Positions 1 through 64,000 of a stretch of DNA of 64,000 nucleotides are shown here, in pieces. This DNA is from Sphingobacteriales bacterium JAD_PAG50586_3 (lineage in GTDB: Bacteria > Bacteroidota > Bacteroidia > CAMBQF01). The stretch is taken from contig CP096135.1 in NCBI GenBank assembly GCA_023213195.1, positions 946,616 through 1,010,615 of the forward strand, in the 5' to 3' direction. Position numbers and translations under genes: made by a program. Position 1 is the stretch's first letter. Every line of letters starts with the position of its first letter. The notes beneath the pieces are model-generated. The model was given only the letters and a program-made list of their open reading frames with translations. It did no database searches and was not told where the DNA came from.

Positions 1-426
1 GGCGCATCGCATGGGGTTGGGTTAGCTGTACATAAATACTATACTGAAACGTTTAAGCCTGCTGTTAATTCTAACATCTTCAGCAAGGCAATATCATGGC
101 TTATTACCTTCCACTTTGTGGTGTTTTTGTGGATATTCTTCCGCGCTAAGGACTTTACCACTGCCTGGGATATGATACATAGCATTGTTTACAACATGGA
201 CTTAGCCTATGTTGCACCGTTCCTTGCCGTGCGCAAAACGTTTGTGTTATTTGTTTTGATTGGCTTCGCCATCCACTTTATCCCATCACGTTGGTTCCCC
301 GCTATTACCGATGGGTTTGTGCGCATGCCTTTCTGGGCTAAAGCTGCCGCGTTTGTAATCACTATACAGCTAATCATCCAATACGCCAGCGAGAGTGTGC
401 AGCCGTTTATTTACTTTCAGTTTTAA
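1..426 (+). CDS. MBOAT-family O-acyltransferase (AlgI/DltB-like), C-terminal fragment; 5' end lies outside the window
   Basis: Frame is open from position 1 to the stop at 424-426. Hydrophobic C-terminus with WLITFHFVVFLWIFFRA, typical of MBOAT C-termini. Confidence 0.45.
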   Translation, partial: GASHGVGLAVHKYYTETFKPAVNSNIFSKAISWLITFHFVVFLWIFFRAKDFTTAWDMIHSIVYNMDLAYVAPFLAVRKTFVLFVLIGFAIHFIPSRWFPAITDGFVRMPFWAKAAAFVITIQLIIQYASESVQPFIYFQF

Positions 427-582
427 TAGGTGTCACCCCTCTGGGGTTTATACATTTTCCGTATTTGTTTCTATTGACATTTCACTCCTCCGGAGCTGTG
501 TTTTAAGTCCCAGAGGGACGGCATATCAATAGAAAATACTACCGCAAGTGTTATAAGCTCCAGAGGAGCGACACTAATAATA

Positions 583-1776
583 TTATGCGATTTTAGTTAC
601 CGTTGAGTCACTGTAAATATTTCCCTCTTCATCAACCGTAACAAGGTTTACTCCTAGGGTTTTGCCTTTGTCGAAGGTGCCTAGTTGTTGCTTAAAGCCT
701 AAGGCTTCGGCGCCGTTTACGGTGGCCCATTGTATTAATTCGGTAGTAGGTGTTTCAGGGAAGTTAGCGGCAATAGTTTTCAATTCATCCAATATAGAAA
801 GGCTGTCGTTAGAGGCGTAGCTATCAGTCCCCACTACAATTTTAGCTCCCATTTGGCGTAGCATGGGCACATCAGGCAGCTTGTTTTCTATATATAAATT
901 GGCATTGGGGCATAGCGCCCAGTATATCATTTTGCCGTAATCCATGGCCCATTGCACATCGTCTTTAGTGCTTACGGTGTTATGTACCAAAACTATACGG
1001 TTGCAATTGGGTAAATGCACCACGGTAGACGCCAACGAGTTAAAGCCCGTAGGTTTATAGGTACTTAAATCCAATCCAAACTTCGCCATTTGTTCAGCCA
1101 TAGGGCCTGTGCCCGTGCGGAACAGTTCATTCTCGCCATCGGTTTCCTGGTTGTGGATAGATATTACCCCATCGCGCAGGTAGTTATGCTCGGCAACCAG
1201 TTTTAACAGCTTTATAGATAATGAATAGGTAGCATGCGGGGTAATATTGGCAGGCGCATTGGGTATTAGTGTTTCCAACTCGCGGAGCAGCTTTTCGCCA
1301 CCCTCAAATACTTCCTCTGCCTTATCGGGGTTTAACCCAAACAGCTCTATAAAGGTGTGGTAGAGCATGTTGCGCTTGGCCTTTTGGGCAAAGGTAAAAT
1401 TGTGGTTGCTAATATCGCCCACGGCTACAATGCCATTACGCAGCATCTCGCCCTCGGCAGATTCAATAGCAGCTAGCACCTCATCATCGGCTACCCATTT
1501 GCGTATGGCCATCATATCTTTAACAAAGCCATGCAAGCCTGTATGTTTGGCTATTTTACTCTTTAGGTACGATAACTCTAAGTGGCAGTGCGCGTTAACA
1601 AATCCCGGGGTTAAAATACCCTCAAAACGCTCGGCTTTCTCCAGTACGGCAGGGTACTCAGCATCTGCGGGAGTGAACAAATTAACCACCCGCCCGTTAC
1701 TATCTACAGCTAATACGCCGTTTTCAACAGGGGTTGTGTATACAGGATAGATATAATTGGCTGTTAGAAAGCGCAT
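583..1776 (-). CDS. amidohydrolase-family metal-dependent hydrolase
   Basis: 397-aa ORF with N-terminal GFVNAHCHLELS metal-binding HxH motif and downstream His/Asp residues typical of the amidohydrolase superfamily. Confidence 0.7.
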   Translation of the reverse strand: MRFLTANYIYPVYTTPVENGVLAVDSNGRVVNLFTPADAEYPAVLEKAERFEGILTPGFVNAHCHLELSYLKSKIAKHTGLHGFVKDMMAIRKWVADDEVLAAIESAEGEMLRNGIVAVGDISNHNFTFAQKAKRNMLYHTFIELFGLNPDKAEEVFEGGEKLLRELETLIPNAPANITPHATYSLSIKLLKLVAEHNYLRDGVISIHNQETDGENELFRTGTGPMAEQMAKFGLDLSTYKPTGFNSLASTVVHLPNCNRIVLVHNTVSTKDDVQWAMDYGKMIYWALCPNANLYIENKLPDVPMLRQMGAKIVVGTDSYASNDSLSILDELKTIAANFPETPTTELIQWATVNGAEALGFKQQLGTFDKGKTLGVNLVTVDEEGNIYSDSTVTKIA

Positions 1777-1802
1777 ATGGTTATCTTTGGGGCAAAGCTA
1801 CA

Positions 1803-2198
1803 TTGAAACAGTTTACCCTAAATAAAGAAGAACGTTTAAAAAGCCGCAAATTGATGGACGAACTGTTCGTTAGCGGACAAACGCTTACGGTGTTCCCTTT
1901 TAGGCTGGTTTGGATAGAAACCCAGCTGCTAGTGGATTACCCGGCACAAATGGCGGTAAGTGTTAGCAAACGCAACTTTAAACACGCGGTAGACCGTAAC
2001 AGGCTAAAACGCTTGATGAGAGAGGCTTACCGGAAGAATAAGTTTACCGTTTACGATATGGCCCAATCTTTGAGCAAACAGTATGCTATAATGCTTATTT
2101 ACACGGGCCGTAAAATGGTTGACTATGCCGAGGTGGAAAGTAAAATAATAATAACTTTGAAAAAATTTACCGAAAGGTGTAATGAAACGCCTGCTTAG
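1803..2198 (+). CDS. rnpA: ribonuclease P protein component
   Basis: [19 protein letters not shown]... is a typical RnpA N-terminus. Start is uncertain (TTG at 1803; the track ORF begins at 1734). Overlaps the downstream yidD start, as is usual. Confidence 0.65.
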
Positions 2199-2402
2199 TG
2201 CACTAATATTAGGAGTATTTAGGTTTTACCAATTGGCTATTTCGCCTATGTTTAGCCCTGTGTGCCGTTATACGCCCACATGCTCTGCATACGGTGTTGA
2301 AGCAGTAAGAAAACATGGGCCTTTTAAAGGAACTTTTTAGCCGTAAAGCGTATACTGCGCTGCAACCCATGGGGTGGCAGCGGATACGACCCGGTACCGT
2401 AA
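2182..2402 (+). CDS. yidD: membrane protein insertion efficiency factor YidD, with an apparent single-base frameshift in a T5 run (2334-2338)
   Basis: Frame 1 reads [52 protein letters not shown]. The next frame continues [21 protein letters not shown]. Joined, they match the YidD consensus (KGxWLxxKRxLRCHPxxxGGxDPVP). Confidence 0.65.
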
Positions 2403-2426
2403 TATAACCGAGTTTATAATTTAAAA

Positions 2427-4202
2427 TTGAATATGGATTTTGTGAAGAGAATTCCAAAGAAAATTAAAGTAGCGGTTTTTGCCCTTTTTGTGGGTGCAAG
2501 CTCTATTAGCCTGTTGGCGTTTGACAAAGGCGACGATAACTACTTCGAAATATCGAAGAACCTTGACATTTTTGCCACGCTTTACCGCGAGGTAAACATG
2601 TATTATGTTGACGAAACCAACCCCGGCGATATGGTTAAAACAGCCATTGATGCCATGTTGGAAAAGTTAGACCCCTACACTAACTATATTCCGGAATCGG
2701 ATATAGAGGACCACCGCTTTATGACTACCGGCCAGTACGGTGGTATTGGTGCATTGGTGCGTCAAAAAGGCGATTATATATACATATCAGAACCTTACGA
2801 AGATAAACCGGCACAAAAAGCAGGCCTTATGGCCGGCGACGCGCTGCTTGAAGTTGATGGAAAATCTGTTAAAGGCAAACAAACCGCCGATGTGGTTAAA
2901 ATGCTTAAAGGTGTGCCTAATACAAAGGTTAGCATTAAAGTAAAGCGCGATGGCAGCAACCAACCGCTTGAGTTTAGTGTAATGCGCGAAGAGATTAAGA
3001 TTAACAACGTGCCTTATTTTGGTATGGTTGATGATAAAATTGGCTACATAAAGCTTAGCGGCTTTACTGAAGATGCAGGCAAAGAGGTTAAAGATGCCCT
3101 TGTTAGCTTAAAAGCTACCAACCCGGGTATAGAAGGTGTTATACTTGACCTTCGTGACAATCCGGGTGGGTTGCTTCGCGAAGCCATTAACATATCTAAC
3201 GTATTTGTAAATAAAGGCTTGGATATTGTTAGCACCAAAGGCAAGGTAAAAGAGTGGGACAAAACCTACAAAGCCCTTAACACCCCTGTAGATACTGATA
3301 TTCCTTTAGTGGTATTGGTTAGCCGCGGTTCGGCTTCGGCATCAGAAATTGTATCGGGTACCATGCAAGACTTAGATCGTGGTGTTATTATTGGTCAACG
3401 CTCTTACGGCAAAGGCTTGGTACAAACTACCCGCCCGCTTAGCTATAACTCTCAGGTAAAAATTACTACCTCTAAATACTACATACCAAGCGGCCGTTGC
3501 ATACAGGCGCTGGATTATACCCACCGCAACGAAGATGGTAGCGTAGGTAAAATTCCTGATTCGTTAATGACGGCTTTTAAAACTAAAAACGGCCGCGTGG
3601 TGTATGATGGTGGCGGTGTAAACCCCGACTATAAAACACCTATTAAAAAATACAGCCAAATACTACAAAGCCTTGTGGTTAAGTCTTTGGTATTTGATTA
3701 TGCTACCAAATACAAACTGGAGCATCCTACCATTGCCAAAGCCAAAGACTTTAAACTTAGCGATGCGGAGTACGAAGATTTTGTAAAATGGTTGGGCGAT
3801 AAAGAATACGACTATACCACCAAGAGCGAGGAAATGTTGGATAAGCTGAAAAGTACCGCCGAAGGAGAGAAATACTTTGACGGTGTTTCTAAAGAATTTC
3901 AGGCGCTGAAAGACGGTATGATGCACGATAAAAAAGCTGACTTATACAAGTTTAAAGGCGAGATTAAGGAATTTTTAGAAGGCGAGATTGTTGGCCGTTA
4001 CTACTACCAAAAAGGTAAGATTGAAGCATCGTTTAAATACGATACCGAAATTACCGAGGGTGTAAAAATACTGTACGACAAACCTACCTATTCTGCTATT
4101 TTAACAGGCAAATACAAACAACCTAACGCACCAAAAGAAGATGGTGAAAAGGATGATGACGGCGATGATGACGGCGGCGTTAAACAGAAGAAAAAGACAT
4201 GA
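2427..4202 (+). CDS. S41-family C-terminal processing peptidase (tail-specific protease) with an acidic C-terminal tail
   Basis: 591-aa ORF with a PDZ-like region and the S41 catalytic-region motifs VLVSRGSASASEIVSG and GLVQTTR. Followed by a hairpin plus T-run terminator. Confidence 0.8.
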   Translation: MNMDFVKRIPKKIKVAVFALFVGASSISLLAFDKGDDNYFEISKNLDIFATLYREVNMYYVDETNPGDMVKTAIDAMLEKLDPYTNYIPESDIEDHRFMTTGQYGGIGALVRQKGDYIYISEPYEDKPAQKAGLMAGDALLEVDGKSVKGKQTADVVKMLKGVPNTKVSIKVKRDGSNQPLEFSVMREEIKINNVPYFGMVDDKIGYIKLSGFTEDAGKEVKDALVSLKATNPGIEGVILDLRDNPGGLLREAINISNVFVNKGLDIVSTKGKVKEWDKTYKALNTPVDTDIPLVVLVSRGSASASEIVSGTMQDLDRGVIIGQRSYGKGLVQTTRPLSYNSQVKITTSKYYIPSGRCIQALDYTHRNEDGSVGKIPDSLMTAFKTKNGRVVYDGGGVNPDYKTPIKKYSQILQSLVVKSLVFDYATKYKLEHPTIAKAKDFKLSDAEYEDFVKWLGDKEYDYTTKSEEMLDKLKSTAEGEKYFDGVSKEFQALKDGMMHDKKADLYKFKGEIKEFLEGEIVGRYYYQKGKIEASFKYDTEITEGVKILYDKPTYSAILTGKYKQPNAPKEDGEKDDDGDDDGGVKQKKKT

Positions 4203-4239
4203 AGAACAACAATTAGTTGTAACAATATTTAATTTTGCA

Positions 4240-4267
4240 AGGGCGGTACTAATTACCGCCCTTTTTC
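4240..4267 (+). terminator. intrinsic terminator after the S41 peptidase gene
   Basis: Hairpin gggcggtactaattaccgccc followed by ttttt. Confidence 0.55.
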
Positions 4268-4513
4268 GTTTCTTTAACCACTGTGCGTATAGTAAAACTG
4301 CTACAATTTATACCCTACCGCTTTTTCTACTTATTGGGGCTGGCCGTCTTTATATTCGGTATGCCCTTTAGTAACCTAATGATGAGCCAGGGGTTGTTCT
4401 ACATATCGGGCGCCTGACTGCTTAGCAGCATTGCATACAATACTACCCTCGCACGCATTAAACTATACCTAAGCAACAGGCAAGCACTGGCCTTAGCAGC
4501 TATATTCTTTGCT

Positions 4514-5908
4514 TTGCTGGTTGGGTTAGCCTATACCACCAATTTTGATTATGGCCTTAAAGACATACGAGTAAAGTTGCCCTTGTTTTTATTGCCATTT
4601 GTTATTGTGGGCTTAGGCTCGCTTAAAGAGAAAGAATACCGTGGGCTGCTGCTATTTTTTGTATTAATGGTAGTAAGCTCTACCATAGCAGGCTATGCAA
4701 CGGCTATAAGTAACTATGGCACAACATACGAGGCGCGTCAGCTATCGCCCTACATATCAAACATACGCCTTAGTTTGCTTATTATTATGGCTATTTTTAT
4801 TGCTGGCTGGTTGGCTATAAAACTGCGCAACCTGTGGTTTAGCATTGCCGCAGCCCTAACTGTTATCTGGCTGCTTTTCTTTTTATATAAGCTGGAAAGC
4901 CTTACGGCATTGGGTACCATATTTATAGTGTGGCTGGCGCTGATAATCTTCAACCTAAAAGATATTAAGCCCAAAGCTTTGCGCATTGCATTGCCGCTAT
5001 TGCTGGCTGCCTTTGCCGGGTGGTTTTGCTATTATACCAACACTACCTATACCGAATATTTTACTCCTAAAGTGGAAGTAAACCCAAGCGAAGTAACCAA
5101 ATACGGCAACACGTATGATGTGGTAGACATGCCCTACATGATTGAGAATGGCAACCCAATATGGGCACATGTGTCTGGAGCAGAATTAAGAGAAGAATGG
5201 CCTAAGCGCAGTAGTATACATATTGATAGTACCGACGCTAAAAAGCAGCCTTTATACTACACTCTTATCCGCTACATGGCATCTAAAGGTTTAAAGAAGG
5301 ATAGAGAAGGCATAGCAGAACTTACAAATACCGATATAACCAATATAGAAAATGGTATTGCCAATGCTAACTATACCGAACAGCGGGGCTTAAAAGCAAG
5401 GCTGCATAAGATTTTTGGGAGTACTAAGGTATACAAAGCCTACCACAACCCCAGCGGACACTCCGTATTTATGCGTTTGGAGTTTTGGCGCAACAGTTGG
5501 GGCATTATAAAAGACAACCCTGTAGTGGGTGTTGGCACCGGCGATGTTATTGATGCTGTGGCCATGCAGTATAATAAGTGCAACTCTCAACTGGATGCTA
5601 AATGGCGGCTGCGCTCGCACAACCAATTTTTGGCCATTGGTATAGCCTTGGGGATTATAGGTATGTTGATTTTTCCCTTCTCTATGTTCTACCCCTTTAT
5701 TAGTGCCAAAGGCTACAAGAGCATAATGTTTACCGCGTTTTTTGTTACTGCGTTTTTATCTATGCTTACTGAAGATACGCTGGAAAGCCAGGCAGGGGTT
5801 TCGTTCTATGTGTTTTTCTTTTGCGTATTCCTGTTTTTAAAACCGGGAGCATTAACCACCCCGCAAATTGGTTGGGGGTGGTGGGATAAACCCCGATTAG
5901 AAAATTAA
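4514..5908 (+). CDS. polytopic membrane protein with an O-antigen ligase (Wzy_C)-like domain
   Basis: At least 10 predicted TM segments. HNQFLAIGIALGIIGM resembles the conserved Wzy_C/O-antigen ligase core motif. TTG start. The upstream frame stays open to 4418, so the true start is uncertain. Confidence 0.5.
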   Translation: MLVGLAYTTNFDYGLKDIRVKLPLFLLPFVIVGLGSLKEKEYRGLLLFFVLMVVSSTIAGYATAISNYGTTYEARQLSPYISNIRLSLLIIMAIFIAGWLAIKLRNLWFSIAAALTVIWLLFFLYKLESLTALGTIFIVWLALIIFNLKDIKPKALRIALPLLLAAFAGWFCYYTNTTYTEYFTPKVEVNPSEVTKYGNTYDVVDMPYMIENGNPIWAHVSGAELREEWPKRSSIHIDSTDAKKQPLYYTLIRYMASKGLKKDREGIAELTNTDITNIENGIANANYTEQRGLKARLHKIFGSTKVYKAYHNPSGHSVFMRLEFWRNSWGIIKDNPVVGVGTGDVIDAVAMQYNKCNSQLDAKWRLRSHNQFLAIGIALGIIGMLIFPFSMFYPFISAKGYKSIMFTAFFVTAFLSMLTEDTLESQAGVSFYVFFFCVFLFLKPGALTTPQIGWGWWDKPRLEN

Positions 5909-5973
5909 TAGCCCCATTCACCTTGAAAAGAAGGTAGATTAATGCTTTGCCACTTAACCATTGGCCACTACAT

Positions 5974-6447
5974 CTATACCTTAATACTCCGCTTAATAGA
6001 TTCTTCCAAAGAGATAAGTGTTTCCGTACGCTCTATACCATCTATGGCCTGTATTTTTTCGTTAAGCACTTCGCGCAGGTGGTTGGTATTTTTACAAACT
6101 ATCTTTAAAAATATGCTGTATTGGCCGGTGGTATAGTAGGCTTCTACCACCTCGGGTATGCTCTCTAGCTGCGTTATTACCTGCTTATATACCGACCCGC
6201 GAAAAAGGTAAACTCCTAAAAAGGCCGTTAAATCGTAGCCCAGTTTAGTATGGTCTACCATTAAAACGGAGCGTTTAACAATGCCTGCATCTTCCAGTTT
6301 TTTCATGCGCACGTGTATAGTACCGGCAGAAACTATCAGTTTTTTGGCAATTTCGGTGTAAGGCACCAGCGCATCTTCCATTAAAATAGAAAGTATCTGC
6401 CTATCCAGGTTATCAATTTCTAAAATTTCGTGCTTTTCAGGATGCAT
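5974..6447 (-). CDS. Lrp/AsnC-family transcriptional regulator
   Basis: 157 aa with N-terminal HTH (LDRQILSILMEDALVPYTEIAKKLIVSAGTIHVRMKKLEDAGIV) followed by an RAM/AsnC_trans-type C-terminus. Confidence 0.8.
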   Translation of the reverse strand: MHPEKHEILEIDNLDRQILSILMEDALVPYTEIAKKLIVSAGTIHVRMKKLEDAGIVKRSVLMVDHTKLGYDLTAFLGVYLFRGSVYKQVITQLESIPEVVEAYYTTGQYSIFLKIVCKNTNHLREVLNEKIQAIDGIERTETLISLEESIKRSIKV

Positions 6448-6578
6448 ATTTTTATGTTATGACAACAAATATAGCTTTAAATTATTTTATTTGTAATAAT
6501 AACTCATAATCGTTAACAAATTTGCATTATATATGTTCTTATTATACATTTGTAACAAGAAACAAACGTTCTTATACA

Positions 6579-6727
6579 CTGTGGGGTGATGAAACTATGG
6601 CAGACATGCCCTCCTGTCTCGGGGGTAGGGAGCTACGGGATAAACACACGATAATGGGTTGACCACAAAAAAATTCTATGTCGTGCGGCTAACCGCCCTG
6701 TGAAGGTTCGAACCCTTCCCCTACAGC
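6579..6727 (+). ncRNA. candidate structured small RNA of unknown class (closing helix plus tRNA-like T-arm), immediately followed by a strong intrinsic terminator
   Basis: 5' ctgtgggg pairs with 3' ccctacag. Internal hairpins gcgg-ctaa-ccgc and gaagg-TTCGAAC-ccttc (T-loop-like). No ORF. Followed by a terminator ~12 nt downstream. Confidence 0.25.
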
Positions 6728-6738
6728 TTAAATTGGAA

Positions 6739-6774
6739 AGCCCCTTAAGATTAGATACTTAAGGGGCTTTTTTA
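6739..6774 (+). terminator. intrinsic terminator
   Basis: agccccttaag-attagatact-cttaaggggct followed by tttttt. Confidence 0.65.
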
Positions 6775-6811
6775 ATACTTAAAAACAACACAGATTGGCA
6801 AAAACAGTTTT

Positions 6812-7507
6812 ATGGCACATTTAGCGGTACACATTGCGGCCGCTTTTATTAAACGGGCAACAGCCGAAAAGAAAACTTTAAATAAGAAAAAATTGCAATG
6901 CCTGCTCTATTTTGCCCACGGTTATTCTTTAGCCCTTTACAACCAACCATTGCTGCAACAGCGGTTTGAAGTTTCTAAAAACGGGCCCGTTATACATAGT
7001 GTAGCACTTGTATACCGGCAACTAAATAGCGCCCATAAAAACATCAACTATAAAGTCGACTTTTCTTCTGATGTATTGCATGTAATTTTATTGGCGTGGA
7101 ATAAGGCAAACAGCCTGACTGAAAAAGCCTTTGTAAGACTAGCAACACAGCCCGGAACGCCATGGGCTAACGCAAACGCTCCGCAGCATAGCTCATTGTA
7201 TATTGATGATTCTGCTATAAAAATCTATTTTGAAAAGTGGTATATAACAGATGTTACATTGCCAACTAAAACATATCGTTATATTTTAAAAAATAAGCCT
7301 GTAAATTACCTGCATATACCGCTAAACGCCCTAATGTGCCCATGTTGTAAAACATCGCCGTGCAACGTGGCAAATGCCGCTATGCCGGCGCCTGTAGAAA
7401 AACCCAAAGCACACCAATACTTAACACCGGCAATGCCTTTGTTATTTGCTTATGGGTTGGTTCTTTTTAAGCCAACATTAACAATGAATAAAATATTATT
7501 TTCTTAA
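6812..7507 (+). CDS. Panacea (DUF4065) domain protein, PanA-like antitoxin candidate, with a ~80-aa C-terminal extension (Cys cluster plus hydrophobic helix)
   Basis: N-terminus MAHLAVHIAAAFIKRATAEKKTLNKKKLQCLLYFAHGYSLAL matches the DUF4065/Panacea core (KLQKLLYFAQG). Paralogous to the next gene. The extension beyond the point where the paralog ends (…YFEK) includes an in-frame ATG at 7334. Confidence 0.6.
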   Translation: MAHLAVHIAAAFIKRATAEKKTLNKKKLQCLLYFAHGYSLALYNQPLLQQRFEVSKNGPVIHSVALVYRQLNSAHKNINYKVDFSSDVLHVILLAWNKANSLTEKAFVRLATQPGTPWANANAPQHSSLYIDDSAIKIYFEKWYITDVTLPTKTYRYILKNKPVNYLHIPLNALMCPCCKTSPCNVANAAMPAPVEKPKAHQYLTPAMPLLFAYGLVLFKPTLTMNKILFS

Positions 7508-7582
7508 CCTTAATGTATTTTTTGTTACGATATAATTGATTATCATTACGGTGCTTAATTCTATATTTATTCCTGTTCTGTT

Positions 7583-8041
7583 ATGGCTTATAAAGCTATT
7601 GAAATTGCAGCCGCCTTTATTAAAAAGGGCAAGGCCGAGAAGAAACCTTTTAGCCAAATGAAGCTGCAATGCATGGTATACTATGCACACGGCTATTATC
7701 TTGCGTTAAATAACGAGCCCCTATTTACAGAGGCTATTGAAGCCTGGGAAATTGGCCCGGCTATACAAAGTATATATGGTATGTACAGGTTGATAGACCG
7801 CCTGCCAATTGCTGAGTGGCCCGATGATAACTTTGACATAGATTACGAACCTAAGACAATACAGGCAATTGATGCGGCGTGGGAGGCAGCTTTTAGGCTA
7901 ACATCAGACCAGTTTATAAAATGGGTAACAGCCAAGGGTTCGCCATGGGCAAAATCGTACTCACCCATACAGTGGACGCTTAACATTAGCAACGATACAG
8001 TTAAAAGCTATTTTGAAAAGGAAGTACTGCGGATGGCTTAG
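7583..8041 (+). CDS. Panacea (DUF4065) domain protein (paralog of 6812..7507)
   Basis: MAYKAIEIAAAFIKKGKAEKKPFSQMKLQCMVYYAHGYYLAL… The 152-aa domain-only form. Confidence 0.65.
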   Translation: MAYKAIEIAAAFIKKGKAEKKPFSQMKLQCMVYYAHGYYLALNNEPLFTEAIEAWEIGPAIQSIYGMYRLIDRLPIAEWPDDNFDIDYEPKTIQAIDAAWEAAFRLTSDQFIKWVTAKGSPWAKSYSPIQWTLNISNDTVKSYFEKEVLRMA

Positions 8042-9125
8042 TCTACTAAAATATCCTTTTTACGGATGTTAATCATAAACTCGCGGAAGATGATGCGCAG
8101 CACCGAATAGGTAGGTATAGCAACCATCATACCCACTACACCGCCCAATGTACCTGCCGCTAAAATCACAATAAAAATCTCTAGGGGTGCGCTTCCATGC
8201 TTTTAGAAAATATGTAGTTAGATAGGAACCAGTTATCTATAAACTGCACTACACTGTAAATTACCAACACTTTAAGGGCTATAGGCCACCACTCGCTTGC
8301 CCCCAAATTTAAATTAGTAGTAATGGCTATAACAATACCTATACCGTTGGCAATAAGCGGCCCAACATAAGGTATAAGGTTTAGCAGCCCAAATAGTACA
8401 CCCATAAGCAACGGGTTGCTTATACCAAAAACCCACATGCCTAATGATGCCAAGGTGGTAACAGCCAAAAATTGTATTAATAAACCCACCAGGTATTTTA
8501 CCAGCAGTTGCTTACTTTCTGTAAATATTTTAACTGCCTTTTTTTCATCCGTTTTAGGTATCATCATAAGCAGTACTTTCTTTAACAAACCTTCTTCTTT
8601 AAGCAGGAAAAAGGCGATAAAAAAGATAGAGAATAATGCAGCCACAATGCTACTTACAGAGTTAAACACACCCGATGCCATGGTTGTAACCTCGCCACCA
8701 CTAAACATATTTTTAAGGCTATCAACCACAAACTCTTTAAACGGCTTATCGTCGCCAATATTAAAACGGGTATAGTAGCCCTCCAATTGGTCTAACGGGC
8801 CTTGCAGGCTTTGCATTACCTGGTTGCGGTCTAGGTTGGCTATGGTGTTGGCCTCTTGAACCAGTACGGGAATAAATATGGATAGTATGCCTGAAATTAC
8901 GCCTACTATAATAAGCATGGTAAGCAACGCTGCCGCCCACGATGGTAGCGACTTACCTTTATAAATAGGTAGGTTATCAATTCTGCGGCATAAGGGGTCG
9001 GCTACAAGTGATAGCACCGCTGCGCAAATTATGTACATTAAAATAACCCTGAAAAACCAGCATAGAAAAACAACGGTGGCCAGTACAAGTAAGAATAATA
9101 CTATGCGGGTAAGGGTTATCTTCAT
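8038..9125 (-). CDS. AI-2E family transporter (UPF0118/PerM-like), with an apparent frameshift near 8185
   Basis: The 314-aa track ORF has the typical AI-2E topology. The true C-terminus (…ILAAGTLGGVVGMMVAIPTYSVLRIIFREFMINIRKKDILVD*) is read in another frame down to 8038, overlapping the convergent Panacea stop. Confidence 0.7.
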
Positions 9126-11228
9126 TTAATGGAGTATTATACGGCCTAAGATACCCGATAATTCTATTTTAACGTTATCTAACGTGCGTTGTTTTTCAAG
9201 CAGCGCCATTTGGTCAAACTCTTCGGTGGCAGTGGCAAGCTCATCTTGCACCTCGCGTATCATCTTTAAAATAAACTTCATTTTAAGCGAGTGCAAGGCC
9301 TTTTCTATACTTTGTTTTAGCACTACGTGCGATGTTTCTTCGGTAGCAACCTCTATGCGGTGCTTGGTGTACCAACGCTCGCTAAGGCCACTTTTTCCAT
9401 TACAAGGTCGCTGGCTACGCTCCGCACATTCGCATCGGGGTGGGCAGTAGGTTCAGGCACTTCAGGCTTTTGAATATCCAGAAAACCTTCATCATCCAAC
9501 AACACATCAGGAGTAATAAAAGGCAAGGGCAGTTCATCATCGTCAAACTCTACGGCGGGAAAGTATTGCTCTTCGGGGTGGCTTTGCAACGCAACGTAGC
9601 CGGTGTAAATGGCTTGATAAACGGGGTTTTGCATCAGCACCTCGTCGCGAGACAGTTCGTAAACTATAAAATCTCCGGCCAAAACGGTATGTACTTCTTC
9701 GTGTCGGCCATCTTCCGTTTTATGGGTAAAATAGAGTACTTTATCAGAGTGGCGCAGTAGTATGCGTATAATGTCTCGCTCCTGCCATTCGGGGTCGCTA
9801 AAGTCAACGGCTAAAAGTTCCTAGTTTTTGCCTTGTTGCTGTTGGTCGTCGTACCCTTCGCTCTCATGCTCTACAAATGCCTCTTTCAGGTGTTCGGCCT
9901 CGCGCTCTTTTTGTGTTTTAGTATAGCGTAGCTTGTTAACCTCGCGCAATAGCGTTTGCTCGTCTATGCCCGTTAAGCGGCTGCACTCTTTTATATAAAA
10001 CTGGCGTTGTATACCTTCGGGGACAATAGAAATAGTATGGGCAAGGTCTTTTACTAATGCCGCACGCTTAATTGGGTCGTTGCCAACCTCATCAATAAGC
10101 AAACTGGTTTTGAAAGAAACAAAGTCCTTAGCCGACTTACCAATATATTCTTTAAGCTCATCTATGCTTACTTTTTTGGCATACGAATCGGGGTCGTCGC
10201 CATCTGGAAAAAGCACTACGCGCACGTTCATGCCCTCTTCCAAAATCATATCTATACCACGGAAGGAGGCTTTGATACCCGCAGGGTCTCCATCGTATAA
10301 AATGGTAATGTTTTTGGTATAGCGGCTGATTAGCTTTATCTGGTCGATGGTAAGGGATGTACCCGACGATGCAACTACGTTTTCTACCCCCGCCTGGTGC
10401 ATAGATATTACATCGGTATAGCCTTCTACCAAATAGCAAACATCAAACTGGGTAATGGCTTTTTTAGCAAAATAGGCACCATAAAGCACCCGGCTTTTGT
10501 TGTAAATCTCACTCTCGGGACTGTTTACATACTTGGCCTGTGTTTTATCGGCTGAGTTTAACACTCTGCCGCCAAAGCCCAGTACACGCCCCGTTAAGCT
10601 GTGTATAGGGAACATTACACGCCCCTTAAACCTGTCGAATTTTTTATTCTCTTCTACTTTAACAATAGAAAGACCTGTTTTGGCCAAGTAGTCTAGCTTA
10701 TAACCAGCTTTAACAGCGGCATCGGTAAAAGCCGACCACTCGTTAGGGCTGTAACCCAGTTGGAATTTCTCAATTATATCATCCCTAAAGCCCCGCTCGC
10801 GGAAATAGGCTATAGCCAATAGCTTTGCCATTATCACTCTCCCAAAGTTGCTCGGTAAAATATTTTTGGGCAAAGGTGTTAACTACAAAAAGGCTCTCTT
10901 TCTCGTTCTGTTGCTCAATATCTTCGGCAGTAAGCTCCTTTTCTTCAATTTCAATATTATACTTTTTAGCAAGATAACGCAGGGCCTCGGGGTAAGTGGA
11001 GTTTTCGTGCTCCATTATAAAGTTTACCGAGTTGCCCGCTTTGCCGCAGCCAAAGCACTTGTAAATGCCTTTTGTCGGCGATACAGTAAAAGATGGGCTA
11101 CGCTCGTTATGAAAAGGGCAGTTGCCCAACATATTGACACCACGGCGCTTAAGGGCAACAAAGTCGCCAACCACCTCTTCTATACGGGCGGTTTCAATAA
11201 TGCGGTCTACGGTATCTTTAGGTATCAT
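9126..11228 (-). CDS. dnaG: DNA primase DnaG, reconstructed from four ORF fragments: two single-base frameshifts (homopolymers near 10832 and 9390) and one in-frame TAG (9821-9823)
   Basis: CHC2 zinc ribbon (CPFHNERSPSFTVSPTKGIYKCFGCGKAGN), Toprim (ILYDGDPAGIKASFRGIDMILEEGMNVRVVLFPDGDDPD) and a helical C-terminal domain ending just before the AI-2E start. Frames rejoin if AAA becomes AA at ~10832 and A5 becomes A6 at ~9390. Confidence 0.75.
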
Positions 11229-11322
11229 TGTATCTAATACAGGCGTTTTTATATAATGCGCCTATGCATCCTTTTAAAAAGGATAGCGAAGATAGCGAAA
11301 ATAGGGGTGCGGAGAGAAAAAT

Positions 11323-11523
11323 TTAAGCAGCTATTGTATGTAAAATTTGGTCCTTTAAAAGCCCGCGAAGCGATATATCTTCATCTAGCTCTTCCCACTC
11401 TATAGCAGTTTTGCCCGCATATAAACTATACTGTTTAAGTTGCTTTTCTGTGCCTTTACTTAGCAGGGGGAATTTGGAAATAGCCTCCCTTATAATTTTA
11501 CCATTATTCAATACCACAATCAT
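11323..11523 (-). CDS. DUF2442 domain protein (N-terminus uncertain: in-frame TAG at 11611-11613, with a 53-codon ORF 11614..11772 in the same frame)
   Basis: …IEITAIDFHKKQDLMIVVLNNGKIIREAISKFPLLSKGTEKQL…AIEWEELDEDISLRGLL fits the DUF2442 pattern. There is no start codon between the TAG and the ATG at 11523. Confidence 0.55.
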   Translation of the reverse strand: MIVVLNNGKIIREAISKFPLLSKGTEKQLKQYSLYAGKTAIEWEELDEDISLRGLLKDQILHTIAA

Positions 11524-11752
11524 AAGGTCTTGTTTCTTATGAAAGTCTATGGCTGTAATTTCAATATTTGAAAAATCAATTAGTTTATCAATAAACGAAT
11601 CTATCTCAGACTAGGAATTTATTGAGTCTAAAATATTTATTTGAGAACCATCTAATGCTTTGCTTTCAGACAGTTTTTTAGACTTAACAGCGCTTTGCTT
11701 TACAGGAATAAGTTTTCCGGTTTGCACCTTGCCTACTTTGGTCTTACTTGTT

Positions 11753-12016
11753 TTATTTATTGAAGTACCCATTCCATTTATTTATAATTGTTGAACGCTT
11801 CTCTTTTAAAATTTGTTCCATCAGCCTAATTTCATTGGCTTTAAAGCCTTTATTGTACTCTAATTTTAAATTTGGCACAAGCCACCATTTTGCAGTTGGA
11901 AGTTTTTCATCACCTTTAAAAACATGAACATGCGGGGGCTCGTTGTTTTCATTAGAAAAGAATCTAAACTTAAAACCTCTACTATCGTTGTCTGGCAGCG
12001 CTTTAGGCATATACAA
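11753..12016 (-). CDS. DUF4160 domain protein
   Basis: MYMPKALPDNDSRGFKFRFFSNENNEPPHVHVFKGDEKL… is the typical DUF4160 N-terminus. Classic partner of DUF2442. Confidence 0.6.
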   Translation of the reverse strand: MYMPKALPDNDSRGFKFRFFSNENNEPPHVHVFKGDEKLPTAKWWLVPNLKLEYNKGFKANEIRLMEQILKEKRSTIINKWNGYFNK

Positions 12017-12148
12017 ATGTAGACATTATTCTACAACAAATAAAGCAAAGCACCTGTTACTAACAAACGTGTTTGAGTAAAAAAATAAAAGCGTGGTTAT
12101 AAAACACAGGTTTTTATACCTTTGCCGCGTCAACCCTAAATTTATAAT

Positions 12149-13579
12149 ATGGCAAATTCGCTTAGAGCAAACCGCGAGGAGAAATTCTTTAGTGATGTTA
12201 TCAAGTATTTCGATAAAGCGGCTCAATTTCTAAACCACCCAAAAGGTATTTTAGAACAGATTAAATACTGCAACGCAGTATATCGCATTAAATTCCCTGT
12301 AAAAATTGGCGACGATTTTCAGGTAATAGAGGCTTACCGTGCAGAGCACAGCCACCACAAACTACCCACTAAAGGCGGTATCCGCTACAGTGAGCATGTT
12401 AGCCAGGACGAGGTAATGGCCCTTTCGGCCCTTATGACCTACAAATGCGCTATTGTGGATGTACCATTTGGCGGCGCTAAAGGCGGTATCAAAATCAACC
12501 CAAAAGACTACACTGTAGACCAGCTGGAACGTATTACCCGCCGCTACACTACAGAGTTAATTAAAAAGAACTTTATTGGCCCGGGCATAGACGTTCCTGC
12601 ACCTGACTATGGTAGCGGTGAGCGCGAAATGAGCTGGATTGCCGATACGTACACCACTTTTTACCCTAACGAGATTAACGGTTTGGGTTGCGTAACAGGC
12701 AAGCCTGTTGGGCAAGGTGGTATACACGGACGCCGCGAGGCTACCGGCCTTGGTGTATATTATGGCCTACGTAGCGCCATGGAAAACACCGCCGATTTGA
12801 AACGCCTTAAAATGACGCATGGCTTAGAAGGCAAGCGTATTATAGTTCAAGGCTTAGGTAACGTAGGTTACCATGCAGCCATGTTCTTACATAAAGCAGG
12901 TGCTAAAATTATTGCTATTGCTGAGTATGAAGGCGCTATTTACGATGCTAAAGGCATTGACCCAACAGCATTGCTTGAGCACCGCAAAACCACAGGTTCT
13001 ATATTAAACTTTGGCAAAGCCAAAAACATTAAGAACAGTGCCGAAGCGTTAGAGCTTGATTGCGATATCTTGGTTCCGGCAGCGTTGGAAAACCAAATAC
13101 ACAAAGGCAATGCGGCTAACATTAAAGCTAAGGTTATTGCCGAGGCCGCCAATGGACCTGTTACGCCCGAAGCGGAGATTATCCTTAACAAGAAAAACGT
13201 ATTAATCATACCTGATATTTACATGAACGCAGGTGGTGTTACGGTTTCTTATTTTGAATGGTTGAAAAACCTGTCGCACGTGCGTTTTAACCGTATGGAA
13301 AAAAAGTACGAAGAGACCATGAACAAGAACCTGCTTAGCCTTATTGAGGAGAGCACAGGCACCAAACTTAGCAAAGCGCAACGTGATTATTTAGGCCGTG
13401 GCGCTAACGAGATTGACCTTGTTTACTCTGGCTTAGATGAGACTATGACAGTGGCTTACAACGAGATTTACGAGATGTTTGCCTCTAACAAAAAAGTGCC
13501 TGATATGCGTACCGCAGCATTTATGGTTGCCATAAATAAAGTAGCTGTATCGTACCAATCACTGGGTGTATGGCCTTAG
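12149..13579 (+). CDS. gdhA: NAD(P)-dependent glutamate dehydrogenase
   Basis: 476 aa. Glu/Leu/Phe/Val dehydrogenase motifs (KGGIRYSEHVSQDEVMALSALMTYKCAIVDVPFGGAKGG) and a C-terminal Rossmann domain GLGNVG. Confidence 0.85.
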   Translation: MANSLRANREEKFFSDVIKYFDKAAQFLNHPKGILEQIKYCNAVYRIKFPVKIGDDFQVIEAYRAEHSHHKLPTKGGIRYSEHVSQDEVMALSALMTYKCAIVDVPFGGAKGGIKINPKDYTVDQLERITRRYTTELIKKNFIGPGIDVPAPDYGSGEREMSWIADTYTTFYPNEINGLGCVTGKPVGQGGIHGRREATGLGVYYGLRSAMENTADLKRLKMTHGLEGKRIIVQGLGNVGYHAAMFLHKAGAKIIAIAEYEGAIYDAKGIDPTALLEHRKTTGSILNFGKAKNIKNSAEALELDCDILVPAALENQIHKGNAANIKAKVIAEAANGPVTPEAEIILNKKNVLIIPDIYMNAGGVTVSYFEWLKNLSHVRFNRMEKKYEETMNKNLLSLIEESTGTKLSKAQRDYLGRGANEIDLVYSGLDETMTVAYNEIYEMFASNKKVPDMRTAAFMVAINKVAVSYQSLGVWP

Positions 13580-13611
13580 TCAACTAAAAACGAAAAGTGG
13601 AAAACTTACAA

Positions 13612-13645
13612 TAGAAAAATCCCGGTTTAGGCCGGGATTTTTTTA
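13612..13645. terminator. bidirectional intrinsic terminator between gdhA and tatA
   Basis: aaaaatcccggtttaggccgggattttttt. Confidence 0.6.
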
Positions 13646-13788
13646 TGTCCAAAATGAGGGTAAGTATGCTATCCTTTTAAAAAGCCCATCCCTGCGGTAA
13701 TTACTCTCTGAAAAGCAATATGGGTATTACCGCCGGGGATAGGCTACACAAAACAGGAGGGAGCATAAAGAACTATAGTATTTTCACC

Positions 13789-14004
13789 CTATGGGTTAAG
13801 GGGCGTGTTTGTTTTATCGTCAATAGTTGTTTGGGCGGGGCTGTTATTGGCCGATGCGTCTTTAAACTCTTTAACGCCTTTGCCAAGGCCTTTCATCAGT
13901 TCGGGTATTTTGCGGCCGCCAAACATAAGCAGTACTATACCCAGTATTAAGAGTATCTCTGTGGTACCAAGACCCATTATACCCAATATTGTTAAAGCTG
14001 TCAT
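13789..14004 (-). CDS. tatA: twin-arginine translocase subunit TatA/E
   Basis: 71 aa. N-terminal TM plus amphipathic helix [34 protein letters not shown]. Confidence 0.8.
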
Positions 14005-14075
14005 AGCTGTTGTATTTTACTGTTAAACTAAAAAGCCCTGCCGCGGCCATAGCAACCCGGCAGGGCATAAAACCA

Positions 14076-14912
14076 CTAAACAATAAACAAATTGGCTATG
14101 GCCAGTACTTGTGTATCGGTAAGGGGCTCATCAAAAGCCTCTTGGCAACCGGCAGCGCTTACAGTTGTAATGCTTGTAATATTAGTAATGCCACCCTGGC
14201 TAAGGTTTTGCTCACCATCGTAAACGGCTTGCGTAGGCGCAGGCAGTGTGCCGCGGCTGTTACCGGTAATCCAACCTTTAGAAGTGTCTAAACCATTTTT
14301 AGTACGCAAACGGCGTACTTCCGATGCGTGGCGTGCCTCTACAGAGTGTATTTGCAGGGCGGCGGTAAGTATGGCATCGCTACCAATTAAATTACCTGCC
14401 TGGCCTTTATATGCGCGCACACCCGTATCTTCAAACGCTTGTGCAAGGGCAAGAAAATCGCCATATAAAACAAAGGGTTGAAATGCACCACCGGCTGTAA
14501 AGTCGAATATAGGCGAGTTTACAGGGGTTCCGTTTAACGACTCTATGGTGTTGGTTAAGAAAGTTACATGGTCGTTCTCATGCTGCCTAATTTGGTTAAA
14601 CACGGCAAGGTCGGCATTGGCAATAACGCCAGATGTTACACCCATGTTATAGAATTGCGCCTCTAAATACTCCAGCGTAAGTGCAAAATTTAGCACATCT
14701 ATTACCGTTGCGGTAGAAGCGGCACCCGCTACACTTGTGGTATTAGCCTTTGCCGATGCGCCGGTAGCGGCAATTACGCCTAAAGGCAGTGCCGCGGTTA
14801 ATATAGCTTTGCCCGATTGGCCTATGCTGAAGATAGATTCGCGCCTGGTATTGGTCTGAGAAAAATCAAACTTAGTATCGCCTAATTTTTCTAAAATATT
14901 TAACATTTTCAT
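14076..14912 (-). CDS. ferritin-like domain protein (Ferritin_2/DUF4439-like) with a Tat-type signal (TRRESIFSIG)
   Basis: LEYLEAQFY… and HENDHVTFL… resemble di-iron ferritin-like helices. Paralogous to the next gene. Confidence 0.55.
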   Translation of the reverse strand: MKMLNILEKLGDTKFDFSQTNTRRESIFSIGQSGKAILTAALPLGVIAATGASAKANTTSVAGAASTATVIDVLNFALTLEYLEAQFYNMGVTSGVIANADLAVFNQIRQHENDHVTFLTNTIESLNGTPVNSPIFDFTAGGAFQPFVLYGDFLALAQAFEDTGVRAYKGQAGNLIGSDAILTAALQIHSVEARHASEVRRLRTKNGLDTSKGWITGNSRGTLPAPTQAVYDGEQNLSQGGITNITSITTVSAAGCQEAFDEPLTDTQVLAIANLFIV

Positions 14913-14931
14913 TGTGTTTTAGTTTTTAAGG

Positions 14932-15639
14932 TTAACTAGGCAAGTTGCTTGCGTTGATAGGGGTTGAAATGTAAGTACCGGCAATAGCTAGTACCTGTGC
15001 GGGTGTTTTAGCACCATCAAGGCCATTGCCATCTATAATGTCGTTACCGGCAAAGTCTGCACTCCATGGGTTTAGCAAGTCGCGTATGGCGGCAGCATGG
15101 CGTGCCTCTACCGATACTATTTTACCTGCAAGGGCAAGGTATTGAACATCGGCAATAAGCTGGCCAGCACCGTTGTATGCTGCTACACCTAAGTCTTCAA
15201 AAGCCTTGGCAGTGCCTAATACACTGGCGCGGCTGTTAAAGTCTATTGATGAAAAGTTAACGGCTAAATCGTCTTTAATACGGTTAGCCGCAGGTATGGC
15301 TGCTTTAAAGAAATCGCGGTGGGCAATTTCGTGGTTTTTAAGGTCGCCAAGAATTTGGGCTTCTTCCTGTGTCATGCCGGCAAAAGGGGTAGCCATTACC
15401 TGTATGTAAAAGGCAGCTTCCAGTTGCTCCAGCGCGTAGGCATAGTTTAGAATACCAATATCGCCACTGCCAAGGTCTTCGGCCATGGGATTGTCATCGT
15501 CATCATCGTCTTTTTTACAGCCTACACCTGCAACAAGCAAGCCTGTTGCGGCTACTGCGGCGCCTGAAAATTTCAGGAAACCAAGCCTTCCGATAGGTTG
15601 ATGGATAAAATCAACCTCGGGTGAATTTTCTTTTTTCAT
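14932..15639 (-). CDS. ferritin-like domain protein (paralog) with an Asp-rich linker
   Basis: ALEQLEAAFY… and HEIAHRDFF… Probable start MKKENSPEVDF at 15639; the track ORF extends to 15705. Confidence 0.55.
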   Translation of the reverse strand: MKKENSPEVDFIHQPIGRLGFLKFSGAAVAATGLLVAGVGCKKDDDDDDNPMAEDLGSGDIGILNYAYALEQLEAAFYIQVMATPFAGMTQEEAQILGDLKNHEIAHRDFFKAAIPAANRIKDDLAVNFSSIDFNSRASVLGTAKAFEDLGVAAYNGAGQLIADVQYLALAGKIVSVEARHAAAIRDLLNPWSADFAGNDIIDGNGLDGAKTPAQVLAIAGTYISTPINASNLPS

Positions 15640-16032
15640 GATAAATTGGGATTTAATGGTTTGTAATTCTTTTTGTTTTAGAACTAAGCTATAGTCGTAG
15701 GGCATTGTTCAATCCTTACAGATAATACCTCAATTCAGAAACATTCTATATTAAATTACAAACCGAACAAACCATTAAAATTTTGGGTTTACGCGCGTGC
15801 GGAAGCCTTGGATTGCTATTCAACCCTTGTCATTGTTGGACTTTAGCCCTTCTTATCCTGAATAAATTCTTGAAAAATTGTCCTTAAAAATCGATAATTT
15901 GATTCATTTGTAAATCAAAAAAGGATATGTGTTAACGCTGGGGCTTTTCTATCGCCGTATGCTTTGCTGATGCATTGGCATTTACTGCAATTGATAGCAA
16001 TAGGAATAAAAGGCCGATGTTTTTTTTCACTA

Positions 16033-17579
16033 TTAATCAAATTGAAATTTTACAATTTTAATCTTGGACGGTAATAAGATGTGCGAAGGGCGAAATATAT
16101 TTCCTTTTTCATCAACGCATGGGTAGTGACATTTTCTAAAAAGATTAATGACCCAATCATCCTTAGCAGGAACTATAGTTCTGGTATAATTGCCATTTTC
16201 TGCAAATGAATAAAAATAATACACGGGCTCAGACTTCTTTTTACGCGCATCTATCGGCTCAAATCCATCAAATATTAGGTTATACCCTTTGGGGCTTTTA
16301 GTAAAATATGCTCCACTTAATGAATTATCATTTGTACCAAACTCCTTACTGCTGGTAATTGATTTATCCCACCTTATGCCTTTTTCATCAACATTAATAA
16401 CAGCTATGCCACATTCTACACTTCTGTTTATAATAAATTGGTCGGGAGCATAATTATATTTAATAACACGCATATTTCCAACATTATATCGATCAGGGGT
16501 GGGCCGGGGATATTAAGATTTAGCCACGTTTTTTTAAAGAATATAGTATAGGAACTGTCTTTGTTTTCAAATATATTCTTGATTACTATATCATCTACCG
16601 TTTTAAATTTTACAGCTTTGGCTGCAAAGCTATCGTTAAAAGCATATTGTGTATTTGGGGTTATGCTTGTTGCAGTGCTAATTATATTTGTAACAAAAAA
16701 GCCATGAAATAGGGCGGGGTCTTTACTGTCTTTATAAACCCCCGCAATAACGGGCTCTCCTTTTCTATTTACGTGTAACTTTGCATTACTTAGTATTTTA
16801 TTGCCTCCCGGCTCCGTTTTAATCTCTGTAAAAACACCTTTGCTATCTATTTTATATAATAAATATTTATTGGTAATGTCGCCTGTTGTGTATGAAGCAT
16901 ATGCGTGTACTAACAAGTAGCTATTTTCTTCCTTATCAGACACAAAATCAAATATTCGTAACCCATCATAAGGTGTGGGAATTGTTATTGAAAGTGTTTT
17001 AACTACATTTAATTCCTTATCTAAATAGATAAGTTTTTCTTTTGCATTTTTATCATCCTTCTCGCCATATAAATAAACGTACGGCATATCAGGTAAACCG
17101 GTAGGCCTTATTTCGTTGCTCTCACCAAATGTATACGCCCCATATAAGTCTGTATTATCTTCTTCTATGCCTGAATTTATCAATTCTGTTTTATACGTTA
17201 GTTCCCCATTGGCTCCAATACTGAATAACCTGCTTGCACAACCTGCCGGTGCCTCTTGATAGAGCAATAAATAGGGTTGTCCGCTTAAAAGAAAAAGCCC
17301 AACAGGTACTTTCTTTATGTCCTTTCCTTTAAAGTCCTCTTGCCCATACATCTTATAAAAATCAAGTGCAAGTGTTTCAGAGTTGTACTTTTCTATACTA
17401 AACTTAATATCATACTTAGGGTGAATACGCAAAACATATACACTGCCGTTATTGTCGTATAACATGGTTTTAACTTCCCAACCTACAATATTGGGCTCGG
17501 TAGTTATACTTTCTTTAATTGTTTGGGCTTGTATAACTCCTATAAATAAACAGAATAAAAGGCTGATGTATTTTTTCAT
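16033..17579 (-). CDS. secreted protein of unknown family, paralog C (two ORF fragments, frameshift near 16430-16470)
   Basis: Signal peptide MKKYISLLFCLFIGVIQAQT. Shared motifs VYVLR, IEKYN and C-terminal …KIVKFQFD with the two upstream paralogs. Confidence 0.5.
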
Positions 17580-17587
17580 TCTCTGTT

Positions 17588-19075
17588 TTATGGTACAAAT
17601 TTAAGCAGCCTTATTTCTTTTTTGCCTCCATCGTCGCCTGCAATTCCTAGCTGCCATGGAATATAACAATTGCCTGCGCTATCGTAACAGGCACTATTAT
17701 ATCCATTTAGTAAACTATAATTATTTGCCAAATCAGGCGTGCTATCAGCAACTTTTTGACCTGTTACTTTATTGCCATTAATATTAAATAAATAATATGC
17801 GCCATAGCTTTTGTCCGATTTCTGCGACCTTGTAACAAGGTTGTATCCGCCTTTATATGGGTAAAAAATAAAGGTGTTAATGTCCATAGCAGGGTTGTTT
17901 TCGGCCGGGAGTTGATCTGTATAGGTTGATGATTCAATAGCCTCATCATTAAAAACCGTTAGGTTACTAGAGGTTGTTTGTCTCTCATAGTGCGTAGAGC
18001 TATAACTATAACTACCGGCACCGGCTATGGTGCCTTGTCGCGAATAGGTAGTTTGGTAACTATCCCTATAATAGGTTTTAAAAACAGCCGCGTATTTTCC
18101 GTTTTGTACTAATACATTTTCAACATCGCAATATCCTTTACCACCAGGGCTTTGTGCCATCGTGCCCTTAAATTCAAATATATCAGGCTCAATAATTTCA
18201 CTAACATTATCTAGTTTTTCAACAAAAAATCCCTTTACAATAAGAACACCAATAACGCGGGGCGTTTTATTTTCATCATAGAAAAAATTAATATCAGAAA
18301 CTCTATTATGATCCTCAAATTTTATTTTTACTTCTTTTAACTGTCCATCTTTAGTTATTTTGTTGAAGTAATATTCAGTGTAGTTAAAATCACCCTTTCT
18401 TGAATCCATTTTTACAACTACATAGCTTTCGCCGGTTGTATTATTTATTACACATCGCACATCTCTTACAATGTGTTGTGGCTCAGGAATATCAATTTCT
18501 TTGCTGCTTACTGTAGCAAAATCAGGACTTAAAAAGTTTACAAAAACCTTTGACTCTTTATTATTACCAAATATTTGCGCCAATACATAGGGCTGTTCTT
18601 TATTCTCTGTAAATATTAATTTATCGTGCGGAAAATCCGGCTCTTTAGCCGACTGGTTCAAATCAAAAGCCTTGTTCCAATCTCTCGATACTATTTCTTT
18701 CCGGCTTTCTTCTCCGCCTTTATCATTTAATGTAACCAGATAAAAAGTAAACGTTTTATCATCGTACTTTTTTGATAAAAGAGTAGGCCTACCATTAAGC
18801 ATATACATATCCAAATACCAATATTTAGGCTCTTTGGTTATTACAGTATATATAGGCTTAAGTGTTTCCATATTGTATTTTTCTATGGAATAGTTTAAGG
18901 CTTTACCAACCATTAAACCCCTCAATACATATACCGCCTTTTCACTTTCGTCACAAAGTACCCTTAGCACCTTGTTTTTCTTGTTACTTACTTCGCTTTC
19001 GGGGCTGGTTTCTAATGTTTGTGCTTTTAGGTTTAAAGCCAGCAAGATTAATAGCAGCAGGGTTATTCTTTTCAT
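17588..19075 (-). CDS. secreted protein of unknown family, paralog B
   Basis: Signal peptide MKRITLLLLILLALNLKAQT. VYVLRG, IEKYN and C-terminal …IRLLKFVP. Confidence 0.55.
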   Translation of the reverse strand: MKRITLLLLILLALNLKAQTLETSPESEVSNKKNKVLRVLCDESEKAVYVLRGLMVGKALNYSIEKYNMETLKPIYTVITKEPKYWYLDMYMLNGRPTLLSKKYDDKTFTFYLVTLNDKGGEESRKEIVSRDWNKAFDLNQSAKEPDFPHDKLIFTENKEQPYVLAQIFGNNKESKVFVNFLSPDFATVSSKEIDIPEPQHIVRDVRCVINNTTGESYVVVKMDSRKGDFNYTEYYFNKITKDGQLKEVKIKFEDHNRVSDINFFYDENKTPRVIGVLIVKGFFVEKLDNVSEIIEPDIFEFKGTMAQSPGGKGYCDVENVLVQNGKYAAVFKTYYRDSYQTTYSRQGTIAGAGSYSYSSTHYERQTTSSNLTVFNDEAIESSTYTDQLPAENNPAMDINTFIFYPYKGGYNLVTRSQKSDKSYGAYYLFNINGNKVTGQKVADSTPDLANNYSLLNGYNSACYDSAGNCYIPWQLGIAGDDGGKKEIRLLKFVP

Positions 19076-19105
19076 ACAGTTGCTTAAAAAGTATTACAAT
19101 GGTGG

Positions 19106-20569
19106 TTATAAATCAAATTTAACCAATTTAATGCTCTTTTTGTATCTTAAATGCCAAGGCAGATAAAAGTCTCCATCTTTATCAAATTCGCCAACTTTAC
19201 CAGTATCCTGACTGTAGTTTTTCATCATATCTTCCGTAGTTGTACCTTTTATAGTTGTTTCGGTTAATCCCCCTTTAGAATCAAACTTAAGCAGGTAGTA
19301 GCCAGGATCTTTAGTTTCTGAATACGAACGCATTACCACATTAAAATCATCGCCCTTTTGTTTAAAGTATGATAGCGTGTAGTAGTATTGAGTCAAATTA
19401 TCGCCGCTATTGGCGTTATATGTCCATTTTATATCATCCCCATCAAAACAGGTAATATTCATTTGGTTGTATATCGTTACTGGAAAACCATCGCGGTTAG
19501 AGTATTTACAATGGCGAATAAAAACCGCTTTAAAATCATCTTTCCCTTCGTATACACTATCTACACGGCAATACTGAATTGCTTCGGAATGGCCTTTTGG
19601 CGCAGGCAAATTCATCTCATCTCCAAAAGGGTAAATTTTAGGATTGTTTATTTCTGATATACTGGTAAGTTCTTGGGTAAAAAAGCCTTTAAACTCTACA
19701 TCATCGCCTGTTTGGTGCATAGACACACCTAATAGCAGAGGTTCTCCTCCATCGTAAAACAATTTCGCATCGGCCAGCCAGTTGCCTGAGCCCAATTTAC
19801 ATTTAACCTCAGAAAACTTGCCGTCTTTATCCATCTTATGCACCATACACATGGTATTATTGCCACTACCTAAACGGTCGGCAAGGTTGGTTACCACGTA
19901 CATTTCGCCGGTTTTATCGTTAAAGGCGCATTGCAAATCGTAGTAATACTGTAGCTTAGGTATCTCCAGTGTTTTTTCATCAATTACCTCCAGCTTATCA
20001 TTTAAAAAGGTAAACTGTTCGGTAAATTCTCCTTTAGCATCGTAGCACTGTAAAAATATAAACGGCCTTTCTTTACTAGTAGTGGTTATTATACGCTCAT
20101 CTACCGGAAAGCTGCCCTTCATGGTAATAATCTGTTTTTTCTCGGCTTTGCTGGCTATTGCTATGCGGTTTACCTCGTTTCCATCCTTATCTATCTCTAT
20201 TAAAAAATAGTTAGCCACATCTTCTTTTTGAGGCTTGTCTTTAAATAGCAAATAGGGTTTATTGTTTAGTATGTACATATTTACATACCAAGAGTTTTGA
20301 AAGAACTTACGCTTTTCTGTTGGGTAAATAACTTTCAAATACAGCAACTTCATGGTTGCCTTATCATATTTTTCTAAAGTATAATCTATATACGATGCCC
20401 ACGCCTGCCCCCGTAGCACATATACACAATTTTCGGTTTCATCAACAAGGGTAGTTAGCACCACTGCTGCCGATTTATCTAATTCGCTGGCGGCGCTGGG
20501 CTTTGCGGTTTGTGCATTAACAGTAACAACCGCTAAAAGCAATACAAGCAGGACGCTTAGGTTTTTCAT
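19106..20569 (-). CDS. secreted protein of unknown family, paralog A
   Basis: Signal peptide MKNLSVLLVLLLAVVTVNAQT. VYVLRG, LEKYD and C-terminal …IKLVKFDL. Confidence 0.55.
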   Translation of the reverse strand: MKNLSVLLVLLLAVVTVNAQTAKPSAASELDKSAAVVLTTLVDETENCVYVLRGQAWASYIDYTLEKYDKATMKLLYLKVIYPTEKRKFFQNSWYVNMYILNNKPYLLFKDKPQKEDVANYFLIEIDKDGNEVNRIAIASKAEKKQIITMKGSFPVDERIITTTSKERPFIFLQCYDAKGEFTEQFTFLNDKLEVIDEKTLEIPKLQYYYDLQCAFNDKTGEMYVVTNLADRLGSGNNTMCMVHKMDKDGKFSEVKCKLGSGNWLADAKLFYDGGEPLLLGVSMHQTGDDVEFKGFFTQELTSISEINNPKIYPFGDEMNLPAPKGHSEAIQYCRVDSVYEGKDDFKAVFIRHCKYSNRDGFPVTIYNQMNITCFDGDDIKWTYNANSGDNLTQYYYTLSYFKQKGDDFNVVMRSYSETKDPGYYLLKFDSKGGLTETTIKGTTTEDMMKNYSQDTGKVGEFDKDGDFYLPWHLRYKKSIKLVKFDL

Positions 20570-20599
20570 AGTTAGTTAAACATGTAAGTTATTGGGGCA

Positions 20600-20650
20600 C
20601 AATATTAAATCAAAAAAGGATATGCACTAATGCATACCCTTTTTTTATTT
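20600..20650. terminator. hairpin plus T-run (bidirectional) downstream of icd
   Basis: aaaaaaggatatgcactaatgcataccctttttttatttttc. Confidence 0.45.
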
Positions 20651-20692
20651 TTCAACGGAAACAAGCAAGCCTTGAAATCCTTAGTATTATCT

Positions 20693-22137
20693 CTATTTAC
20701 CGCGACCTAACGAGAAAGCGTCTTTGCCATCAAAAGTGCAAAGGTTTTCTGTTTTAATAAAGTCGATACCGGCATCGGCAAGGCGGCCTAAAAGACCTGC
20801 AATTGCTTTGTGGCTGGTAGTAGAATCAGACAAGTAACGAACCACAAAATGGTCGGTGCAGAAAGTTTCTACGTTACCGCCCGGCCACACCTCGGTACCA
20901 CGGTTGGTAATTACTTTAAAGGCCAAACCATCGCCATTTAGCGGGGTTAGTTTCTCTACTAACTCAGGCGCAGTGCCGTTGTGGTGGAAGAACACATCAA
21001 CACCAACAGTTTCTTTTTACCTGCGCTTTTGCGTACCACAGGTTTAAGGTTCATTGGGGCTTTAGCAGTAGCGTAGCTAACGGCTTTAAATTTGGTAGGC
21101 TTTTGGCCAACGCGTGCAATAACAGCATCGGCAAACTCCTTAGTACCTACTTTCTCAGTAGATAAACCTTCTTTGAAGATGTCGTAAGTATGTACACCGT
21201 CTTCTAAGGTTTTTAACCATGCGTTGTGAACGTTCTCAGCAGCTTCAGTCTGGCCAATGTGTACAAGCATTTGTACAGCGCCTAACAACAGACCCGATGG
21301 GTTAGCCATATTTTGGCCAGCGCGGCGTGGGGCCGAACCGTGGATAGCCTCGAACATAGCACAGTTAGGGCCTACGTTAGCCGAACCTGCTAAACCAACA
21401 GAACCGGCAATTTGGGCGGCAATGTCAGAAATAATGTCACCGTAAAGGTTAAGCGTAACAATTACGTCGAACAACTCAGGGGTGTCGCTCATTTTGGCTG
21501 AGCCTATGTCAATAATCCAGTGTTCTTTTTCAATTTCAGGGTACTCAGCACCTATCTCGTCAAACACCTGGTGAAACATACCATCGGTTTGTTTCATGAT
21601 GTTGTCTTTAGAGAAACAGGTTACTTTTTTACGGCCGTATTGTTTAGCATATTCAAACGCGTAACGAACGATTTTTTCGCAGCCCGGGCGAGAGATTAGT
21701 TTTAAGCACTGTACAACCTCATCGGTTTGTTGGTGCTCAATACCGGCGTAGGTATCTTCCTCATTTTCACGGATGATAACCAAATCCATATTAGGGTATT
21801 TGGTATCAACATACGGGGCGTAAGCAATGCATGGGCGAATGTTAGCATACAAGCTAAGCATTTTGCGGGTTGTTACGTTTAAGCTTTTGTAGCCACCGCC
21901 TTGTGGGGTTGTAATAGGGGCTTTTAAGAATACTTTGGTACGGCGTAGGCTGTCCCAGGCTTCGGGGGCAATACCGGCAGCATTACCGCTAAGGTAAACC
22001 TGCTCACCAATTTGTATTTCTTCAATTTCAAGTTGTGCACCGGCTGCTTCCATAATGCGCAGGGTGGCATCCATAATTTCAGGACCAATACCATCGCCTT
22101 TAGCAACGGTAATAGGAGTTTTAGTTGACATATCCAA
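20693..22137 (-). CDS. icd: isocitrate dehydrogenase (isocitrate/isopropylmalate dehydrogenase family), two ORF fragments with a frameshift near 21000 (ttcttttt run)
   Basis: NLYGDIISD hallmark motif, GSAPRRAGQNMANP. The C-terminal 100 aa continue in another frame. Confidence 0.75.
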
Positions 22138-22139
22138 TT

Positions 22140-22945
22140 CTTTTAAAATGCGCGCAAATATAGCGGTTTATTGTTTACTACAGTATTTAGTTTCCTTTTT
22201 AAGTCCCCCTCACTCCTTTAGGAGAGGGGGATTTAGGGGTGAGGGAAAGCCACTAAACCCCGCATCGCTGTAAATAAAAGAGCATGTTTTGGACCCTCGT
22301 TTTTAAACTCCCCTACTTTTTAAGCCTGCCCAGACACGAATGTCGTCAGGGGAGGGGTGGCCTTTAGGCCGGGGTGGTTACATCCCTAAAACCCGCATCG
22401 CTGCAAGATAAAGCGCACGTTTTGAACCCTCGTTTACCTCACCCAGCCGCACCCAATTTCCATTGGCTGCGACACCCTCTCCCGGCGGGCGAGGGTAAAA
22501 ACCGATAAGCCCCTCAAAATATCACCTATCTTAAAGCCACAGGGCTGTAAAATTTTTTTCAAAATGAACTTGACATTTTATATTTCTACAGTTTAAAACG
22601 TCCGATAAATCCTCCATCCCGTTTCTTTCAATTTTTGTCAAGTAGTTTACCCCAATTAAAGCCAAGGGGCTGTAAGAAAAAATTGCAAAATGAACCCGTC
22701 ATCCCGAACTTGTTTCGGGATCTATAAATTCACAGAAGCAACATCGAAAATGTAAAGTATCAGGCATAGTTTAGTTGTGCTTGCTAATGTCGACAATTCA
22801 TCTTCGGGACAATAGATTTTTCGTTTTTCATTGTTAGTTTTTAGTTTCCTACAAAGATACAACCCCAGGTACCCGTTTGTCAAGATTAACTTTTAAGTCC
22901 CCTGCTTTTTAAGGGGTAGCCTTTAGGCGTGGTGGTTACATCATT
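22140..22945. repeat. non-coding repeat island 1: mosaic of short dispersed repeat modules (R1, R2, R3) with GC-rich hairpins
   Basis: No ORF over 60 aa. Modules are shared with island 2 (47170-47975) and with 26690-26732. See findings. Confidence 0.6.
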
Positions 22946-22948
22946 TTT

Positions 22949-23575
22949 TTAGCTATTTGATTTGTAGGTAAATTTCAAATTTGCCCAATCTGTCTCAGCC
23001 TCAACTGAATAACAAATTCCATTAAGATATGCATAAGTAGTTTTATTTCCATTTGGTAAATACATTACATACCTATTGTTGCCAGCGTTTTTTATAGGTA
23101 TCATTCGTTGAAATTTTTCAGAAAAGATAGAGTTCACATTTACAGGTTCATAAAAATAAAGGCATGCAGTTGTTAAGAGTATGGGATTATTGATAAAACC
23201 GTTATGGCCATTTTTATCAAAGCAACTATAAAATCTTCCATTCCAGGTTATGAGATTATTTACTTCTACTTTATTATTTGTTGTTCGATATAATTTTGCC
23301 TCTTGCAAAATATTCTTATTAAATTTCACGCTCATCTTATCATAAAATTTTATATTAAATAACAAGAGGTTCACTCTTGCATTCGATTCAAAAAAATACT
23401 CTGTAACATCATTATTTGTACTTTTTATAATGTGTATTTCACCAATTGCTTCATTACCTTTTGTAATTGTGTAGGTTAGGTTCTTTCTGTTATTTATATA
23501 GCTTGAAGCTTCTGCGAATTGAAAATTCATAATGCAGATTAAAAGCAGGATTATAATGTTTTTTAATTGTCTCAT
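22949..23575 (-). CDS. hypothetical secreted protein (AT-rich)
   Basis: 208 aa with signal peptide. No recognisable motif. Confidence 0.4.
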   Translation of the reverse strand: MRQLKNIIILLLICIMNFQFAEASSYINNRKNLTYTITKGNEAIGEIHIIKSTNNDVTEYFFESNARVNLLLFNIKFYDKMSVKFNKNILQEAKLYRTTNNKVEVNNLITWNGRFYSCFDKNGHNGFINNPILLTTACLYFYEPVNVNSIFSEKFQRMIPIKNAGNNRYVMYLPNGNKTTYAYLNGICYSVEAETDWANLKFTYKSNS

Positions 23576-23618
23576 GATTTCATTGTTTTTATTGGTTTAT
23601 AATGATTTATTTGTGTGT

Positions 23619-24598
23619 TTAAATGTTTTTTACTGTATATTTATCTGTGAAGTATATAATTGCGTCTTTAATTGCATCCTCAACCGGAGTATATTCTAAT
23701 TCCAATTCTGAAATAGATTTTTTGTTTGTATAGAAATTGTCAATACAAAGTATTTTCATATTTGTACTGCTTATGCTTGTTTTAATTTTACAAAACCTTA
23801 AAACGTCGCCTAAATACCCAATTCCTATTAATATTTTTTTTGGGATTTTTAACATTAAAGGGCGTTGATTAGTGATGTTATTTAGTTTTCTAAAAAAATC
23901 AACATAACTAAGATTTTCATTTACAATAAGATAGTTTGCTCCATATTTCTCTTTGGATAAGCTCAAAATGATGCCCTTAGCCACATCTTTAACATGAACA
24001 AAATTTTTCCCGCCTGACGGATAAAATATTATTTTCTTTTTCCAACCCATTAAAATTATTTTACCAGAACTTGGCTTTGTATCAAATGCTCCAAGCATAA
24101 AACCCGGATTTATAATTATTACATTTATCTTGTCTTGGTGCTGTAACAGATTTTTTCAGCTTCCAATTTACTTTGAGCATAAAAGGAAGATTGGAATGGC
24201 GATTTTATTTTACTTTTTTCTGTTCCTAAATCATTTAATGAGCCAAATCCCAATGTGTTTGCTGTGCTTACAAAAACAAATGTTTTTACTTTACAAAGAA
24301 TGGCGGTATTTTGGAATTGTGAGGTAGCATTACAATTGATTTTCCAATAATCCTTATAGTTGATTATGTTCTGACTTGTTTCTGCGGCAATATGAATAAC
24401 AGTATCTACATCTTTTAGAATCAGTGTAAAATCATCAAACAAATCCCCTTCAATTAGTTCTAAATTGGGATGTAATGGCCCTTCAAATTTTGATTTGTTA
24501 CGTATTAATCCTTTTACATAATATCCTTTTTCTAACAAATCAAATGCAAGGTTCGTACCTAGTAGTCCATTAATGCCTGTTACAAATACTTTTTCCAT
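23619..24598 (-). CDS. NAD-dependent epimerase/dehydratase-family protein (extended SDR), two fragments with a frameshift near 24100-24125
   Basis: N-terminal Rossmann VFVTGINGLLGTNLAFDLLEKGYYV. The C-terminal half is in another frame. Confidence 0.55.
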
Positions 24599-24599
24599 A

Positions 24600-25391
24600 T
24601 TAAATTTCTCTTTTGATTGCATTTGTCATTAAAGGCAATCTTATCCAGATGGGTAAAAGTTTTAAAAGTGCATAGCTGAAAGGGTTCACCATAATTACAG
24701 TGTCTTTTCTAAATAGTTGTTGAATACAATATTTAGCCACTTTTGCAGGATCTAGCAATGTTAATTTCCCCAGTAACCCTTGTTTTTCTATCCTAGCTTT
24801 TACCTCATTATTTGTTTTCATTGCTCCCGGGTTTACAACACTTACAGATACAATGGAGTCTTTAAGTTCTTCAGATAACCCTCTGGTAAAGGAATGAATG
24901 AAACTTTTTGAGGCGGGATATACAGTCTTGTAACCAATGGGCGAAAAAGCTGCCATACTTGATACATTCAGAATATATGATTCTGTTTGTTTCATTAGAT
25001 TGGGCAGTAACTTATGGGTAATTATGGAGGTTGCCACCACGTTTACCTGCATAATCGTATTGATATAATTTACATCGGCATCTATAAATTTTTTAGTGCC
25101 ACCTACTCCAGCATTATTGATTAGAATATTAATGTTAAAGTGCTTATTTAGCCAGTCGGTGAGGGCTATTACATTTTGGGTTTGAGCCAAATCCGTTTCG
25201 TAATAATAGGTTTTCACACCATATCTGGTAGCTGTTTCGGCAGCTAAAATGGAAATGCTTTCATTTGGCAGACTTACCAGAATGACATTTATTTTTCTGG
25301 TAGCCAACTCTGTTACAAAAGCCTTACCCAATCCTTGGCTGGCTCCGGTTACTATCGCAAATGTTTCTTTTGTTTGAACTTCTGCTTGCAT
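24600..25391 (-). CDS. SDR-family short-chain dehydrogenase/reductase
   Basis: FAIVTGASQGLGKAF… NAG…, YPASK catalytic motif. Confidence 0.8.
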   Translation of the reverse strand: MQAEVQTKETFAIVTGASQGLGKAFVTELATRKINVILVSLPNESISILAAETATRYGVKTYYYETDLAQTQNVIALTDWLNKHFNINILINNAGVGGTKKFIDADVNYINTIMQVNVVATSIITHKLLPNLMKQTESYILNVSSMAAFSPIGYKTVYPASKSFIHSFTRGLSEELKDSIVSVSVVNPGAMKTNNEVKARIEKQGLLGKLTLLDPAKVAKYCIQQLFRKDTVIMVNPFSYALLKLLPIWIRLPLMTNAIKREI

Positions 25392-25523
25392 AAACTTAAA
25401 TTTTATGAAGCAAAAGTATAATGAGCATAGAGCCTGAATGCTCTGGTTTATAACAGTGAACGCATTGAATTAAGTTTGTAACCTAATGGTAATAAATACT
25501 TTACATAAACCCTATGGGTGAGT

Positions 25524-26630
25524 TTATAAGGTTGAACTGCTTTTCTTGAATTCTGATGGAGTTTGATTGGTCAACTTCTTAAACGTAGTATTAAAAGCTG
25601 TTTTGGAATTAAAGCCCACCTCAAAGGCTATACCCAGTATTGAATATTGATCCATTTTTGAACTAAGCAGCAGTAATTTGGCTTCCTCAATTCTGTACTT
25701 ATTAATAAAATTGAAAAAATTTAAATTGAAGCCGGAGTTAATGATGTAGGATAATTTGTGAGTAGTTGTGCCAAATAATTCCGCAAGTTTTACTAAAGTA
25801 AGCTCAGAATCAAGATAGGGCTTTTGGCTGAGCATAAATTGAGTTAATTGTGCTTTTAGGTTAACTAATTCTTCATCCGATATAATCTTCTTTTTAGCAT
25901 CACTAACTTCAATTTCATCGCTCAAGGATATAATTTCTTCAATGGCTTTTTCTTTAAAAGGGTAGATTTCCTTTTGCCTCAATGAATGAAAAGCAGTATA
26001 ATAAATTATCAGGAGGCTTAAAATATTCATAATCAGGTCTAATCGCTCCAAACTAAAAAGAATATTGTAAAAGATAACTGTTATGACTATCAAAAGAATC
26101 GCAATAATGATCCTTTTAAGCTAGGAGAGATCAATTTCCATTTTTTGAGAAGAATACATCATAACAACCTTTTGGTGCTTTCTTACTTTGTAATAAGAAG
26201 CCAGAGTATAGAAGAGTGTCTGGCTAAGCATCAAAAAAATAAGTATATAGTTAATAGTCAGGGAATTTGACTTGGCAAAGAAATAAAGTAAAATAATGTA
26301 ACCAATGGGGAGAATGAGATGTTGCGGGATTGCCTTTTTAAATTTGAAGCTTGGATTAGAATAAAATACAACGGTAAAATAAAACAGAATTGGTGTAAAG
26401 TATTGCACGCCCCTTAATAACAGTTGCCAATTTTGGTTTAGCTCTACACCGTAAACAAGAAATACTATTTCATCTACCCAGAAAAATGCCCACAGAAGAA
26501 AATATACTCCAAGCAATCGGTTAGCAATTTTGTTTACCTTAAATATATTAACCTGATTCAAAAATGAAAGCAGCATTAGTGAACCAAAGTTTAAAATCAC
26601 AAACAAAGAAGCTAATTTGTCAAATATCAT
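25524..26630 (-). CDS. AraC-family HTH transcriptional regulator with an N-terminal multi-TM sensor domain, interrupted by an in-frame TAG (26121-26123)
   Basis: C-terminal AraC HTH (…LAELFGTTTHKLSYIINSGFNLNFFNFINKYRIEEAKLLL…GFNSKTAFNTTFKKLTNQTPSEF). The upstream 169-aa TM ORF is in the same frame through the TAG. Confidence 0.5.
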
Positions 26631-26832
26631 ATTTTATTACTTTGTGTTGCCGAACTTAATTTTTTCATTACGTATCATCGGGGTGAGGCCCTACAAAGAT
26701 ATAACCCACTACCCCTTTGTCAAGAATAAGTTCCGCTCTTTATTTAAATTAAACCCTTTACCCCCTTATCTGTTTGTGGTATTGCGCTCTGGCAATTGCA
26801 CGTTGCAAATGCCTACCTTTGCACCCTATATA

Positions 26833-27563
26833 TGGCAAATAACCCACCTGTAAAACCGTACGATAACCCCAACCTTACTAAGAAAGAAGAGGTTGCCCTT
26901 ATGTTTGATACCATATCGGGCCGGTACGATTTTATGAACCGATTTTTATCCCTAGGCATTGATAAGCTGTGGCGCCTTAGGCTTCTTAAAAAACTACGCA
27001 AGCAAAATCCTGAAAATGTGTTAGATATAGCCACCGGCACTGCCGATTTGGCCATACTGGTATCTAAACACGCTAAAAACGTTATTGGGGCAGATATATC
27101 GGAAGGTATGCTGGCCGTAGGGCGAGAAAAGGTTGCCAAGCGCAAAATTACCAATGTTACCCTGCAATATGGCGATAGCGAAAACCTACCCTTTGCCGAT
27201 AATACCTTTGATGCCATTACCGTAGCCTTTGGGGTGCGTAACTACGAGAACCTTGAAAAAGGCCTTGCTGATATGCTACGTGTATTAAAGCCCGGCGGCA
27301 TGGTTTATGTATTAGAATTTTCGCGCCCGCGCAAGTTTCCTGTAAAGCAGGCATACTTTTTTACTTTAACAACGTTTTACCCCGATGGGGCAAAGTTTTG
27401 TCAAAAGACACATCGGCATACACGTATTTACCCCAATCGGTAAAAGCCTTTCCTGATGGCGAAGACTTTACGGCTATATTAGAAAAATGTGGCTTTACCG
27501 AAACTAAATTTGATTTTTTGAGTAATGGCATTGCCGCCTTGTATACGGCAGTAAAGAAATAAA
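26833..27563 (+). CDS. ubiE: demethylmenaquinone / ubiquinone C-methyltransferase UbiE/MenG, with a frameshift near 27350-27440
   Basis: SAM-MTase motif VLDIATGTADLA plus UbiE signatures. The true C-terminus (…FPDGEDFTAILEKCGFTETKFDFLSNGIAALYTAVKK*) is in another frame, ending at 27563. Confidence 0.75.
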
Positions 27564-27569
27564 TACCGT

Positions 27570-28288
27570 TTGAAACGAATAATAGCCATACTAGTAAGTC
27601 TGTTACTTGTGTTGGGGCCGCTAAGCGCCCAGCGACGCGAGATTATAAAGAACTTGCCTAAATACGACAGGCAGGTTATTCACTTTGGCTTTATTTTGGG
27701 TATGAATACCATGAACTTTGTGGTAAAGCAAAACCCCAACATCAAATCGTACGACTCTGTATACGTGGTTGAAACCCAAGGCGAAACAGGTTTTTCGCTG
27801 GGCATCGTGTCTAACCTGCACATTGGCAATAACTTAGACTTACGTTTTCTTCCCGGCCTGTCATTCGGTACACGCAATATAGAATACACCCTGCGTACGC
27901 ATTTTAACGGTACTGCCACACAAACCCCGTTTGTAAAAAAGGTAGAGTCTACCATCCTGGAGTTTCCATTGTTAATGAAGTTTAAATCTAACCGCTATGG
28001 CAACATGCGGGCCTATATTATTGGCGGCGGCAGGTACTCTTTAGACCTTGCATCGCAAGCCAAGGTGGTTGATGAGGGCAAGCAAACCATTAAGTTATAC
28101 CGTAGCGATTATATGTGGGAACTGGGCTTTGGGTTCGATTTTTACCTGAGTACTTTAAGCTATCGCCCGAAATTAAGGTGGCCTATGGCTTTAGAGATTT
28201 GCTAAAACGAGAAGACCACCTCTTTAGCCAAAGTGTAGATGCCTTACGCTCTAAGACAATCTATTTCTCTTTAACGTTTGAATAGCCT
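27570..28288 (+). CDS. outer-membrane beta-barrel (porin-like) protein, with a frameshift near 28160-28200; true C-terminus …IYFSLTFE*
   Basis: Signal peptide followed by alternating beta-strand pattern. The 3' end is read in another frame through 28288. Confidence 0.5.
28221..28288 (+). repeat. direct repeat copy A (~68 bp, ~94% identical to 29313-29380)
   Basis: ctttagccaaagtgtagatgcctt[a/g]cgctctaagac[a/c]atctat[t/c]tctctttaacgtttgaata. Coincides with the 3' end of the OMP gene. Confidence 0.7.
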
Positions 28289-28316
28289 TACAAACAAATT
28301 ATTGCCCACGGCAGAC

Positions 28317-29228
28317 CTATTCTACCACCAATTTTTGGCTATAAATAATACCCTTATGGTTAATACAAACCGTGTAAAGTCCGCTAGGGTATTGACTAAA
28401 TAATAATCCATCTGGTTGAACCTGCTTAGTTTCTACCAGCCTGCCTTGCATATCATAAATATGGATGATAACCACATCGTTAAATGGGGGTTTTACCATA
28501 AAAGAGCCCAACGTGGGATTAGGGTAAATTAATACCGGACTTTTATTGGTTTCTTTAATTATTGTAAGAAAAGGATTACATGGGCGCTCATCAGGGGCAT
28601 TCCAAAACCCAATTTGTGCACAATCGCTATAACAGATTAGCTTGCGCGGTATAGCTATATTTTCAGGTAAGTAATATTGAGGAAACAAGAATGTTTCAGC
28701 ACCTAATTTGTCATACACCTTAATAACATCCATGTTATCAGGGGTTAATCCAAAACCGTAAGCAGAAGGGTATTTATTTCGTATAAATAAAACCCTAAGC
28801 GTATCATTATTAATAACCTCATACCCTGTAGAATCCACATAAACCGTAATGGTGTCTACAAAAGGCAAAGATGTATAATACGTTGGTGTTACCCATGTGT
28901 CGCCGGGTGCAGCATTAAAATTATATAAAATTGAATATGTGCCTTGGGGCGACCTCCAAAATATGGTATCACCTCCCATACTTTCATACAAGTAAATAAT
29001 TTTGCTTCCATCTACTATTTTAGTTACCGTTCTATTTATAACAGAATCATAAACAACATTAGTAGGGTAGCAAGTAATTGTTTTATCAAAAATCATGGTG
29101 TCTTCTTCAAATACACTTTTACATTTATACGTCCAGCTGCTTGGGGCGGGGGCAAAATGTTGTGCAGTAGCATTTGCCCATATTAGTAATAATAAGCCAA
29201 AAGCTATTTGTTTTAAGTATGCTATCAT
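28317..29228 (-). CDS. T9SS C-terminal sorting-domain (Por_Secre_tail) protein of unknown function
   Basis: Signal peptide. C-terminus IYPNPTLGSFMV…IHIYDMQGRLV…GLYTVCI…KLVVE is a canonical T9SS CTD. Confidence 0.7.
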   Translation of the reverse strand: MIAYLKQIAFGLLLLIWANATAQHFAPAPSSWTYKCKSVFEEDTMIFDKTITCYPTNVVYDSVINRTVTKIVDGSKIIYLYESMGGDTIFWRSPQGTYSILYNFNAAPGDTWVTPTYYTSLPFVDTITVYVDSTGYEVINNDTLRVLFIRNKYPSAYGFGLTPDNMDVIKVYDKLGAETFLFPQYYLPENIAIPRKLICYSDCAQIGFWNAPDERPCNPFLTIIKETNKSPVLIYPNPTLGSFMVKPPFNDVVIIHIYDMQGRLVETKQVQPDGLLFSQYPSGLYTVCINHKGIIYSQKLVVE

Positions 29229-29312
29229 GTTATCAGCATTAATGTTGTGTAAAGCTACGTTGTTGATATAGCTACTGCAAAAACATTAAATCGTATTTAT
29301 CGGATAATGTAC

Positions 29313-29380
29313 TTTAGCCAAAGTGTAGATGCCTTGCGCTCTAAGACCATCTATCTCTCTTTAACGTTTGAATAAAAAAG
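29313..29380 (+). repeat. direct repeat copy B, followed by an intrinsic terminator (29383-29412)
   Basis: Duplicated 3' end fragment of the 27570 OMP gene (encodes …YFSQSVDALRSKTIYLSLTFE*), followed by aagcccctgtttccaggggctttt. Confidence 0.7.
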
Positions 29381-29425
29381 CCCCTGTTTCCAGGGGCTTT
29401 TGCGTAGTATCTTACTAAAAGGGTA

Positions 29426-31471
29426 TTACCACATTTTAGCGCGTTGGTCTACCGGACGGAATAGTTTATCGCCGGGTTTAATACCAAAGGCATCGTAAAA
29501 CTCACCCATATTGGTAACCACACCGTTTACACGGAATTTACCCGGAGAGTGTGGGTCGGTATACAACTGCTCACGTAAAGCCTCTGGGCGGGCATGGCCC
29601 CTCCATATTTGCGCTAACGATAAAAAGAAACGTTGGTTTGGAGTAAAACCATCTATTTTATCGTTGTTTTTGTTGTTCATTTTAAAGGCTTCAAAAGCAA
29701 TAGTACAGCCACCCAAATCGGCTATGTTTTCGCCCAAGGTAAGCTCGCCGTTAATGTGTACACTATCTAACGGAAAGTATGCGTTGTATTGGTCTACAAA
29801 CACCTTGGTAAGGGCTTTGTATTTAACGGCATCTTCAGGGCTCCACCAATCTGTAAGGTTTCCGTTGGCATCAAACTGGCGGCCTTGGTCGTCAAAACCA
29901 TGGGTAAGCTCGTGGCCTATAACCATACCTATGCCACCGTAGTTAATGGCATCATCGGCATGCTCGTTAAAGAAAGGAGGTTGCAATATAGCGGCAGGGA
30001 ACACAATCTCATTAATAGTAGGGTTGTAGTAGGCATTAACCTCTTGCGGACCCATTAACCATTCTGTTTTATCTACCGTTTTGCCCAGTTTGCTTAGGTT
30101 ACGTTTTTGCTCATTTACAAAGCCTGCCTGTAGGTTATACCACCAGTGGCCATCATTCATTTCAAGGCCTTTATACTCTAACCATTTATCAGGATAACCT
30201 ATTTTGGTTATTATTTTAGCCAGTTTTTCTTGTGCTTTTTTCTTTGTTTCGGGGCTCATCCAGGTAAGCGCGTCAATGCGTTTAGCAAGGGCGGTGCGTA
30301 GGTTCTTCACCAAATCATCAGCACGTTTTTTAGCGTTTTCAGAGAATTTCAGCTTAACATATTCTTCGCCCACAATATCGCGCATAATGTAGCTTGTGTT
30401 GTCTACAACAAACTTCCAGTGCGGCTCCATTTTTTCGCGGCCATTCATAAACTTGCCATAAAAATCAAAGCGGGCAGTAGCAAAGTTTTTGCTTAGGTAT
30501 TTAGCGTTATCGTTAACAATATGAAAGCGCAGGTATGTTTTCCAATCGGTTGCAGGAATGGTTTTTAAATATCCGTCTAAGGCTGCAAAAAACTTAGGCT
30601 GGCTTACAACCACTTGTGGGTTATTATCAGGTATGCCTGATAGTTTAAAGAACAATGCCCAGTCTAAATTTTTGTTTTGCTTAATCCAGTCGGCAGTAGC
30701 TACGGGGTTATATACCGCGTAAGGGTCGCGTTGCTCTACAAGGGTCATTTGGGCCTTGGCCAGCTTCTCGTCTACACCATAAACGGTAGCGGCATTTTTA
30801 GCAGCATCAGCCGGGGTTTGGCCTTGCAGTTCAAATATTTTTTGAATGTACTCTTTGTATTTTTTGCGGGTTTCTTCAGACTTTCCATCGGTACGGAAGT
30901 AGTAATCCCTCTCTGGCAAACCAATGCCTGCCTGGCTAAGGTATAATGTATACGTATCAGATTTTTTCAAATCCTGGTCTACATACATACCAAAAAAACC
31001 GGTGTTTGTAAGTTTAGCCATAAGGCGGGCGTTGCTTTGCGGGGTGCCAAAGCTATCTGCAGCCGCTAACCAGCCTTTAAGGGGGTTTATGCCCTCTTTT
31101 TCAACCAGGTTAGTGTCCATGGCAGAGCGGTAGTAAGCACCCAGCAGCTGGGTGTTGCTGCCTTTTTCGGCATCTTTATTTTTACCGGCATTTTCTAAAA
31201 CGGTAAGGGTAGCTTTTTGGCTTTGCTCATCAAGCTCGTAAAAAGCGCCCCACTTGCTTTTGTCGCCCGGTATGGGGTTGGCTTTAATCCATTTAGAGTT
31301 TACAAACTCAAAAAAGTCGTCGCCGGGTTTGTGGGTAGAGTCTAACAGGGCAATATCAAAAGGGTTAACTTTATCAGTGCCGGCAGTAGCCTCTTTAGGC
31401 CCGCACGATTGAAGTAATGAGCCCGCAGACAAAAAGCCTACTGCGGCTAACAGGTAAACTGTTTTTTTCAT
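29426..31471 (-). CDS. M13-family zinc metallopeptidase (neprilysin/PepO-like)
   Basis: 681 aa. VIGHELTHGFD (HExxH) and downstream ENIADLGG motifs. Signal peptide/lipoprotein N-terminus. Confidence 0.85.
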   Translation of the reverse strand: MKKTVYLLAAVGFLSAGSLLQSCGPKEATAGTDKVNPFDIALLDSTHKPGDDFFEFVNSKWIKANPIPGDKSKWGAFYELDEQSQKATLTVLENAGKNKDAEKGSNTQLLGAYYRSAMDTNLVEKEGINPLKGWLAAADSFGTPQSNARLMAKLTNTGFFGMYVDQDLKKSDTYTLYLSQAGIGLPERDYYFRTDGKSEETRKKYKEYIQKIFELQGQTPADAAKNAATVYGVDEKLAKAQMTLVEQRDPYAVYNPVATADWIKQNKNLDWALFFKLSGIPDNNPQVVVSQPKFFAALDGYLKTIPATDWKTYLRFHIVNDNAKYLSKNFATARFDFYGKFMNGREKMEPHWKFVVDNTSYIMRDIVGEEYVKLKFSENAKKRADDLVKNLRTALAKRIDALTWMSPETKKKAQEKLAKIITKIGYPDKWLEYKGLEMNDGHWWYNLQAGFVNEQKRNLSKLGKTVDKTEWLMGPQEVNAYYNPTINEIVFPAAILQPPFFNEHADDAINYGGIGMVIGHELTHGFDDQGRQFDANGNLTDWWSPEDAVKYKALTKVFVDQYNAYFPLDSVHINGELTLGENIADLGGCTIAFEAFKMNNKNNDKIDGFTPNQRFFLSLAQIWRGHARPEALREQLYTDPHSPGKFRVNGVVTNMGEFYDAFGIKPGDKLFRPVDQRAKMW

Positions 31472-31675
31472 GTGTAAAGATTGGTTAATGCAAAAGTAAC
31501 TAAGGTTTGCAAGGTTAGTATATGTATGGGGTAAATAATTACACGAAGCCTACAATGGGATAGCAGTACTTATGTGCAACAAGCAGTATTTTTAGTTAAT
31601 AACCCCAAAATACACCGCCGCTATTTATATAATCAACTGAAAATCAATATTAAAAATAAAAAAACCGCCCCACTA

Positions 31676-31714
31676 TTTGTTGTTAATAAAATTTCTCTAT
31701 CTTTGCACTCCTTA
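31676..31714 (+). promoter_or_regulatory. candidate Bacteroidetes-type promoter for rpsO (TTTG … TAtcTTTG)
   Basis: tatTTGttgttaataaaatttctcTAtcTTTGcact resembles the -33 TTTG / -7 TAnnTTTG consensus about 35 nt upstream of rpsO. Confidence 0.3.
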
Positions 31715-31748
31715 ATAAAGAAGCAAATAAACTTTTTACAGTATAAAG

Positions 31749-32018
31749 ATGTACTTAACAAGCGAAGTAAAAAAAGAAATTTTTAAACTACACGGTGAAA
31801 CAGAAACCAACACAGGTTCTTCTGAAGGTCAAATAGCCCTTTTTACACACCGCATTAACCACCTTACCGAGCATTTAAAAGCTAACCGTAAGGATTTTAA
31901 CACCCAAAGGTCTTTAATAAACCTGGTAGGTAAACGCCGCCGTTTATTAGACTATCTTAAAAATGGCGAGATTGAACGCTACAGGGCAATTATCAAAACC
32001 CTGGGCATCCGTAAATAA
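31749..32018 (+). CDS. rpsO: 30S ribosomal protein S15
   Basis: 89 aa. …GSSEGQIALFTHRINHLTEHLKANRKDFNTQRSLINLVGKRRRLLDYL…. Confidence 0.9.
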   Translation: MYLTSEVKKEIFKLHGETETNTGSSEGQIALFTHRINHLTEHLKANRKDFNTQRSLINLVGKRRRLLDYLKNGEIERYRAIIKTLGIRK

Positions 32019-32030
32019 TTCACCAAGCGA

Positions 32031-32066
32031 AAAGAGGCAATTACAATTGCCTCTTTTCGTTTTTCA
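32031..32066 (+). terminator. intrinsic terminator after rpsO
   Basis: aagaggcaattacaattgcctctt followed by ttcgttttt. Confidence 0.6.
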
Positions 32067-32092
32067 TTTAAAGTATTTTAACCAATCAGACT

Positions 32093-34324
32093 ATGTCTAA
32101 AATAGCAATTACTCAATCGTTCGATTTGGGCGATGGCCGCACAGTTACCCTTGAAACAGGTAAACTTGCCAAACAGGCAGACGGTTCAGTAGTAGTACGC
32201 ATAGGCAACACCATGTTGTTAGCCGCCGTTGTTTCTAACCAAGACCCGGTTCCCGGGGCCGATTTTATGCCCTTAACCGTTGAATATAAAGAGAAGTACG
32301 CAGCCGCCGGTGTTTTTCCGGGTGGCTTTTTTAAGCGTGAGGCCCGTCCGTCAGACTACGAAATCCTTATCTGCCGTTTAGTTGACCGCGCTTTACGTCC
32401 TCTTTTTCCTGAAGATTACCATGCTGACACACAGGTTGTTATCAACCTAATATCAGCAGAAGCAGGTGTGCTGCCCGATACTTATGCTTGTTTAGCAGCA
32501 TCGGCCGCCCTTGCCCTTTCTGATATTCCTTTTAAAGGCCCTATTTCTGAAGTTCGCGTTTGCCGTATTAATGGCGAGTTGGTATTAAACCCAACAATGG
32601 AGCAGATAGAGCAAGCCGATATTGATATGATGGTTGCCGCCACTATGGAAAACGTAGTGATGATTGAAGGCGAAATGAAAGAAGTTGCAGAAGCTGATAT
32701 GATGTCGGCTATTGGCTTTGGACACGAAGCTATCAAACGCCAGCTTACCGCTATCAACGCGTTGGTTGAGGCTGCCGGTGGTAAAAAACCTGCCCGCGTT
32801 TACAACCACGAAACTAACGACGAAGACTTACGTGCCGCTGTTAAAGCCGCTACGTACGATAAAGTATATGCTGTTGCCAAAGCCGGTAACCCTAAAAAAG
32901 ACGACCGTAAGGCCGCTTTTAAAGCCGTATTGGAAGAGTACAAAGCTACTTTTAGCGAAGAAGAATTGGCTGAGAAAATTGGCCTGATTAAAAAATACTA
33001 CCACGAGGTGGAATGGCAAGCCGTTCGCGACGTGATATTGAATGAGCGTATCCGTTTAGACGGTCGTAAAACAGACGAAATACGTAACATTTGGAGCGAG
33101 GTTGATTACCTTCCAAGTGCCCACGGTTCGGCTATCTTTACCCGTGGCGATACACAATCTCTTACCACTGTTACCCTGGGTAACAAAATGGATGAGCAAC
33201 TTATTGATGGCGCCATTATTAAAGGCACTGCTAAATTCCTTTTACATTACAACTTCCCTGCATACTCTACAGGTGAGGCCCGCATGAACCGCGGTACCAG
33301 CCGCCGCGAGGTAGGCCACGGTAACCTTGCGTTACGTGCTTTGAAAAACATGATTCCTTCTGCTCCTGAAAATCCTTACACTATCCGTATAGTGTCTGAT
33401 ATTCTTGAGTCTAACGGTTCATCATCTATGGCTACGGTTTGCGCCGGTACACTTGCTTTGATGGATGCCGGTATACAAATTAAACGTCCGGTATCAGGCA
33501 TTGCCATGGGCTTAATTACTGATGGTACAGGCAAATTTGCTGTACTATCTGATATTCTGGGTGATGAAGACCACTTAGGAGATATGGACTTTAAAGTAAC
33601 GGGTACCGAAAATGGTATTACCGCTTGCCAAATGGACATTAAAGTAGATGGTTTAACGGCTGAAATTATGACACAAGCCCTAGACCAGGCCCGTGCAGGC
33701 CGCTTACACATACTTGGCGAAATTGCTAAGACTATGTCTGCGCCTAATGCTGATTACAAACCACACGCACCGCGTATTGTTGAATTCCGCATTCCACGCG
33801 AATACATTGGCGCCGTTATTGGTTCTGGTGGCAAGGTTATTCAGGAAATGCAACGCGAAACTAACACCATCATCACTATTGAAGAGGTTGGACAAGAAGG
33901 TATCATCCAGATATCATCAGCCAACAAAAATGATATTGATGCAGCGTTAGACCGTATTAAGAATATTATTACTGAGCCTGAAGTTGGTACAATATATACC
34001 GGCAAAGTTAAAACAATACAGCCCTTTGGTGCGTTTGTTGAAATACTACCGGGTAAAGACGGCTTACTCCACATTTCAGAAATTAAATGGGAGCGTTTAG
34101 AAACGATGGATGGTGTGCTGAATGAAGGTGATGTGATTGAGGTTAAATTAATTGGCCTTGACCCTAAAACCGGTAAATTAAAACTATCACGTAAGGTTCT
34201 TTTAGACAAGCCGGAAGGTTATGTTGAGCCTGAACCACGCGAGCGCCGCGAAGGTGGCGACCGTGGCCCACGCCGCGATTTTAAAGGCGGCGGCCGTGAT
34301 AACCGTGGCCCGCGCCGCGACTAA
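32093..34324 (+). CDS. pnp: polyribonucleotide nucleotidyltransferase (PNPase)
   Basis: 743 aa. Two RNase PH domains, KH and S1, and an RGG-rich C-terminal tail. Confidence 0.9.
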
Positions 34325-34399
34325 CATTGCTTTATTATTAGTGTAACAAATAGATACAACTATCGTATAAAAGCCCCTTATATATAAGGGTGTTTGCCT

Positions 34400-35263
34400 A
34401 TGAGACAGTTAAAGATTACAAAACAGGTTACAAATCGCGAAACCGCCTCTCTTGATAAGTATTTACAAGAGATTGGTAAGGTAGAGCTTATCAACGCCGA
34501 AGAGGAAGTTGAGTTAGCGCGCCGTATACGCTAGGGCGACCAGGCGGCACTGGAAAAGCTAACCAAAGCCAACCTTCGTTTCGTTGTGTCGGTATCTAAA
34601 CAATACCAAAACCAGGGCCTTAGCCTGCCCGACTTAATTAACGAGGGTAACCTGGGTTTGATTAAAGCTGCGCAACGTTTTGATGAAACACGTGGTTTTA
34701 AATTCATTTCGTACGCCGTATGGTGGATTCGCCAGTCAATTCTTCAGGCGTTAGCAGAGCAGTCTCGTATTGTTCGTTTACCACTGAACAAAATTGGTTC
34801 TATCAATAAAATCAACAAGGCTTTTTCTAAGCTGGAGCAAGAGTATGAGCGCGAACCAACCGCCGAAGAAATTGCCCAAATCTTGGAAATGACCGAGAAT
34901 GATGTTAAGGAGTCTATTAAAAACTCGGGCCGCCATATTTCTATGGATGCGCCGCTGGTTCAAGGCGAAGAGAGCAACATGTACGATGTACTACGCAGCT
35001 CTGATAGCCCAAGCCCTGAGAGTGGTTTAATTAACGACTCTTTACGTAAAGAGATAGAGCGCGCATTGTCTACACTAACTCCCCGCGAGGCTGATGTTAT
35101 TAAATTATACTTCGGCTTAAACGGTGAGCATGCCATGACATTGGAAGAGATAGGTGAGAAGTTTGACCTTACACGCGAGCGTGTACGCCAGATTAAAGAA
35201 AAAGCGATTCGTCGCTTAAAACACACATCACGTAGCAAAATCCTAAAAACATACCTTGGATAA
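34400..35263 (+). CDS. rpoD: RNA polymerase primary sigma factor (sigma-70 family, short Bacteroidetes SigA type), with an in-frame TAG at 34532-34534 (codon 45)
   Basis: [53 protein letters not shown]… continues in frame into regions 2, 3 and 4 ([12 protein letters not shown], …[15 protein letters not shown]…TLEEIG…). Confidence 0.8.
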
Positions 35264-35283
35264 GAAACAACTACTTATAAAGA

Positions 35284-35317
35284 AAGCCCCTTCGGAAACG
35301 TTGGGGCTTTTTTGTGG
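35284..35317 (+). terminator. intrinsic terminator after rpoD
   Basis: aagccccttcggaaacgttggggctttttt. Confidence 0.6.
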
Positions 35318-35441
35318 TTTGTATATCTATCCCCTCTTGAGAGTGGTGCCAAATGAAATGAAGGCGGGGTGTGTTATTTTATAATCCCATCTTTATTTAG
35401 GGGGAATAACTTTTCCGAGAAACCCTAGGTTAATAGGTGTG

Positions 35442-36416
35442 CTATTTGTTCTTTTTACGCCCACTGGCTGCGAGTTTTACTATGCGGATGTAGTTTGGTT
35501 CCAACAACCCTTTTTCAAAGAAACCACGCTCTTTTATCATGCTGTGCATGCGGGGTAAATTATATGGCGGAACAGTCATTAGCAAATGGTGTTCGGCATG
35601 GTAGTTTACATAGTGCGGTGCAAACAGCATACGCTCTAAAAAGTTGGCATAAGTAGTGCGCGAGTTTGCGTGGTTATCTTTTGAATTGGCTACCACGCTA
35701 TGCTCTGCAATAGAGCGTACCCGCAAGCAAAAATTGTAGGTGGTAAAGTATGCGCCCACCCACAGCAAATACAGCCACGGTGCGCCACACAGCCATAATA
35801 TGCCTAACATAATTAGGTTAACGGTAGCAGCTCCCCACATGTTTTTAAAACCGGTAGAGAATATATTGGCAACTTTGCGGCCCCTTTGGTCTACTTTAAT
35901 AATCATGCCCCCTAAATGGTATTGCAAAAATCCCAGGTGCATGGCGGTAAGCCCTACGTTGGCTTTTACACCGGTAAGGCCGGTTAAGTCGCGGCTAAAT
36001 TTGCGTGTAAGCCCTGCTTTGTTGGTAGGGTAGCCCTTGGTAAGGGGTAAATCAGGGTCAACATCTGTACCCGTAGTAACATGGTGTTTAAGGTGGTAGG
36101 GGCGGTAGCGTATCAAATCGTGAAAAATGGGGTAGGCCCCAAACCACGACCCAAAAAACTCATTCTGCTTGCGGGTTTCAAATAGCGCGTGGTGAGATGC
36201 ATCGTGCATAATAATAGCGCACGCCAGTTGCTTGCCACCCAATATAAATAACGCCGGCACAATGGTAAACACACTGGGGTAAAAGCCCGCAATGGCAAAA
36301 GCAAAGGCTATCCAAAACCAGGTATCAAAAACCTCCCACGCGGCGCGCCAGTTGTTCTTTTTAAGCAGGTCTTTTATCTCCTCTTTTTTAAGGTATGTAT
36401 AAACATCAACATCCAT
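35442..36416 (-). CDS. membrane fatty-acid desaturase
   Basis: Histidine boxes HDASHH, HLKHH and HAEHH. TM segments. Confidence 0.8.
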   Translation of the reverse strand: MDVDVYTYLKKEEIKDLLKKNNWRAAWEVFDTWFWIAFAFAIAGFYPSVFTIVPALFILGGKQLACAIIMHDASHHALFETRKQNEFFGSWFGAYPIFHDLIRYRPYHLKHHVTTGTDVDPDLPLTKGYPTNKAGLTRKFSRDLTGLTGVKANVGLTAMHLGFLQYHLGGMIIKVDQRGRKVANIFSTGFKNMWGAATVNLIMLGILWLCGAPWLYLLWVGAYFTTYNFCLRVRSIAEHSVVANSKDNHANSRTTYANFLERMLFAPHYVNYHAEHHLLMTVPPYNLPRMHSMIKERGFFEKGLLEPNYIRIVKLAASGRKKNK

Positions 36417-36481
36417 GTACTACAAAAATAAAAAAAGCCCGGTACAAACCGGGCTTTTATATGGTGCAATAGCTGTTTTAA

Positions 36482-38139
36482 TTAGGGGGCAGCTACTGTG
36501 TTAGGTACAATAGTACCATCAGGCACAGTTACGTCTTTCAATTCTTTCAGTTCAATAGCCTCTTTAGCCTTAATATTATCAGCATCAAAAGTTAAAATTT
36601 TGGCGTACGATGCTTTTGCTAATACATAGTCTTTAGCTACTAAAAGGTAGTAAGAACCAAGGTATACGTAAGCTTCGGCAAGCTGGCGCTTGTTTTTCTC
36701 AACCTCTTCGGGCTTAATTTTGCTAATGTATGTTTCGTAAAAAGGCTTAGCCATTCCTTTTTAGAATCCGGGTCCATGCGTGAGTTTGCCTGTGCACGTT
36801 TCAGGTACACAATAGCAGCATCGGGCTGCAGCGCAGCCGCTTTAGCGTAGGCAGTATCGGCCTTACCAAAAGCGCCCAATTGGTAGTGGGCCAGGCCAAG
36901 GTTTAACCAATCGGCAGTAATAACGCCTTTATCAAGCGATGTTTTGATGTTGTAGAACTTAATAGCCTCAGCATAGTTCTTGGTTTTAAGGTACGCGCCT
37001 GCAATATCGCCGGTTAGCTCTTTGCGGGTAGTATCTTGGTTATAAACATCAAGAAGCACTTTAAGGGCTATAGAGTCCATGTTGTTTTTAAGCAACAGTT
37101 TGCCATAATACTCATAGTCTGAAGCCAAAAGTTTATCAGCAGGTTGTTGGGCCATAAACTTGTTCATGCTCTTTAGGCCGTCTTCGTATTTACGCACCTC
37201 GTATTGAGAGTATGCTTTTAGGCGTTTAAGTACAACAATGTTGCTGTCTGTTTGAAAGATTAGGTCAATCTCGCTAATGGCATCGTTATATTGCTTGGCA
37301 AGGAATAAGAACTTGGCGTAGCGTACGCGGGCTTTAAAGTTGTTTTTAGCCAACGATAGGTACTTTTTGTATTGTTCTTTAGCTAGGCCATATTTATCAA
37401 ACAAGAAGTAGAAGTCGCCTTTCTCGCGGTATGCAGGGGCAAACGATGAGTCTACCTTAATAGCATCGTTATACGATTTTAAAGCAGAGTCGAAGTTGCG
37501 GGCGCGTAACCAAAGCTGGCCCTGGCGCAGGTATGCACGCACGTTGTTTTTATCAAGAGAAATGGCTTTCTCGTAGTTGTTCATGGCATCGCCACCTTTG
37601 TTAGCCTCTAAAAACACATCGCCCAGGGCAATGTATAAAGCGGCGTTTTTAGGCTTGTTGTCTTTACCAAGGTCAATAGCGCGGGCTTTTATAAGGTAAC
37701 CCATAGCTTTGGCTGTATCTTTAGTAGGGGCGTTTACCAGTGCGTAAGCAGCCTCTATAAATACAGGTATGCTTTTGTTATCGCTCCACTGCACACCTTT
37801 ATCAACCAGTGCAATACCATCGGCTTTTTTGCCGCGGTGCATGGCTACACTGCCTAAACCAATGTGGTTTAAAGGGTTTGTGGGCGCTTTGGCAGTGCCC
37901 AGTTTAAACATTACCTCGGCCGAGTCTAAATCATCAGTAGAGATAAAGTTTTTGCCATAGTAATAGTACACATCGCCATTGGCAGCATCAGAAACCAATA
38001 GTTTTTTAAAAGCTTCGTCGGCGCGGTTGTACTGCTCATTGTCTGAGAACTTTATGGCATCCTGAAGTGTTTGGGCATGGGTGTTGGCTGCAAAAAACAG
38101 CGCTACTATCAAGGCCGATACTGATTTAATGATTTTCAT
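36482..38139 (-). CDS. TPR-repeat protein with signal peptide (frameshift near 36760, cctttttag run)
   Basis: Multiple TPR-like helical repeats. The last 90 aa are read in a second frame. Confidence 0.55.
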
Positions 38140-38186
38140 GAGTGATTAAAAATTCAAAGTGTTTATTTGTGGATTCGTGTTGTGTG

Positions 38187-39125
38187 TTAGTCTTTTACGC
38201 GAATAACCTGCGCTTTTATGTTGGCGGGCAATAATCCCATCAGCTTAACTATGCGTTGTCCTTTGTCATAATAACAAAAGTTTACAAAGCCCGTGCCAAG
38301 CCCATTATACGGCTCGCGTTTTATCATATACACTTCGCGCGATAGTGGGTATTCCTTTAATGCTAAGTGGCCTGCCAGTGGCGGAAAAACTCGTGGTTAA
38401 ACGATGTATCTGTAGCCGCTGCAAGGTTAACAACCTTTATATCCTTTAAAAAGTTCATAGAGGTAGAGTCGTCGCGGTCGCTAATCCAGCTAACACCAAT
38501 AACACCAATAGCGTTGGGGTGCTCTTGCACATACTTAATAACATTGGGGTTAGAGCTGCTGGCCTTAGCAATAGGCAGGAAACTGCTGTATGGCGAATTT
38601 ATCCATTAAAAAGCGGGCATTGCTGCTTTGCTTGCTATCAAAAACCACCTGCACATCGCCCAATTTAGATTTTGGGTTCAAATCTGTCCATTTAGGTGCC
38701 TTGGCCCTTAAAAATACGGTCTAAGTGGCCCAGGGTAAGGTTGGTATCGGTATTGCTTTGATTAACAATAAAGGCGACAGCATCGTATGCTATTAATGAT
38801 GTTTTAGGGGTGATTTTTATACTGTCGAAGTATGCCTTTTCTGATGGGTTAAGGTCTCGGCTAACCATAATTACCCGTGCCGAATCTTTTAGCAAATCGG
38901 CAAAGGCCGTTGGCTCATCGGTATAGGTGGGGGTAATAACAGCGCCCTGGTTTAGCGACATAAAGGTATTTACCTGCGAATCTGCCAGAACTGGAAATTC
39001 TCATCAACCGATATTTTTATTTTCCCCGATGTTAAATCGTCTGTATGGCCGGGGCCGGGCTTGCCACATGCGGCCAGCAGTGCAATGGCTGTAGCCATTA
39101 AGCCTGCAAAAATCCTGTTAGTCAT
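38187..39125 (-). pseudogene. PstS-family phosphate-binding (PBP) lipoprotein gene broken by at least three frameshifts
   Basis: MTNRIFAGLMATAIALLAACGKPG… (N-terminus) and …GQRIVKLMGLLPANIKAQVIRVKD* (C-terminus) in different frames. The 38692..38961 fragment sits between them. Confidence 0.5.
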
Positions 39126-39339
39126 TGTCTTCTTTTAGCGATTTAAATTTTTGATACGTGCCAAACGCCCTGTACAAGCCAAATGCAATTAACAGGTAAC
39201 CGGGCCATGTGCCAATTTTGCGTTCAACCATAACACCATAGTCGGTGGTTAAATAAAACACACCTAAAGCAATATAAATTACCGCCATTAAGGCGCTAAA
39301 AATAACGAGCACTAAGGGTAATGTTGACTTTTTAGACAT
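39118..39339 (-). CDS. small two-TM membrane protein, hypothetical
   Basis: 73 aa with two hydrophobic helices. Confidence 0.35.
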   Translation of the reverse strand: MSKKSTLPLVLVIFSALMAVIYIALGVFYLTTDYGVMVERKIGTWPGYLLIAFGLYRAFGTYQKFKSLKEDND

Positions 39340-39397
39340 ACAACTTTTGCAAGGTGCGAATATAGCAATATTACCTTTAGCGCCCGCAGTATCTATG

Positions 39398-40240
39398 TTA
39401 GATTTGTTTAAAGCTTATGGGCACTACCAATATTACAGGTACAGCCCGCCCATCTTGCATTCCGGGCGCCCATTTAGGCATAGATTTTACGGCGTTTACC
39501 GCTGTTTTTTTCAGCAGGTCGTAACTGCCACGCACGGCCTCTACATGGCTTACTGTTCCATCTACGCCGACAATAAACTGCACATATATGGTGCCTGATA
39601 AGCCCATTTCTGACCATTGGCGGTTTTTACGTGCCTGCTCGCTGATGAAGTTCATCATAGCGGGTTCGCCACCCGGAAATTTAGGCATAACCTGCGCGGT
39701 GTATACAGGGGTGTAGGTGTCTACCGGTTTTGCAGGGCCTTTTCCTCCAGTGCCGGTAGTATCGTCAACTTCATATATATCGTCTTTATTTAATAGCCTG
39801 TCTACACCGTCTTGATTTATGGTGCCAAAAGATTTTTTAGGGTCTATAGGTTGTATTATAATTTCCCTTTTTCCATTAACATCATAATCATTTGTAGCCT
39901 GTGTAGCCACTTTTTCGGCTTTGTTATTTTGTGGCTTTACAGGCTCTGGTGGTACAATATCGTCAACAATATCGGTTGGAGGTGTGCTGCCTGTATTAAG
40001 AACAATATCCTTAATTTCAGGGCTGCGGGTAGCAATTAACAGTAGGAGCATAAGTAAGAGTGCAGTAGAGCCAAAGGCCTTTGCCATAGAGTTGTTGTAG
40101 CCTTTGCGTATTGCATAGGCACCGTAGCTTTTGTTGCGGTTTTCAAAAACCAAATCGTCAAAGCTGTTTACATTTTTTGCGAGCATATCCATAAGTGTGA
40201 TTTTGGTTCTAGAACGGCAGGTCGCCGTTTTAGTGTACAT
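39398..40240 (-). CDS. energy transducer TonB-family protein
   Basis: N-terminal TM, Pro-rich spacer (PPEPVKP…), C-terminal TonB_C (…GTVSHVEAVRGSYDLL…AVNAVKSMPKWAPGMQDGRAVPV). Confidence 0.7.
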   Translation of the reverse strand: MYTKTATCRSRTKITLMDMLAKNVNSFDDLVFENRNKSYGAYAIRKGYNNSMAKAFGSTALLLMLLLLIATRSPEIKDIVLNTGSTPPTDIVDDIVPPEPVKPQNNKAEKVATQATNDYDVNGKREIIIQPIDPKKSFGTINQDGVDRLLNKDDIYEVDDTTGTGGKGPAKPVDTYTPVYTAQVMPKFPGGEPAMMNFISEQARKNRQWSEMGLSGTIYVQFIVGVDGTVSHVEAVRGSYDLLKKTAVNAVKSMPKWAPGMQDGRAVPVILVVPISFKQI

Positions 40241-40520
40241 TTTATTGCCTACAATTAATTGTCTTTATCGGAGATGCTATCGTCGCTATTTTTCCATAAG
40301 ATGTTTGTGTAAATGCTTGTATTTGTTTAGGTTATATGGCACACAGAAAACAGGCTTTATCGGAAAAAAGGGATAGTAATTAATTGAAAATTCAAAATGC
40401 AAAATGGTTTTCACCTCCCCCTTTTCCCCTTCCTAAATTTAGGAGAGGAGGCAGAAACATGACGTAGGTCATATATCCAAGGTAAATTATATTTCTACCT
40501 TTGCGGCTTAACTATATAGT

Positions 40521-40739
40521 ATGAGCGAAGTAGTAGTAAGAGACAGCAACGGTACGGTATTGCAAGACGGTGATTCTGTAACCCTAACCAAAGATTTGAA
40601 ATTGAAAGGTTCATCAACCGTTATAAAGCGCGGCACCATGGTAAAAAACATCAAGCTTACCGGCGATGCGCAGGAAATAGATTGCCGTGTAAATAAAATG
40701 GAAGTAGTACTCCGCGCTGAGTTTTTGAAGAAGGCTTAG
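40521..40739 (+). CDS. PhnA-domain protein (C-terminal domain of alkylphosphonate-utilisation protein PhnA/YjdC-like)
   Basis: VRDSNGTVLQDGDSVTLTKDLKLKGSSTVIKRGTMVKNIKLTGDAQEIDCRV matches the PhnA C-terminal domain. Confidence 0.65.
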   Translation: MSEVVVRDSNGTVLQDGDSVTLTKDLKLKGSSTVIKRGTMVKNIKLTGDAQEIDCRVNKMEVVLRAEFLKKA

Positions 40740-40750
40740 TAACATATAGC

Positions 40751-41155
40751 TTACAGCTGATAGCGTATAGGTTTGAGGGCCTGAATTAATATAGTAAGGC
40801 CTTCATTTTTTCTTTTTCCAGTCAAGGCAGTTAGTTTAAGCTTTATCTCTTGTTTTTCGCTGGAAGTCATTACTTTTTTTACAGGCCAATGCCATTCATC
40901 ATGCGCCTCAAAAGCTATTAAAATAGTGTATTCTGGCACGCCAGAATATTCTGAAAATATTCTGCACATGTTTCCGTTTTCTACATAATATACATAGCCC
41001 CAACGGCCATAGTATTTCACAGAAAACCCATTTGTATTGATAATTTTGTCCTCGTATATGGCAATATCTTTATTAAGCTCTTGCAAATGGCTATTGTTTG
41101 AAGAGAAGATAGTGCTATCCCAAAGGTGTTTTATATATGCAATTAGTTTCTTCAT
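40751..41155 (-). CDS. hypothetical cytoplasmic protein (AT-rich)
   Basis: 134 aa. No motif recognised. Confidence 0.4.
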   Translation of the reverse strand: MKKLIAYIKHLWDSTIFSSNNSHLQELNKDIAIYEDKIINTNGFSVKYYGRWGYVYYVENGNMCRIFSEYSGVPEYTILIAFEAHDEWHWPVKKVMTSSEKQEIKLKLTALTGKRKNEGLTILIQALKPIRYQL

Positions 41156-41265
41156 GCTTATAATAACTACTCTTTGCTATTTCATAAGGTAGAATGTTTT
41201 ACTACAGGTATAAGGCAAAGTTACGTTTTGAATAGTCAGGCCAATTTAAAATAAGCCCCGTGCCT

Positions 41266-41931
41266 TTAAAACACCTTCTTTTTCAGCCTAAATAAATCTG
41301 GCAGATAAACACCATATATAGCAACAGCTGTGTCGCCTTTTATTTTGTAATATGGCTGTGGATAATATGCCCTACGTTGACGGCTTGTTAATTTACTCAG
41401 GTCGATAGAAACCGGTTCAGCAAAATCTATTTTTTGTAGCGGAACTTTTAATTTTTTATCATAGTTATGTGCATACCAATATGCAGCATAAGTAGATGCC
41501 CAGTTACCATTTTTGGTTTTATAAACATCAAAGTATTGGTATTTTTCATGAATGTATACGTTATTACCCAAATGCTTTACAAACAATAAAACGTTTTTAT
41601 ACTCACAGAATGGAGGTATACCATAATGGTCATAAACATCAAATTCAATAGTATCGCCTTTAAACGAACCGTACACAGTTTTAATAATCTTATATCTGGC
41701 TTTAAACTTAGAATCAAAGCTCATTCTGTTACTGGTATCTTTAACTACTAATATTTTCTCGCCAACAAATACCAATAAATTATTCTTTAACTCATTTTCA
41801 TTTGAACTGTCTTTAACAGCATAAAACGCAGGGTCTACAGCTGTTTGGTTAGCTGTATGGCAATTGGATAATGCTAACAAGCATAAGAGGCAATACAAGC
41901 TTAATTTAATAGCCGGAATTTTTATAAGCAT
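41266..41931 (-). CDS. hypothetical lipoprotein (lipobox LSNC)
   Basis: 221 aa. Signal peptide ending in a Cys lipobox. Confidence 0.45.
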   Translation of the reverse strand: MLIKIPAIKLSLYCLLCLLALSNCHTANQTAVDPAFYAVKDSSNENELKNNLLVFVGEKILVVKDTSNRMSFDSKFKARYKIIKTVYGSFKGDTIEFDVYDHYGIPPFCEYKNVLLFVKHLGNNVYIHEKYQYFDVYKTKNGNWASTYAAYWYAHNYDKKLKVPLQKIDFAEPVSIDLSKLTSRQRRAYYPQPYYKIKGDTAVAIYGVYLPDLFRLKKKVF

Positions 41932-41957
41932 AGAGCGAATTTACTAAAATGTATAAA

Positions 41958-41996
41958 ATAAAAAGCCCCGCCTGTATAACAAGCGGGGCTTTGTTT
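41958..41996. terminator. bidirectional intrinsic terminator
   Basis: aaaaagccccgc-ctgtataacaa-gcggggctttgttt. Confidence 0.55.
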
Positions 41997-42013
41997 AAGT
42001 AGTAATTAGGGTA

Positions 42014-43300
42014 TTATTTGCTAACGTTTTCGCAAAGAATTTCTTTCTCGCGGGCGTCTAAAGAATATTTGTAGCCACTGTTCCAGGTGCCGCCACCGGC
42101 ATAATCCTGCTGAACAAATACATCAACCATATAGCATTTACCATCGCTCTTTTTAAATGCAACAGTCATCCACTGGTAGCGGTATACAGGCAGGTCATAA
42201 TCGTTCTTTTTAATTTGCCATGCGCTGGTCATAACCCCTACACGTTGAATGGTAACGCCCGAAGTATAATAGCCTGTAACCTCGCGTTTAGCAGCTGCTT
42301 CCCATGTTGGGTTTGATGATGCCACTTTAGGGAAACGCACTTTGGCTAGTTGCTCAGCATCCCACTTGGCTTTAAACTTAACAAACTCACCGCTGCTTTT
42401 AAAGTCTTCGTATTGCTTTTGTATGCCTTCAAACGTGGTTCTAAGTGTTTTAAGTTGCGCTTCGGCAGGCACACCCGGTTTTAATGGGATAAGGGCTTTG
42501 TCTATTTTAGCAATATTTTCTTTCATACCGCGAATAGCAGCATCCGGGTCAAGTTTGTTACGCTCCTCATTAAAATCGTACATGTAGGTTTTCTTCATCT
42601 CGGGGATAAAGTTCTCGTCCATGTATTTAGGGTACATCTCGTTATAGTACCTGTCAGCATCCGGAATCATTTTAGGGTAGTCTGCCGTTGGCGATGCTGC
42701 GTATGCATCGCGGCCCGCTATATAATCGGCATAGCTGTATTTGCTGTAAGCCCCATCGCGGAAGTTGCTGGTAGCGCGGCCTGCGGCATCCATAACAATC
42801 CAGTTCATTTGGTTTTCTTTGTCAAGCATGGCGCTGTTGCCATCGTATTGCGCTTTCAGGTCGTTCAGCTCTTTTTGGTAGTCGTCAACCTTCCAGTTAG
42901 GGTCTTTGGTTTTTATTTTGTCAATATACCCTTGTGCTTTATCAAAATCGCCATCCAGATAGCCTTTGTAGCGTTTTTCAGTAGACTTAGGTTTTAACTC
43001 TTTTAACAGGGATTCTACGTTTCCTATTTCGTAGCTGGCCGGGCTGGCTTGTATTTGCTGGTAACGGCTGTTGCCACCGGTTGTGGTAGACCCCGAACCT
43101 GACGATGAGCCGGAAGTTGAAGAGCCTGAAGAAGAGCCGCTGCCCGATGATGAACCACCCGATGAAGGTGTGGTAGAGGTTGCTTTATCTACAGTTTTGT
43201 TGGCCTTGTCTTTGGCTTTGTTTAGCAAGCCGCCACCAATTTGGCCATAGCTTGTAGTAAGTGCAAGTGCGGCAATAGTAGTAATGGTAAGGTTTTTCAT
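42014..43300 (-). CDS. hypothetical secreted protein with a Ser/Gly-rich linker
   Basis: 428 aa. Signal peptide, (SSGSG)n low-complexity linker, then a ~330-aa domain with no recognised motifs. Confidence 0.45.
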   Translation of the reverse strand: MKNLTITTIAALALTTSYGQIGGGLLNKAKDKANKTVDKATSTTPSSGGSSSGSGSSSGSSTSGSSSGSGSTTTGGNSRYQQIQASPASYEIGNVESLLKELKPKSTEKRYKGYLDGDFDKAQGYIDKIKTKDPNWKVDDYQKELNDLKAQYDGNSAMLDKENQMNWIVMDAAGRATSNFRDGAYSKYSYADYIAGRDAYAASPTADYPKMIPDADRYYNEMYPKYMDENFIPEMKKTYMYDFNEERNKLDPDAAIRGMKENIAKIDKALIPLKPGVPAEAQLKTLRTTFEGIQKQYEDFKSSGEFVKFKAKWDAEQLAKVRFPKVASSNPTWEAAAKREVTGYYTSGVTIQRVGVMTSAWQIKKNDYDLPVYRYQWMTVAFKKSDGKCYMVDVFVQQDYAGGGTWNSGYKYSLDAREKEILCENVSK

Positions 43301-43414
43301 ATTTATAGTTTACAGTTGAAGTTTCAAAAATAGTATAGTTAGTGGATATTGAGGTGTTTAATGAATATCTGCCCACAAAATAAATAATAAATGCTCAACG
43401 GCAGGCAATAAATG

Positions 43415-43987
43415 CTACTCTATCTCAATGCCATATTTATCAAGCAAACCCGCAATGCCGGCCGCCGAAAATTTAGCCCCTTTTATGTGGTTTTCTTCGG
43501 GGTCTATAGTGTAGTTAAAGGCGGTACGCAAATCAGCCTTTTCCAGTATGGTGTTTTCAAAAACAGCACCGCTTAAATCGCAGTTGTCAAATACTGCACC
43601 GGTAATGTCGGCTTGGGTAAAGTCTACCTCTTGCAGGTTGCAGTTTTTAAAGCGTGTGCCCTTTATTTTAAGGTTGTAGAATGATGCAATATTTAACAGG
43701 CAATTATCAAAGCTAAAAGCTAGTAAAAAAGGGGCACAATTGCCAAAGCTAAGGCCCATCAGTTTACAACCTTTAAAAGCCACTGTTTTAAGCGCGGTTT
43801 TATCCAATTTGGCCATGCTTATGTCGCAGTTTTCAAAGGTGCAATCTATAAACGCATAGACCGCTAAATCAAGGTTTGCAAGGTTGCAGCTGATAAAAGT
43901 GCAGTTCTCGTACTCACCGCTTTCTAAGGGCTCTTTTACAAAGTCAACGCTTTTAAATTCTTCGTCTTCGGCTATTATCCTGCCCAT
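43415..43987 (-). CDS. pentapeptide-repeat protein
   Basis: Tandem A(D/N)LxxA pentapeptides (…CNLANLDLAVYAFIDCTFENCDIS…). Confidence 0.7.
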   Translation of the reverse strand: MGRIIAEDEEFKSVDFVKEPLESGEYENCTFISCNLANLDLAVYAFIDCTFENCDISMAKLDKTALKTVAFKGCKLMGLSFGNCAPFLLAFSFDNCLLNIASFYNLKIKGTRFKNCNLQEVDFTQADITGAVFDNCDLSGAVFENTILEKADLRTAFNYTIDPEENHIKGAKFSAAGIAGLLDKYGIEIE

Positions 43988-44508
43988 TAGTTCAACTCTT
44001 TTATCATTACAATATTGGTGTAGGTGTTTTCTTCCATAGGGAACAGCACCGTGCCAATGGCTTTATATTGCTGGCGTTGGTAAAACGCAATGCCGGGCGG
44101 GTTTTCATCCCACACCTCTAGCCACAGGTGGGTGTGGCCTTTTGATAATACCGTTTTCTCAACCTCTGCCATTAAATTATACCCAATGCCTTTGCCAAAA
44201 AAAGCATCAAGCACATACAGCTTGCTAAGTTCGGGCTGGGTAATGTTGCCAATAGGGCAGGGGCGGTTAAAATCTATTTGGGCAGCACCCACAAGGTTTT
44301 GGTTGCAGGTGGCAACAATAATGCAGTGCGGCTCGTTTATAATAATGTTTTGCAAGTACTGTGGCGCAAACCGTTGGCTTACAAAGTTTGCATACTCGGT
44401 AGAAACCCCATCAAACCCATACGTGGTAATGTAAACGGTTTGAAACAGGATAGACAACCTGAGTGCATCTGTTGGTACGGCATACCTGTACTTGATTTCT
44501 TTTTCCAT
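43987..44508 (-). CDS. GNAT-family N-acetyltransferase
   Basis: …LYVLDAFFGKGIGYNLM… acetyl-CoA-binding motif. Stop and start overlap with the pentapeptide gene. Confidence 0.7.
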   Translation of the reverse strand: MEKEIKYRYAVPTDALRLSILFQTVYITTYGFDGVSTEYANFVSQRFAPQYLQNIIINEPHCIIVATCNQNLVGAAQIDFNRPCPIGNITQPELSKLYVLDAFFGKGIGYNLMAEVEKTVLSKGHTHLWLEVWDENPPGIAFYQRQQYKAIGTVLFPMEENTYTNIVMIKELN

Positions 44509-44558
44509 TTACCCTGTAAAGGTAATTATAGTAGTTTTGAAACAAATAGTTTTTTACC

Positions 44559-45131
44559 ATGAAAACACTTATTACAGCCCTTTTTGGCATTGCGTTACTA
44601 TCGTTTACAACGGGTATTGATAAGCCTATGCTTGATAAAGAAGAAGCCAAAAAAGCCTATTTCTTTTTGAATACTGTACGTGCTAATGTTACCGCCTATG
44701 CCAAAGAACTGCAACTGCCTAATGATATTAAAATTACCACCAGAGCGTTAATGTGGAACGACACCCTTGCCAAAGTGGCGGAGGCCAAGGCGCTGGACAT
44801 GGCTACCCGCAACTACTTTGCCCATGTAGACCCCGATGGTGTGGGCATGAACTACTACATTGACAAGGCCGGTTACAAGCTTGATAAGTACCAGGTAAAA
44901 ACCAAAAGGCAAAACTCTTTTGAGTCTATCTCGGCCGGCTATAACACCGGCGAAGAGGTTATCAAAAGCCTTATTATTGATACCTGGGACCCTGTAAACC
45001 TGGGCCACCGCAAACACCTGCTGGGTATGGAGGGCTGGGCCGGCACAACCGATATTGGTATTGGCTTTGCCCGTGGCACGGTAAACAACAAGTTTACTAC
45101 CTACGTAAGTATATTAATAGCGAAGCATTAA
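44559..45131 (+). CDS. CAP/SCP (YkwD-like) domain secreted protein
   Basis: …NYFAHVDPDG… and …GHRKHLLGMEGWAGTTDIGIGFA… resemble the bacterial CAP/YkwD signatures. Confidence 0.5.
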   Translation: MKTLITALFGIALLSFTTGIDKPMLDKEEAKKAYFFLNTVRANVTAYAKELQLPNDIKITTRALMWNDTLAKVAEAKALDMATRNYFAHVDPDGVGMNYYIDKAGYKLDKYQVKTKRQNSFESISAGYNTGEEVIKSLIIDTWDPVNLGHRKHLLGMEGWAGTTDIGIGFARGTVNNKFTTYVSILIAKH

Positions 45132-45143
45132 AGTACAACAGCT

Positions 45144-45938
45144 TTATTTTGTAATGTCTATACCTTTTGACAAACAAAAGCGGCTAATATCATCGTATAT
45201 TTTCTTTGTAATTATAGTAGCTTTACTACAGTCCTTTTTATTAGGATCTCCGTTGGTGTGTATAGCAAAAGCATAGTTTACGGCACTATCAGTATACCAA
45301 ACAGGGGCACCACTAACGCCGTGTTCAGTATAAAATTCATAACGCATATAGTTTTCGGTGTCGTTTTTAATATAATTAGTAGTATTATCTTCCCAAAGTG
45401 TACAATACAATTTATTATCTTCACTAGGGTATCCGGCTAAAAATACCGGAGGCTTTCCGGTCAAATTATTTGCATCATAAGGAGTAAGTGTAAAACGTGT
45501 ATTTACTTTCTTATAGGCCTCTTCATCCGGTAATATTATAACACCATAATCCTCTTCAATACTGTAGTGTTTGTTGAATGATTGTAATGTGTAAATATTG
45601 TCGTTTTGCGTGGTTGCAAATGTTGTTTGGTATAGGTTGGTATTGCGGTCGGTAGCGCCAAAACGTAAAGTCAGTTGTTTAACCCGAGTGTAAATAAATT
45701 GCGGCCTTTTTCTCACATTATGCCCGGCTGTAATTAAAACCCTGGGGTGTATAAAAAATGCAGTGCCGATGTATGATTTGCCTCTCTTCATAGTTACATG
45801 TACTATACCGCTATTGGGGGCAGAAATTGCAGTTACTTGTTTTCTGCGTTTTTTAGCAGCTGGAATATCACAATTTTGTGCTTGCGAAATGGTAAATAAA
45901 AGCACAGAAAAAAACAGGAATAAAGATTTAATATTCAT
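45144..45938 (-). CDS. trypsin-like (S1-fold) serine peptidase, secreted
   Basis: Signal peptide. LITAGHNV (His), GVSGAPVW (Ser), analogous to TAAHC/GDSGGP. Confidence 0.5.
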   Translation of the reverse strand: MNIKSLFLFFSVLLFTISQAQNCDIPAAKKRRKQVTAISAPNSGIVHVTMKRGKSYIGTAFFIHPRVLITAGHNVRKRPQFIYTRVKQLTLRFGATDRNTNLYQTTFATTQNDNIYTLQSFNKHYSIEEDYGVIILPDEEAYKKVNTRFTLTPYDANNLTGKPPVFLAGYPSEDNKLYCTLWEDNTTNYIKNDTENYMRYEFYTEHGVSGAPVWYTDSAVNYAFAIHTNGDPNKKDCSKATIITKKIYDDISRFCLSKGIDITK

Positions 45939-46012
45939 AGCAGTTAGGTTTTTATTTAAGTAAAATTAGCTATTTTATTTTTAAAAAAATAGTGGGTTGA
46001 AAAAATTAAGCA

Positions 46013-46396
46013 CTAAAGCACCAACTCGGTAAACAGGCGCTCTGCCGTTTGGTTTAAGTTGTGGGTAATGCCCGGGTGTGGGCGCGATGTTTGTATGGCC
46101 GAACTGCGCACTGCTGTTAGCCACCTAAACCGCGATGGTACATCTAGTTCAGCAATAGGGCCGCAGTTGGCAGCACCCATGGCTATCTTCTCAAACGATT
46201 CTAAATTCAGCTTTACCTGGTGTATATCCAGCTCATCGCTAAACGATGCCAAGCGGGCTTCATTTAACTGGTATTTTACCGATATATATTTGGCGTTTTT
46301 GCAAAACAGCACTATGCCTACGTTTATAAACTCTTCCCTTTCTACCACGGGCAAAACGCGTATTACGGCATACTCATATAAGTATCTTTCTTGCAT
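46013..46396 (-). CDS. DUF3037 domain protein
   Basis: YLYEYAVIRVLPVVEREEFINVGIVLFCK matches the DUF3037 N-terminal core. Confidence 0.65.
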   Translation of the reverse strand: MQERYLYEYAVIRVLPVVEREEFINVGIVLFCKNAKYISVKYQLNEARLASFSDELDIHQVKLNLESFEKIAMGAANCGPIAELDVPSRFRWLTAVRSSAIQTSRPHPGITHNLNQTAERLFTELVL

Positions 46397-47168
46397 TTTG
46401 GGCTTCGTTAGTAAAAATTTCAGAGTTATTTATGCGGGTAATTAAAAATTGGTAATATACCTCCCTTGCTTGTTCGGCAGTTTCGTCAATGTCTTCGCGT
46501 TCCAACCATTCAGCGGGAATAAGATTAACCAACGCACGTATTTTATCTGCTGTTAATACCTGTTTAAATTCGGCATTTATTTCATCAAGCATACTGGCCT
46601 GTGGCAATAGTACGTGGTCTTTAATTAAGGCAAAAGGGCTTTTAGCATGCGTTTCCCAGGTTGTCCAGCTGTGGTGAAAGTATAGTGATGCGCCTTGGTC
46701 TATAAGCCACAGCTCCTTATGCCACATAAGCATATTGGTGTTTTTAAAAGTGCGGTCTATATTGGTAATAAAGGCATCTAACCATACAATAGCCGATGCT
46801 GTTTTAGCATCAACCGTAGTAACTACAGGGTCAAACGTTATAGCGCCCGATAGAAAGTGCATGGCGATATTAAGCCCCTGACTGCTTTTCAGCAGGTCTT
46901 GTATCTCCTCGTCGCCTTCGGTTTGGCCAAACGCTTCGTCCAGGTTAGCAAATACCAGTTCGGGTACTTTTAACCCCAGCAGGCGGGCAATTTCGCCACC
47001 CAGTAGTTCCGATATAAGCGCCTTTGGGCCATGGCCATTCCCTTTGAATTTAAGCACATACTTAAACCCATCGTCAGCCTCGGCCAGGGCCGGCAACGAA
47101 CCACCCTCGCGCAACGGCTGAATATAGCGCGTAACGTTAACAGTACGTAAATCAGAAACTGTAGTCAT
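46374..47168 (-). CDS. HipA-like kinase-domain protein (Ser/Thr kinase fold), overlapping its DUF3037 partner
   Basis: …ALISELLGGEIARLLGLKVPE…AIVWLDAFITNIDRTFKNTNMLMW… resembles the HipA_C catalytic region (DxHxKN-like). Confidence 0.5.
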   Translation of the reverse strand: MTTVSDLRTVNVTRYIQPLREGGSLPALAEADDGFKYVLKFKGNGHGPKALISELLGGEIARLLGLKVPELVFANLDEAFGQTEGDEEIQDLLKSSQGLNIAMHFLSGAITFDPVVTTVDAKTASAIVWLDAFITNIDRTFKNTNMLMWHKELWLIDQGASLYFHHSWTTWETHAKSPFALIKDHVLLPQASMLDEINAEFKQVLTADKIRALVNLIPAEWLEREDIDETAEQAREVYYQFLITRINNSEIFTNEAQNARKILI

Positions 47169-47169
47169 A

Positions 47170-47975
47170 ATCTGTTGCCAAATGTAGTTATTTTAACTTT
47201 TAAAGGTCTCCCTTTCCAAAGGGAGTGGCTGGCGCCTTGGCGCCAGACGAGGGATTTAATGTCGTTGTCAAAATCCCCGGCTCTTCGAGCCACCCCTTTA
47301 AAAGGGCGACCTAAACCCTTGCGGCTGTAAGATAAAGCACACGTTTTGAGCTCTCCTTCCGTACCCCCTCCTAACCTCGCGTTGCTCGGTTTCTCCTCCC
47401 CCTACTAATAGGGGAGGTGTCCGCCAGGACTGTGGGGGTAAGAAAACCCGCATGGCTGTCCCAAAGGGATGCCTTCGGCACAAGATAAAGCGTACGTTTT
47501 GAGCCCCAACTATATACCCTCTTGAGAGGGGTGGCAAAGCAACGCTTTGACGGGGTGTGTATTGTAACGTTCCAATCCCTACAGGCGGTAGTAAAATATA
47601 TCATTTCTGCTCATCGTTTTTTTTAACTCCCCTACTTTTTAAGGAGGGGTAATTCTGACTGGTAAGTCAGAATGGGGTGGTTACCTTAAACCCCTACAGG
47701 CGGTAGTAGAAAAATGTGTTTCTGCGCACCATTTATAGGTGCAAATACATGGGTTGACTTAAAGTAAAACTTTAACTCAAAAAATTTTAAAGATCTCCCT
47801 TTCAAAAGGGAGTGGATTCCGATGATAATCGGAAGACGAGGGATTTCGGCAGGCATTAGTTATAGTTTTTACAAAGATACAACCCCGAATACCCCTTTGT
47901 CAAATTAAAATATACACACTACATTAGAACACAGAAACACCTGCCTTTTATAGTATGTAACATGATACTGCAAAC
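47170..47975. repeat. non-coding repeat island 2: mosaic of modules R1 to R6
   Basis: No ORF over 80 aa. Shares R1, R2 and R3 with island 1 and R5 with 35326-35395. Internal duplicated R4 and R6 modules. Confidence 0.6.
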
Positions 47976-49076
47976 ATGAACAGAAAGACAATAATGATTA
48001 AAGTACTATTCTTTTTAAGCGTACTGGCTATTTTAACATCGTGTAACGGGCAAAATAAAAATATATCATCTAATACAGAAACCTTAAATGATTCAATTGC
48101 TGTAGGAAATACTGTAAATAAACTCGGTAACCATTTGTGGTATGTTTTTCAAGACAAAAAGAATAACTATTGGTTTGGAAGTAATGGTGAAGGTGTGTAT
48201 CGTTATGACGGAAAAACGATAGTCAATTTTACGACAAAAGATGGACTTGCAAACGACACTATAAGACAAATTCAAGAGGACAAATTTGGGAATATATTTG
48301 TTTCAACTTTCGGCGGTATCAGCAAGTTTGACGGAAAGACATTTGCTACTCTGCAACCAATCAAAAGCAAAGAATGGAAATTAGAACCTAATGATTTGTG
48401 GTTTTATATATTGGGTAAAAAGAATGAGGGTGCTTATCGCTACGATGGCGAAAACCTATACAATTTAGAATTTCCTCAACACTATCTTCACGATGAAATT
48501 TATCCACGAGTTGTCAATTCGTTTTTTAGTCCTTACGAAGTGTATTCTATTTATAAAGACAGAAAAGGGGCAATGTGGTTTGGCACTTCAGTTTTTGGAG
48601 CTTGCCGTTTTGACGGAGAAACAGTAAAATGGATGTACGAAGACGATTTGACCTATGTACCTAATGGGGGCACTTTTGGCATTCGTTCCATTTTTGAAGA
48701 TAAAGAAGGCAGCTATTGGTTTTGCAATACGCGGCACCGGTTTGTTTTTGACTTTGACAAAACAACAAAAAGCGACAGGCTTCAATATCAAAAAATTGAT
48801 GGAATTGGAAACGCAAAAATCTTTGGTGGAGATGAATACATTTACTATTCATACATTTTAGAAGATAATAAAGGGAATATTTGGTTAACCACCTGGGACA
48901 AAGGAGTGTATAAATATGATGGATCTGCTATTACAAATTATTCAGTTAAAGATGGTTTAAAAGACGTTAATTTAGTTTCAATGTACAAAGATAACCAAGG
49001 CAACCTATGGCTTGGAACACCAGAAAACGGAGCATTTAAGCTTAATGGTAATACATTTGAAAGATTTAAACCATAA
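47976..49076 (+). CDS. lipoprotein composed of two-component-regulator propeller (Reg_prop-type) repeats
   Basis: Lipobox LTSC. Repeated units of the form GNIWLTTWDKGVYKYDG, YWFGSNGEGVYRYDG, MWFGTSVFGACRFDG, LWLGTPENGAFKLNG. Confidence 0.55.
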   Translation: MNRKTIMIKVLFFLSVLAILTSCNGQNKNISSNTETLNDSIAVGNTVNKLGNHLWYVFQDKKNNYWFGSNGEGVYRYDGKTIVNFTTKDGLANDTIRQIQEDKFGNIFVSTFGGISKFDGKTFATLQPIKSKEWKLEPNDLWFYILGKKNEGAYRYDGENLYNLEFPQHYLHDEIYPRVVNSFFSPYEVYSIYKDRKGAMWFGTSVFGACRFDGETVKWMYEDDLTYVPNGGTFGIRSIFEDKEGSYWFCNTRHRFVFDFDKTTKSDRLQYQKIDGIGNAKIFGGDEYIYYSYILEDNKGNIWLTTWDKGVYKYDGSAITNYSVKDGLKDVNLVSMYKDNQGNLWLGTPENGAFKLNGNTFERFKP

Positions 49077-49230
49077 CAAAAAAGTAAAGGCAACCACTAA
49101 GTTAAAAGGGAGTTTTAACCCTTTGCCGTGGTTGGTGTTTAGCACAGCGTCACCAACCACTAAATTATACTAAGTTTTCTTTCAAATCCATTTCCTTTTC
49201 GTTAGCTTTCGGTTTCTTAAATCGCTCACA

Positions 49231-50868
49231 ATGAATATACGTTTACTTCTGTTTCTTGCTTTACTTGGTGTTAGTGCCCGTTCTTTTAGTCAGTGTGCTG
49301 AAAATCCGCAGCCTAAGGTGCTGTTGGTGGGCGACTCGTGGGCGTTTTTTATGAGTGTTGACCAAACCATTAACACCGTGTTTAGCAAATGGGGCCACAG
49401 CGATTGCACCTTTTATACTAACATTACCCTTGCTGAAAACGGTGCCGAAACGGACGACTTTTTAACGCCTGCCAAGCAAAACGAGATTTTGGCTAAGCTG
49501 GATGAATACCCATCAATAGAATTCATCCACCTGAGTATTGGCGGAAACGATGCCCTGGGCGATTGGAACATTAACTACACCCAAGGCCAAACCGACACGC
49601 TGATTGAAGATATATCGCAACGGTTGTTAGATGTTATTACCTTTATTAAAACCGCCCGCCCCAACATTAAAGTGTTTTGGAGTGGCTATGTATACCCCAA
49701 TTTTGGTGAGGTTATAGAAACATCATTCTTAGGCGAAAACCACCCGTTTTTTGGTACGTGGGATGGTATGGGCCAGCCTACCTTTCAGCAGATTAATGAC
49801 ATTTTAAATGTATTCTCTCACCGTGCTGAGGTGTATGCCGATACAACAGACAATGTAGATTATGTTAGCTGCCCGGGTTTGTTGCAGTATACTTTTGGTC
49901 AGCCCGACCCGTTAGGGGTTGCCCCCGGTGGCAGCTATGCTGCTTTCACACAGCCTTTGCCCTTTGGCGACCCATCGTACCCATCGCCTAAAGAGTCTAT
50001 GCGCGATTATGGGCTTACCAAAGATTGTTTTCACCTTTCGCCGCGCGGCTACCGCGATTTTATTGGCTACCACACCCGCAAGTTTTATCACAAAGCCCTT
50101 ATGCACGATTTTTATGCCGTTGCCGATTCTATTGAGTTGAATGGCTCGCTAAGCGCCAATGGTAGCGTGTCTGACCTATTAAAGCTGGGCGAGTTGGATA
50201 GTGGCAATTATGCATCGCTGCTTACCTTTAACCTTGCCACTATGGCCGATACGGGCATTACCAAGGCATCGCTGTTCATTCGTCGTGAAGAGTTGGCGGG
50301 CGCAACACCGGTAAACGGTGCTATGCAGGTAAAAATAAAAGCAGGCTATTTTGGTGGTAGTATATTATTAGAAACAGCCGATTTGCTTGCCCAACCATCT
50401 ACCCAGGGCGCGCCCTGCATTTTTGGGGCTAACCAGGAAAATGGCGATTGGGTAAGGCTTGAGCTGCCTGAGTATTTCTACCCTTACCTGCAAACAGGCA
50501 ATACTGTACAGTTTATTCTGGAAGCACCAACAGCTACAGGGTCTATACTGTTTAGCAATGCTACAGAGCCTGATTTTGCCCCTGTTTTAGACATTACCTA
50601 CGGTCCTAAAACGGTTTCGGTGGTTGAGGTTAAAAATGATGTATTGGTTGATATATACCCAAACCCCACCACAGGCTTGCTAAACATAAATACTACATTG
50701 GATTTGACCAACACTACCATACAAATACACGATATTACCGGCAGGCTAATGCTAAGCACAGTATTAACGGGCACAACGGTTGATGTTGCTGCCTTACCTG
50801 CGGGCATATACTCGCTACAGCTAATAACCCCTAAGGGCACGTTTAATAAGAAGATTGTAAGGAATTAG
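49231..50868 (+). CDS. SGNH/GDSL-family hydrolase with a T9SS C-terminal sorting domain
   Basis: GDSWAFF block I. C-terminal …IYPNPTTGLLNI…IHDITGRLM…GIYSLQL… is a Por_Secre_tail. Confidence 0.65.
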   Translation: MNIRLLLFLALLGVSARSFSQCAENPQPKVLLVGDSWAFFMSVDQTINTVFSKWGHSDCTFYTNITLAENGAETDDFLTPAKQNEILAKLDEYPSIEFIHLSIGGNDALGDWNINYTQGQTDTLIEDISQRLLDVITFIKTARPNIKVFWSGYVYPNFGEVIETSFLGENHPFFGTWDGMGQPTFQQINDILNVFSHRAEVYADTTDNVDYVSCPGLLQYTFGQPDPLGVAPGGSYAAFTQPLPFGDPSYPSPKESMRDYGLTKDCFHLSPRGYRDFIGYHTRKFYHKALMHDFYAVADSIELNGSLSANGSVSDLLKLGELDSGNYASLLTFNLATMADTGITKASLFIRREELAGATPVNGAMQVKIKAGYFGGSILLETADLLAQPSTQGAPCIFGANQENGDWVRLELPEYFYPYLQTGNTVQFILEAPTATGSILFSNATEPDFAPVLDITYGPKTVSVVEVKNDVLVDIYPNPTTGLLNINTTLDLTNTTIQIHDITGRLMLSTVLTGTTVDVAALPAGIYSLQLITPKGTFNKKIVRN

Positions 50869-52321
50869 GCCCAAAAATCGCGCATTTTCATTTTTTCTTT
50901 AGCCAGCTTGGGTACAAAGAAAAACTGGTACAACTCCCACATCCACACCCGGCGGCCAATGCGGGTATACCAACGCATGGCGCTACGCAGCCGGGCCTCT
51001 TTATGAAAGAACAACCGTATTAGCGCGCTTGGCCTGGTTTGCATAATAACCTCTATCAGCTTAACATAGAGTATAACCATCCAAGGCTTTAGGTACTGCG
51101 TGGCTATTACCTTAGTGCTTATAGTCCCAGTAGCGTTGGTCGGTAAGTATAATGTCTTTGTCTTTAACATCGTCAAAATAAGGGGTCCATTTATGCGGTG
51201 TTACGTATAGCACCTGTACCTTGGTCGGGGTCGTAAGATAGTAGCTGCTTAAGGCTGTTGTAAAAGTCGCGGGTCTTTTCTTCGCCAAAGCCTACCACGT
51301 AGGTAGCCATAGAGAGTATACCATGTTGACGTAACAGGTTTATGGCTTCTTTGTCTTTAGATACCTGCCCGGCCTTTTTAATTTTGGCCAGCACCACTTC
51401 GTCGTAGTTCTCTATGCCCAGCAAAAACCGCTCAAAGCCCGCTTTTTTGTATAGGTGTAGAAACTCGGCATCGCGCACAATATTGTCAGCCCTTATAGAG
51501 CCTACCAATATCAGTTTAAGGTTTTTGGCAACCAGTGCCTCTAAAAACTCTCTCCAGGCTTTGGGGTTTGATGATGGGTTCTCATCGGCAAAGTTAAATA
51601 CCAGTACCCCGTATTCCTTATGCAGCATCTCCATTTCGTCGGCTAGCTTTTGCGGGTTGCGGTAGCGCCACTTTTTCCAAAACAGGCTTTGGCCGCAATA
51701 GGTGCAAGGGTAGGGGCACCCGCGCGAAAACTGTATAACTACCGCTTTGCGTTTCCCCCAATAGGTGTAGTTATAGCCCTTCATAAGTTCCCAACCTACA
51801 CGGTAGTCGTCAAGGTTTTTAATGGTTTCTGGGGTGTCGGTTTTAAAAGGTATGCCACCAATGTTGTAGGCAAGACCTTTTATATTTTCAAGCGGGGCGT
51901 TGGTGCTAAGGGCGGTTATAAGGTTAAGCACTACCTCTTCGCCCTCGCCGCATACTATGTAATCAATCTGGGGGTTGGTTTCCAGTATCTCTTTCCAGTG
52001 GTAGGTGGGGAACACCCCGCCAATAATAACCTGTATGTTGCTGTTTAGCTGCTTTACCTTTTGGGTAATATCGTTAATAATAGGCTGTGCCGATGTGGAA
52101 CCCGAGTGCCCCAGCATTATAACATCGGGGTTGTGGGCAACAACGCGGGCTACAATCTCCGAATGTTTCATGGGGCCAAATTCAGCATCCAGTAGTTCAA
52201 CATCATGGCCTGCATCTATCAGCGGCCCGCCAATAGATAATAAGCCCAAGGGTGGCAAATGTTCGTTGGGCATGCGGCTGCCAATAGAAAGGTGCGGTGG
52301 GTTGATAATAAGAATCTTCAT
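50865..52321 (-). CDS. B12-binding-domain radical SAM protein (two fragments, frameshift near 51180)
   Basis: N-terminal B12-binding-like domain. CPYPCTYCGQS radical-SAM cysteine motif. The C-terminal 100 aa are in a second frame. Confidence 0.7.
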
Positions 52322-52473
52322 TCAGCTATAGTCCTTGGTAATAATACGCAAACCGTACTTAATTATTTTGCTATGCCAAAGCTAATAGATTTAGAATAAT
52401 GGCGGGATAAATTGGTTGGGGAGAATTCAAAGAGGTGATAAAAACAAAAAAGGCAGCCATAAGCTACCTTTTG

Positions 52474-52558
52474 TACCCAGGACGGGACTTGAACCCGTAC
52501 ATCCTCAACAGATACAGGATTTTAAGTCCTGCGTGTCTACCAATTCCACCACCCGGGC
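52474..52558 (-). tRNA. tRNA-Leu (anticodon TAA)
   Basis: GCCCGGGTGGTGGAATTGGTAGACAC… Anticodon stem cagga/tcctg with loop ctTAAaa. Long variable arm. T-arm acggg-TTCAAGT-cccgt. CCA not encoded. Confidence 0.85.
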
Positions 52559-52641
52559 GAATCTTTTTCAAACATTGCCTTGGGAAGCCCGGGCAAAATT
52601 TTGTTTTAAATAACAAACCCTCTTTTTAAGAGGGTTTGCTT

Positions 52642-52717
<76 letters not shown>

Positions 52718-52780
52718 TTGAAGTGGGCTGCAAAAGTACATAAAATTTTAAAATCGCAAAATTTTATGCGAAATTTTTTC

Positions 52781-53470
52781 TTACCCTACTTTTTCGGCAA
52801 ACTTCTCTGTTGTTTTTTCTGCCGTAAGGTGCTTCAGGGCATCTGGGGTCATGCAGCTATTATCGCCATAATCAACCTCTATTTTACCCAGTTTGGTAGC
52901 AATATCAACGGCACGCCTGTTTAACCATTTGCTGTGGCTGCCAATGGCCATAAGGGCGGTATTCATGGCATCTTTCACAAAATTTTCTTCCGCTTGCAGG
53001 TTTTTCTCTATTATTTCCAGGTAAGGCTCAAAATACTCGTCGGGCAAAACGGTGTTACTTTTACAAATGGCAACAATACCAAGGTAGCCGCAACGGCGCA
53101 GGTTATTATTGGGGCTTTGGGCCCAGTCTTCTGATAGTTCTATTAAAAAGGGCACATAAGGCAACAGGTTAGAGCCTATAGAGTAAGATATCATCCACTC
53201 GTTATTACCCATAATCCATTTTTCCAGTTGGTTGCGGGTAACAAGGGCCGGGTCGGCAATAAGGCTGGCCAGTATGCGGGTATCATAATACTCTTCGTCC
53301 CAAAGTTCAAGGGACAAATCGTGGTCTTTCCCCATTTTTTTGGCCTGCGCCTTTAGCTTGGTTATGCCCAGGCCAAAAGATTTAACACCATTGCCGGTGC
53401 GCTCCATTAAACGTATGCCGCGCTCATCTTTATTGGCTTCCAGCCACTGTAATACCTCTTTCTTTGTCAT
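52781..53470 (-). CDS. DNA alkylation repair protein (AlkD/AlkC-like HEAT-repeat glycosylase family)
   Basis: 229-aa all-helical protein. …GITKLKAQAKKMGKDHDLSLELW…RILASLI… is typical of the DNA_alkylation family. Confidence 0.6.
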   Translation of the reverse strand: MTKKEVLQWLEANKDERGIRLMERTGNGVKSFGLGITKLKAQAKKMGKDHDLSLELWDEEYYDTRILASLIADPALVTRNQLEKWIMGNNEWMISYSIGSNLLPYVPFLIELSEDWAQSPNNNLRRCGYLGIVAICKSNTVLPDEYFEPYLEIIEKNLQAEENFVKDAMNTALMAIGSHSKWLNRRAVDIATKLGKIEVDYGDNSCMTPDALKHLTAEKTTEKFAEKVG

Positions 53471-53559
53471 ACCGTTTTCCGTTAATTGGGGTAATAATAA
53501 TAAATTTTTGTGTGGGTAAAAGTAGGTAAAGGTTTTTATATTTAAATTTATAGTTGATA

Positions 53560-53830
53560 GGGTTGGTAATAAAGAAACTAATAATACTTGTAATAATAAC
53601 TTGCATTGGGTTGCCGCTAACAGCCCAGCGCTTTAGGGGCTTGCGCAGTAAAGGGGTTGGGCTGGGTGTAGGTATGTGCAATATCCTTTCCCCGGGCAAA
53701 CAACAACCGGCGAGCAACGTGGCGACCCACGTTATAACGATGTGTACATGACCATGATGTTTAATGTCAACATTATGATATTAGACGACAGGGGCCGCCG
53801 CCCTAAATTTTTTACCTGGGCCAGCCGTTT
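53560..53830 (+). pseudogene. remnant DUF6089 gene with an internal deletion (signal-peptide region fused to the last ~45 codons)
   Basis: …LPLTAQRFRGL… (matches the N-terminus of 53927 gene) and EQRGDPRYNDVYMTMMFNVNIMILDDRGRRPKFFTWASRF* (matches the C-terminus …EQRGDPRDKDVYMMLLFNVNYKLTDSRGRLPKFFSWASRF*). Confidence 0.5.
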
Positions 53831-53926
53831 TTAAGTTTATGCTTGATGCAGTAATGATTTAGCGAAAATTTAATGGTAAAATTTGGCTAAAGTTGTTATA
53901 TTTGTTCTCTAATTAGGCATAGAGTA

Positions 53927-54842
53927 TGAAAAAACTACTTCTTATAGCGGCAGTATTGTTAGGGCTTATGCCTTTGCAAGCGCAGCGTTTCAGGGGCTTA
54001 TGCAGCTAGAGGCAAGGTTGGGCGTAGGTACGTCTAACACCCTGTCTGAGCTGGGTGGGGCCAACCGCATTGGTACGCACTTTTACCGCGATTATGAAAT
54101 TGTTATGACCCGCCCTGCGGTTCATTTTGGTGTACGTTACTATATTCCTGAGTCGCGTTGGGCAGGCACCTTCAACATTGTTTATGCACGCGTTGCCGGT
54201 AGGGATAACCTTACCAAAGACCCATATCGCGAAAACCGCAACCTTAACTTCCGCTCTTATATTTTAGAGTTTTCAGTTCAGGGCGAGTATTATTTCCGCA
54301 AAAAACAAACCGGTGCACGTTATTCTATCCGCGAGGTAGTGGGTGCTAAACAGGTTAATATGGACTGGTACCTTTTTGGCGGTATTGGCGGGTTCTTTTT
54401 TAACCCAAAAGGCCAATATAATGGAAACTGGTATGCTTTGCAACCATTAAATACCGAAGGGCAGACATTGTTACCTACCCGTAAAAAATACAGCCGCTTT
54501 ACCGGTTGCATACCTTTGGGCCTTGGTGGCAAATACGGTATTAATAACCAAATAAGTGTTGGTTTTGAAGCCGGTTTCCGTTACACGTTTACTGATTATC
54601 TTGACGATGTTAGCACAACATACGTTGACCCTGCCGTATTAATTGGCGGCAACAGTCAGCTTTCTGCCACCCTTGCCGACCCTAGTCTGGGAACTGTTCC
54701 TAACCAAACAGGCATTGGAGAGCAGCGTGGCGACCCACGTGATAAAGACGTTTACATGATGCTTTTGTTTAACGTTAACTACAAACTAACAGATTCACGC
54801 GGCCGCCTTCCGAAATTTTTCTCGTGGGCAAGTCGCTTTTAA
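53927..54842 (+). CDS. DUF6089-family outer-membrane beta-barrel protein (frameshift near 53995)
   Basis: MKKLLLIAAVLLGLMPLQAQRFRG|MQLEARLGVGTSNTLSELGG… Paralogous to the next gene. …FTDYLDDVSTTY… shared motif. Confidence 0.6.
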
Positions 54843-54880
54843 TCCTAACTATTTTCAACTTTTTTGCGTTTAGGTTATTA

Positions 54881-55702
54881 ATGAGAAAGATAGCGTGCTC
54901 AATTATTCTTGCTTTATTGGTTGTATCTGTTCAGGCACAACGTTCGCAAGTGGGCCTTGTTGGTGGGGTTACCTACTACTTAGGAGATTTAAATCCCAAC
55001 AAACAGTTTTATAAAATAAAACCGGCAGGGGGTATATTCTACCGTTATAACATGAACCCGCGCATGGCCGTTAGGGGTAATATTATTTACGGCGGCATAG
55101 AGGCTAATGATGCCGACTCTAAAGACACCTTTGCTATAAACCGCAACCTTGCCTTTAAATCTATGTTGCTTGAGTTTTCGGGCTATTTCGAATTTAACTT
55201 TTTTAATTACATACTTGGCGACCCTCAATACCCTTTTACCCCTTACGTATTTGCAGGCGCGTCTATTTTCCGCTTTAACCCTAAGGCCGAATTAAATGGC
55301 GAAGAGTTTGCCTTACAGCCTTTGGGTACCGAAGGCCAGGGAACAACTGCCTACCCCGACAGGAAAAAATACTCGCTTACCAACCCATCGGTATTGTTTG
55401 GGGTGGGCTTAAAGTGGAACGTTTTCAGGGGCTTTGGTATGGGCTTGGAATGGGGCATGCGCCGCACCTTTACTGATTATCTGGATGATGTAAGTAAAAC
55501 CTATGCCGATGTGGCCGCCCTTTCAGCAGAAAACGGCCCCGATGCAGCAGCCCTTTCAGACCGCTCTGCCGACCCGGGTACTAATACAGACCGCCAGCGT
55601 GGCAATACCAAAACAAAAGATTGGTTCTCCTTTGCAGGTTTGTCAATAACATTCAATATAAAAGGCAAGCAATCGCAGTGCCCTGCATACCCTAATCATT
55701 AA
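54881..55702 (+). CDS. DUF6089-family outer-membrane beta-barrel protein (paralog)
   Basis: MRKIACSIILALLVVSVQAQRSQVGLVGGVTYYLGDLNP…FTDYLDDVSKTY…. Confidence 0.6.
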   Translation: MRKIACSIILALLVVSVQAQRSQVGLVGGVTYYLGDLNPNKQFYKIKPAGGIFYRYNMNPRMAVRGNIIYGGIEANDADSKDTFAINRNLAFKSMLLEFSGYFEFNFFNYILGDPQYPFTPYVFAGASIFRFNPKAELNGEEFALQPLGTEGQGTTAYPDRKKYSLTNPSVLFGVGLKWNVFRGFGMGLEWGMRRTFTDYLDDVSKTYADVAALSAENGPDAAALSDRSADPGTNTDRQRGNTKTKDWFSFAGLSITFNIKGKQSQCPAYPNH

Positions 55703-55716
55703 TACATTATTATAAG

Positions 55717-56481
55717 GTGGCAGAAGAAATCCTGAAAAGTAAAATTGTAAAAGATAAAGTACCTGCCCACGTAGCAGTAATAATGGATGGCAATGGCCGG
55801 TGGGCCAAACAGCGCGGCATGATGCGTGTGCTGGGTCATAAAAATGCAATTAAAGCCGTTAGGGATACTGTAGAAGCCGCTGCCGAACTGGGTGTTAAGC
55901 ACCTTACCATGTATGCTTTTTCTACTGAGAATTGGAACAGGCCTAAAATGGAGGTTGACGCTCTTATGGACCTTTTGGTATCTACCATACAAGGCGAAGT
56001 AAAAACCCTTAACCAGAATAAGATTAAGCTAAACGCCATTGGCGATATAGACAGCCTGCCCGTTAAAACCCGCAAAGAACTGTTAAAGGCTATAGACGAT
56101 ACCGCCGGTAATAACCACATGACGTTGCACCTGGCCCTTAGCTATAGCGGCCGCAGCGAGATTATGCGGGCTATTAAAAATATGATGTTTGATCTGGAAA
56201 GCAATAAAATTGAAAGGTCGGCGTTGAATGATGACTTGTTTGCACAGTACCTTTATACTGCCGGTATTCCCGACCCTGAGTTGCTTATACGCACCAGCGG
56301 AGAACACCGCATAAGTAACTTTTTACTGTGGCAAATGGCGTATACCGAGTTTTATTTTACTGAAAAACTATGGCCCGACTTTAGAAAGGCCGACTTTTTT
56401 GATGCTGTGCTAGACTACCAATCGCGCGAAAGGCGCTTTGGTAAAACCAGCGAGCAGGTGGACAAGAAAACCAAACCCTGA
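55717..56481 (+). CDS. uppS: isoprenyl transferase (undecaprenyl diphosphate synthase)
   Basis: HVAVIMDGNGRWA…YAFSTENW…ELLIRTSGE…RISNFLLWQ…. Confidence 0.9.
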   Translation: MAEEILKSKIVKDKVPAHVAVIMDGNGRWAKQRGMMRVLGHKNAIKAVRDTVEAAAELGVKHLTMYAFSTENWNRPKMEVDALMDLLVSTIQGEVKTLNQNKIKLNAIGDIDSLPVKTRKELLKAIDDTAGNNHMTLHLALSYSGRSEIMRAIKNMMFDLESNKIERSALNDDLFAQYLYTAGIPDPELLIRTSGEHRISNFLLWQMAYTEFYFTEKLWPDFRKADFFDAVLDYQSRERRFGKTSEQVDKKTKP

Positions 56482-56486
56482 TAAAT

Positions 56487-58944
56487 ATGCAGAGAACCAG
56501 ACAAACATGGTTGTTGCCTCTGCTAATTATTGTATTACACGCTTTACAGGCCGATGCCCAAACGCCTGTTGATTCTTTAAAACCCAATTACATTAACCCC
56601 ACCCAATATGAGGTTGGCGGCATTGATTTTGTTGGCCTTAAACGGCACAAGAAAGATGTGTTGCTGTCTATTATTGGCCTGCGCGTTGGCGACAAGGTAG
56701 AGGTGCCTAGCGAAAAGCTGGCCGACATTATTGACTACCTATGGAAACAAAACCTGTTTAGCGATATTAAACTCAACGTAGACAGCATTGTTGAGGGTAA
56801 GATTTACCTAGCTTTTCAGGTAGAGGAAATTGCCTACCAGGCCGGGCCGGTTAAGCTAAATGGCATTAGCAGGGCCGAAGCAAACAAGCTATCAACCAAA
56901 CTCAAACCCTATGCAACAGGCACTATTAGCCAACAGCATATTCTTTCCATAACCACCCTTATTACCAATTATTATAAAGATAAGGGGTATTACAACGTGT
57001 TTGTAAGTACCCGCCAACTGCCCGCAAAGGTTGATACCAATATGGTACAGCTTGTTGCTGATATTACAACAGGCCCAAGGGTAAAAATCAATAGTATAGA
57101 TATTGTGGGCAACAGGGCAGTGGCCGATACTAAGCTGCGCCGGGTGATGAAAGACACCAAAGAGCGGCGTTGGTTCAACATCTTTAAAACATCAAAATAC
57201 AATGCCGAAGCCTATACTAAAGATAAGCAGCGCATAATAGATTACTACAACCAACTGGGCCACCGCGATGCTGAGGTGGTTAAAGACAGTGTTTACCTGT
57301 TCAGCCCCAAGCGGTTAAACATCAGCATTACTATAGATGAGCATAAGGTATATTACTATGGCAATATAACATGGGTGGGCAACACCAAATACAGTACCGA
57401 TACCCTGAATCGTGTGCTGGGTATAAAGCCTGGCGAGGTGTACGACAAAAGCAAGCTGAACGAAGCCTTGTATATGAATGCTGCGGGAAACGATATTACA
57501 TCGCTATACATGGATAATGGCTACTTGTTTTTTAATGTAACACCAGTAGAGACAGGCCTTAATGGCGATAGTATTAACCTGGAGATGCACATTTACGAAG
57601 GGAAACCTGCCACCATTGGCGGCATAAGCATAAAAGGCAACACCCGCACGCAAGACCATGTAATTCTGCGTGAGGTATATACCAAGCCCGGCCAGTTATT
57701 TAAGCGCAGCGATATTATACTAAGCCAACAGGCATTAATACGGCTTGGCTATTTTAACCCCGAAGCCTTGCAGGTAAACCCCATACCCAATCCTGCAAAT
57801 GGCACTGTTGACATTGAATATGTGGTAGAAGAAAAACCCACCGACCAGATACAGCTATCGGGGGGCATTGCGGCGGGTAAAATTGTGGGTACACTGTCGT
57901 TGGTGATGAATAATTTTTCGTTTAAAAGCATAGGCAAAAAAGACCGATGGCAGCCGCTCCTTCTGGCGATGGGCAGCGAGTAGCATTAAGCGCGCAAAGC
58001 AACGGGGCCTCATTTCAATCGTACAGCCTTAGTGTAACAGAACCGTGGTTGGGTGGTAAAAAACCGAACTCGCTTACGGGCAATGTGTTGTACAACGCGC
58101 AACGGTACGATAGTAACCGAAAGTTTAGCGCCTTGGGTTTCACGGTAGGCTTGGGCAACCGCTGGAAAAAGCCCGATAACTTCTTCAGCTCGTTCTACAC
58201 CATCAACTTTTATAAATACAAGGCCGATAGCTTTCCCGGAATTGATTTTAATGGCGACAGGTACGATGTTAATGTGGGTGTAAGCGTATCGCGCAGTTCG
58301 TTAGATGGTAAGGATTATCCAATGGAAGGCTCATCGTTTACCCTGGGGTGCAGGCAACGCCTCCGTGGTCGGGCAGCAGGTCTTTTACCGCGCAAAACCC
58401 ACCCAAAATGGTAGAGTACCACAAATGGAATTTTGATGCCCTTTGGTACCAAAAAATAGTAGGCAAACTGGTATTTAAAGCATCAGCAGCCGTGGGGTAT
58501 TTGGGCTACTACAACAAAAAACTGGGCCTTGCGCCGGTAAACCGCTTTTATATGGGCGGGGTGCAACTGGCTGCAACCAGCTTTGTAGGGCAGGAGTACA
58601 TTAATATGCGGGGGTACGAGAATGGAAGCCTGTCGCCCACGGGAGGCAGTGCGCTATACAACCGTTTTGTGCTGGAACTGCGCCACCCTATTTTGCTAAA
58701 ACCCGAAGCCGGGGTTAGCATTTATGGCCTTGCCTTTGCCGAGGCGGGCAATGTGTGGAGTGGAGTAAAAGACTATAACCCATCGGTACTAAAACGTTCT
58801 GTCGGGGCGGGCGTTAGGGTGGTGGTGCCTATGTTTGGGCTTATTGGGGTAGATGCGGGCTATGGTTTCGACACAAAATCAATACCCGGATATAGTGGAA
58901 ACCCGTGGCAATTCCACTTTGTTATAGGGCGTGATATCAAATAA
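56487..58944 (+). CDS. bamA: outer membrane protein assembly factor BamA, copy 1 (three fragments, two single-G/T homopolymer frameshifts near 57950 and 58345)
   Basis: Signal peptide, POTRA repeats, C-terminal Omp85 barrel ending …NPWQFHFVIGRDIK. Confidence 0.8.
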
Positions 58945-59019
58945 AGCGTATTTTTGCAATATTTTTAAAAATTCTGCGTTTACCTAAACCGTAAAAGCAA
59001 CTGGAACACAAGCCATAGA

Positions 59020-61538
59020 GTGAAGAAATTATATACAGCGCCAAAGTATTTTAAACAAATAGTTTTAGGCCTTTTCCTTTTATTAACCGTAGGCGCAAAC
59101 GCCCAAATTACCATTGGTGGCGACTCTATTATTGTAGACTATGCCAGCCCTACAGAATATGAAATTGCGGCCATCACGGTAGATGGTGTTCAGTTTTACG
59201 ATAAAGGCATTATCGTAATGCTATCGGGCCTTAGCCATTGGCGATAAGATTGATATACCCGGTGATAAGCTTTCTACAGCCATTGAAAACCTTTGGAAAC
59301 AGGGCCTTTTCGGCAATATTGAAATTATAGCTGATAAAATAGAGGGCAAAAAAATATTCCTGCGCTTAAAACTGGAAGAAAGGCCGCGCCTATCAAGCTT
59401 CGCGTTTAAAGGCATACCCCGTTCTGAAGCCGATAAGCTGCGCGATAAGATTAAGCTGATACGTGACAAGGTGGTTAACGATGAGCTTATTATTTCTACC
59501 CAAAACCTGGTTAAAGAATATTACAGGGATAAAGGCTATTACGATGCCGAGGTTAACATTACCCAAACCCCCGATACCTCTAATGCCAACAAGGTTGTGC
59601 TTTTCATCAACGTAAAGCAAAACAACAAAATCAAGATTAATAAAATCAATATTATTGGCAACAGCATGGTGGCCGATGCCAAAATACGCCGCCAGTTAAA
59701 AGACACCAAAGAGAAAAAGTGGTACAGCCTGTTTTCTACCTCTAAGTTTATAGAGGAGAATTATAAAAAGGATAAGCAGAAGATAATTGACCTGTATAAC
59801 GAGCAGGGCTTTAGGGATGCTACCATTGTTAAAGACACCGTTTACCGTTACGATAATAAAACGCTGAACATTGATATTGTGGTAGAAGAAGGCCGTAAGT
59901 ACTACTTCCGCAACATTACATGGGTGGGCAATACCAAATACTCTTCAGACACACTTAACCGTGTATTGAACATTAAAAGGGGCGATGTTTATAACCAGGC
60001 TACCTTAGAGGGGGCCTTGTTCACCAGCCAAAACGGTACCGATGTATCATCGTTGTACATGGATATGGGTTACCTTTTCTTTAACGTTACCCCTGTAGAG
60101 GTTGCCGTAGTGGGCGACTCTATAGACTTTGAAATGCGCATGTACGAAGGCCGCCCTGCCACCATTAATAAGATTACCATTGTTGGCAACACCAAAACCA
60201 ACGACCATGTTATCCTGCGCGAGGTGCTAACCAAGCCGGGCCAGCTTTTCCGCAGGTCTGATATTATTTCAACACAGCGTTTCCTTGCACAGTTAGGCTA
60301 TTTTAACCCCGAGGCTTTGCAGGTAAACCCTAAGCCCGACCCTATAAACGGTACGGTTGATATTGAGTATGTGGTTGAAGAAAAACCATCAGACCAGATA
60401 GAACTTTCAGGTGGTTGGGGTGCAGGCCGTTTGGTAGGCACACTGGGTGTTACCTTCAACAACTTCTCGGCCCGCAATATGTTTAAAAAAGGCATGTGGC
60501 GCCCATTGCCTGCCGGCGATGGTCAGCGTTTATCAATCCGCGGCCAAACAAACGGTATCTTCTTCCAATCATACAACCTGTCGTTTACAGAGCGCTTGGT
60601 TAGGTGGGCGCAAGCCAAACTCATTAACGGTTTCTGTGTTCCATACAGCCCAGTCTAACGGCTACCCAAAATCTGATGTTAACCGTGTAGCCCTGCGTGT
60701 TACCGGAGCTACCATTGGCCTTGGTACACGTTGGAAACGCCCCGACAATTACTTCAACGCTTTTTACAGTGTTAACTTTCAGTACTACGATAACCAAAAG
60801 TATATATCAAGCATTTCAACAAAGTCGTACAGCGCCACGCTGGGCTTCTCGGTATCGCGTAACTCTATAGACCAGCCTATTTACCCACGCGAGGGGTCTA
60901 ACATATCACTATCTGTAAACGCCACACCACCATGGCCGTTGCGTGTTAACGATGGTAAGCTTGGCTTTAGGACATTTGGCGATGATAACGATGCCCGCTT
61001 TAAGTTTGTAGAATACCACAAGTGGAAACTGGATTTAACATGGTACCACGCCCTTGCAGGCAAATTGGTACTTAGCGCCCGTGCCCACTTAGGCTACTTG
61101 GGTTACTATAATAAAGATATTGGCACATCGTTGTTCGAGCGTTTCCAGGTAGGTGGCTCGGGCTTATCTAACTTTAACCTGGTAGGTACAGAAATTGTGG
61201 CCCTGCGTGGTTACCCTGATGGTAGCTTATCGCCTGCCAATAACCAGGGCAGCGCCATGTTCAACAGGTATATTTTAGAGTTGCGCTACCCTGTATCGCT
61301 AAACCCACAGGCTACAGTATTTGGCCTTGCATTTTTAGAGGGCGGCAACACGTGGGATAAAATACGCGACTTTAACCCCTTCAACATTAAACGCTCTGCC
61401 GGTGTTGGTGTAAGGGTGTTTTTACCCATGTTTGGTATGCTTGGTTTAGATTATGGCTATGGCTTTGATAAGATAGACCGCCTTGGCAGCACCCAGCAGC
61501 GTGGCAACATACACTTTATTATAGGCCAGCAGTTTTAA
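59020..61538 (+). CDS. BamA paralog, copy 2 (three fragments, frameshifts near 59240 and 60590)
   Basis: Same architecture. Long identical blocks with copy 1 (e.g. NITWVGNTKYS.DTLNRVL, GYLFFNVTPVE, GNTKTNDHVILREV.TKPGQLF.RSDII, GYFNPEALQVNP.P.P.NGTVDIEYVVEEKP.DQI.LSGG). Confidence 0.75.
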
Positions 61539-61660
61539 TGCACAATTCATAATGCATAATTATTTGCGCTGAACAAACATTTTGCACTTTGCATTATTCA
61601 TTTTGAATTAATTTGCACGGTAATTGAGTAGTTATAGAATAGATTTAAAATTTAACACCA

Positions 61661-62245
61661 ATGAAAAGGATAATAGCCATTGTTTTTGCCCTGTTTTTAG
61701 CTTTAGGCTTAAACGCGCAAAAGTTTGCTTATGTAGACAGCCAATACATATTAGACAATATTCCCGATTATAAATCGGCACAGGCGCAGTTAGATAAATA
61801 CTCGCTGCAATGGCAAAAAGAAATACAGGCTAAGTTTGATGAGCTTGATAAGCTGTACAAAGACTTTCAGGCCGATGCTATTTTGCTTACCGAAGAGATG
61901 CGTAAAAAACGTGAAGACGAAATCTTAGATAAAGAAAAGCAAGCCAAAGAATTGCAAAAAAACCGCTTTGGTAAAGATGGCGACTTGTTTAAAAAACGCC
62001 AAGAGCTTGTAAAACCTATACAAGACAAGGTATACAATGCGCTAAAAGATTTTGCAACCACTAAAAACTACGCGGTAATCTTTGATAAATCAAGCGACTT
62101 AACAATTTTATACGCTAACCCTAAGTATGACATTAGCGATGAGATATTAGACGAAATGGGCTTTAAAAACACCAGCAGCGATGATAGTGGCTCTGGCAGC
62201 GGCGGCGGTACAGGCGGTGGCACTACCGGTGGCGATAAAAAATAA
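61661..62245 (+). CDS. OmpH/Skp-family periplasmic chaperone
   Basis: Signal peptide, coiled-coil OmpH profile. Gly/Ser-rich tail. Confidence 0.75.
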   Translation: MKRIIAIVFALFLALGLNAQKFAYVDSQYILDNIPDYKSAQAQLDKYSLQWQKEIQAKFDELDKLYKDFQADAILLTEEMRKKREDEILDKEKQAKELQKNRFGKDGDLFKKRQELVKPIQDKVYNALKDFATTKNYAVIFDKSSDLTILYANPKYDISDEILDEMGFKNTSSDDSGSGSGGGTGGGTTGGDKK

Positions 62246-62264
62246 TCAGTTTTAAAAACAGTAA

Positions 62265-62780
62265 ATGAAAAAGTTAGCAATAATAGCACTCCTTGCCCTA
62301 TCGGCACTCAACGTAAACGCACAGGTAAAAGCTAAGTACGGTTGGATTAACTCATCAGAGTTATTAGATATTATGCCTGAAAGGAAAAAGGCAGCAGTTT
62401 CTATAGACTCTATGGTTAAAGCCGAAGAAAGCATCATCAAAATATTGAATGATGATTACGAGTCGAAGCTTAAAAAGCTAAATACCGAGGCTGCCAAAAT
62501 GACCCCCGACCAACTGGCCCGTGCAAAAGACGAGTTAGCTAAAATTGAGGATGCTATTTACATGCAAACCCAAGGCGCACGAGATAAAGTACAAAAAAGG
62601 AGCAGGAACTGCTTAACCCTTTGTTAGATAAGGTATCTACCGCTATTAAAGATGTAGCTAAAGAAAACGGCTATACCTATGTGTTTGATATTAGCTTAGG
62701 CTAAGGCACTTGTTTACCCCGATGGCGACAACATGATTAAGCTGGTTAAGAAAAAACTGGGCTTGCCGGTAATGGACTAA
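62265..62780 (+). CDS. OmpH/Skp-family chaperone, second copy (frameshifts near 62600 and 62700)
   Basis: MKKLAIIALLALSALNVNAQVKAKYGWINSSELL… The C-terminus …YTYVFDISLG|ALVYPDGDNMIKLVKKKLGLPVMD* is split across frames. Confidence 0.65.
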
Positions 62781-62833
62781 CAAGCCTTTGTATGTAACAG
62801 ATCCTGAAACTAGTTCAGGATGACGTGAACAGG

Positions 62834-63620
62834 TTGAAAAAAGCGCACCTATAGGAATTTTTGATTCGGGTATTGGCGGCCTTACGGTTGCCGGTGCTAT
62901 TACCCGTGCTTTGCCTAACGAGAATACCATTTACTTTGGCGATACCGCCCACATGCCTTACGGCGATAAATCGCCGGAGTTGATTAAAAGGTACTCTACC
63001 CAAATAGCAGATTTTTTAGTGAGCAAAGGTTGTAAGGCCATTGTTATTGCCTGCAACACGGCGTCGGCACAAGCCTATAAAGAGGTTGTAGAGCATGTTA
63101 AGGGCGAAATACCTGTTATTAATGTTATAGACCCTGTAGCTGAATATATAGTAGGAAAATATCCCGCTAAAAAAATTGGTGTTATTGGTACCAAAGGCAC
63201 CATAGGCTCGGGCATTTACCCAAAAAAATTAAGAAGCTTAATAAAAGCGCCAATGTAACATCGTTGGCTACGCCTTTATTAGCACCAATGATAGAGGAAG
63301 GCTTTTTCAATAACAACATCAGCCGCACCATTATCAACTCTTATCTATCTAAAAAGAATATTGTAGATGCCGAGGTGGTAATACTTGCCTGCACGCATTA
63401 CCCTCTTATTAAGGCCGATATAATTAAGTTTTACGGCAAACGGGCCGATATTATAGACTCGTCAGACGTAGTAGCTGCTTACGTACAAAATGTGCTGCGT
63501 AAAAACGATTTGCTTACAACTGCCAAAACACCCGGTAAGCACGAGTTTTACGTAAGCGACTTTACCGAGAGCTTTGAGAAAAGCACCAAGCGCCTTTTTT
63601 GGCGAAAAAATAGACCTTAA
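62834..63620 (+). CDS. murI: glutamate racemase (frameshifts in A6 and A8 runs near 62840 and 63230)
   Basis: PIGIFDSGIGGLTVA…VIACNTASA… and …LACTHYPL… catalytic Cys motifs. N-terminus MKKSAPIGIF is recovered with one extra A. Confidence 0.75.
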
Positions 63621-63722
63621 AGAGGTTTTTCTGGGCAACTAAACGCACGTTTCTTACTTCTTTCGCTAGCGAATTCAATAAAACGCTAATTTTAAAACCT
63701 GCCCTGTGGGTTTGCATTATAC

Positions 63723-64000
63723 ATGAAGAAGATTTTACTGGTTGAAGATGAAGCAAGTGCTGTAGACTTTATACGTAAAGGCCTTACAGAGGCCGACTAT
63801 GATGTGTCGGTAGCGTTTGATGGCGATACAGCGCTGAAAATGGCGGAGGGCTCAACATTCGATTTGTTTATACTGGACATAATGATGCCGGGCAAAAATG
63901 GTATTGAGGTATGCAAAGAGTTGAGGGAACGCAATGTAAGTAGTCCCATACTTTTTCTTACTGCCTTGGGTACATCAGAAAATATAGCCCTGGGCCTTAA
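63723..64000 (+). CDS. response regulator receiver domain (OmpR/PhoB-type), 3' end outside the window
   Basis: MKKILLVEDEASAVDFIRKGLTEADYDVSVAFDGDTALKMAEGSTFDLFILDIMMPGKNGIEVCKELR…. Confidence 0.8.
   Translation, partial: MKKILLVEDEASAVDFIRKGLTEADYDVSVAFDGDTALKMAEGSTFDLFILDIMMPGKNGIEVCKELRERNVSSPILFLTALGTSENIALGL

Follow-up and report, generated by a model that had tools for sequence, protein, structure and literature searches.

The HipA-like kinase gene examined here overlaps a gene for a DUF3037 protein and adjoins a repeat-rich stretch, which raises the question of whether the two genes form a kinase-based conflict or regulatory pair, and whether that pair is mobile. We addressed this in a 64,000-nucleotide stretch of Sphingobacteriales bacterium JAD_PAG50586_3 (contig CP096135.1), here called the window. 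The original prediction had placed two open reading frames here with a 23-nt overlap, and both the frames, which lie on the minus strand, and the overlap proved exact (Table 1).

Table 1 Features of the kinase-DUF3037 locus, in window coordinates.
Feature	Position	Strand	Basis
HipA_2-family (PF20613) atypical Ser/Thr protein-kinase-like protein, 264 aa, ATG start	46374..47168	-	ORF and Pfam
DUF3037 (PF11236) protein, 127 aa, ATG start	46013..46396	-	ORF and Pfam
Dual-coding overlap, 23 nt, different frames	46374..46396	-	Sequence; also in 78/79 orthologous loci
Putative Bacteroidota-type -7 promoter box TACATTTG (consensus TAnnTTTG)	47179..47186	-	Sequence read
Non-coding repeat island: GC-rich hairpins and dispersed repeats, all short	47187..47975		Repeat families D1-D5, I1-I3; MFE

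A HipA_2-family kinase with its catalytic residues in place and a single-domain DUF3037 partner

The 264-aa protein matched the Pfam family HipA_2 (E 1.9e-18; 67.1 bits, cutoff 27; profile positions 3-219 of 240), and no match to HipA_C (PF07804) or Couple_hipA was obtained. The kinase motifs noted in the original prediction are real, but the family is HipA_2 and not the HipA_C that had been proposed. The protein lacks the N-terminal subdomains of HipA. Its predicted catalytic set comprises K40 as the ATP lysine, E54 of alphaC, a catalytic loop formed by D138-x3-K142-N143 and N145, and the metal-binding D157; a Gly-rich loop, REGGSLP, occupies residues 20-26. The concern that catalytic residues might prove missing on alignment was not borne out, as K40, E54, D138, N143, N145 and D157 are unchanged in 80/80 Bacteroidota orthologues. 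In a 30-sequence alignment of the kinase family (35-100% identity), K40, N136, D138, R139, N145 and D157 are invariant. Position 158 is more variable, with Q in the window and in 8/80 orthologues and H in 69/80. The predicted catalytic residues are all present, and the 264-aa protein is shown to be an atypical protein kinase that is intact and has the HipA/CtkA/PI4K-like fold.

The partner had been identified as a DUF3037 protein rather than a HipB-type HTH protein, and this assignment held (E 7.8e-44 and 149 bits, with all 118 profile positions covered). The 127-aa protein consists of the DUF3037 domain alone, with neither a second C-terminal domain nor a DNA-binding domain, and is presumed to act on the kinase as a stoichiometric partner or as an inhibitor. 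Its conserved motifs are P16-x-V-E-R-E-E-F-x-N-x-G27 and R89-F-R-W-L-T94-A-x-R-S98...Q102, and T94, S98 and S104 show little or no variation. An NCBIfam scan assigned no family to either protein, and searches of the PDB by sequence and by profile, with both proteins and two alignments, gave no significant match.

Within the overlap, the last seven codons and the stop of the kinase gene (N-A-R-K-I-L-I-stop) are read in another frame as the first seven codons and part of the eighth of the DUF3037 gene (M-Q-E-R-Y-L-Y); the consensus across orthologous loci is AATGCAAGAAAAACACTTATATGA. The translational coupling originally proposed stands as far as the overlap is concerned; for the coupling itself, we infer from the sequence that the 23 nt are the site of termination-reinitiation.

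TAnnTTTG is the -7 consensus of Bacteroidota. The predicted box begins 18 nt ahead of the kinase start codon; with this putative element as promoter, the leader would be very short and the genes would form a transcription unit of their own. An identical box at the identical position is found in the close relative L001, and an exact TAnnTTTG occurs at most 70 nt upstream of the kinase in 39/80 loci, at variable positions. No conserved operator was found upstream of the kinase: upstream sequences differ between clades, and only the -7-like box recurs, its distance varying. No conserved upstream gene, for a HipB-type HTH protein or any other, was found across 80 loci. A sigma-70 promoter and terminator scan was uninformative for Bacteroidota.

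The two genes are co-conserved as an obligate overlapping pair in Bacteroidota

The DUF3037 gene lies directly downstream of the kinase gene in all 79 Bacteroidota loci in which the contig continues past the kinase, with an overlap of 23 nt in 78 of these, and the partner is 127 aa long in 76/78 orthologous loci. This co-conservation is far beyond chance, and the expectation that the pair would recur in other genomes is confirmed by the neighbourhood count, which describes an obligate overlapping pair. A third conserved gene, such as one for an HTH protein, a phosphatase or a protease, was sought around the orthologues and none was found, the next most common cluster occurring in only 12/81 loci. 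The pair is present in at least six Bacteroidota orders, with kinase identities to the window of 67-83%, and conservation reaches 90% or more in 42% of the alignment columns.

Several observations bear on how the pair has been inherited. Identity declines with taxonomic rank (73.9, 68.7 and 63.7%), values across orders being 57-73%, and the protein tree follows taxonomy, with orders and genera grouping together. Sub-clades of Bacteroides have flanks in common. Among members of one genus, conservation of the pair is no more than about average for the genome (median 74%, minimum 65.5%). The mean distance is 0.39 for DUF3037 and 0.29 for the kinase, so the partner diverges faster. Antitoxins usually diverge faster than their toxins. 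Beyond Bacteroidota, the pair was also found in Streptomyces, Chondrinema, Pantoea and a Sulfurimonas phage, and an overlapping downstream DUF3037 gene is also a feature of the pairs of Streptomyces, Chondrinema, Pantoea and the Escherichia phage PhiR5_1. Apparent kinase-DUF3037 fusions were encountered among metagenome representatives; their profile coverage is broken, and they are probably frameshift or gene-call artefacts rather than Rosetta-stone evidence.

Homologous pairs are known, and those tested by experiment have a longer partner

The pairing of a HipA-like kinase with DUF3037 has already been published (2024-2026), under the names HipAD, DS-6 and PDC-M66 and as the neighbour of Retron-Sda1, and the basic pairing is not new. 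In the Retron-Sda1 operon, deletion of the DUF3037 gene is toxic and deletion of the kinase abolishes phage defence, the kinase and DUF3037 pair acting alone in defence against phage Bas51 (PMC12548924). Defence is lost when DS-6A carries a catalytic mutation, and a complex of DS-6 A and B is predicted by AlphaFold3 (PMC13092281). The proposal of a kinase-based conflict pair is thereby supported by analogy, experiments having shown that homologous HipA_2 and DUF3037 pairs behave as a kinase toxin and its neutraliser, with anti-phage activity (PMC12548924, PMC13092281). With the pairing already validated by experiment as such a system, its occurrence here adds little; what is unusual is its rigid conservation across Bacteroidota together with no sign of mobility.

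HipAD of E. coli prophages (Brenes & Laub 2025, as cited in PMC13092281) shares with the window a HipA_2 kinase gene followed by an overlapping DUF3037 gene on the same strand and the motif D-x3-[KR]-N...D-H/Q. The pair of phage PhiR5_1 (PV340545), annotated as HipA toxin and HipD antitoxin, is a distant relative in the same two Pfam families as the window pair, with 27% identity between the kinases (E 9e-16) and 23% between the partners (E 3e-7). The Pfam scores differ, however, at 67 bits in the window vs 258 in PhiR5_1 for HipA_2 and 149 vs 85 for DUF3037, which marks the window pair as a separate subfamily. HipD is 275 aa long, with an extra C-terminal region of ~150 aa that the window partner lacks; the HipAD genes overlap by 4 nt, not by 23; and HipAD is carried by prophages beside cI, whereas the window copy sits on the chromosome in a syntenic setting among housekeeping genes. 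DS-6 of DefensePredictor is identical in kind to HipAD, and the C-terminal domain of DS-6B is DUF1829. The three long-form partners compared, which belong to the systems tested by experiment (PhiR5_1 HipD, DS-6B and Retron-Sda1), all have a C-terminal domain of ~150 aa, and the Pantoea homologue likewise extends ~150 aa further than the window partner. These long forms are nevertheless the minority architecture. The far better fit to the DUF3037 model is the single-domain partner of 127-131 aa, chromosomal, devoid of a DNA-binding domain and joined to its kinase by an invariant 23-nt overlap across Bacteroidota.

PDC-M66 is a PADLOC phage-defence candidate from the guilt-by-embedding set of Payne et al. 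2024, and the name is applied to HipA-like and DUF3037 pairs in PMC12548924. The adjacent window proteins match both of its profiles, the kinase PDC-M66A (E 1.8e-23; profile 10-247 of 270) and the partner PDC-M66B (E 2e-12, with only positions 4-128 of 281 matched), and the window pair would probably be called PDC-M66 under PADLOC's operational definition. It differs in that the M66B profile is longer than the partner and in that no defence genes lie near the window pair or around its orthologues. The Retron-Sda1 neighbour, from Sphingobacterium daejeonense, shares a Bacteroidota host and the same two families with the window. Its pair, unlike that of the window, is preceded by an HTH gene and followed by a retron, its DUF3037 protein carries a C-terminal extension resembling a retron DNA-binding protein, which the window partner lacks, and the N-terminus of its kinase (S3 Table, PMC12548924) is strongly divergent from that of the window kinase.

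Canonical HipBA of E. coli K-12, a type II toxin-antitoxin system, differs in several respects. HipA has 440 aa and a HipA_C/Couple_hipA kinase, neither of which the 264-aa window kinase matches in Pfam, and an hhalign comparison of the two gave only a 24-column match at alphaC. The HipB HTH antitoxin is encoded upstream of HipA, whereas the window has no HipB and its partner lies downstream. HipBST is a tripartite toxin-antitoxin system of HipT kinase, HipS antitoxin and HipB repressor. We know of no DUF3037 partner for the Helicobacter pylori kinase CtkA. This protein (PDB 3AKJ), a proinflammatory kinase according to the title of its entry, is 17% identical to the window kinase.

The neighbouring repeat island is not part of the module

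The original prediction had described an ~800-bp repeat island abutting the pair and read it as consistent with mobility. The repeats were confirmed: the non-coding stretch at 47169-47975, ~800 bp, adjoins the kinase start, contains short direct and inverted repeats and folds far better than shuffled sequence (MFE z = -6.2). Mobility was not. A recent acquisition, in which the pair arrived with the island or is bounded by it, could draw on this adjacency and on the insertions that distinguish the surroundings of the pair from L001 (a Reg_prop gene, the repeat island and a trypsin-like gene). Yet the repeats are only 17-34 nt long and lie on one side of the pair only, and four segments (22-34 nt) recur at 22300-22914, one of them also at 26692. 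Being short and present elsewhere in the window, they are dispersed REP-like elements and not element ends. Small open reading frames inside the island have no Pfam match, and an Rfam scan of 45000-49000 gave only a sub-threshold chance match, with none in the island. We judge that the island is not part of the kinase-DUF3037 module.

The wider context likewise argues against recent arrival. Both flanks are syntenic with L001, where the pair sits in the same slot and two unrelated genes take the place of the island. The neighbours are ordinary chromosomal or housekeeping genes, with no integrase, transposase or defence gene among them, and the GC content of the pair (0.44-0.45) is similar to that of the flanks. 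A search of the 2.9 million viral contigs of IMG/VR returned zero matches to the subfamily, 50,697 phage records contained only 3 distant ones, and matches were found on only 9/72,556 plasmids, 8 of them typed non-mobilizable. PADLOC, run on 147 neighbours from 25 orthologous loci, matched ~4-5 to any model, two of which are generic helicases. Together with a tree that tracks taxonomy, these results leave the mobile-cargo reading largely refuted already and most improbable. The Bacteroidota branch with the short partner is, to judge from these comparisons, chromosomal, mostly vertically inherited and unusually constrained, and because of this the window pair is more aptly seen as a module that has settled in the chromosome than as defence genes in transit.

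A kinase effector probably held in check by its DUF3037 partner

The locus is a self-contained HipA_2/DUF3037 two-gene operon and belongs with HipAD, DS-6 and PDC-M66. We consider it probable, by analogy with the tested systems, that its kinase is an effector checked by a translationally coupled DUF3037 inhibitor. The kinase is read as a toxin because homologous pairs behave as a kinase toxin and a neutralising partner. Ribosomes ending the kinase would reinitiate on the DUF3037 gene, so that synthesis of the kinase always brings with it that of the partner, and DUF3037 would bind the kinase and keep it inactive. Phage infection, or another stress that lowers or displaces the partner, would disturb the complex and free the kinase, which would then phosphorylate an essential cellular protein, probably a translation factor, as HipA does GltX and HipT does TrpS. 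Growth would stop, and the infection would be aborted or dormancy induced. For the window pair, we infer binding, inhibition, toxicity, trigger and target alike. Several observations weigh against this explanation. The experiments cover long-form partners, whereas that of the window is the short, DUF3037-only form. The population genetics, with 57-73% identity across orders, a taxonomic tree and synteny, are unlike those of typical toxin-antitoxin or defence genes. No link to defence islands, mobile elements or IMG/VR was seen, the phage-record matches being 3 and distant, and a DNA-binding domain for autoregulation is absent.

The same observations would suit a regulatory kinase of ancient origin and vertical descent, with DUF3037 as its obligate subunit or substrate, neither an addictive toxin-antitoxin system nor a phage defence, a reading that we regard as possible though rather unlikely. 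DUF3037 could then be an activator, adaptor or phospho-acceptor in signalling related to stress, growth rate or the envelope, or in another normal cellular process, with T94, S98 and S104 as candidate phospho-acceptors. The spread over at least six orders at high kinase identity, the proportion of strongly conserved columns, the stepwise loss of identity with rank, the clustering of orders and genera, the synteny with L001 and the shared Bacteroides flanks are in keeping with such a role, as are the lack of mobile, defence or viral association and of a DNA-binding domain in the partner. However, the homologues act as toxin and neutraliser (PMC12548924, PMC13092281), the neighbourhood holds no conserved functional gene that would suggest a pathway, and conservation within a genus is only about the genome average. 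Some chromosomal toxin-antitoxin systems, too, are known to have been kept vertically over long periods; Legionella HipBST is described in PMC10653801 as highly conserved across the genus. If the fixed short form still defends, defence systems can persist vertically for very long outside defence islands; if it does not, a toxin-like kinase module has a conserved cellular role. Either way, the pair offers a minimal system for how DUF3037, a fold without a solved relative, controls a HipA-like kinase.

Two further readings concern the substrate and the origin of the pair. The kinase could phosphorylate a lipid, sugar, nucleotide or antibiotic-like small molecule instead of a protein, with DUF3037 as a substrate-presenting or regulatory subunit, which we consider improbable. 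More speculatively, and in our view doubtful, the short pair may be an ancient, vertically transmitted 'split HipA' switch that became fixed throughout Bacteroidota and has a parallel branch in Actinobacteria, and not a mobile defence or addiction system. DUF3037 would be a cryptic counterpart of HipS or of HipA N-subdomain 1, unrecognisable by sequence; Couple_hipA was absent from 44 DUF3037 members in Pfam searches at E<=10, and hhalign gave no signal between the DUF3037 profile and the N-terminal 133 aa of HipA. It would gate the kinase through the invariant RFRW(92)LT(94) helix, and the phage HipAD pairs would be derivatives in which a DNA-binding domain was added to the partner.

The kinase and its DUF3037 partner

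The original prediction described a HipA-like kinase gene coupled by a 23-nt overlap to a DUF3037 gene, and both ORFs and their overlap were found on the minus strand at exactly the stated coordinates. The kinase scored 67 bits against Pfam HipA_2 (cutoff 27) and its partner 149 bits against DUF3037, covering all 118 profile positions. Neither ORF matched HipA_C or Couple_hipA in Pfam, so the label "HipA_C-like" is imprecise. PF20613 belongs to the protein-kinase clan and is grouped with HipA_C by one kinase database. Several records of the kinase family (P0001, P0043, P0054, P0094 and P0117) and a gene of Sulfurimonas phage SNW-1 still bear the name "aminotransferase class I and II", apparently an old error of annotation that has been carried on; in more recent records the name is "HipA family kinase".

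Features of the kinase–DUF3037 region and other stretches of the window
Feature	Position	Strand	Description
Kinase ORF	46374-47168	-	ATG start, 264 aa; Pfam HipA_2 (PF20613)
Partner ORF	46013-46396	-	ATG start, 127 aa; Pfam DUF3037 (PF11236)
Kinase/partner overlap	46374-46396	-	23 nt, different frames
Putative Bacteroidota-type -7 box	47186-47179	-	TACATTTG; starts 18 nt upstream of kinase ATG
Repeat island	47169-47975		Non-coding
Copies of four island segments	22300-22914		
Further copy of one of the four	26692-26723		
Trypsin-like serine peptidase gene	45144-45938	-	264 aa; between DUF3037 gene and CAP-domain gene
Reg_prop beta-propeller gene	47976-49076		
428-aa protein gene	42014-43300	-	Signal-peptide-like N-terminus, then long Ser/Gly/Thr low-complexity linker
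Low-GC stretch	16000-19000		
Low-GC stretch	23000-27000		Adjoins repeat island 1

In the family alignment (30 members, 35–100% identity), K40, N136, D138, R139, N145, D157, G159 and H185 are invariant and R20, E21, G22, S24, E54, N143 and H158 nearly so; K40, E54, D138, N143, N145 and D157 show no variation in 80 Bacteroidota orthologues. At position 158, usually H, the window kinase carries Q, a residue found there in 8 of the 80. The D138-x3-K-N143 ... D157 layout is that of D309-x3-K-N314 ... D332 in the HipA sequence, residues whose roles we take to be those of the established HipA literature. With these catalytic residues intact, the kinase looks active. Compared with HipA, it consists of the kinase core only, lacking the N-terminal subdomains. 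Comparison with other kinases gave figures, unlabelled as to measure, of 15.0 for H. pylori CtkA, 13.7 for PI4KIIalpha, 13.1 for CotH, 13.0 for actin-fragmin kinase and 10.4–11.6 for HipA-family chains (7wcf_A, 4pu3_A, 5k98_A and HipT 7ab3_C).

The partner was aligned with short forms, which consist of the DUF3037 domain alone (44 sequences from Bacteroidota and Actinobacteria, 28–100% identity), and the alignment gave a confident predicted model (pLDDT 92.4) in which three N-terminal strands are followed by four helices, then by two short strands and finally by a C-terminal helix. Conservation is concentrated in two motifs, P16-x-V-E-R-E-E-F-x-N-x-G27 and R89-F-R-W92-L-T94-A-x-R-S98 ... Q102. 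The fold, which has no solved structure, and a possible HipS-like role of DUF3037 are worth following.

Conservation of the pair

Scanning one genome per GTDB species recovered at least 519 relatives, of which the best 80 loci (67–83% kinase identity) cover Flavobacteriales, Bacteroidales, Sphingobacteriales, Cytophagales, Chitinophagales and Saprospiraceae. A DUF3037 gene lies downstream of the kinase in all 79 loci whose contig continues, with a 23-nt overlap in 78 of them and a partner of 127 aa in 76 of 78. The overlap codes for the conserved ends of both proteins, N-A-R-K-x-L-I-stop in the kinase and M-Q-x-K-H-L-Y-E in the partner. Conservation stops at these two genes, the commonest other gene cluster occurring in 12 of 81 loci. 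The pairing is also met outside Bacteroidota, in Streptomyces, Chondrinema, Pantoea and Escherichia phage PhiR5_1. The catalytic residues being intact and the pair co-conserved, neither of the outcomes named as contrary to the original prediction, a kinase-like ORF without catalytic residues or a pair not conserved elsewhere, was thus found.

Gene pairs outside Bacteroidota ("coord." marks values from coordinates)
Source	Kinase	Partner	Overlap
Streptomyces	249 aa	131 aa	4 nt
Chondrinema	259 aa (coord.)	127 aa	11 nt
Pantoea	244 aa	276 aa	4 nt (coord.)
E. coli phage PhiR5_1	249 aa	275 aa	4 nt
Sulfurimonas phage	260 aa (coord.)	248-aa downstream ORF (candidate partner)	4 nt (coord.)

A short pair (locus L082, match H9) lies on Streptomyces sp. 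2P-4 plasmid NZ_CP095012 (89186-95932), flanked by a PKS ketosynthase/PPTase and by ccrA, a TetR regulator and a predicted elfamycin efflux pump (facT); S. globosus (H10) gave a near-identical kinase match. This context looks like a polyketide gene cluster, unlike both Bacteroidota chromosomes and enterobacterial prophages. HipA_2 and DUF3037 matches fall in one ORF in P0274, P0287, P0315, P0340, P0342, P0373 and P0375, metagenome-derived 50%-cluster representatives of 346–429 aa with truncated profile coverage; a frameshift has probably joined the two overlapping genes in these, although they may include a genuine kinase–DUF3037 fusion.

The -7 box recurs at the same place in the orthologous locus of a close relative (L001), and 39 of 80 loci have an exact TAnnTTTG box in the 70 nt upstream, its distance varying between loci. 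No conserved operator was found upstream of the kinase in the 80 loci. These signals would fit an autonomous two-gene transcription unit, and the upstream sequences give no sign suggestive of partner-mediated DNA binding.

Relation to known systems

The original HipAD paper is that of Brenes and Laub (2025). Both proteins are matched by PDC-M66, a PADLOC candidate defence system (E 1.8e-23 for A and 2e-12 for B); in the PDC-M66B profile, the partner covers only positions 4–128 of 281. HipA-like kinases associate strongly with DUF3037, and PADLOC named the pair PDC-M66 (PMC12548924). The Retron-Sda1 operon of Sphingobacterium daejeonense lost its defence against phage Bas51 when the kinase was deleted, and deleting DUF3037 was toxic independently of the retron (PMC12548924). 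DS-6, renamed HipAD, combines a HipA-related kinase with a DUF3037+DUF1829 protein; its catalytic mutant lost defence and its complex was predicted by AlphaFold3 (PMC13092281).

In PhiR5_1, genes beside cI are annotated "HipA toxin" and "HipD antitoxin"; they are homologous to the window kinase (27% identity, E 9e-16) and DUF3037 protein (23% identity, E 3e-7), respectively. HipD and its Pantoea homologue extend ~150 residues beyond DUF3037, whereas the window partner is the DUF3037 domain alone. Pfam scores set two branches apart: phage/enterobacterial pairs (HipA_2 249–258 bits, DUF3037 84–85) versus the window (67 and 149) and Streptomyces (55 and 142) pairs. The original interpretation is partly supported: the proposal of a non-canonical, conflict-type pair with DUF3037 as partner was right, whereas mobility and HipA_C were wrong. 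Its novelty is limited because such pairs have been published before and are included in PADLOC. Judged by sequence, the window pair belongs to a known type of system, as a chromosomally fixed variant with a short partner.

Repeat island and inheritance

Short hairpins abound in the island, which holds several repeat families of 13–46 nt and whose folding is far stronger than that of shuffled versions (z -6.2). Its small ORFs have no Pfam match, and the island has no Rfam family. The segments shared with other intergenic parts of the window are GC-rich hairpin or palindromic sequences of 22–34 nt, for example CTCCCTTTC[C/A]AAAGGGAGTGG, AAGATAAAGCnnACGTTTTGAGC and CCCTACAGGCGGTAGTA. The repeats flank only one end of the pair, and L001 has two unrelated genes at this position. 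They behave like dispersed REP-type intergenic elements of the genome rather than the ends of a pair-carrying element. The GC of the pair is 0.44–0.45, as in its surroundings. The suggestion that the island is consistent with mobility is not supported.

Both flanks are collinear with L001, with neighbour proteins 51–93% identical and the pair itself 80% and 83% identical. The neighbours are ordinary genes (GNAT acetyltransferase, pentapeptide-repeat protein, T9SS-sorted lipase, radical-SAM enzyme, DNA-alkylation repair protein, outer-membrane barrels). Of the 147 genes lying no more than three positions from the pair at 25 other loci, only ~4–5 matched any PADLOC model, two of them generic DEAD-box helicases, and no integrase or transposase family recurred. 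Neither the protein nor the family alignment brought up a relative in pattern scans of 2.9 million IMG/VR contigs; matches elsewhere were limited to 3 of 50,697 phage records (all <30% identity) and 9 of 72,556 plasmids (all ≥131 kb, 8 typed non-mobilizable). A neighbour-joining tree built on both proteins has groups for Sphingobacteriales/Cytophagales/Chitinophagales, Flavobacterium, marine Flavobacteriaceae and Bacteroidales and keeps genera largely together; median identity is 73.9% within genus, 68.7% within order and 63.7% between orders, and 164 of 387 columns are ≥90% conserved. Evolution of the Bacteroidota branch looks mostly vertical, and as far as we can test this short-partner branch is without mobility.

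Proposed mode of action

Sequence comparison establishes that the kinase is intact, that its overlapping DUF3037 partner is obligate and that the pair is homologous to experimentally characterised toxin/neutraliser pairs. We consider a toxin/neutraliser mechanism reasonably probable: DUF3037 would be co-translated with the kinase by termination-reinitiation and would bind and inhibit it, and loss or displacement of the partner would free the kinase to phosphorylate an essential target, stopping growth. We are less sure that this short, fixed form in particular acts against phages. The main rival, a domesticated regulatory module with DUF3037 as subunit or substrate, draws on the vertical, constrained, non-island distribution, but the behaviour of homologues and the lack of pathway context speak against it, and we regard it as possible though doubtful. 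That the protein is a small-molecule kinase is unlikely, and recent mobile acquisition is more unlikely still. The rigid phylum-wide conservation of the short pair is worth following.

Other features of the window

The trypsin-like peptidase has a hydrophobic, signal-peptide-like N-terminus and weak Trypsin_2/Trypsin matches; in L001 the CAP gene directly abuts DUF3037, and the peptidase gene is therefore a lineage-specific insertion. The Reg_prop gene is likewise not in L001, and the 428-aa protein has no Pfam match and is not common to L001. The MAGs of L001 and of another pair-carrying locus, L011, are titled "Chitinophaga pinensis" and "Hydrocarboniphaga daqingensis", Hydrocarboniphaga being a gammaproteobacterial genus; their pairs cluster with uncultured Bacteroidota MAGs, and both species labels look unreliable. 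The low-GC stretches (0.27–0.36 versus ~0.43 elsewhere in the window) may have been gained by horizontal transfer or be unusual in some other way.

Follow-up and report, generated by a model that had tools for sequence, protein, structure and literature searches.

The repeat module R4, which occurs in intergenic DNA of a 64-kb stretch of contig CP096135.1 (hereafter the window), is probably a CGTC-tagged, REP-type palindromic DNA repeat residing in a NIME/BIME-like mosaic array at a recombination-prone junction. An earlier note on this DNA had proposed that R4 represents a structured RNA or DNA element family, its second hairpin displaying the covariation expected of a selected secondary structure. 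The family proved to be real, and its hairpins are kept by structure-preserving changes. RNA is not singled out by these changes, the DNA-repeat side of the proposal is favored, and part of the covariation is probably explained by the presence of different REP types in a slot within the module.

Both R4 copies of the window lie in island 2 (47169-47975), the intergenic DNA that separates a HipA_2-like kinase gene on the minus strand (46374-47168) from a divergent Reg_prop gene of low GC on the plus strand (47976-49076). The HipA_2-like protein is 100% identical to the NCBI entry for the MAG to which the contig belongs. T9SS sorting domains are found in genes near the island, consistent with the phylum. 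Compared with shuffled sequences, island 2 folds far more strongly (z -6.2 and -6.6 for the two strands), and it holds at least 17 perfect hairpins of 5 bp or longer. Its contents are two copies of R4, an R4-like copy, two copies each of R1 and R6, single R5 and R2 modules, and a promoter-like repeat. The R1, R5 and R6 copies listed in the earlier note were all recovered on the plus strand. One R1 copy, at 47310-47359, is related to 22253-22302 and 22386-22435; the other, at 47440-47507, contains an insertion of 22-23 nt consisting of two mini-hairpins (tcccaaaggga and tgccttcggca). R5 (47511-47580) is made up of hairpin CCCTC/GAGGG, TGG, a variable hairpin CAAAGC/GCTTTG and ACGGGGTGTGT; it matches 35326-35395, as had been claimed, and a further copy is present at 11023-11074 of related contig L055. 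The duplicated R6, of the form CCCTACAGGCGGTAGTA...TTTCTGC, is at 47574-47619 and 47689-47734. Between the R6 copies is the R2 module (47619-47690, plus strand), which has the R4 architecture, i.e., TTTTAACTCCCCTACTTTTTAAGGAGGGG, a variable hairpin ATTCTGACT/AGTCAGAAT, and GGGGTGGTTAC; additional R2 copies are at 22296-22392 and 22885-22952. The promoter-like repeat (47870-47903) reads, on the minus strand, TTGACA-N18-TATCTT and also TTG-N21-TAtcTTTG, the latter of which we take to be the Bacteroidetes-type -33/-7 shape. Other copies of this repeat are at 22850-22883 and 26692-26723 in the window, and at 2580-2613 of contig L054 and 3155-3189 of L055. Island 1 has a similar mixture: two R1 and two R2 copies, a classical CGTC REP and a promoter-like repeat. 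The tally for the 64-kb window is two R4, one R4-like, three R2, two R5 and two classical REP copies, all of which are extragenic. The window's genome, the subject of a published announcement, is an unpolished, R9.4.1 nanopore-only Flye assembly in which frameshifts are evident.

The claim that island 2 carries two R4 copies was borne out. Copy 1 (47198-47257, plus strand) consists of TTTTAAAG, hairpin A (47208-47214/47219-47225), TGG, hairpin B (47229-47235/47240-47246), and ACGAGGGATTT. In copy 2 (47785-47846, plus strand), hairpin A is at 47795-47801/47806-47812 and hairpin B at 47817-47823/47828-47834. The outer sequences and the first hairpin are conserved, as had been stated: copies 1 and 2 have the same flanks, TTTTAAAG and ACGAGGGATTT, and hairpin A (CTCCCTT/AAGGGAG) shows no difference between them. 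Over the 31 nt of the 5' part the identity is 94% (within-window BLAST E 1.4e-7), and over the 13 nt of the 3' part, AGACGAGGGATTT, it is complete. Hairpin B, the second hairpin, is perfectly self-complementary in each copy, CTGGCGC/GCGCCAG in copy 1 and TTCCGAT/ATCGGAA in copy 2. The earlier description of its two sequences as completely different overstated the case, however, since three of the seven stem positions are common to both. A diverged, R4-like copy lies at 47271-47316 on the minus strand, with CCCTT/AAGGG as hairpin A and GGCTC/GAGCC as hairpin B. It scored E 0.1-0.18 with the covariance model named R1, and E 1.5e-8 with a broader model that was itself partly built from that copy. 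Copy 1 and this inverted copy form a head-to-head pair that can be folded into one long, REPIN-like hairpin (DNA fold z -5.7 / -4.6).

The search for further R4 copies covered the 64 kb of CP096135.1 and about 0.2 Mb of related contigs. A scan with a strict R4 pattern of a genome collection with one genome per species, from which the window's own genome was absent, gave only two copies, both in one Lake Mendota MAG: one 3' of obg (L001) and one 3' of csp (L002). The hairpin B stems of these copies, TTCCGAC/GTCGGAA in L001 and TTCTGAC/GTCAGAA in L002, are single compensatory steps away from that of window copy 2. A covariance model of these four copies found four diverged members, namely the inverted copy at 47271-47316, L055 3222-3277, L054 2631-2684 and L054 14925-14985, so that the R4 family comprises eight members from the window and contigs of at least three related lineages. 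When both hairpins were left free in a metagenome scan, the three matches obtained were all chance matches inside coding sequence, and the single match in a scan of viral contigs was likewise a chance match, in G+C-rich coding DNA.

The further copies display the structure-preserving variation that the earlier note had called for, and they extend it to hairpin A. In the four-copy set, double-sided changes are present at five of eight hairpin 2 pairs, an outcome reached by none of 500 shuffles. In an alignment of nine rows with 118 pair cells, which was fitted to the model structure and so favors pairing in these counts, 97.5% of the cells are paired and double-sided changes are found at 10 of 15 pairs; five pairs of hairpin A show such changes. 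The high proportion of pairing, taken with the double-sided changes, indicates that the structural constraint is real and covers both hairpins. No pair varies on one side alone, and there is accordingly no G-U among the 118 pair cells. The constraint is symmetric between strands, and R4 folds alike on both.

The features of hairpin B are those of a known class of repeats. CGTC REPs are defined by an unpaired CGTC (with variants TGTC and CCTC) at one end of a palindrome, a stem of 8-9 bp with A/T pairs at the first and second positions, a loop of 4-5 nt, and a short unpaired 3' tail that is mostly CCA (Di Nocera, De Gregorio and Rocco 2013, PMC3733652). They are dispersed in the extragenic DNA of a genome in tens to thousands of copies, have been recorded in Bacteroidetes, and often occur as head-to-head dimers, the predominant REP dimer type; REPs are also sometimes nested in other small palindromes (PMC3733652). 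The CGTC-tagged class includes Neisseria dRS3 (CGTC-1 REP) and Rickettsia RPE-4 and RPE-6; it has no dedicated transposase, is not known to have a dedicated RAYT, and has no known mobilizing enzyme at all (PMC3733652). Read on the minus strand, all four canonical R4 copies have the form CCCT-CGTC-(7-bp stem)-(4-nt loop)-(stem)-N-CCA-CTCCC. Hairpin B of window copy 1 reads CGTC-TGGCGC(C)-aag-(G)GCGCCA-G-CCA, and that of copy 2 reads CGTC-TTCCGAT-tatc-ATCGGAA-T-CCA. CGTC is found directly 5' of the stem on this strand in both window copies, L001, L002 and the L055 copy at 3272, and in the remaining three diverged members its place is taken by CTCC or CCCG. The loops (tatc, tatc, tgcc, tgtc and caag/aag) agree with the 4-5 nt of the class, and so does the tail, which is (T/G)CCA in the four canonical copies and GCCT in L055. 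Stems are 7 bp long and start with T:A, T:A in four of the tagged copies; the fifth, window copy 1, starts with T:A, G:C. The head-to-head arrangement of the class is represented by the one dimer in the window. As a rough guide, about one hairpin in several thousand would be expected to have both CGTC and CCA as flanks by coincidence. The variable hairpin of R5 at 47511-47580 has a comparable minus-strand reading, CGTC-AAAGC-gtt-GCTTT-G-CCA.

Classical members of the class are present in the window as well. One, in island 1 (22697-22725, plus strand), reads CGTC ATCCCGAA cttgt TTCGGGAT, and a second copy (62797-62825, minus strand), which differs by one compensatory pair change, reads CGTC ATCCTGAA ctagt TTCAGGAT. 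Both have an 8-bp stem starting A:T, T:A and end in CT(A/G). In IMG/VR contigs, the classical REP CGTC ATCCYGAA N5 TTCRGGAT gave 46 matches with unrelated flanks. Of 40 unique copies, 28 have T:A at the variable pair, 11 have C:G and one has a mismatch; none has G-T. The swapping of T:A and C:G at this pair indicates that paired stem variation is a generic property of REPs.

R4, R2 and R5 share one plan: a hairpin with a C-rich and a G-rich arm, T(G/A)G, a slot with a variable hairpin, and a second G tract. The broader covariance model, built from the eight R4 members, matches R2 with E 3.9e-5 and R5 with E 3e-3. Base modules that do not contain hairpin B also exist, e.g., TTTTACCCCCCTTAGAAAAAGGGGGGTCGGGGGGATTT in L031 and L039, and these sit in arrays that hold classical CGTC/TGTC REPs. 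Further, the stem of the island 2 R2 module, ATTCTGAC/GTCAGAAT, is the hairpin B stem of the L002 R4 copy. Given the shared plan, the versions lacking hairpin B, and the stem common to R2 and L002, we take hairpin B to be a REP that is nested in a slot, and part of the hairpin 2 difference between the window copies may then reflect different REP sequence types occupying one slot. The idea that the short, G-rich direct repeat around hairpin B is a target duplication was rejected, because base modules without hairpin B already have both G tracts. Flanking TTTAA was considered as a target duplication of R4 itself; it is found at three or four of seven R4 copies and is absent from the diverged members, and the sole pair of filled and empty sites shows at most TAA.

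Comparisons between genomes show that the sites holding these modules are variable. In relatives L007 and L009-L016, with HipA 87-88% identical and genes at 78-87% nucleotide identity, hipA and the Por_Secre_tail gene are only about 122 nt apart and island 2 is absent. The lineage-specific segment of the window (47188-49174, assigned to no strand) is made up of the repeat island and the Reg_prop gene, and replaces about 47 nt of the relatives' syntenic site. The site 3' of obg contains R4 and an extra Por_Secre_tail gene in L001, an unrelated hairpin module in L054, the DNA of which is 93-95% identical to L001, and R5 in L055. The slot between csp and dnaN is occupied by R4 in L002 and, at exactly the same place, by a different double hairpin in L058 and L059 (DnaN 99% identical), and it has no module in L056 (DnaN 84% identical). 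The csp-dnaN genomes with the swapped module are conspecific, and those compared at the other module-swap locus are close relatives. Finally, an R4-like copy in L054 lies between a glycosyltransferase gene and asnB in an operon, where L055 has a 13-nt spacer. The content of the arrays thus differs at syntenic sites, as it does in NIMEs and BIMEs; NIME arrays consist of CGTC-type dRS3 repeats interleaved with other repeat families, are strain-dynamic, and lie beside variable genes. Absence, swapping, an empty site and a dimer characterize repeats that are mobile or exchangeable, and not a regulatory RNA that is tied to its locus.

The possibility that R4 is a cis-acting or small structured RNA, with hairpins selected at the RNA level, has to be weighed against these observations, and we consider it unlikely. 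Such an RNA might be a 3'-end stabilizer or insulator or a leader element, and its C tract could pair with either G tract to form a switch. The structure-preserving variation in both hairpins is as expected for an RNA, and the unpaired flanks are 93% identical between window copy 2 and L001, as compared to 78-87% for genes of the window and L007/L009. R4 is oriented in the sense of the neighboring gene in all five contexts where flanking transcription is unambiguous, the G-rich tail varies jointly with hairpin A across subfamilies, and REPs as a class have been proposed to be transcribed and to work as RNA hairpins. However, a scan of island 2 with Rfam 15 gave nothing at gathering score (lowest E-value 0.25), and two tRNAs alone reached that score in the whole window. 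The lack of G-U among 118 pair cells and the equally good folding of both strands also speak against an RNA, as does the lack of conservation of the element at a given locus among conspecific strains or close relatives. Three times, R4 and the gene downstream of it are separated by a promoter-like -7 box, so that R4 would be outside that mRNA, and both window copies are situated between divergent genes. The structured RNA envisaged in the earlier note therefore fared poorly, given the Rfam result, the absence of G-U pairs, the swapping at loci, and a second hairpin framed by CGTC and CCA. R4 may nonetheless have some role at the RNA level, as proposed for REPs generally, in view of the sense orientation in five contexts and the unusually conserved unpaired flanks.

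The association of R4 with accessory genes raises another possibility, that R4-type modules are recombination sites, attC-like in function, of a cassette-like system that moves accessory genes for secreted proteins. In three of the eight members, an accessory gene that is missing in relatives lies 49-130 nt downstream of R4 in the same sense; these are the Reg_prop gene of the window and Por_Secre_tail genes in L001 and L054. The breakpoints of the inserted segments are within about 10-20 nt of R4, and the combination of conserved ends with a variable but structured center follows the logic of attC. Against this, the R4 ends, TTTTAAAG and GAGGGATTT, are without the attC core sites RYYYAAC / GTTRRRY, a single R4 is found beside each gene rather than one per side, and there is no adjacent cargo at L002, L054 14925 or window copy 1. 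No integrase or recombinase was seen, and no integrase-like gene adjoins island 2. In Neisseria, moreover, REP arrays adjoin variable genes without a cassette mechanism. Because the accessory genes are unrelated, no homology having been found among those adjoining R4, and because no recombinase is in view, we regard a cassette system as very improbable. The same low standing applies to its broader form, in which R4, R2 and R5 would be the sites of an undescribed, cassette-type insertion system of freshwater Bacteroidota that shuttles single secreted/T9SS genes into intergenic slots.

It is scarcely credible that the two R4 copies are the direct-repeat scar, i.e., the target duplication or long terminal repeats, of a single insertion of about 590 bp. 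Although the copies are in direct orientation near both ends of the island, solo copies in unrelated contexts in other genomes refute a single-insertion scar. In addition, window copy 2 resembles L001 (93% over 70 nt) more than it does window copy 1, four stem pairs of hairpin 2 differ between the window copies, and the lineage-specific segment is 47188-49174 and does not run from R4 to R4. Intrinsic terminators, suggested by G+C-rich stems in intergenic DNA, and assembly artifacts, suggested by the kind of assembly from which the window comes, were both rejected as next to impossible, because a terminator scan gave one match against 1.7 expected, which is chance level, there is no T run after either hairpin (the next bases are TGG for hairpin A and ACGAGGG for hairpin B), and the same modules are found in independent assemblies (the L001/L002 MAG, and the JGI and Logan contigs L054/L055).

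If R4 is a CGTC-tagged DNA repeat, as we favor, the observations could be accommodated as follows. R4 would be a composite palindromic repeat of about 60 bp, its base comprising the hairpin CTCCCTT/AAGGGAG followed by a second G-rich tract, GAGGGATTT, with a CGTC-tagged REP seated between the two G tracts. R2 and R5 would be sister modules built on the same plan, and the modules would accumulate singly or head-to-head in mosaic intergenic arrays where the gene content of relatives differs. The hairpin, and not its sequence, would be maintained because the hairpin in single-stranded DNA is handled by a structure-specific enzyme, for which a RAYT-like or other recombinase is a candidate, and/or because it is corrected, perhaps through intrastrand templating or gene conversion. 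One slot could be filled by REPs of different sequence types, and the arrays might act as recombination hot spots that admit accessory genes such as the Reg_prop gene. Transcribed hairpins may secondarily stabilize or insulate mRNAs.

In the literature searched, on REP strings and on Bacteroidetes REP arrays, we found no description of mosaic REP arrays in the AKYH767 order. Our reading would mean that NIME/BIME-type REP arrays with CGTC-tagged palindromes exist in this uncultivated order of freshwater Bacteroidota, and that these arrays mark sites where the gene content of close relatives differs. It would follow that in such islands covariation alone is insufficient for the annotation of a novel RNA. 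Islands of this sort would also break short-read assemblies. As AKYH767 genomes offer filled, empty and swapped sites between near-identical strains, they might help in the search for the enzyme that handles CGTC REPs.

Among known systems, integron attC sites resemble R4 in having conserved ends, a structured center of variable sequence, and a place at accessory-gene borders. R4 differs in that it has no core sites, no integrase and no cassette array, and in that many copies are without cargo. The GTAG REPs and REPINs mobilized by RAYTs share with R4 the inverted pair of units that can be folded into one long hairpin, and an insertion polymorphism between relatives that points to mobility. 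R4, however, does not have the GTAG tag, and no RAYT gene was found in the window; a six-frame motif search of the 64 kb for a Y1 HUH transposase/recombinase gave no HUH plus Y motif. The likeness to the CGTC-tagged REPs extends to the unpaired terminal CGTC, the A/T pairs at the foot of the stem in four of the five tagged copies, the 4-nt loop, the CCA-type tail, the extragenic location, paired changes between stem types, dimers in head-to-head orientation, the nesting within other small palindromes, and the lack of an associated transposase. In R4, by contrast, stems have 7 bp and not 8-9 bp, a spacer base separates the palindrome from CCA, the REP has a fixed place in a larger conserved module with a nearly invariant second hairpin, and CTCC or CCCG replaces CGTC in diverged members. 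As for the arrays, those of the islands are unlike NIMEs and BIMEs in belonging to another phylum (uncultivated AKYH767/Sphingobacteriales), in having module families of unrelated sequence, and in showing no regular dRS3-RS-dRS3 periodicity. What they have in common with NIMEs and BIMEs are REP-type palindromes interleaved with many short repeat families in intergenic DNA, content and length that vary at syntenic sites, and adjoining genes that are variable or acquired.

The Reg_prop gene (47976-49076), which adjoins the intergenic repeat array at 47169-47975 (island 2), has a G+C content of 29-40%, compared with 42-53% in neighbouring genes, and window 47188-49174, containing the gene and the island, was missing at the syntenic site in every relative fetched. 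The gene was probably acquired recently at the repeat array. Two relatives have repeat islands of their own, 0.8-1.1 kb long, at a synteny breakpoint (L055 2730-3801 and L054 1947-2732), flanked on one side by pheT or an ars-like cluster and on the other by a GFO_IDH_MocA gene. These islands hold TGTC ATTCCTGC gaaa GCAGGAAT and further CGTC- or TGTC-tagged palindromes. Ranked by bit score, the closest relative of the HipA-like kinase next to island 2 (551; the self-match scores 587) is in L006 (region 9567-10273). Its hipA gene call has an N-terminal extension (355 aa in total), three tRNA-like sequences are found directly upstream (about 9650-9910), and the surrounding synteny is not as in the window.

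Single copies of two repeat modules, R1 (window 47440-47507) and R2 (window 22325-22354), carry extra insertions of 22-30 nt, each made up of one or two mini-hairpins; hairpin nesting within modules is therefore recurrent. A three-tract module, TCCCCCTCACTCC-ttta-GGAGAGAGGGGGA-TTTA-GGGGTGAGGG, is common to window 22203-22247, L054 2505-2545 and L031 8680-8720. Its C tract and first G tract can form a perfect 12-bp hairpin, or in an alternative register the C tract can pair perfectly with the second G tract (CCCTCAC/GTGAGGG). The same three-tract layout is also found in the two-hairpin module R4. In the related contig L002, the csp terminator, AAAATCCTCTGAC-gta-GTCAGGGGATTTTTT (3116-3150), precedes an R4 copy, and the two have in common a CTGAC/GTCAG stem and the end GGGATTTT. 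Terminators and REP-like modules of this lineage may be related.

An in-frame stop in rpoD (window ~34530) and a frame shift at an A run in icd (window ~20990; GKKK in the protein) can most likely be put down to homopolymer or base-calling errors, the assembly being unpolished R9.4.1 nanopore data. Because these defects point to assembly errors, C, G and T runs within the repeats may also be one base off.

A 34-nt repeat was found in five copies, 85-88% identical, at window 47870-47903, 22850-22883 and 26692-26723, L054 2580-2613 and L055 3155-3189. On the minus strand, TTG-N19-21-TAtcTTTG is followed by a AAAACTAAAA stretch rich in A, an arrangement that resembles a promoter of the Bacteroidetes type with a leader. 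Four of the five copies face into a 430-700-nt repeat island ahead of any gene; for the remaining one, at 26692, a start codon is 55 nt away. The repeat could be a promoter module that is mobile, or else the islands could be transcribed from it.

Module R6 (window 47574-47619 and 47689-47734) contains CTAC-AGGCG-GTAG and then a weak hairpin, for which the conserved TTTCT arm is used in a register that differs between the copies. Its GTAG could mark a GTAG-type REP living alongside the CGTC type.

Follow-up and report, generated by a model that had tools for sequence, protein, structure and literature searches.

A tandem bamA pair in a freshwater Bacteroidota genome: canonical bamA beside an old, lineage-restricted and probably dispensable paralog

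Outer-membrane protein assembly has BamA as its essential core, a protein that antibiotics now also target, and the BAM complex of Bacteroidota was recently found to differ greatly in build from that of E. coli. TamA and TamL, members of the Omp85 superfamily with three POTRA domains and the partner TamB (TamL being a lipoprotein), are thought to be products of BamA duplication that aid the assembly of subsets of outer-membrane proteins (OMPs). The Klebsiella protein BamK is a clade-restricted, dispensable paralog of BamA, 63% identical to it, that binds the BamBCDE lipoproteins, can replace BamA, and is silent unless BaeSR is activated (PMC13059784). Pseudomonas bamA2 and the myxobacterial BamA paralogs are extra BamA-subfamily genes within single genomes, read by the authors who described them as regulatory alternatives or as specialisation for a subset of OMPs (Heinz & Lithgow 2014, PMC4104836). 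The tandem bamA pair described here is a further example of this already known type of duplication, and adds a Bacteroidota case to the few known BamA paralogs (Klebsiella BamK, Pseudomonas BamA2, those of myxobacteria). We suggest, with a probability of roughly 0.6, that the locus consists of the canonical bamA (copy 2) and an old, lineage-restricted paralog (copy 1) that would encode a functional but dispensable second insertase.

Both genes come from an uncultured freshwater Bacteroidota genome of the order AKYH767 (contig CP096135); the window is the whole stretch of 64,000 nucleotides that was analysed. A sequence-only reading had described two BamA-type genes of ~820 and ~840 aa in tandem after uppS, followed by two skp genes and murI, and the layout is as described, with lengths of 819 and 838 aa. 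The features are given below, with the relative L001 as the reference.

About 53926-54842, plus strand: DUF6089-type beta-barrel gene (DUF6089c), located by L001 tblastn (95% identity), 1-nt frameshift near 53993
54824-55702, plus strand: DUF6089-type beta-barrel gene (DUF6089d), located by L001 tblastn (93% identity)
55717-56481, plus strand: uppS, undecaprenyl-diphosphate synthase, 254-aa open reading frame, 94% identical to the L001 Prenyltransf gene
56487-58944, plus strand: copy 1, putative accessory, fast-evolving BamA paralog, 819 aa after frameshift correction
58949-58956, plus strand: TATTTTTG, promoter-like motif in the spacer between the copies, matching TAnnTTTG
59020-61538, plus strand: copy 2, assigned as the canonical bamA ortholog, 838 aa after frameshift correction
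61661-62245, plus strand: skp/OmpH 1, 194-aa open reading frame, 95% identical to the L001 OmpH gene
62265-62780, plus strand: skp/OmpH 2, located by tblastn with the 171-aa OmpH of L001, indels at about 62593 and 62703
62833-63640 (3' end approximate), plus strand: murI, glutamate racemase, located by L001 MurI tblastn in two frames, indels at about 63219 and 63591

As deposited, neither bamA copy is a single open reading frame; each is broken into three by exactly two 1-nt indels. Copy 1 carries two deletions (near 57959 and 58348), copy 2 two insertions (near 59233 and 60594). Taken at face value, with three open reading frames per gene and the first 498-aa piece annotated by NCBI as a hypothetical protein, the frameshifts could be genuine, one or both genes pseudogenes, and the extra copy in the course of being lost from this genome; loss does occur, as the relative L005 has lost copy 1. 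However, indels of the same kind are found in skp2, murI, a radical-SAM gene and one DUF6089 gene (11 single-base coding indels relative to L001 over 50.8-63.7 kb, about 13 kb), no stop codon lies in frame, the proteins stay highly identical to intact orthologs on either side of every shift, and the short-read assemblies of relatives carry intact orthologs of all these genes (for murI, 269 aa in L001, L002, L004 and L005). The genome was assembled with Flye from R9.4.1 Nanopore reads, and polishing is not reported (PMC9583780). Because the assembly is an unpolished Nanopore one and the relatives have all the affected genes intact, we conclude that the four bamA frameshifts are most likely assembly errors and not biology, and we consider decay of the duplicate extremely unlikely. 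The earlier suggestion that one copy might prove a degraded pseudogene is inapplicable, since the indels strike both copies and the neighbouring housekeeping genes alike. We note that both bamA genes are mis-annotated as fragments in this genome, such that automated pipelines would miss the pair.

The frameshift-corrected translations were scored against NCBIfam TIGR03303 (the OM_YaeT equivalog, curated cut-off 297.15 bits), and both copies lie above the cut-off (321.6 bits for copy 1, 330.1 bits for copy 2). In copy 1 the Pfam POTRA model matches five stretches; copy 2 has four such matches, with weak POTRA_1 and TamA-POTRA matches in addition. PF01103 goes unreported in both at E <= 0.01, as is the case for many Bacteroidia BamAs. 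Both N-termini read as signal peptides (MQRT..LQADAQ in copy 1, MKKL..VGANAQ in copy 2) with no lipobox cysteine, nor indeed any cysteine near the cleavage region, and the (V/I/L)RG(F/Y) motif of L6 is present as NMRGY in copy 1 and ALRGY in copy 2. The AlphaFold model of the copy-1 ortholog P0001 (pLDDT 84.6) has five beta-alpha-alpha-beta-beta units before residue 450 and 16 strands, and its best PDB folds are the BamAs of F. johnsoniae and B. thetaiotaomicron. Each copy encodes a full BamA-type protein, in which a signal peptide is followed by five POTRA domains and a 16-strand barrel with the L6 RGY motif, much as had been read from the sequence. Identity as TamA or TamL was rejected: copy 1 scores 39.3 bits for TamL against a cut-off of 400 (both copies 39-45) and has no TamA match at E <= 0.001, while copy 2 has 68 bits for TamA against 625; copy 1 also differs from these proteins in its five POTRA domains and in having no lipobox cysteine. 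The solved Bacteroidota BamAs (B. thetaiotaomicron 9hj3/9hiv, F. johnsoniae 9n2d-f) are the best matches in sequence as well as fold, and share with both copies the five POTRA domains, the 16-strand barrel, an extended periplasmic turn T1 (19 residues) and (L/M)RGY in L6. Both AKYH767 copies are, however, 50-80 aa shorter than these; the 38-residue Tyr-rich EL3 found in the B. thetaiotaomicron protein is missing from both, as is the 76-residue L5 platform seen in that of F. johnsoniae.

Judged by sequence and setting, copy 2 is the canonical bamA ortholog, because it scores higher against the solved Bacteroidota BamAs (720 bits to 9hj3 versus 522 for copy 1), is more strongly conserved, and shares a TAnnTTTG element with single-copy relatives. 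Its identity to other Bacteroidia BamAs is 52-56% (copy 1: 39-46%) and among relatives 85-95%, with intact orthologs of 838-853 aa in L001-L005. The gene has a GTG start, ends in ...IIGQQF, and occupies the ancestral slot between uppS and skp, with the conserved element before it and skp after. TAnnTTTG is the -7 promoter consensus of Bacteroidota, and TATTTTTG sits inside the 75-nt spacer, 71 nt upstream of the start of copy 2. In L001-L005 motif and flank alike are conserved, at this same distance, and both also lie upstream of the single bamA of the sister lineages L085 and L088. We presume that the element is the ancestral bamA promoter. Copy 2 is presumably essential. Copy 1 is intercalated between uppS and this element, its start codon 5 nt after the uppS stop codon, and we suggest that it is probably co-transcribed with uppS while copy 2 keeps its own promoter.

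The sequence-only reading had held that a single bamA is usual in the uppS-bamA-skp-skp-murI block, and this was borne out: at the 164 other Bacteroidota bamA loci that were inspected, no further BamA lies within about 5-6 kb. An intact tandem pair is present in L001-L004 (copy-1 orthologs of 813-824 aa), and a partial view of L169 shows the C-terminus of a copy 1 resembling P0006 directly upstream of the canonical copy. The copy-1 family was found in the window, in L001-L004 and in L169/P0006 only, and makes up a single cluster at 50% identity in a set of 1.84 billion representatives (P0001 at 1639 bits, next match 867 bits). The possibility that relatives commonly carry both copies under known distinct annotations holds in part, for a very small clade only, and none of the copies there bears a distinct annotation. 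Across the same genomes identity is 86/75/75/59% in copy 1 and 95/90/88/85% in copy 2. A dN/dS of 0.11-0.19 in copy 1 compares with 0.07-0.09 in copy 2; copy 1 has a dN 2.3-2.9 times higher, and its protein changes at about 2.5-4 times the rate of copy 2. Copy 1 is kept intact by purifying selection in these relatives. In L005, a close relative and GTDB species representative, copy 1 has been deleted in place, a loss that rests on one short-read MAG contig: ~2.3 kb is missing, ~105 nt at the start of the gene and ~40 nt at its end are still there, a 38-codon remnant is left, and the flanks of the deletion are 91-94% identical to L002.

The two copies are 50% identical in protein; in DNA their best segments reach about 66% identity, with exact matches of up to 17 nt. 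On these values the duplication is old, since 50% protein identity is combined with no exact DNA match beyond 17 nt; the recent duplication that had been entertained is not supported, the pair also having co-diverged in six or more genomes with differences of up to 17-18% between their canonical copies. We suggest that copy 1 would have arisen as a bamA duplicate in the ancestor of a small sub-lineage within the uncultivated order AKYH767, and would have been placed between uppS and the promoter of bamA itself. The evaluation of its origin was complicated by a midpoint-rooted neighbour-joining tree that puts the copy-1 clade, on a long branch, apart from its own lineage's canonical clade, and by a test for shared derived states that did not favour the narrow copy-2 clade (2 versus 6 sites); both would fit a horizontal transfer from an unsampled lineage that landed beside bamA without any local duplication. 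In the end, we concluded that such a transfer is very unlikely based on the following observations: copy 1 matches the canonical copies within its broad lineage at 48-54% identity and other Bacteroidia BamAs at 47% at most, it shares 21 states with that lineage and 9 with the rest, the trees of the two copies agree in broad outline, the 3.5-fold rate difference and the distance between the copies place the duplication, by calculation, about the split from the single-copy sister lineage, and tandem duplication accounts more simply for an insertion at exactly the point between uppS and the promoter of bamA. Given how fast copy 1 evolves, its long branch is expected.

Identity between the copies varies by domain (POTRA1 38%, POTRA2 31%, POTRA3 55%, POTRA4 63%, POTRA5 78%, barrel 51%), against 52/45/51/64/73/54% for the same regions among Bacteroidia BamA orthologs. 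The long identical stretches noted earlier exist in protein, in runs of up to 14 aa (for example NGTVDIEYVVEEKP), but not in DNA. The order POTRA5 > POTRA4 > barrel > POTRA1-2 is mostly the ordinary pattern of Bacteroidia BamA orthologs, and only POTRA1-2, noted earlier as diverged, go beyond it. Extracellular loops other than L6 are 33% identical and some are shortened in copy 1 (L3 has 2 aa versus 8, L5 19-28 aa versus 31), with a gradient over loops, strands and turns equal to that of ordinary orthologs at comparable distance. These domain and loop gradients largely mirror ordinary BamA ortholog divergence and do not by themselves demonstrate specialisation. Of 265 positions with at least 90% conservation among canonical Bacteroidia BamAs, 36 are changed in the copy-1 family, including a cluster in POTRA5 helix 2 (R420Q, E421A, Q424R) and barrel positions near beta1 (G467A, E461Q/T), and therefore partner binding or gate behaviour could differ in copy 1. 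It also lacks the canonical ...GQQF end, although the terminal Phe is missing in 30 of 118 canonical sequences too.

The closest analogue of copy 1 is BamK. Both are clade-restricted and of full BamA architecture, both are attributed to bamA duplication (copy 1 is closest to the canonical BamA of its own lineage), both have diverged substantially from the resident BamA, notably in the extracellular loops, and BamK is dispensable in the laboratory while copy 1 is naturally deleted in L005. Copy 1 is, however, more diverged (50% versus 63%), additionally so in POTRA1-2; it lies in tandem directly after uppS and upstream of the canonical bamA promoter; and its host is a member of the Bacteroidota, whose BAM has another subunit set (BamG, BamH and others). 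Binding of BamBCDE and replacement of BamA were demonstrated for BamK; for copy 1 an insertase role is proposed. With the Pseudomonas and myxobacterial paralogs it shares that original and additional copy can be separated by conservation and synteny, but bamA2 is very recent, highly similar and at another locus, where copy 1 is old, tandem and co-diverging, and the myxobacterial paralogs vary in POTRA number, some resembling sequences from outside the group, where copy 1 keeps five.

We propose that copy 1 is a working but dispensable beta-barrel insertase that would dock on shared BamD-containing machinery through its conserved POTRA4-5 and would use the lateral-gate templating mechanism of BamA. 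It would differ at the hand-over of substrates and chaperones and in its surface partners or attackers, and, because POTRA1-2 and the extracellular loops differ, it would supply an alternative core with a distinct surface or else a specialised range of clients. The divergence of copy 1 and the purifying selection on it fit, in a general way, the sub-functionalisation suggested from the sequence; a dedicated insertase for T9SS or DUF6089 barrels, the example given there, is conjectural. Copy 1 could instead be a spare in the manner of BamK, equivalent to BamA, with no clients of its own, and serving as a surface-distinct back-up against phages, bacteriocins or peptides directed at the gate or exposed loops of the canonical BamA. 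Its divergent and shortened loops, fast evolution and apparent dispensability in L005 fit such a role, as does the precedent of BamK, which has a divergent surface and confers resistance to a BamA-targeting macrocycle (PMC13059784); bacteroidetocins and lectin-like bacteriocins are also known to target BamA. The divergence is, however, not focused on the surface: it is greatest in POTRA1-2, which are periplasmic, POTRA1-3 change among copy-1 orthologs as fast as the barrel or faster, and the loop gradient equals that of ordinary orthologs. The 5-nt gap after uppS leaves no space for a separate stress-responsive promoter, which argues for constitutive co-expression and not a silent spare, and we regard the back-up role as possible but rather improbable. 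We note that this role overlaps our preferred explanation, the sole difference being what selection maintains.

We think it unlikely, though conceivable from the remodelled POTRA1-2 and short L3 and L5, that copy 1 has been neofunctionalised, sharing BamD but serving distinct clients or recruiting different accessory subunits. If it had, one operon region would yield two differently equipped BAM machines, a natural system for the client and partner specificity of BamA in Bacteroidota. Long kept under purifying selection, fast-evolving and open to loss, copy 1 is a natural experiment on the freedom of BamA parts, with POTRA1-2 and surface loops varying and POTRA4-5 and the periplasmic turns fixed, and BamA paralogs are relevant to resistance against BamA-targeting agents.

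The DUF6089-type genes upstream of uppS, for whose orthologs Pfam DUF6089 is recorded, are context: their presence does not track the extra bamA copy, because the relative L086 has a single bamA yet carries DUF6089 genes upstream of uppS as well.

The evidence supports the view that copy 1 is a real, old and lineage-restricted tandem paralog of BamA. On the plus strand between 53 and 64 kb, the ORF listing gives, in order, two DUF6089-type genes, uppS, a series of BamA-like fragments, then two OmpH/skp genes followed by murI, which is split. The BamA-like translations fall into five ORF fragments (a short sixth is visible only with a lower length cut-off), which three-frame translation resolves into two genes.

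55717-56481, + strand: uppS (ORF listing)
56487-58944, + strand: copy 1, with frame changes at ~57959 and ~58348
58949-58956, + strand: TATTTTTG, in the 75-nt spacer preceding copy 2
59020-61538, + strand: copy 2, with frame changes at ~59233 and ~60594

Stitching the frames yields proteins of 819 aa (copy 1) and 838 aa (copy 2) with no internal stops, in agreement with the sizes proposed by the sequence-only reading; the start of copy 1 lies 5 nt downstream of the uppS stop codon. We infer that the frameshifts are assembly errors based on the following observations: DNA alignment of 50.8-63.7 kb with L001, the locus of the closest relative, shows 11 single-base indels in coding sequence, spread over neighbouring genes (two in each of the bamA copies, skp2, murI and a radical-SAM gene, and a single one in a DUF6089 gene); on either side of every shift the proteins remain highly identical to intact orthologs; relatives have intact versions of all the frameshifted genes in four to five independent assemblies; and the source genome, which was recovered from a Lake Zurich amoeba culture as a circular MAG (4.16 Mb) and belongs to the uncultivated order AKYH767, was assembled with Flye from Nanopore R9.4.1 reads, with no polishing step reported in the announcement (PMC9583780). 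A protein of Sphingobacteriales bacterium JAD_PAG50586_3 matches the first fragment, of 498 aa, at 100% identity. The indels lie at 51112, 51221, 53993, 57959, 58348, 59233, 60594, 62593, 62703, 63219 and 63591. Several are not in homopolymers and sit in or beside CCTGG/GCGC-like contexts (for example, CC-TGG to CCTTGG), a pattern that resembles R9.4.1 Nanopore basecalling errors at methylation motifs. Many more adjoining or overlapping same-strand ORF pairs occur in other parts of the window (among them 9821-10873/10785-11228, 16033-16473/16428-17579, 20693-20995/20959-22137), which suggests that the same problem is genome-wide.

Both corrected proteins are BamA. They score 321.6 bits (copy 1) and 330.1 bits (copy 2) against the TIGR03303 equivalog model, whose curated cut-off is 297.15, and fall far below the TamA and TamL cut-offs; Pfam finds several POTRA repeats in each. 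The AlphaFold2 model of P0001, an intact ortholog 86% identical to copy 1, has a mean pLDDT of 84.6 and shows five POTRA units ahead of a 16-stranded barrel, and its best fold matches in the PDB are the BamA proteins of F. johnsoniae and B. thetaiotaomicron. Both copies retain the (L/M)RGY motif of L6 and a periplasmic turn T1 of the long form that is usual in Bacteroidota BamA. Judged by sequence comparison, copy 2 is the canonical bamA with the ancestral, putative promoter, since it has the higher scores and identities to other BamAs (720 versus 522 bits for copy 1 against B. thetaiotaomicron BamA, 660 versus 518 against F. johnsoniae BamA, and 48-56% versus 39-46% identity to the resident BamA of 79 GTDB species loci among the matches listed) and shares its upstream motif with single-bamA sister loci. 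This motif, TATTTTTG, was located by hand as TAnnTTTG, which we take to be the -7 promoter consensus of Bacteroidota; motif and flank are conserved in all relatives and present 5' of the single bamA in sister lineages. A scan for sigma-70 promoters and terminators gave counts equal to those in shuffled sequence; the sigma-70 model does not represent Bacteroidota promoters. The wider element, TA(T/C)TTTTG(C)GCAATA(A/T)TTT...GCGTTTA, is found 5' of canonical bamA at 58945-59019 in the window and, in single-bamA lineages, at L085:930-1040 and L088:600-705. It is kept across lineages whose BamA is only ~75% identical; conservation of this strength is unusual for intergenic DNA and hints at a promoter combined with a regulatory or 5'-UTR element. 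Copy 1, lying between uppS and the promoter of copy 2, is probably read together with uppS.

The two copies are 50% identical in protein over their full length and ~66% identical in the alignable segments of DNA, where the longest exact match is 17 nt. These values refute the suggestion that the duplication could be recent and argue equally against gene conversion; together with the presence of the pair in independent assemblies, they also speak against an assembly duplication. By domain, identity is 38% in POTRA1, 31% in POTRA2, 55% in POTRA3, 63% in POTRA4, 78% in POTRA5 and 51% in the barrel. The earlier description of POTRA1-2 as diverged thus stands, but the long identical stretches that it reported elsewhere shrink to peptide runs of up to 14 aa and DNA matches of at most 17 nt. 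Copy 2 compared with 104 other Bacteroidia BamAs gives 52/45/51/64/73/54% over the same six regions, so that the gradient is largely the normal ortholog pattern, with only POTRA1-2 diverging more than expected. Within the barrel, identity is 33% in the extracellular loops other than L6, 49% in L6, 52% in the strands and 65-75% in the periplasmic turns, and copy 1 has the shorter loops (2 versus 8 residues in L3, 19-28 versus 31 in L5). An arms race would focus divergence in the extracellular loops; we found no excess there over the ordinary ortholog gradient at similar distance.

Among canonical positions conserved at 90% or more, 36 of 265 are replaced in the copy-1 family, including 6 of the 13 in POTRA2. 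One cluster of replacements lies in helix 2 of POTRA5 (R420Q, E421A, Q424R), and those near beta1 include E461Q/T, G467A and F479M. Copy 1 ends in ...IG(K/R)DIK rather than ...IGQQF. Loss of the terminal Phe is a weak hallmark, as this residue is also absent from 30 of 118 canonical sequences.

The pair was found only in a narrow group. A search with copy 1 returned only four full-length close homologs (86, 75, 75 and 59% identical) and P0006, a more distant protein (50%), followed by canonical BamAs. The four close homologs each belong to a uppS-copy1-copy2-skp-skp(-murI) locus in which neither copy is broken (L001-L004). P0006 has the copy-1 signatures GGI(A/G)AG, GGVQLA and IPGY and a non-Phe C-terminus, and in the relative's locus L169 a near-identical C-terminal fragment lies directly 5' of an 82%-identical canonical copy, which indicates that the tandem pair reaches a deeper lineage. 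A copy-1 profile run against 1.84 billion 50%-identity representatives found one family member (1639 bits), the next match scoring 867 bits. A single bamA is present in the sister lineages whose canonical copy shows 73-76% or 60-61% identity, and no second BamA-like region was found in any of 164 other bamA loci of Bacteroidota retrieved among the matches listed, which bears out the claim that a single gene is the usual arrangement. A scan of metagenome contigs with a copy-1 alignment, whose search patterns are common to all BamAs, gave only canonical BamAs (≤46%) and no new copy-1 loci among the matches listed; these provide 80 single-bamA control loci. In two loci of the P0016 lineage (60-61% identical to copy 2), the single bamA overlaps the uppS stop codon (L086:2190-5418, L087:1169-4397), and downstream of it skp-skp-murI gives way to a transglutaminase-core gene and a radical-SAM/TRAM gene; even close to the AKYH767 pair clade, then, the "conserved" block is not shared by all lineages.

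L005 is the only close GTDB representative among the matches listed, a count that is a lower bound from a scan of genome contigs. Its canonical copy shares 91% identity with that of the window, and its flanking DNA is 91-94% identical to L002. A 268-bp spacer follows uppS. It includes ~105 nt from the very 5' end of copy 1, with the start codon and signal peptide, then ~55 nt of other DNA and ~40 nt from the very 3' end of copy 1, and is succeeded by the normal promoter element and copy 2. The scar in this one short-read MAG contig reads as an in-situ deletion of ~2.3 kb, which would make copy 1 dispensable in at least one natural lineage. In L002 (10443-10560), a relic of ~40 nt just past the copy-1 stop codon repeats the 3' end of copy 1 (TGGCAATTCCACGTTATTATTGGGGTTGATATTAAATAA), suggesting a small 3'-end duplication or replacement; its sequence is that of the downstream edge of the L005 scar.

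Copy 1 evolves faster than its neighbour. Across the same genome pairs it is 86/75/75/59% identical and copy 2 is 95/90/88/85% identical; towards the L169 lineage the values are ~50% (to P0006) and 82-83%. By the Nei-Gojobori method, copy 1 has a dN/dS of 0.11-0.19, compared with 0.07-0.09 in copy 2, and its dN is 2.3-2.9 times higher; with dS near or above 1 the ratios are rough, yet clearly well below 1. Our arithmetic from the observed rates and the distance between the copies, using identities only, would put the duplication at about the time when the single-copy sister lineage split off. Counts of shared derived states favour an origin within the broader lineage (21 versus 9 sites); relative to the single-copy sister lineage they are 2 versus 6 sites, and the node is not fixed. 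A midpoint-rooted neighbour-joining tree was distorted by the long copy-1 branch and left out of the dating.

Purifying selection and the complete architecture support a functional copy 1, and its fast evolution and occasional loss an accessory one. We suggest that it would insert clients by BamA-like lateral-gate beta-augmentation and use POTRA4-5, which are conserved, to dock to BamD, differing from copy 2 at POTRA1-2, the site of periplasmic hand-over, and also at the surface loops. In F. johnsoniae, BamP contacts POTRA1 of BamA (PMC12611786). Copy 1 may be kept for a special client set or as a surface-distinct spare, for which Klebsiella BamK is a precedent (PMC13059784). Its close linkage to uppS and the marked divergence of its periplasmic part make us lean slightly towards a constitutively expressed, specialised copy 1. 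BamA paralogs are already documented in Pseudomonas (bamA2) and myxobacteria (PMC4104836) and in Klebsiella (BamK, PMC13059784), to which the tandem pair adds a Bacteroidota example; our literature search found no report of such a pair in Bacteroidota, and the two structural papers of 2025 on the BAM of Bacteroidota make no mention of another full-length BamA.

T9SS or DUF6089 barrels as clients, also put forward in the sequence-only reading, are a proposal that found no support. DUF6089 copy number is not tied to copy 1, with two to four genes among pair genomes and the family also present in a single-bamA relative. The DUF6089 array 5' of uppS has four members in L001 (3457-7215), three in L004 and two in L002, L003 and the window, where all that is left of one extra copy is a stretch of 47 C-terminal codons at 53691-53831 (87% identical); beside it the alignment with L001 has gaps of 658 and 888 bp. 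In relatives, the Por_Secre_tail (the C-terminal sorting domain of T9SS) occurs in genes within a few kb of the locus (L002:2189-3823 and L002:15227-16294), the extra one of L002 sitting between murI and asnS. By position, the 545-aa ORF at 49231-50868 of the window is probably their counterpart.
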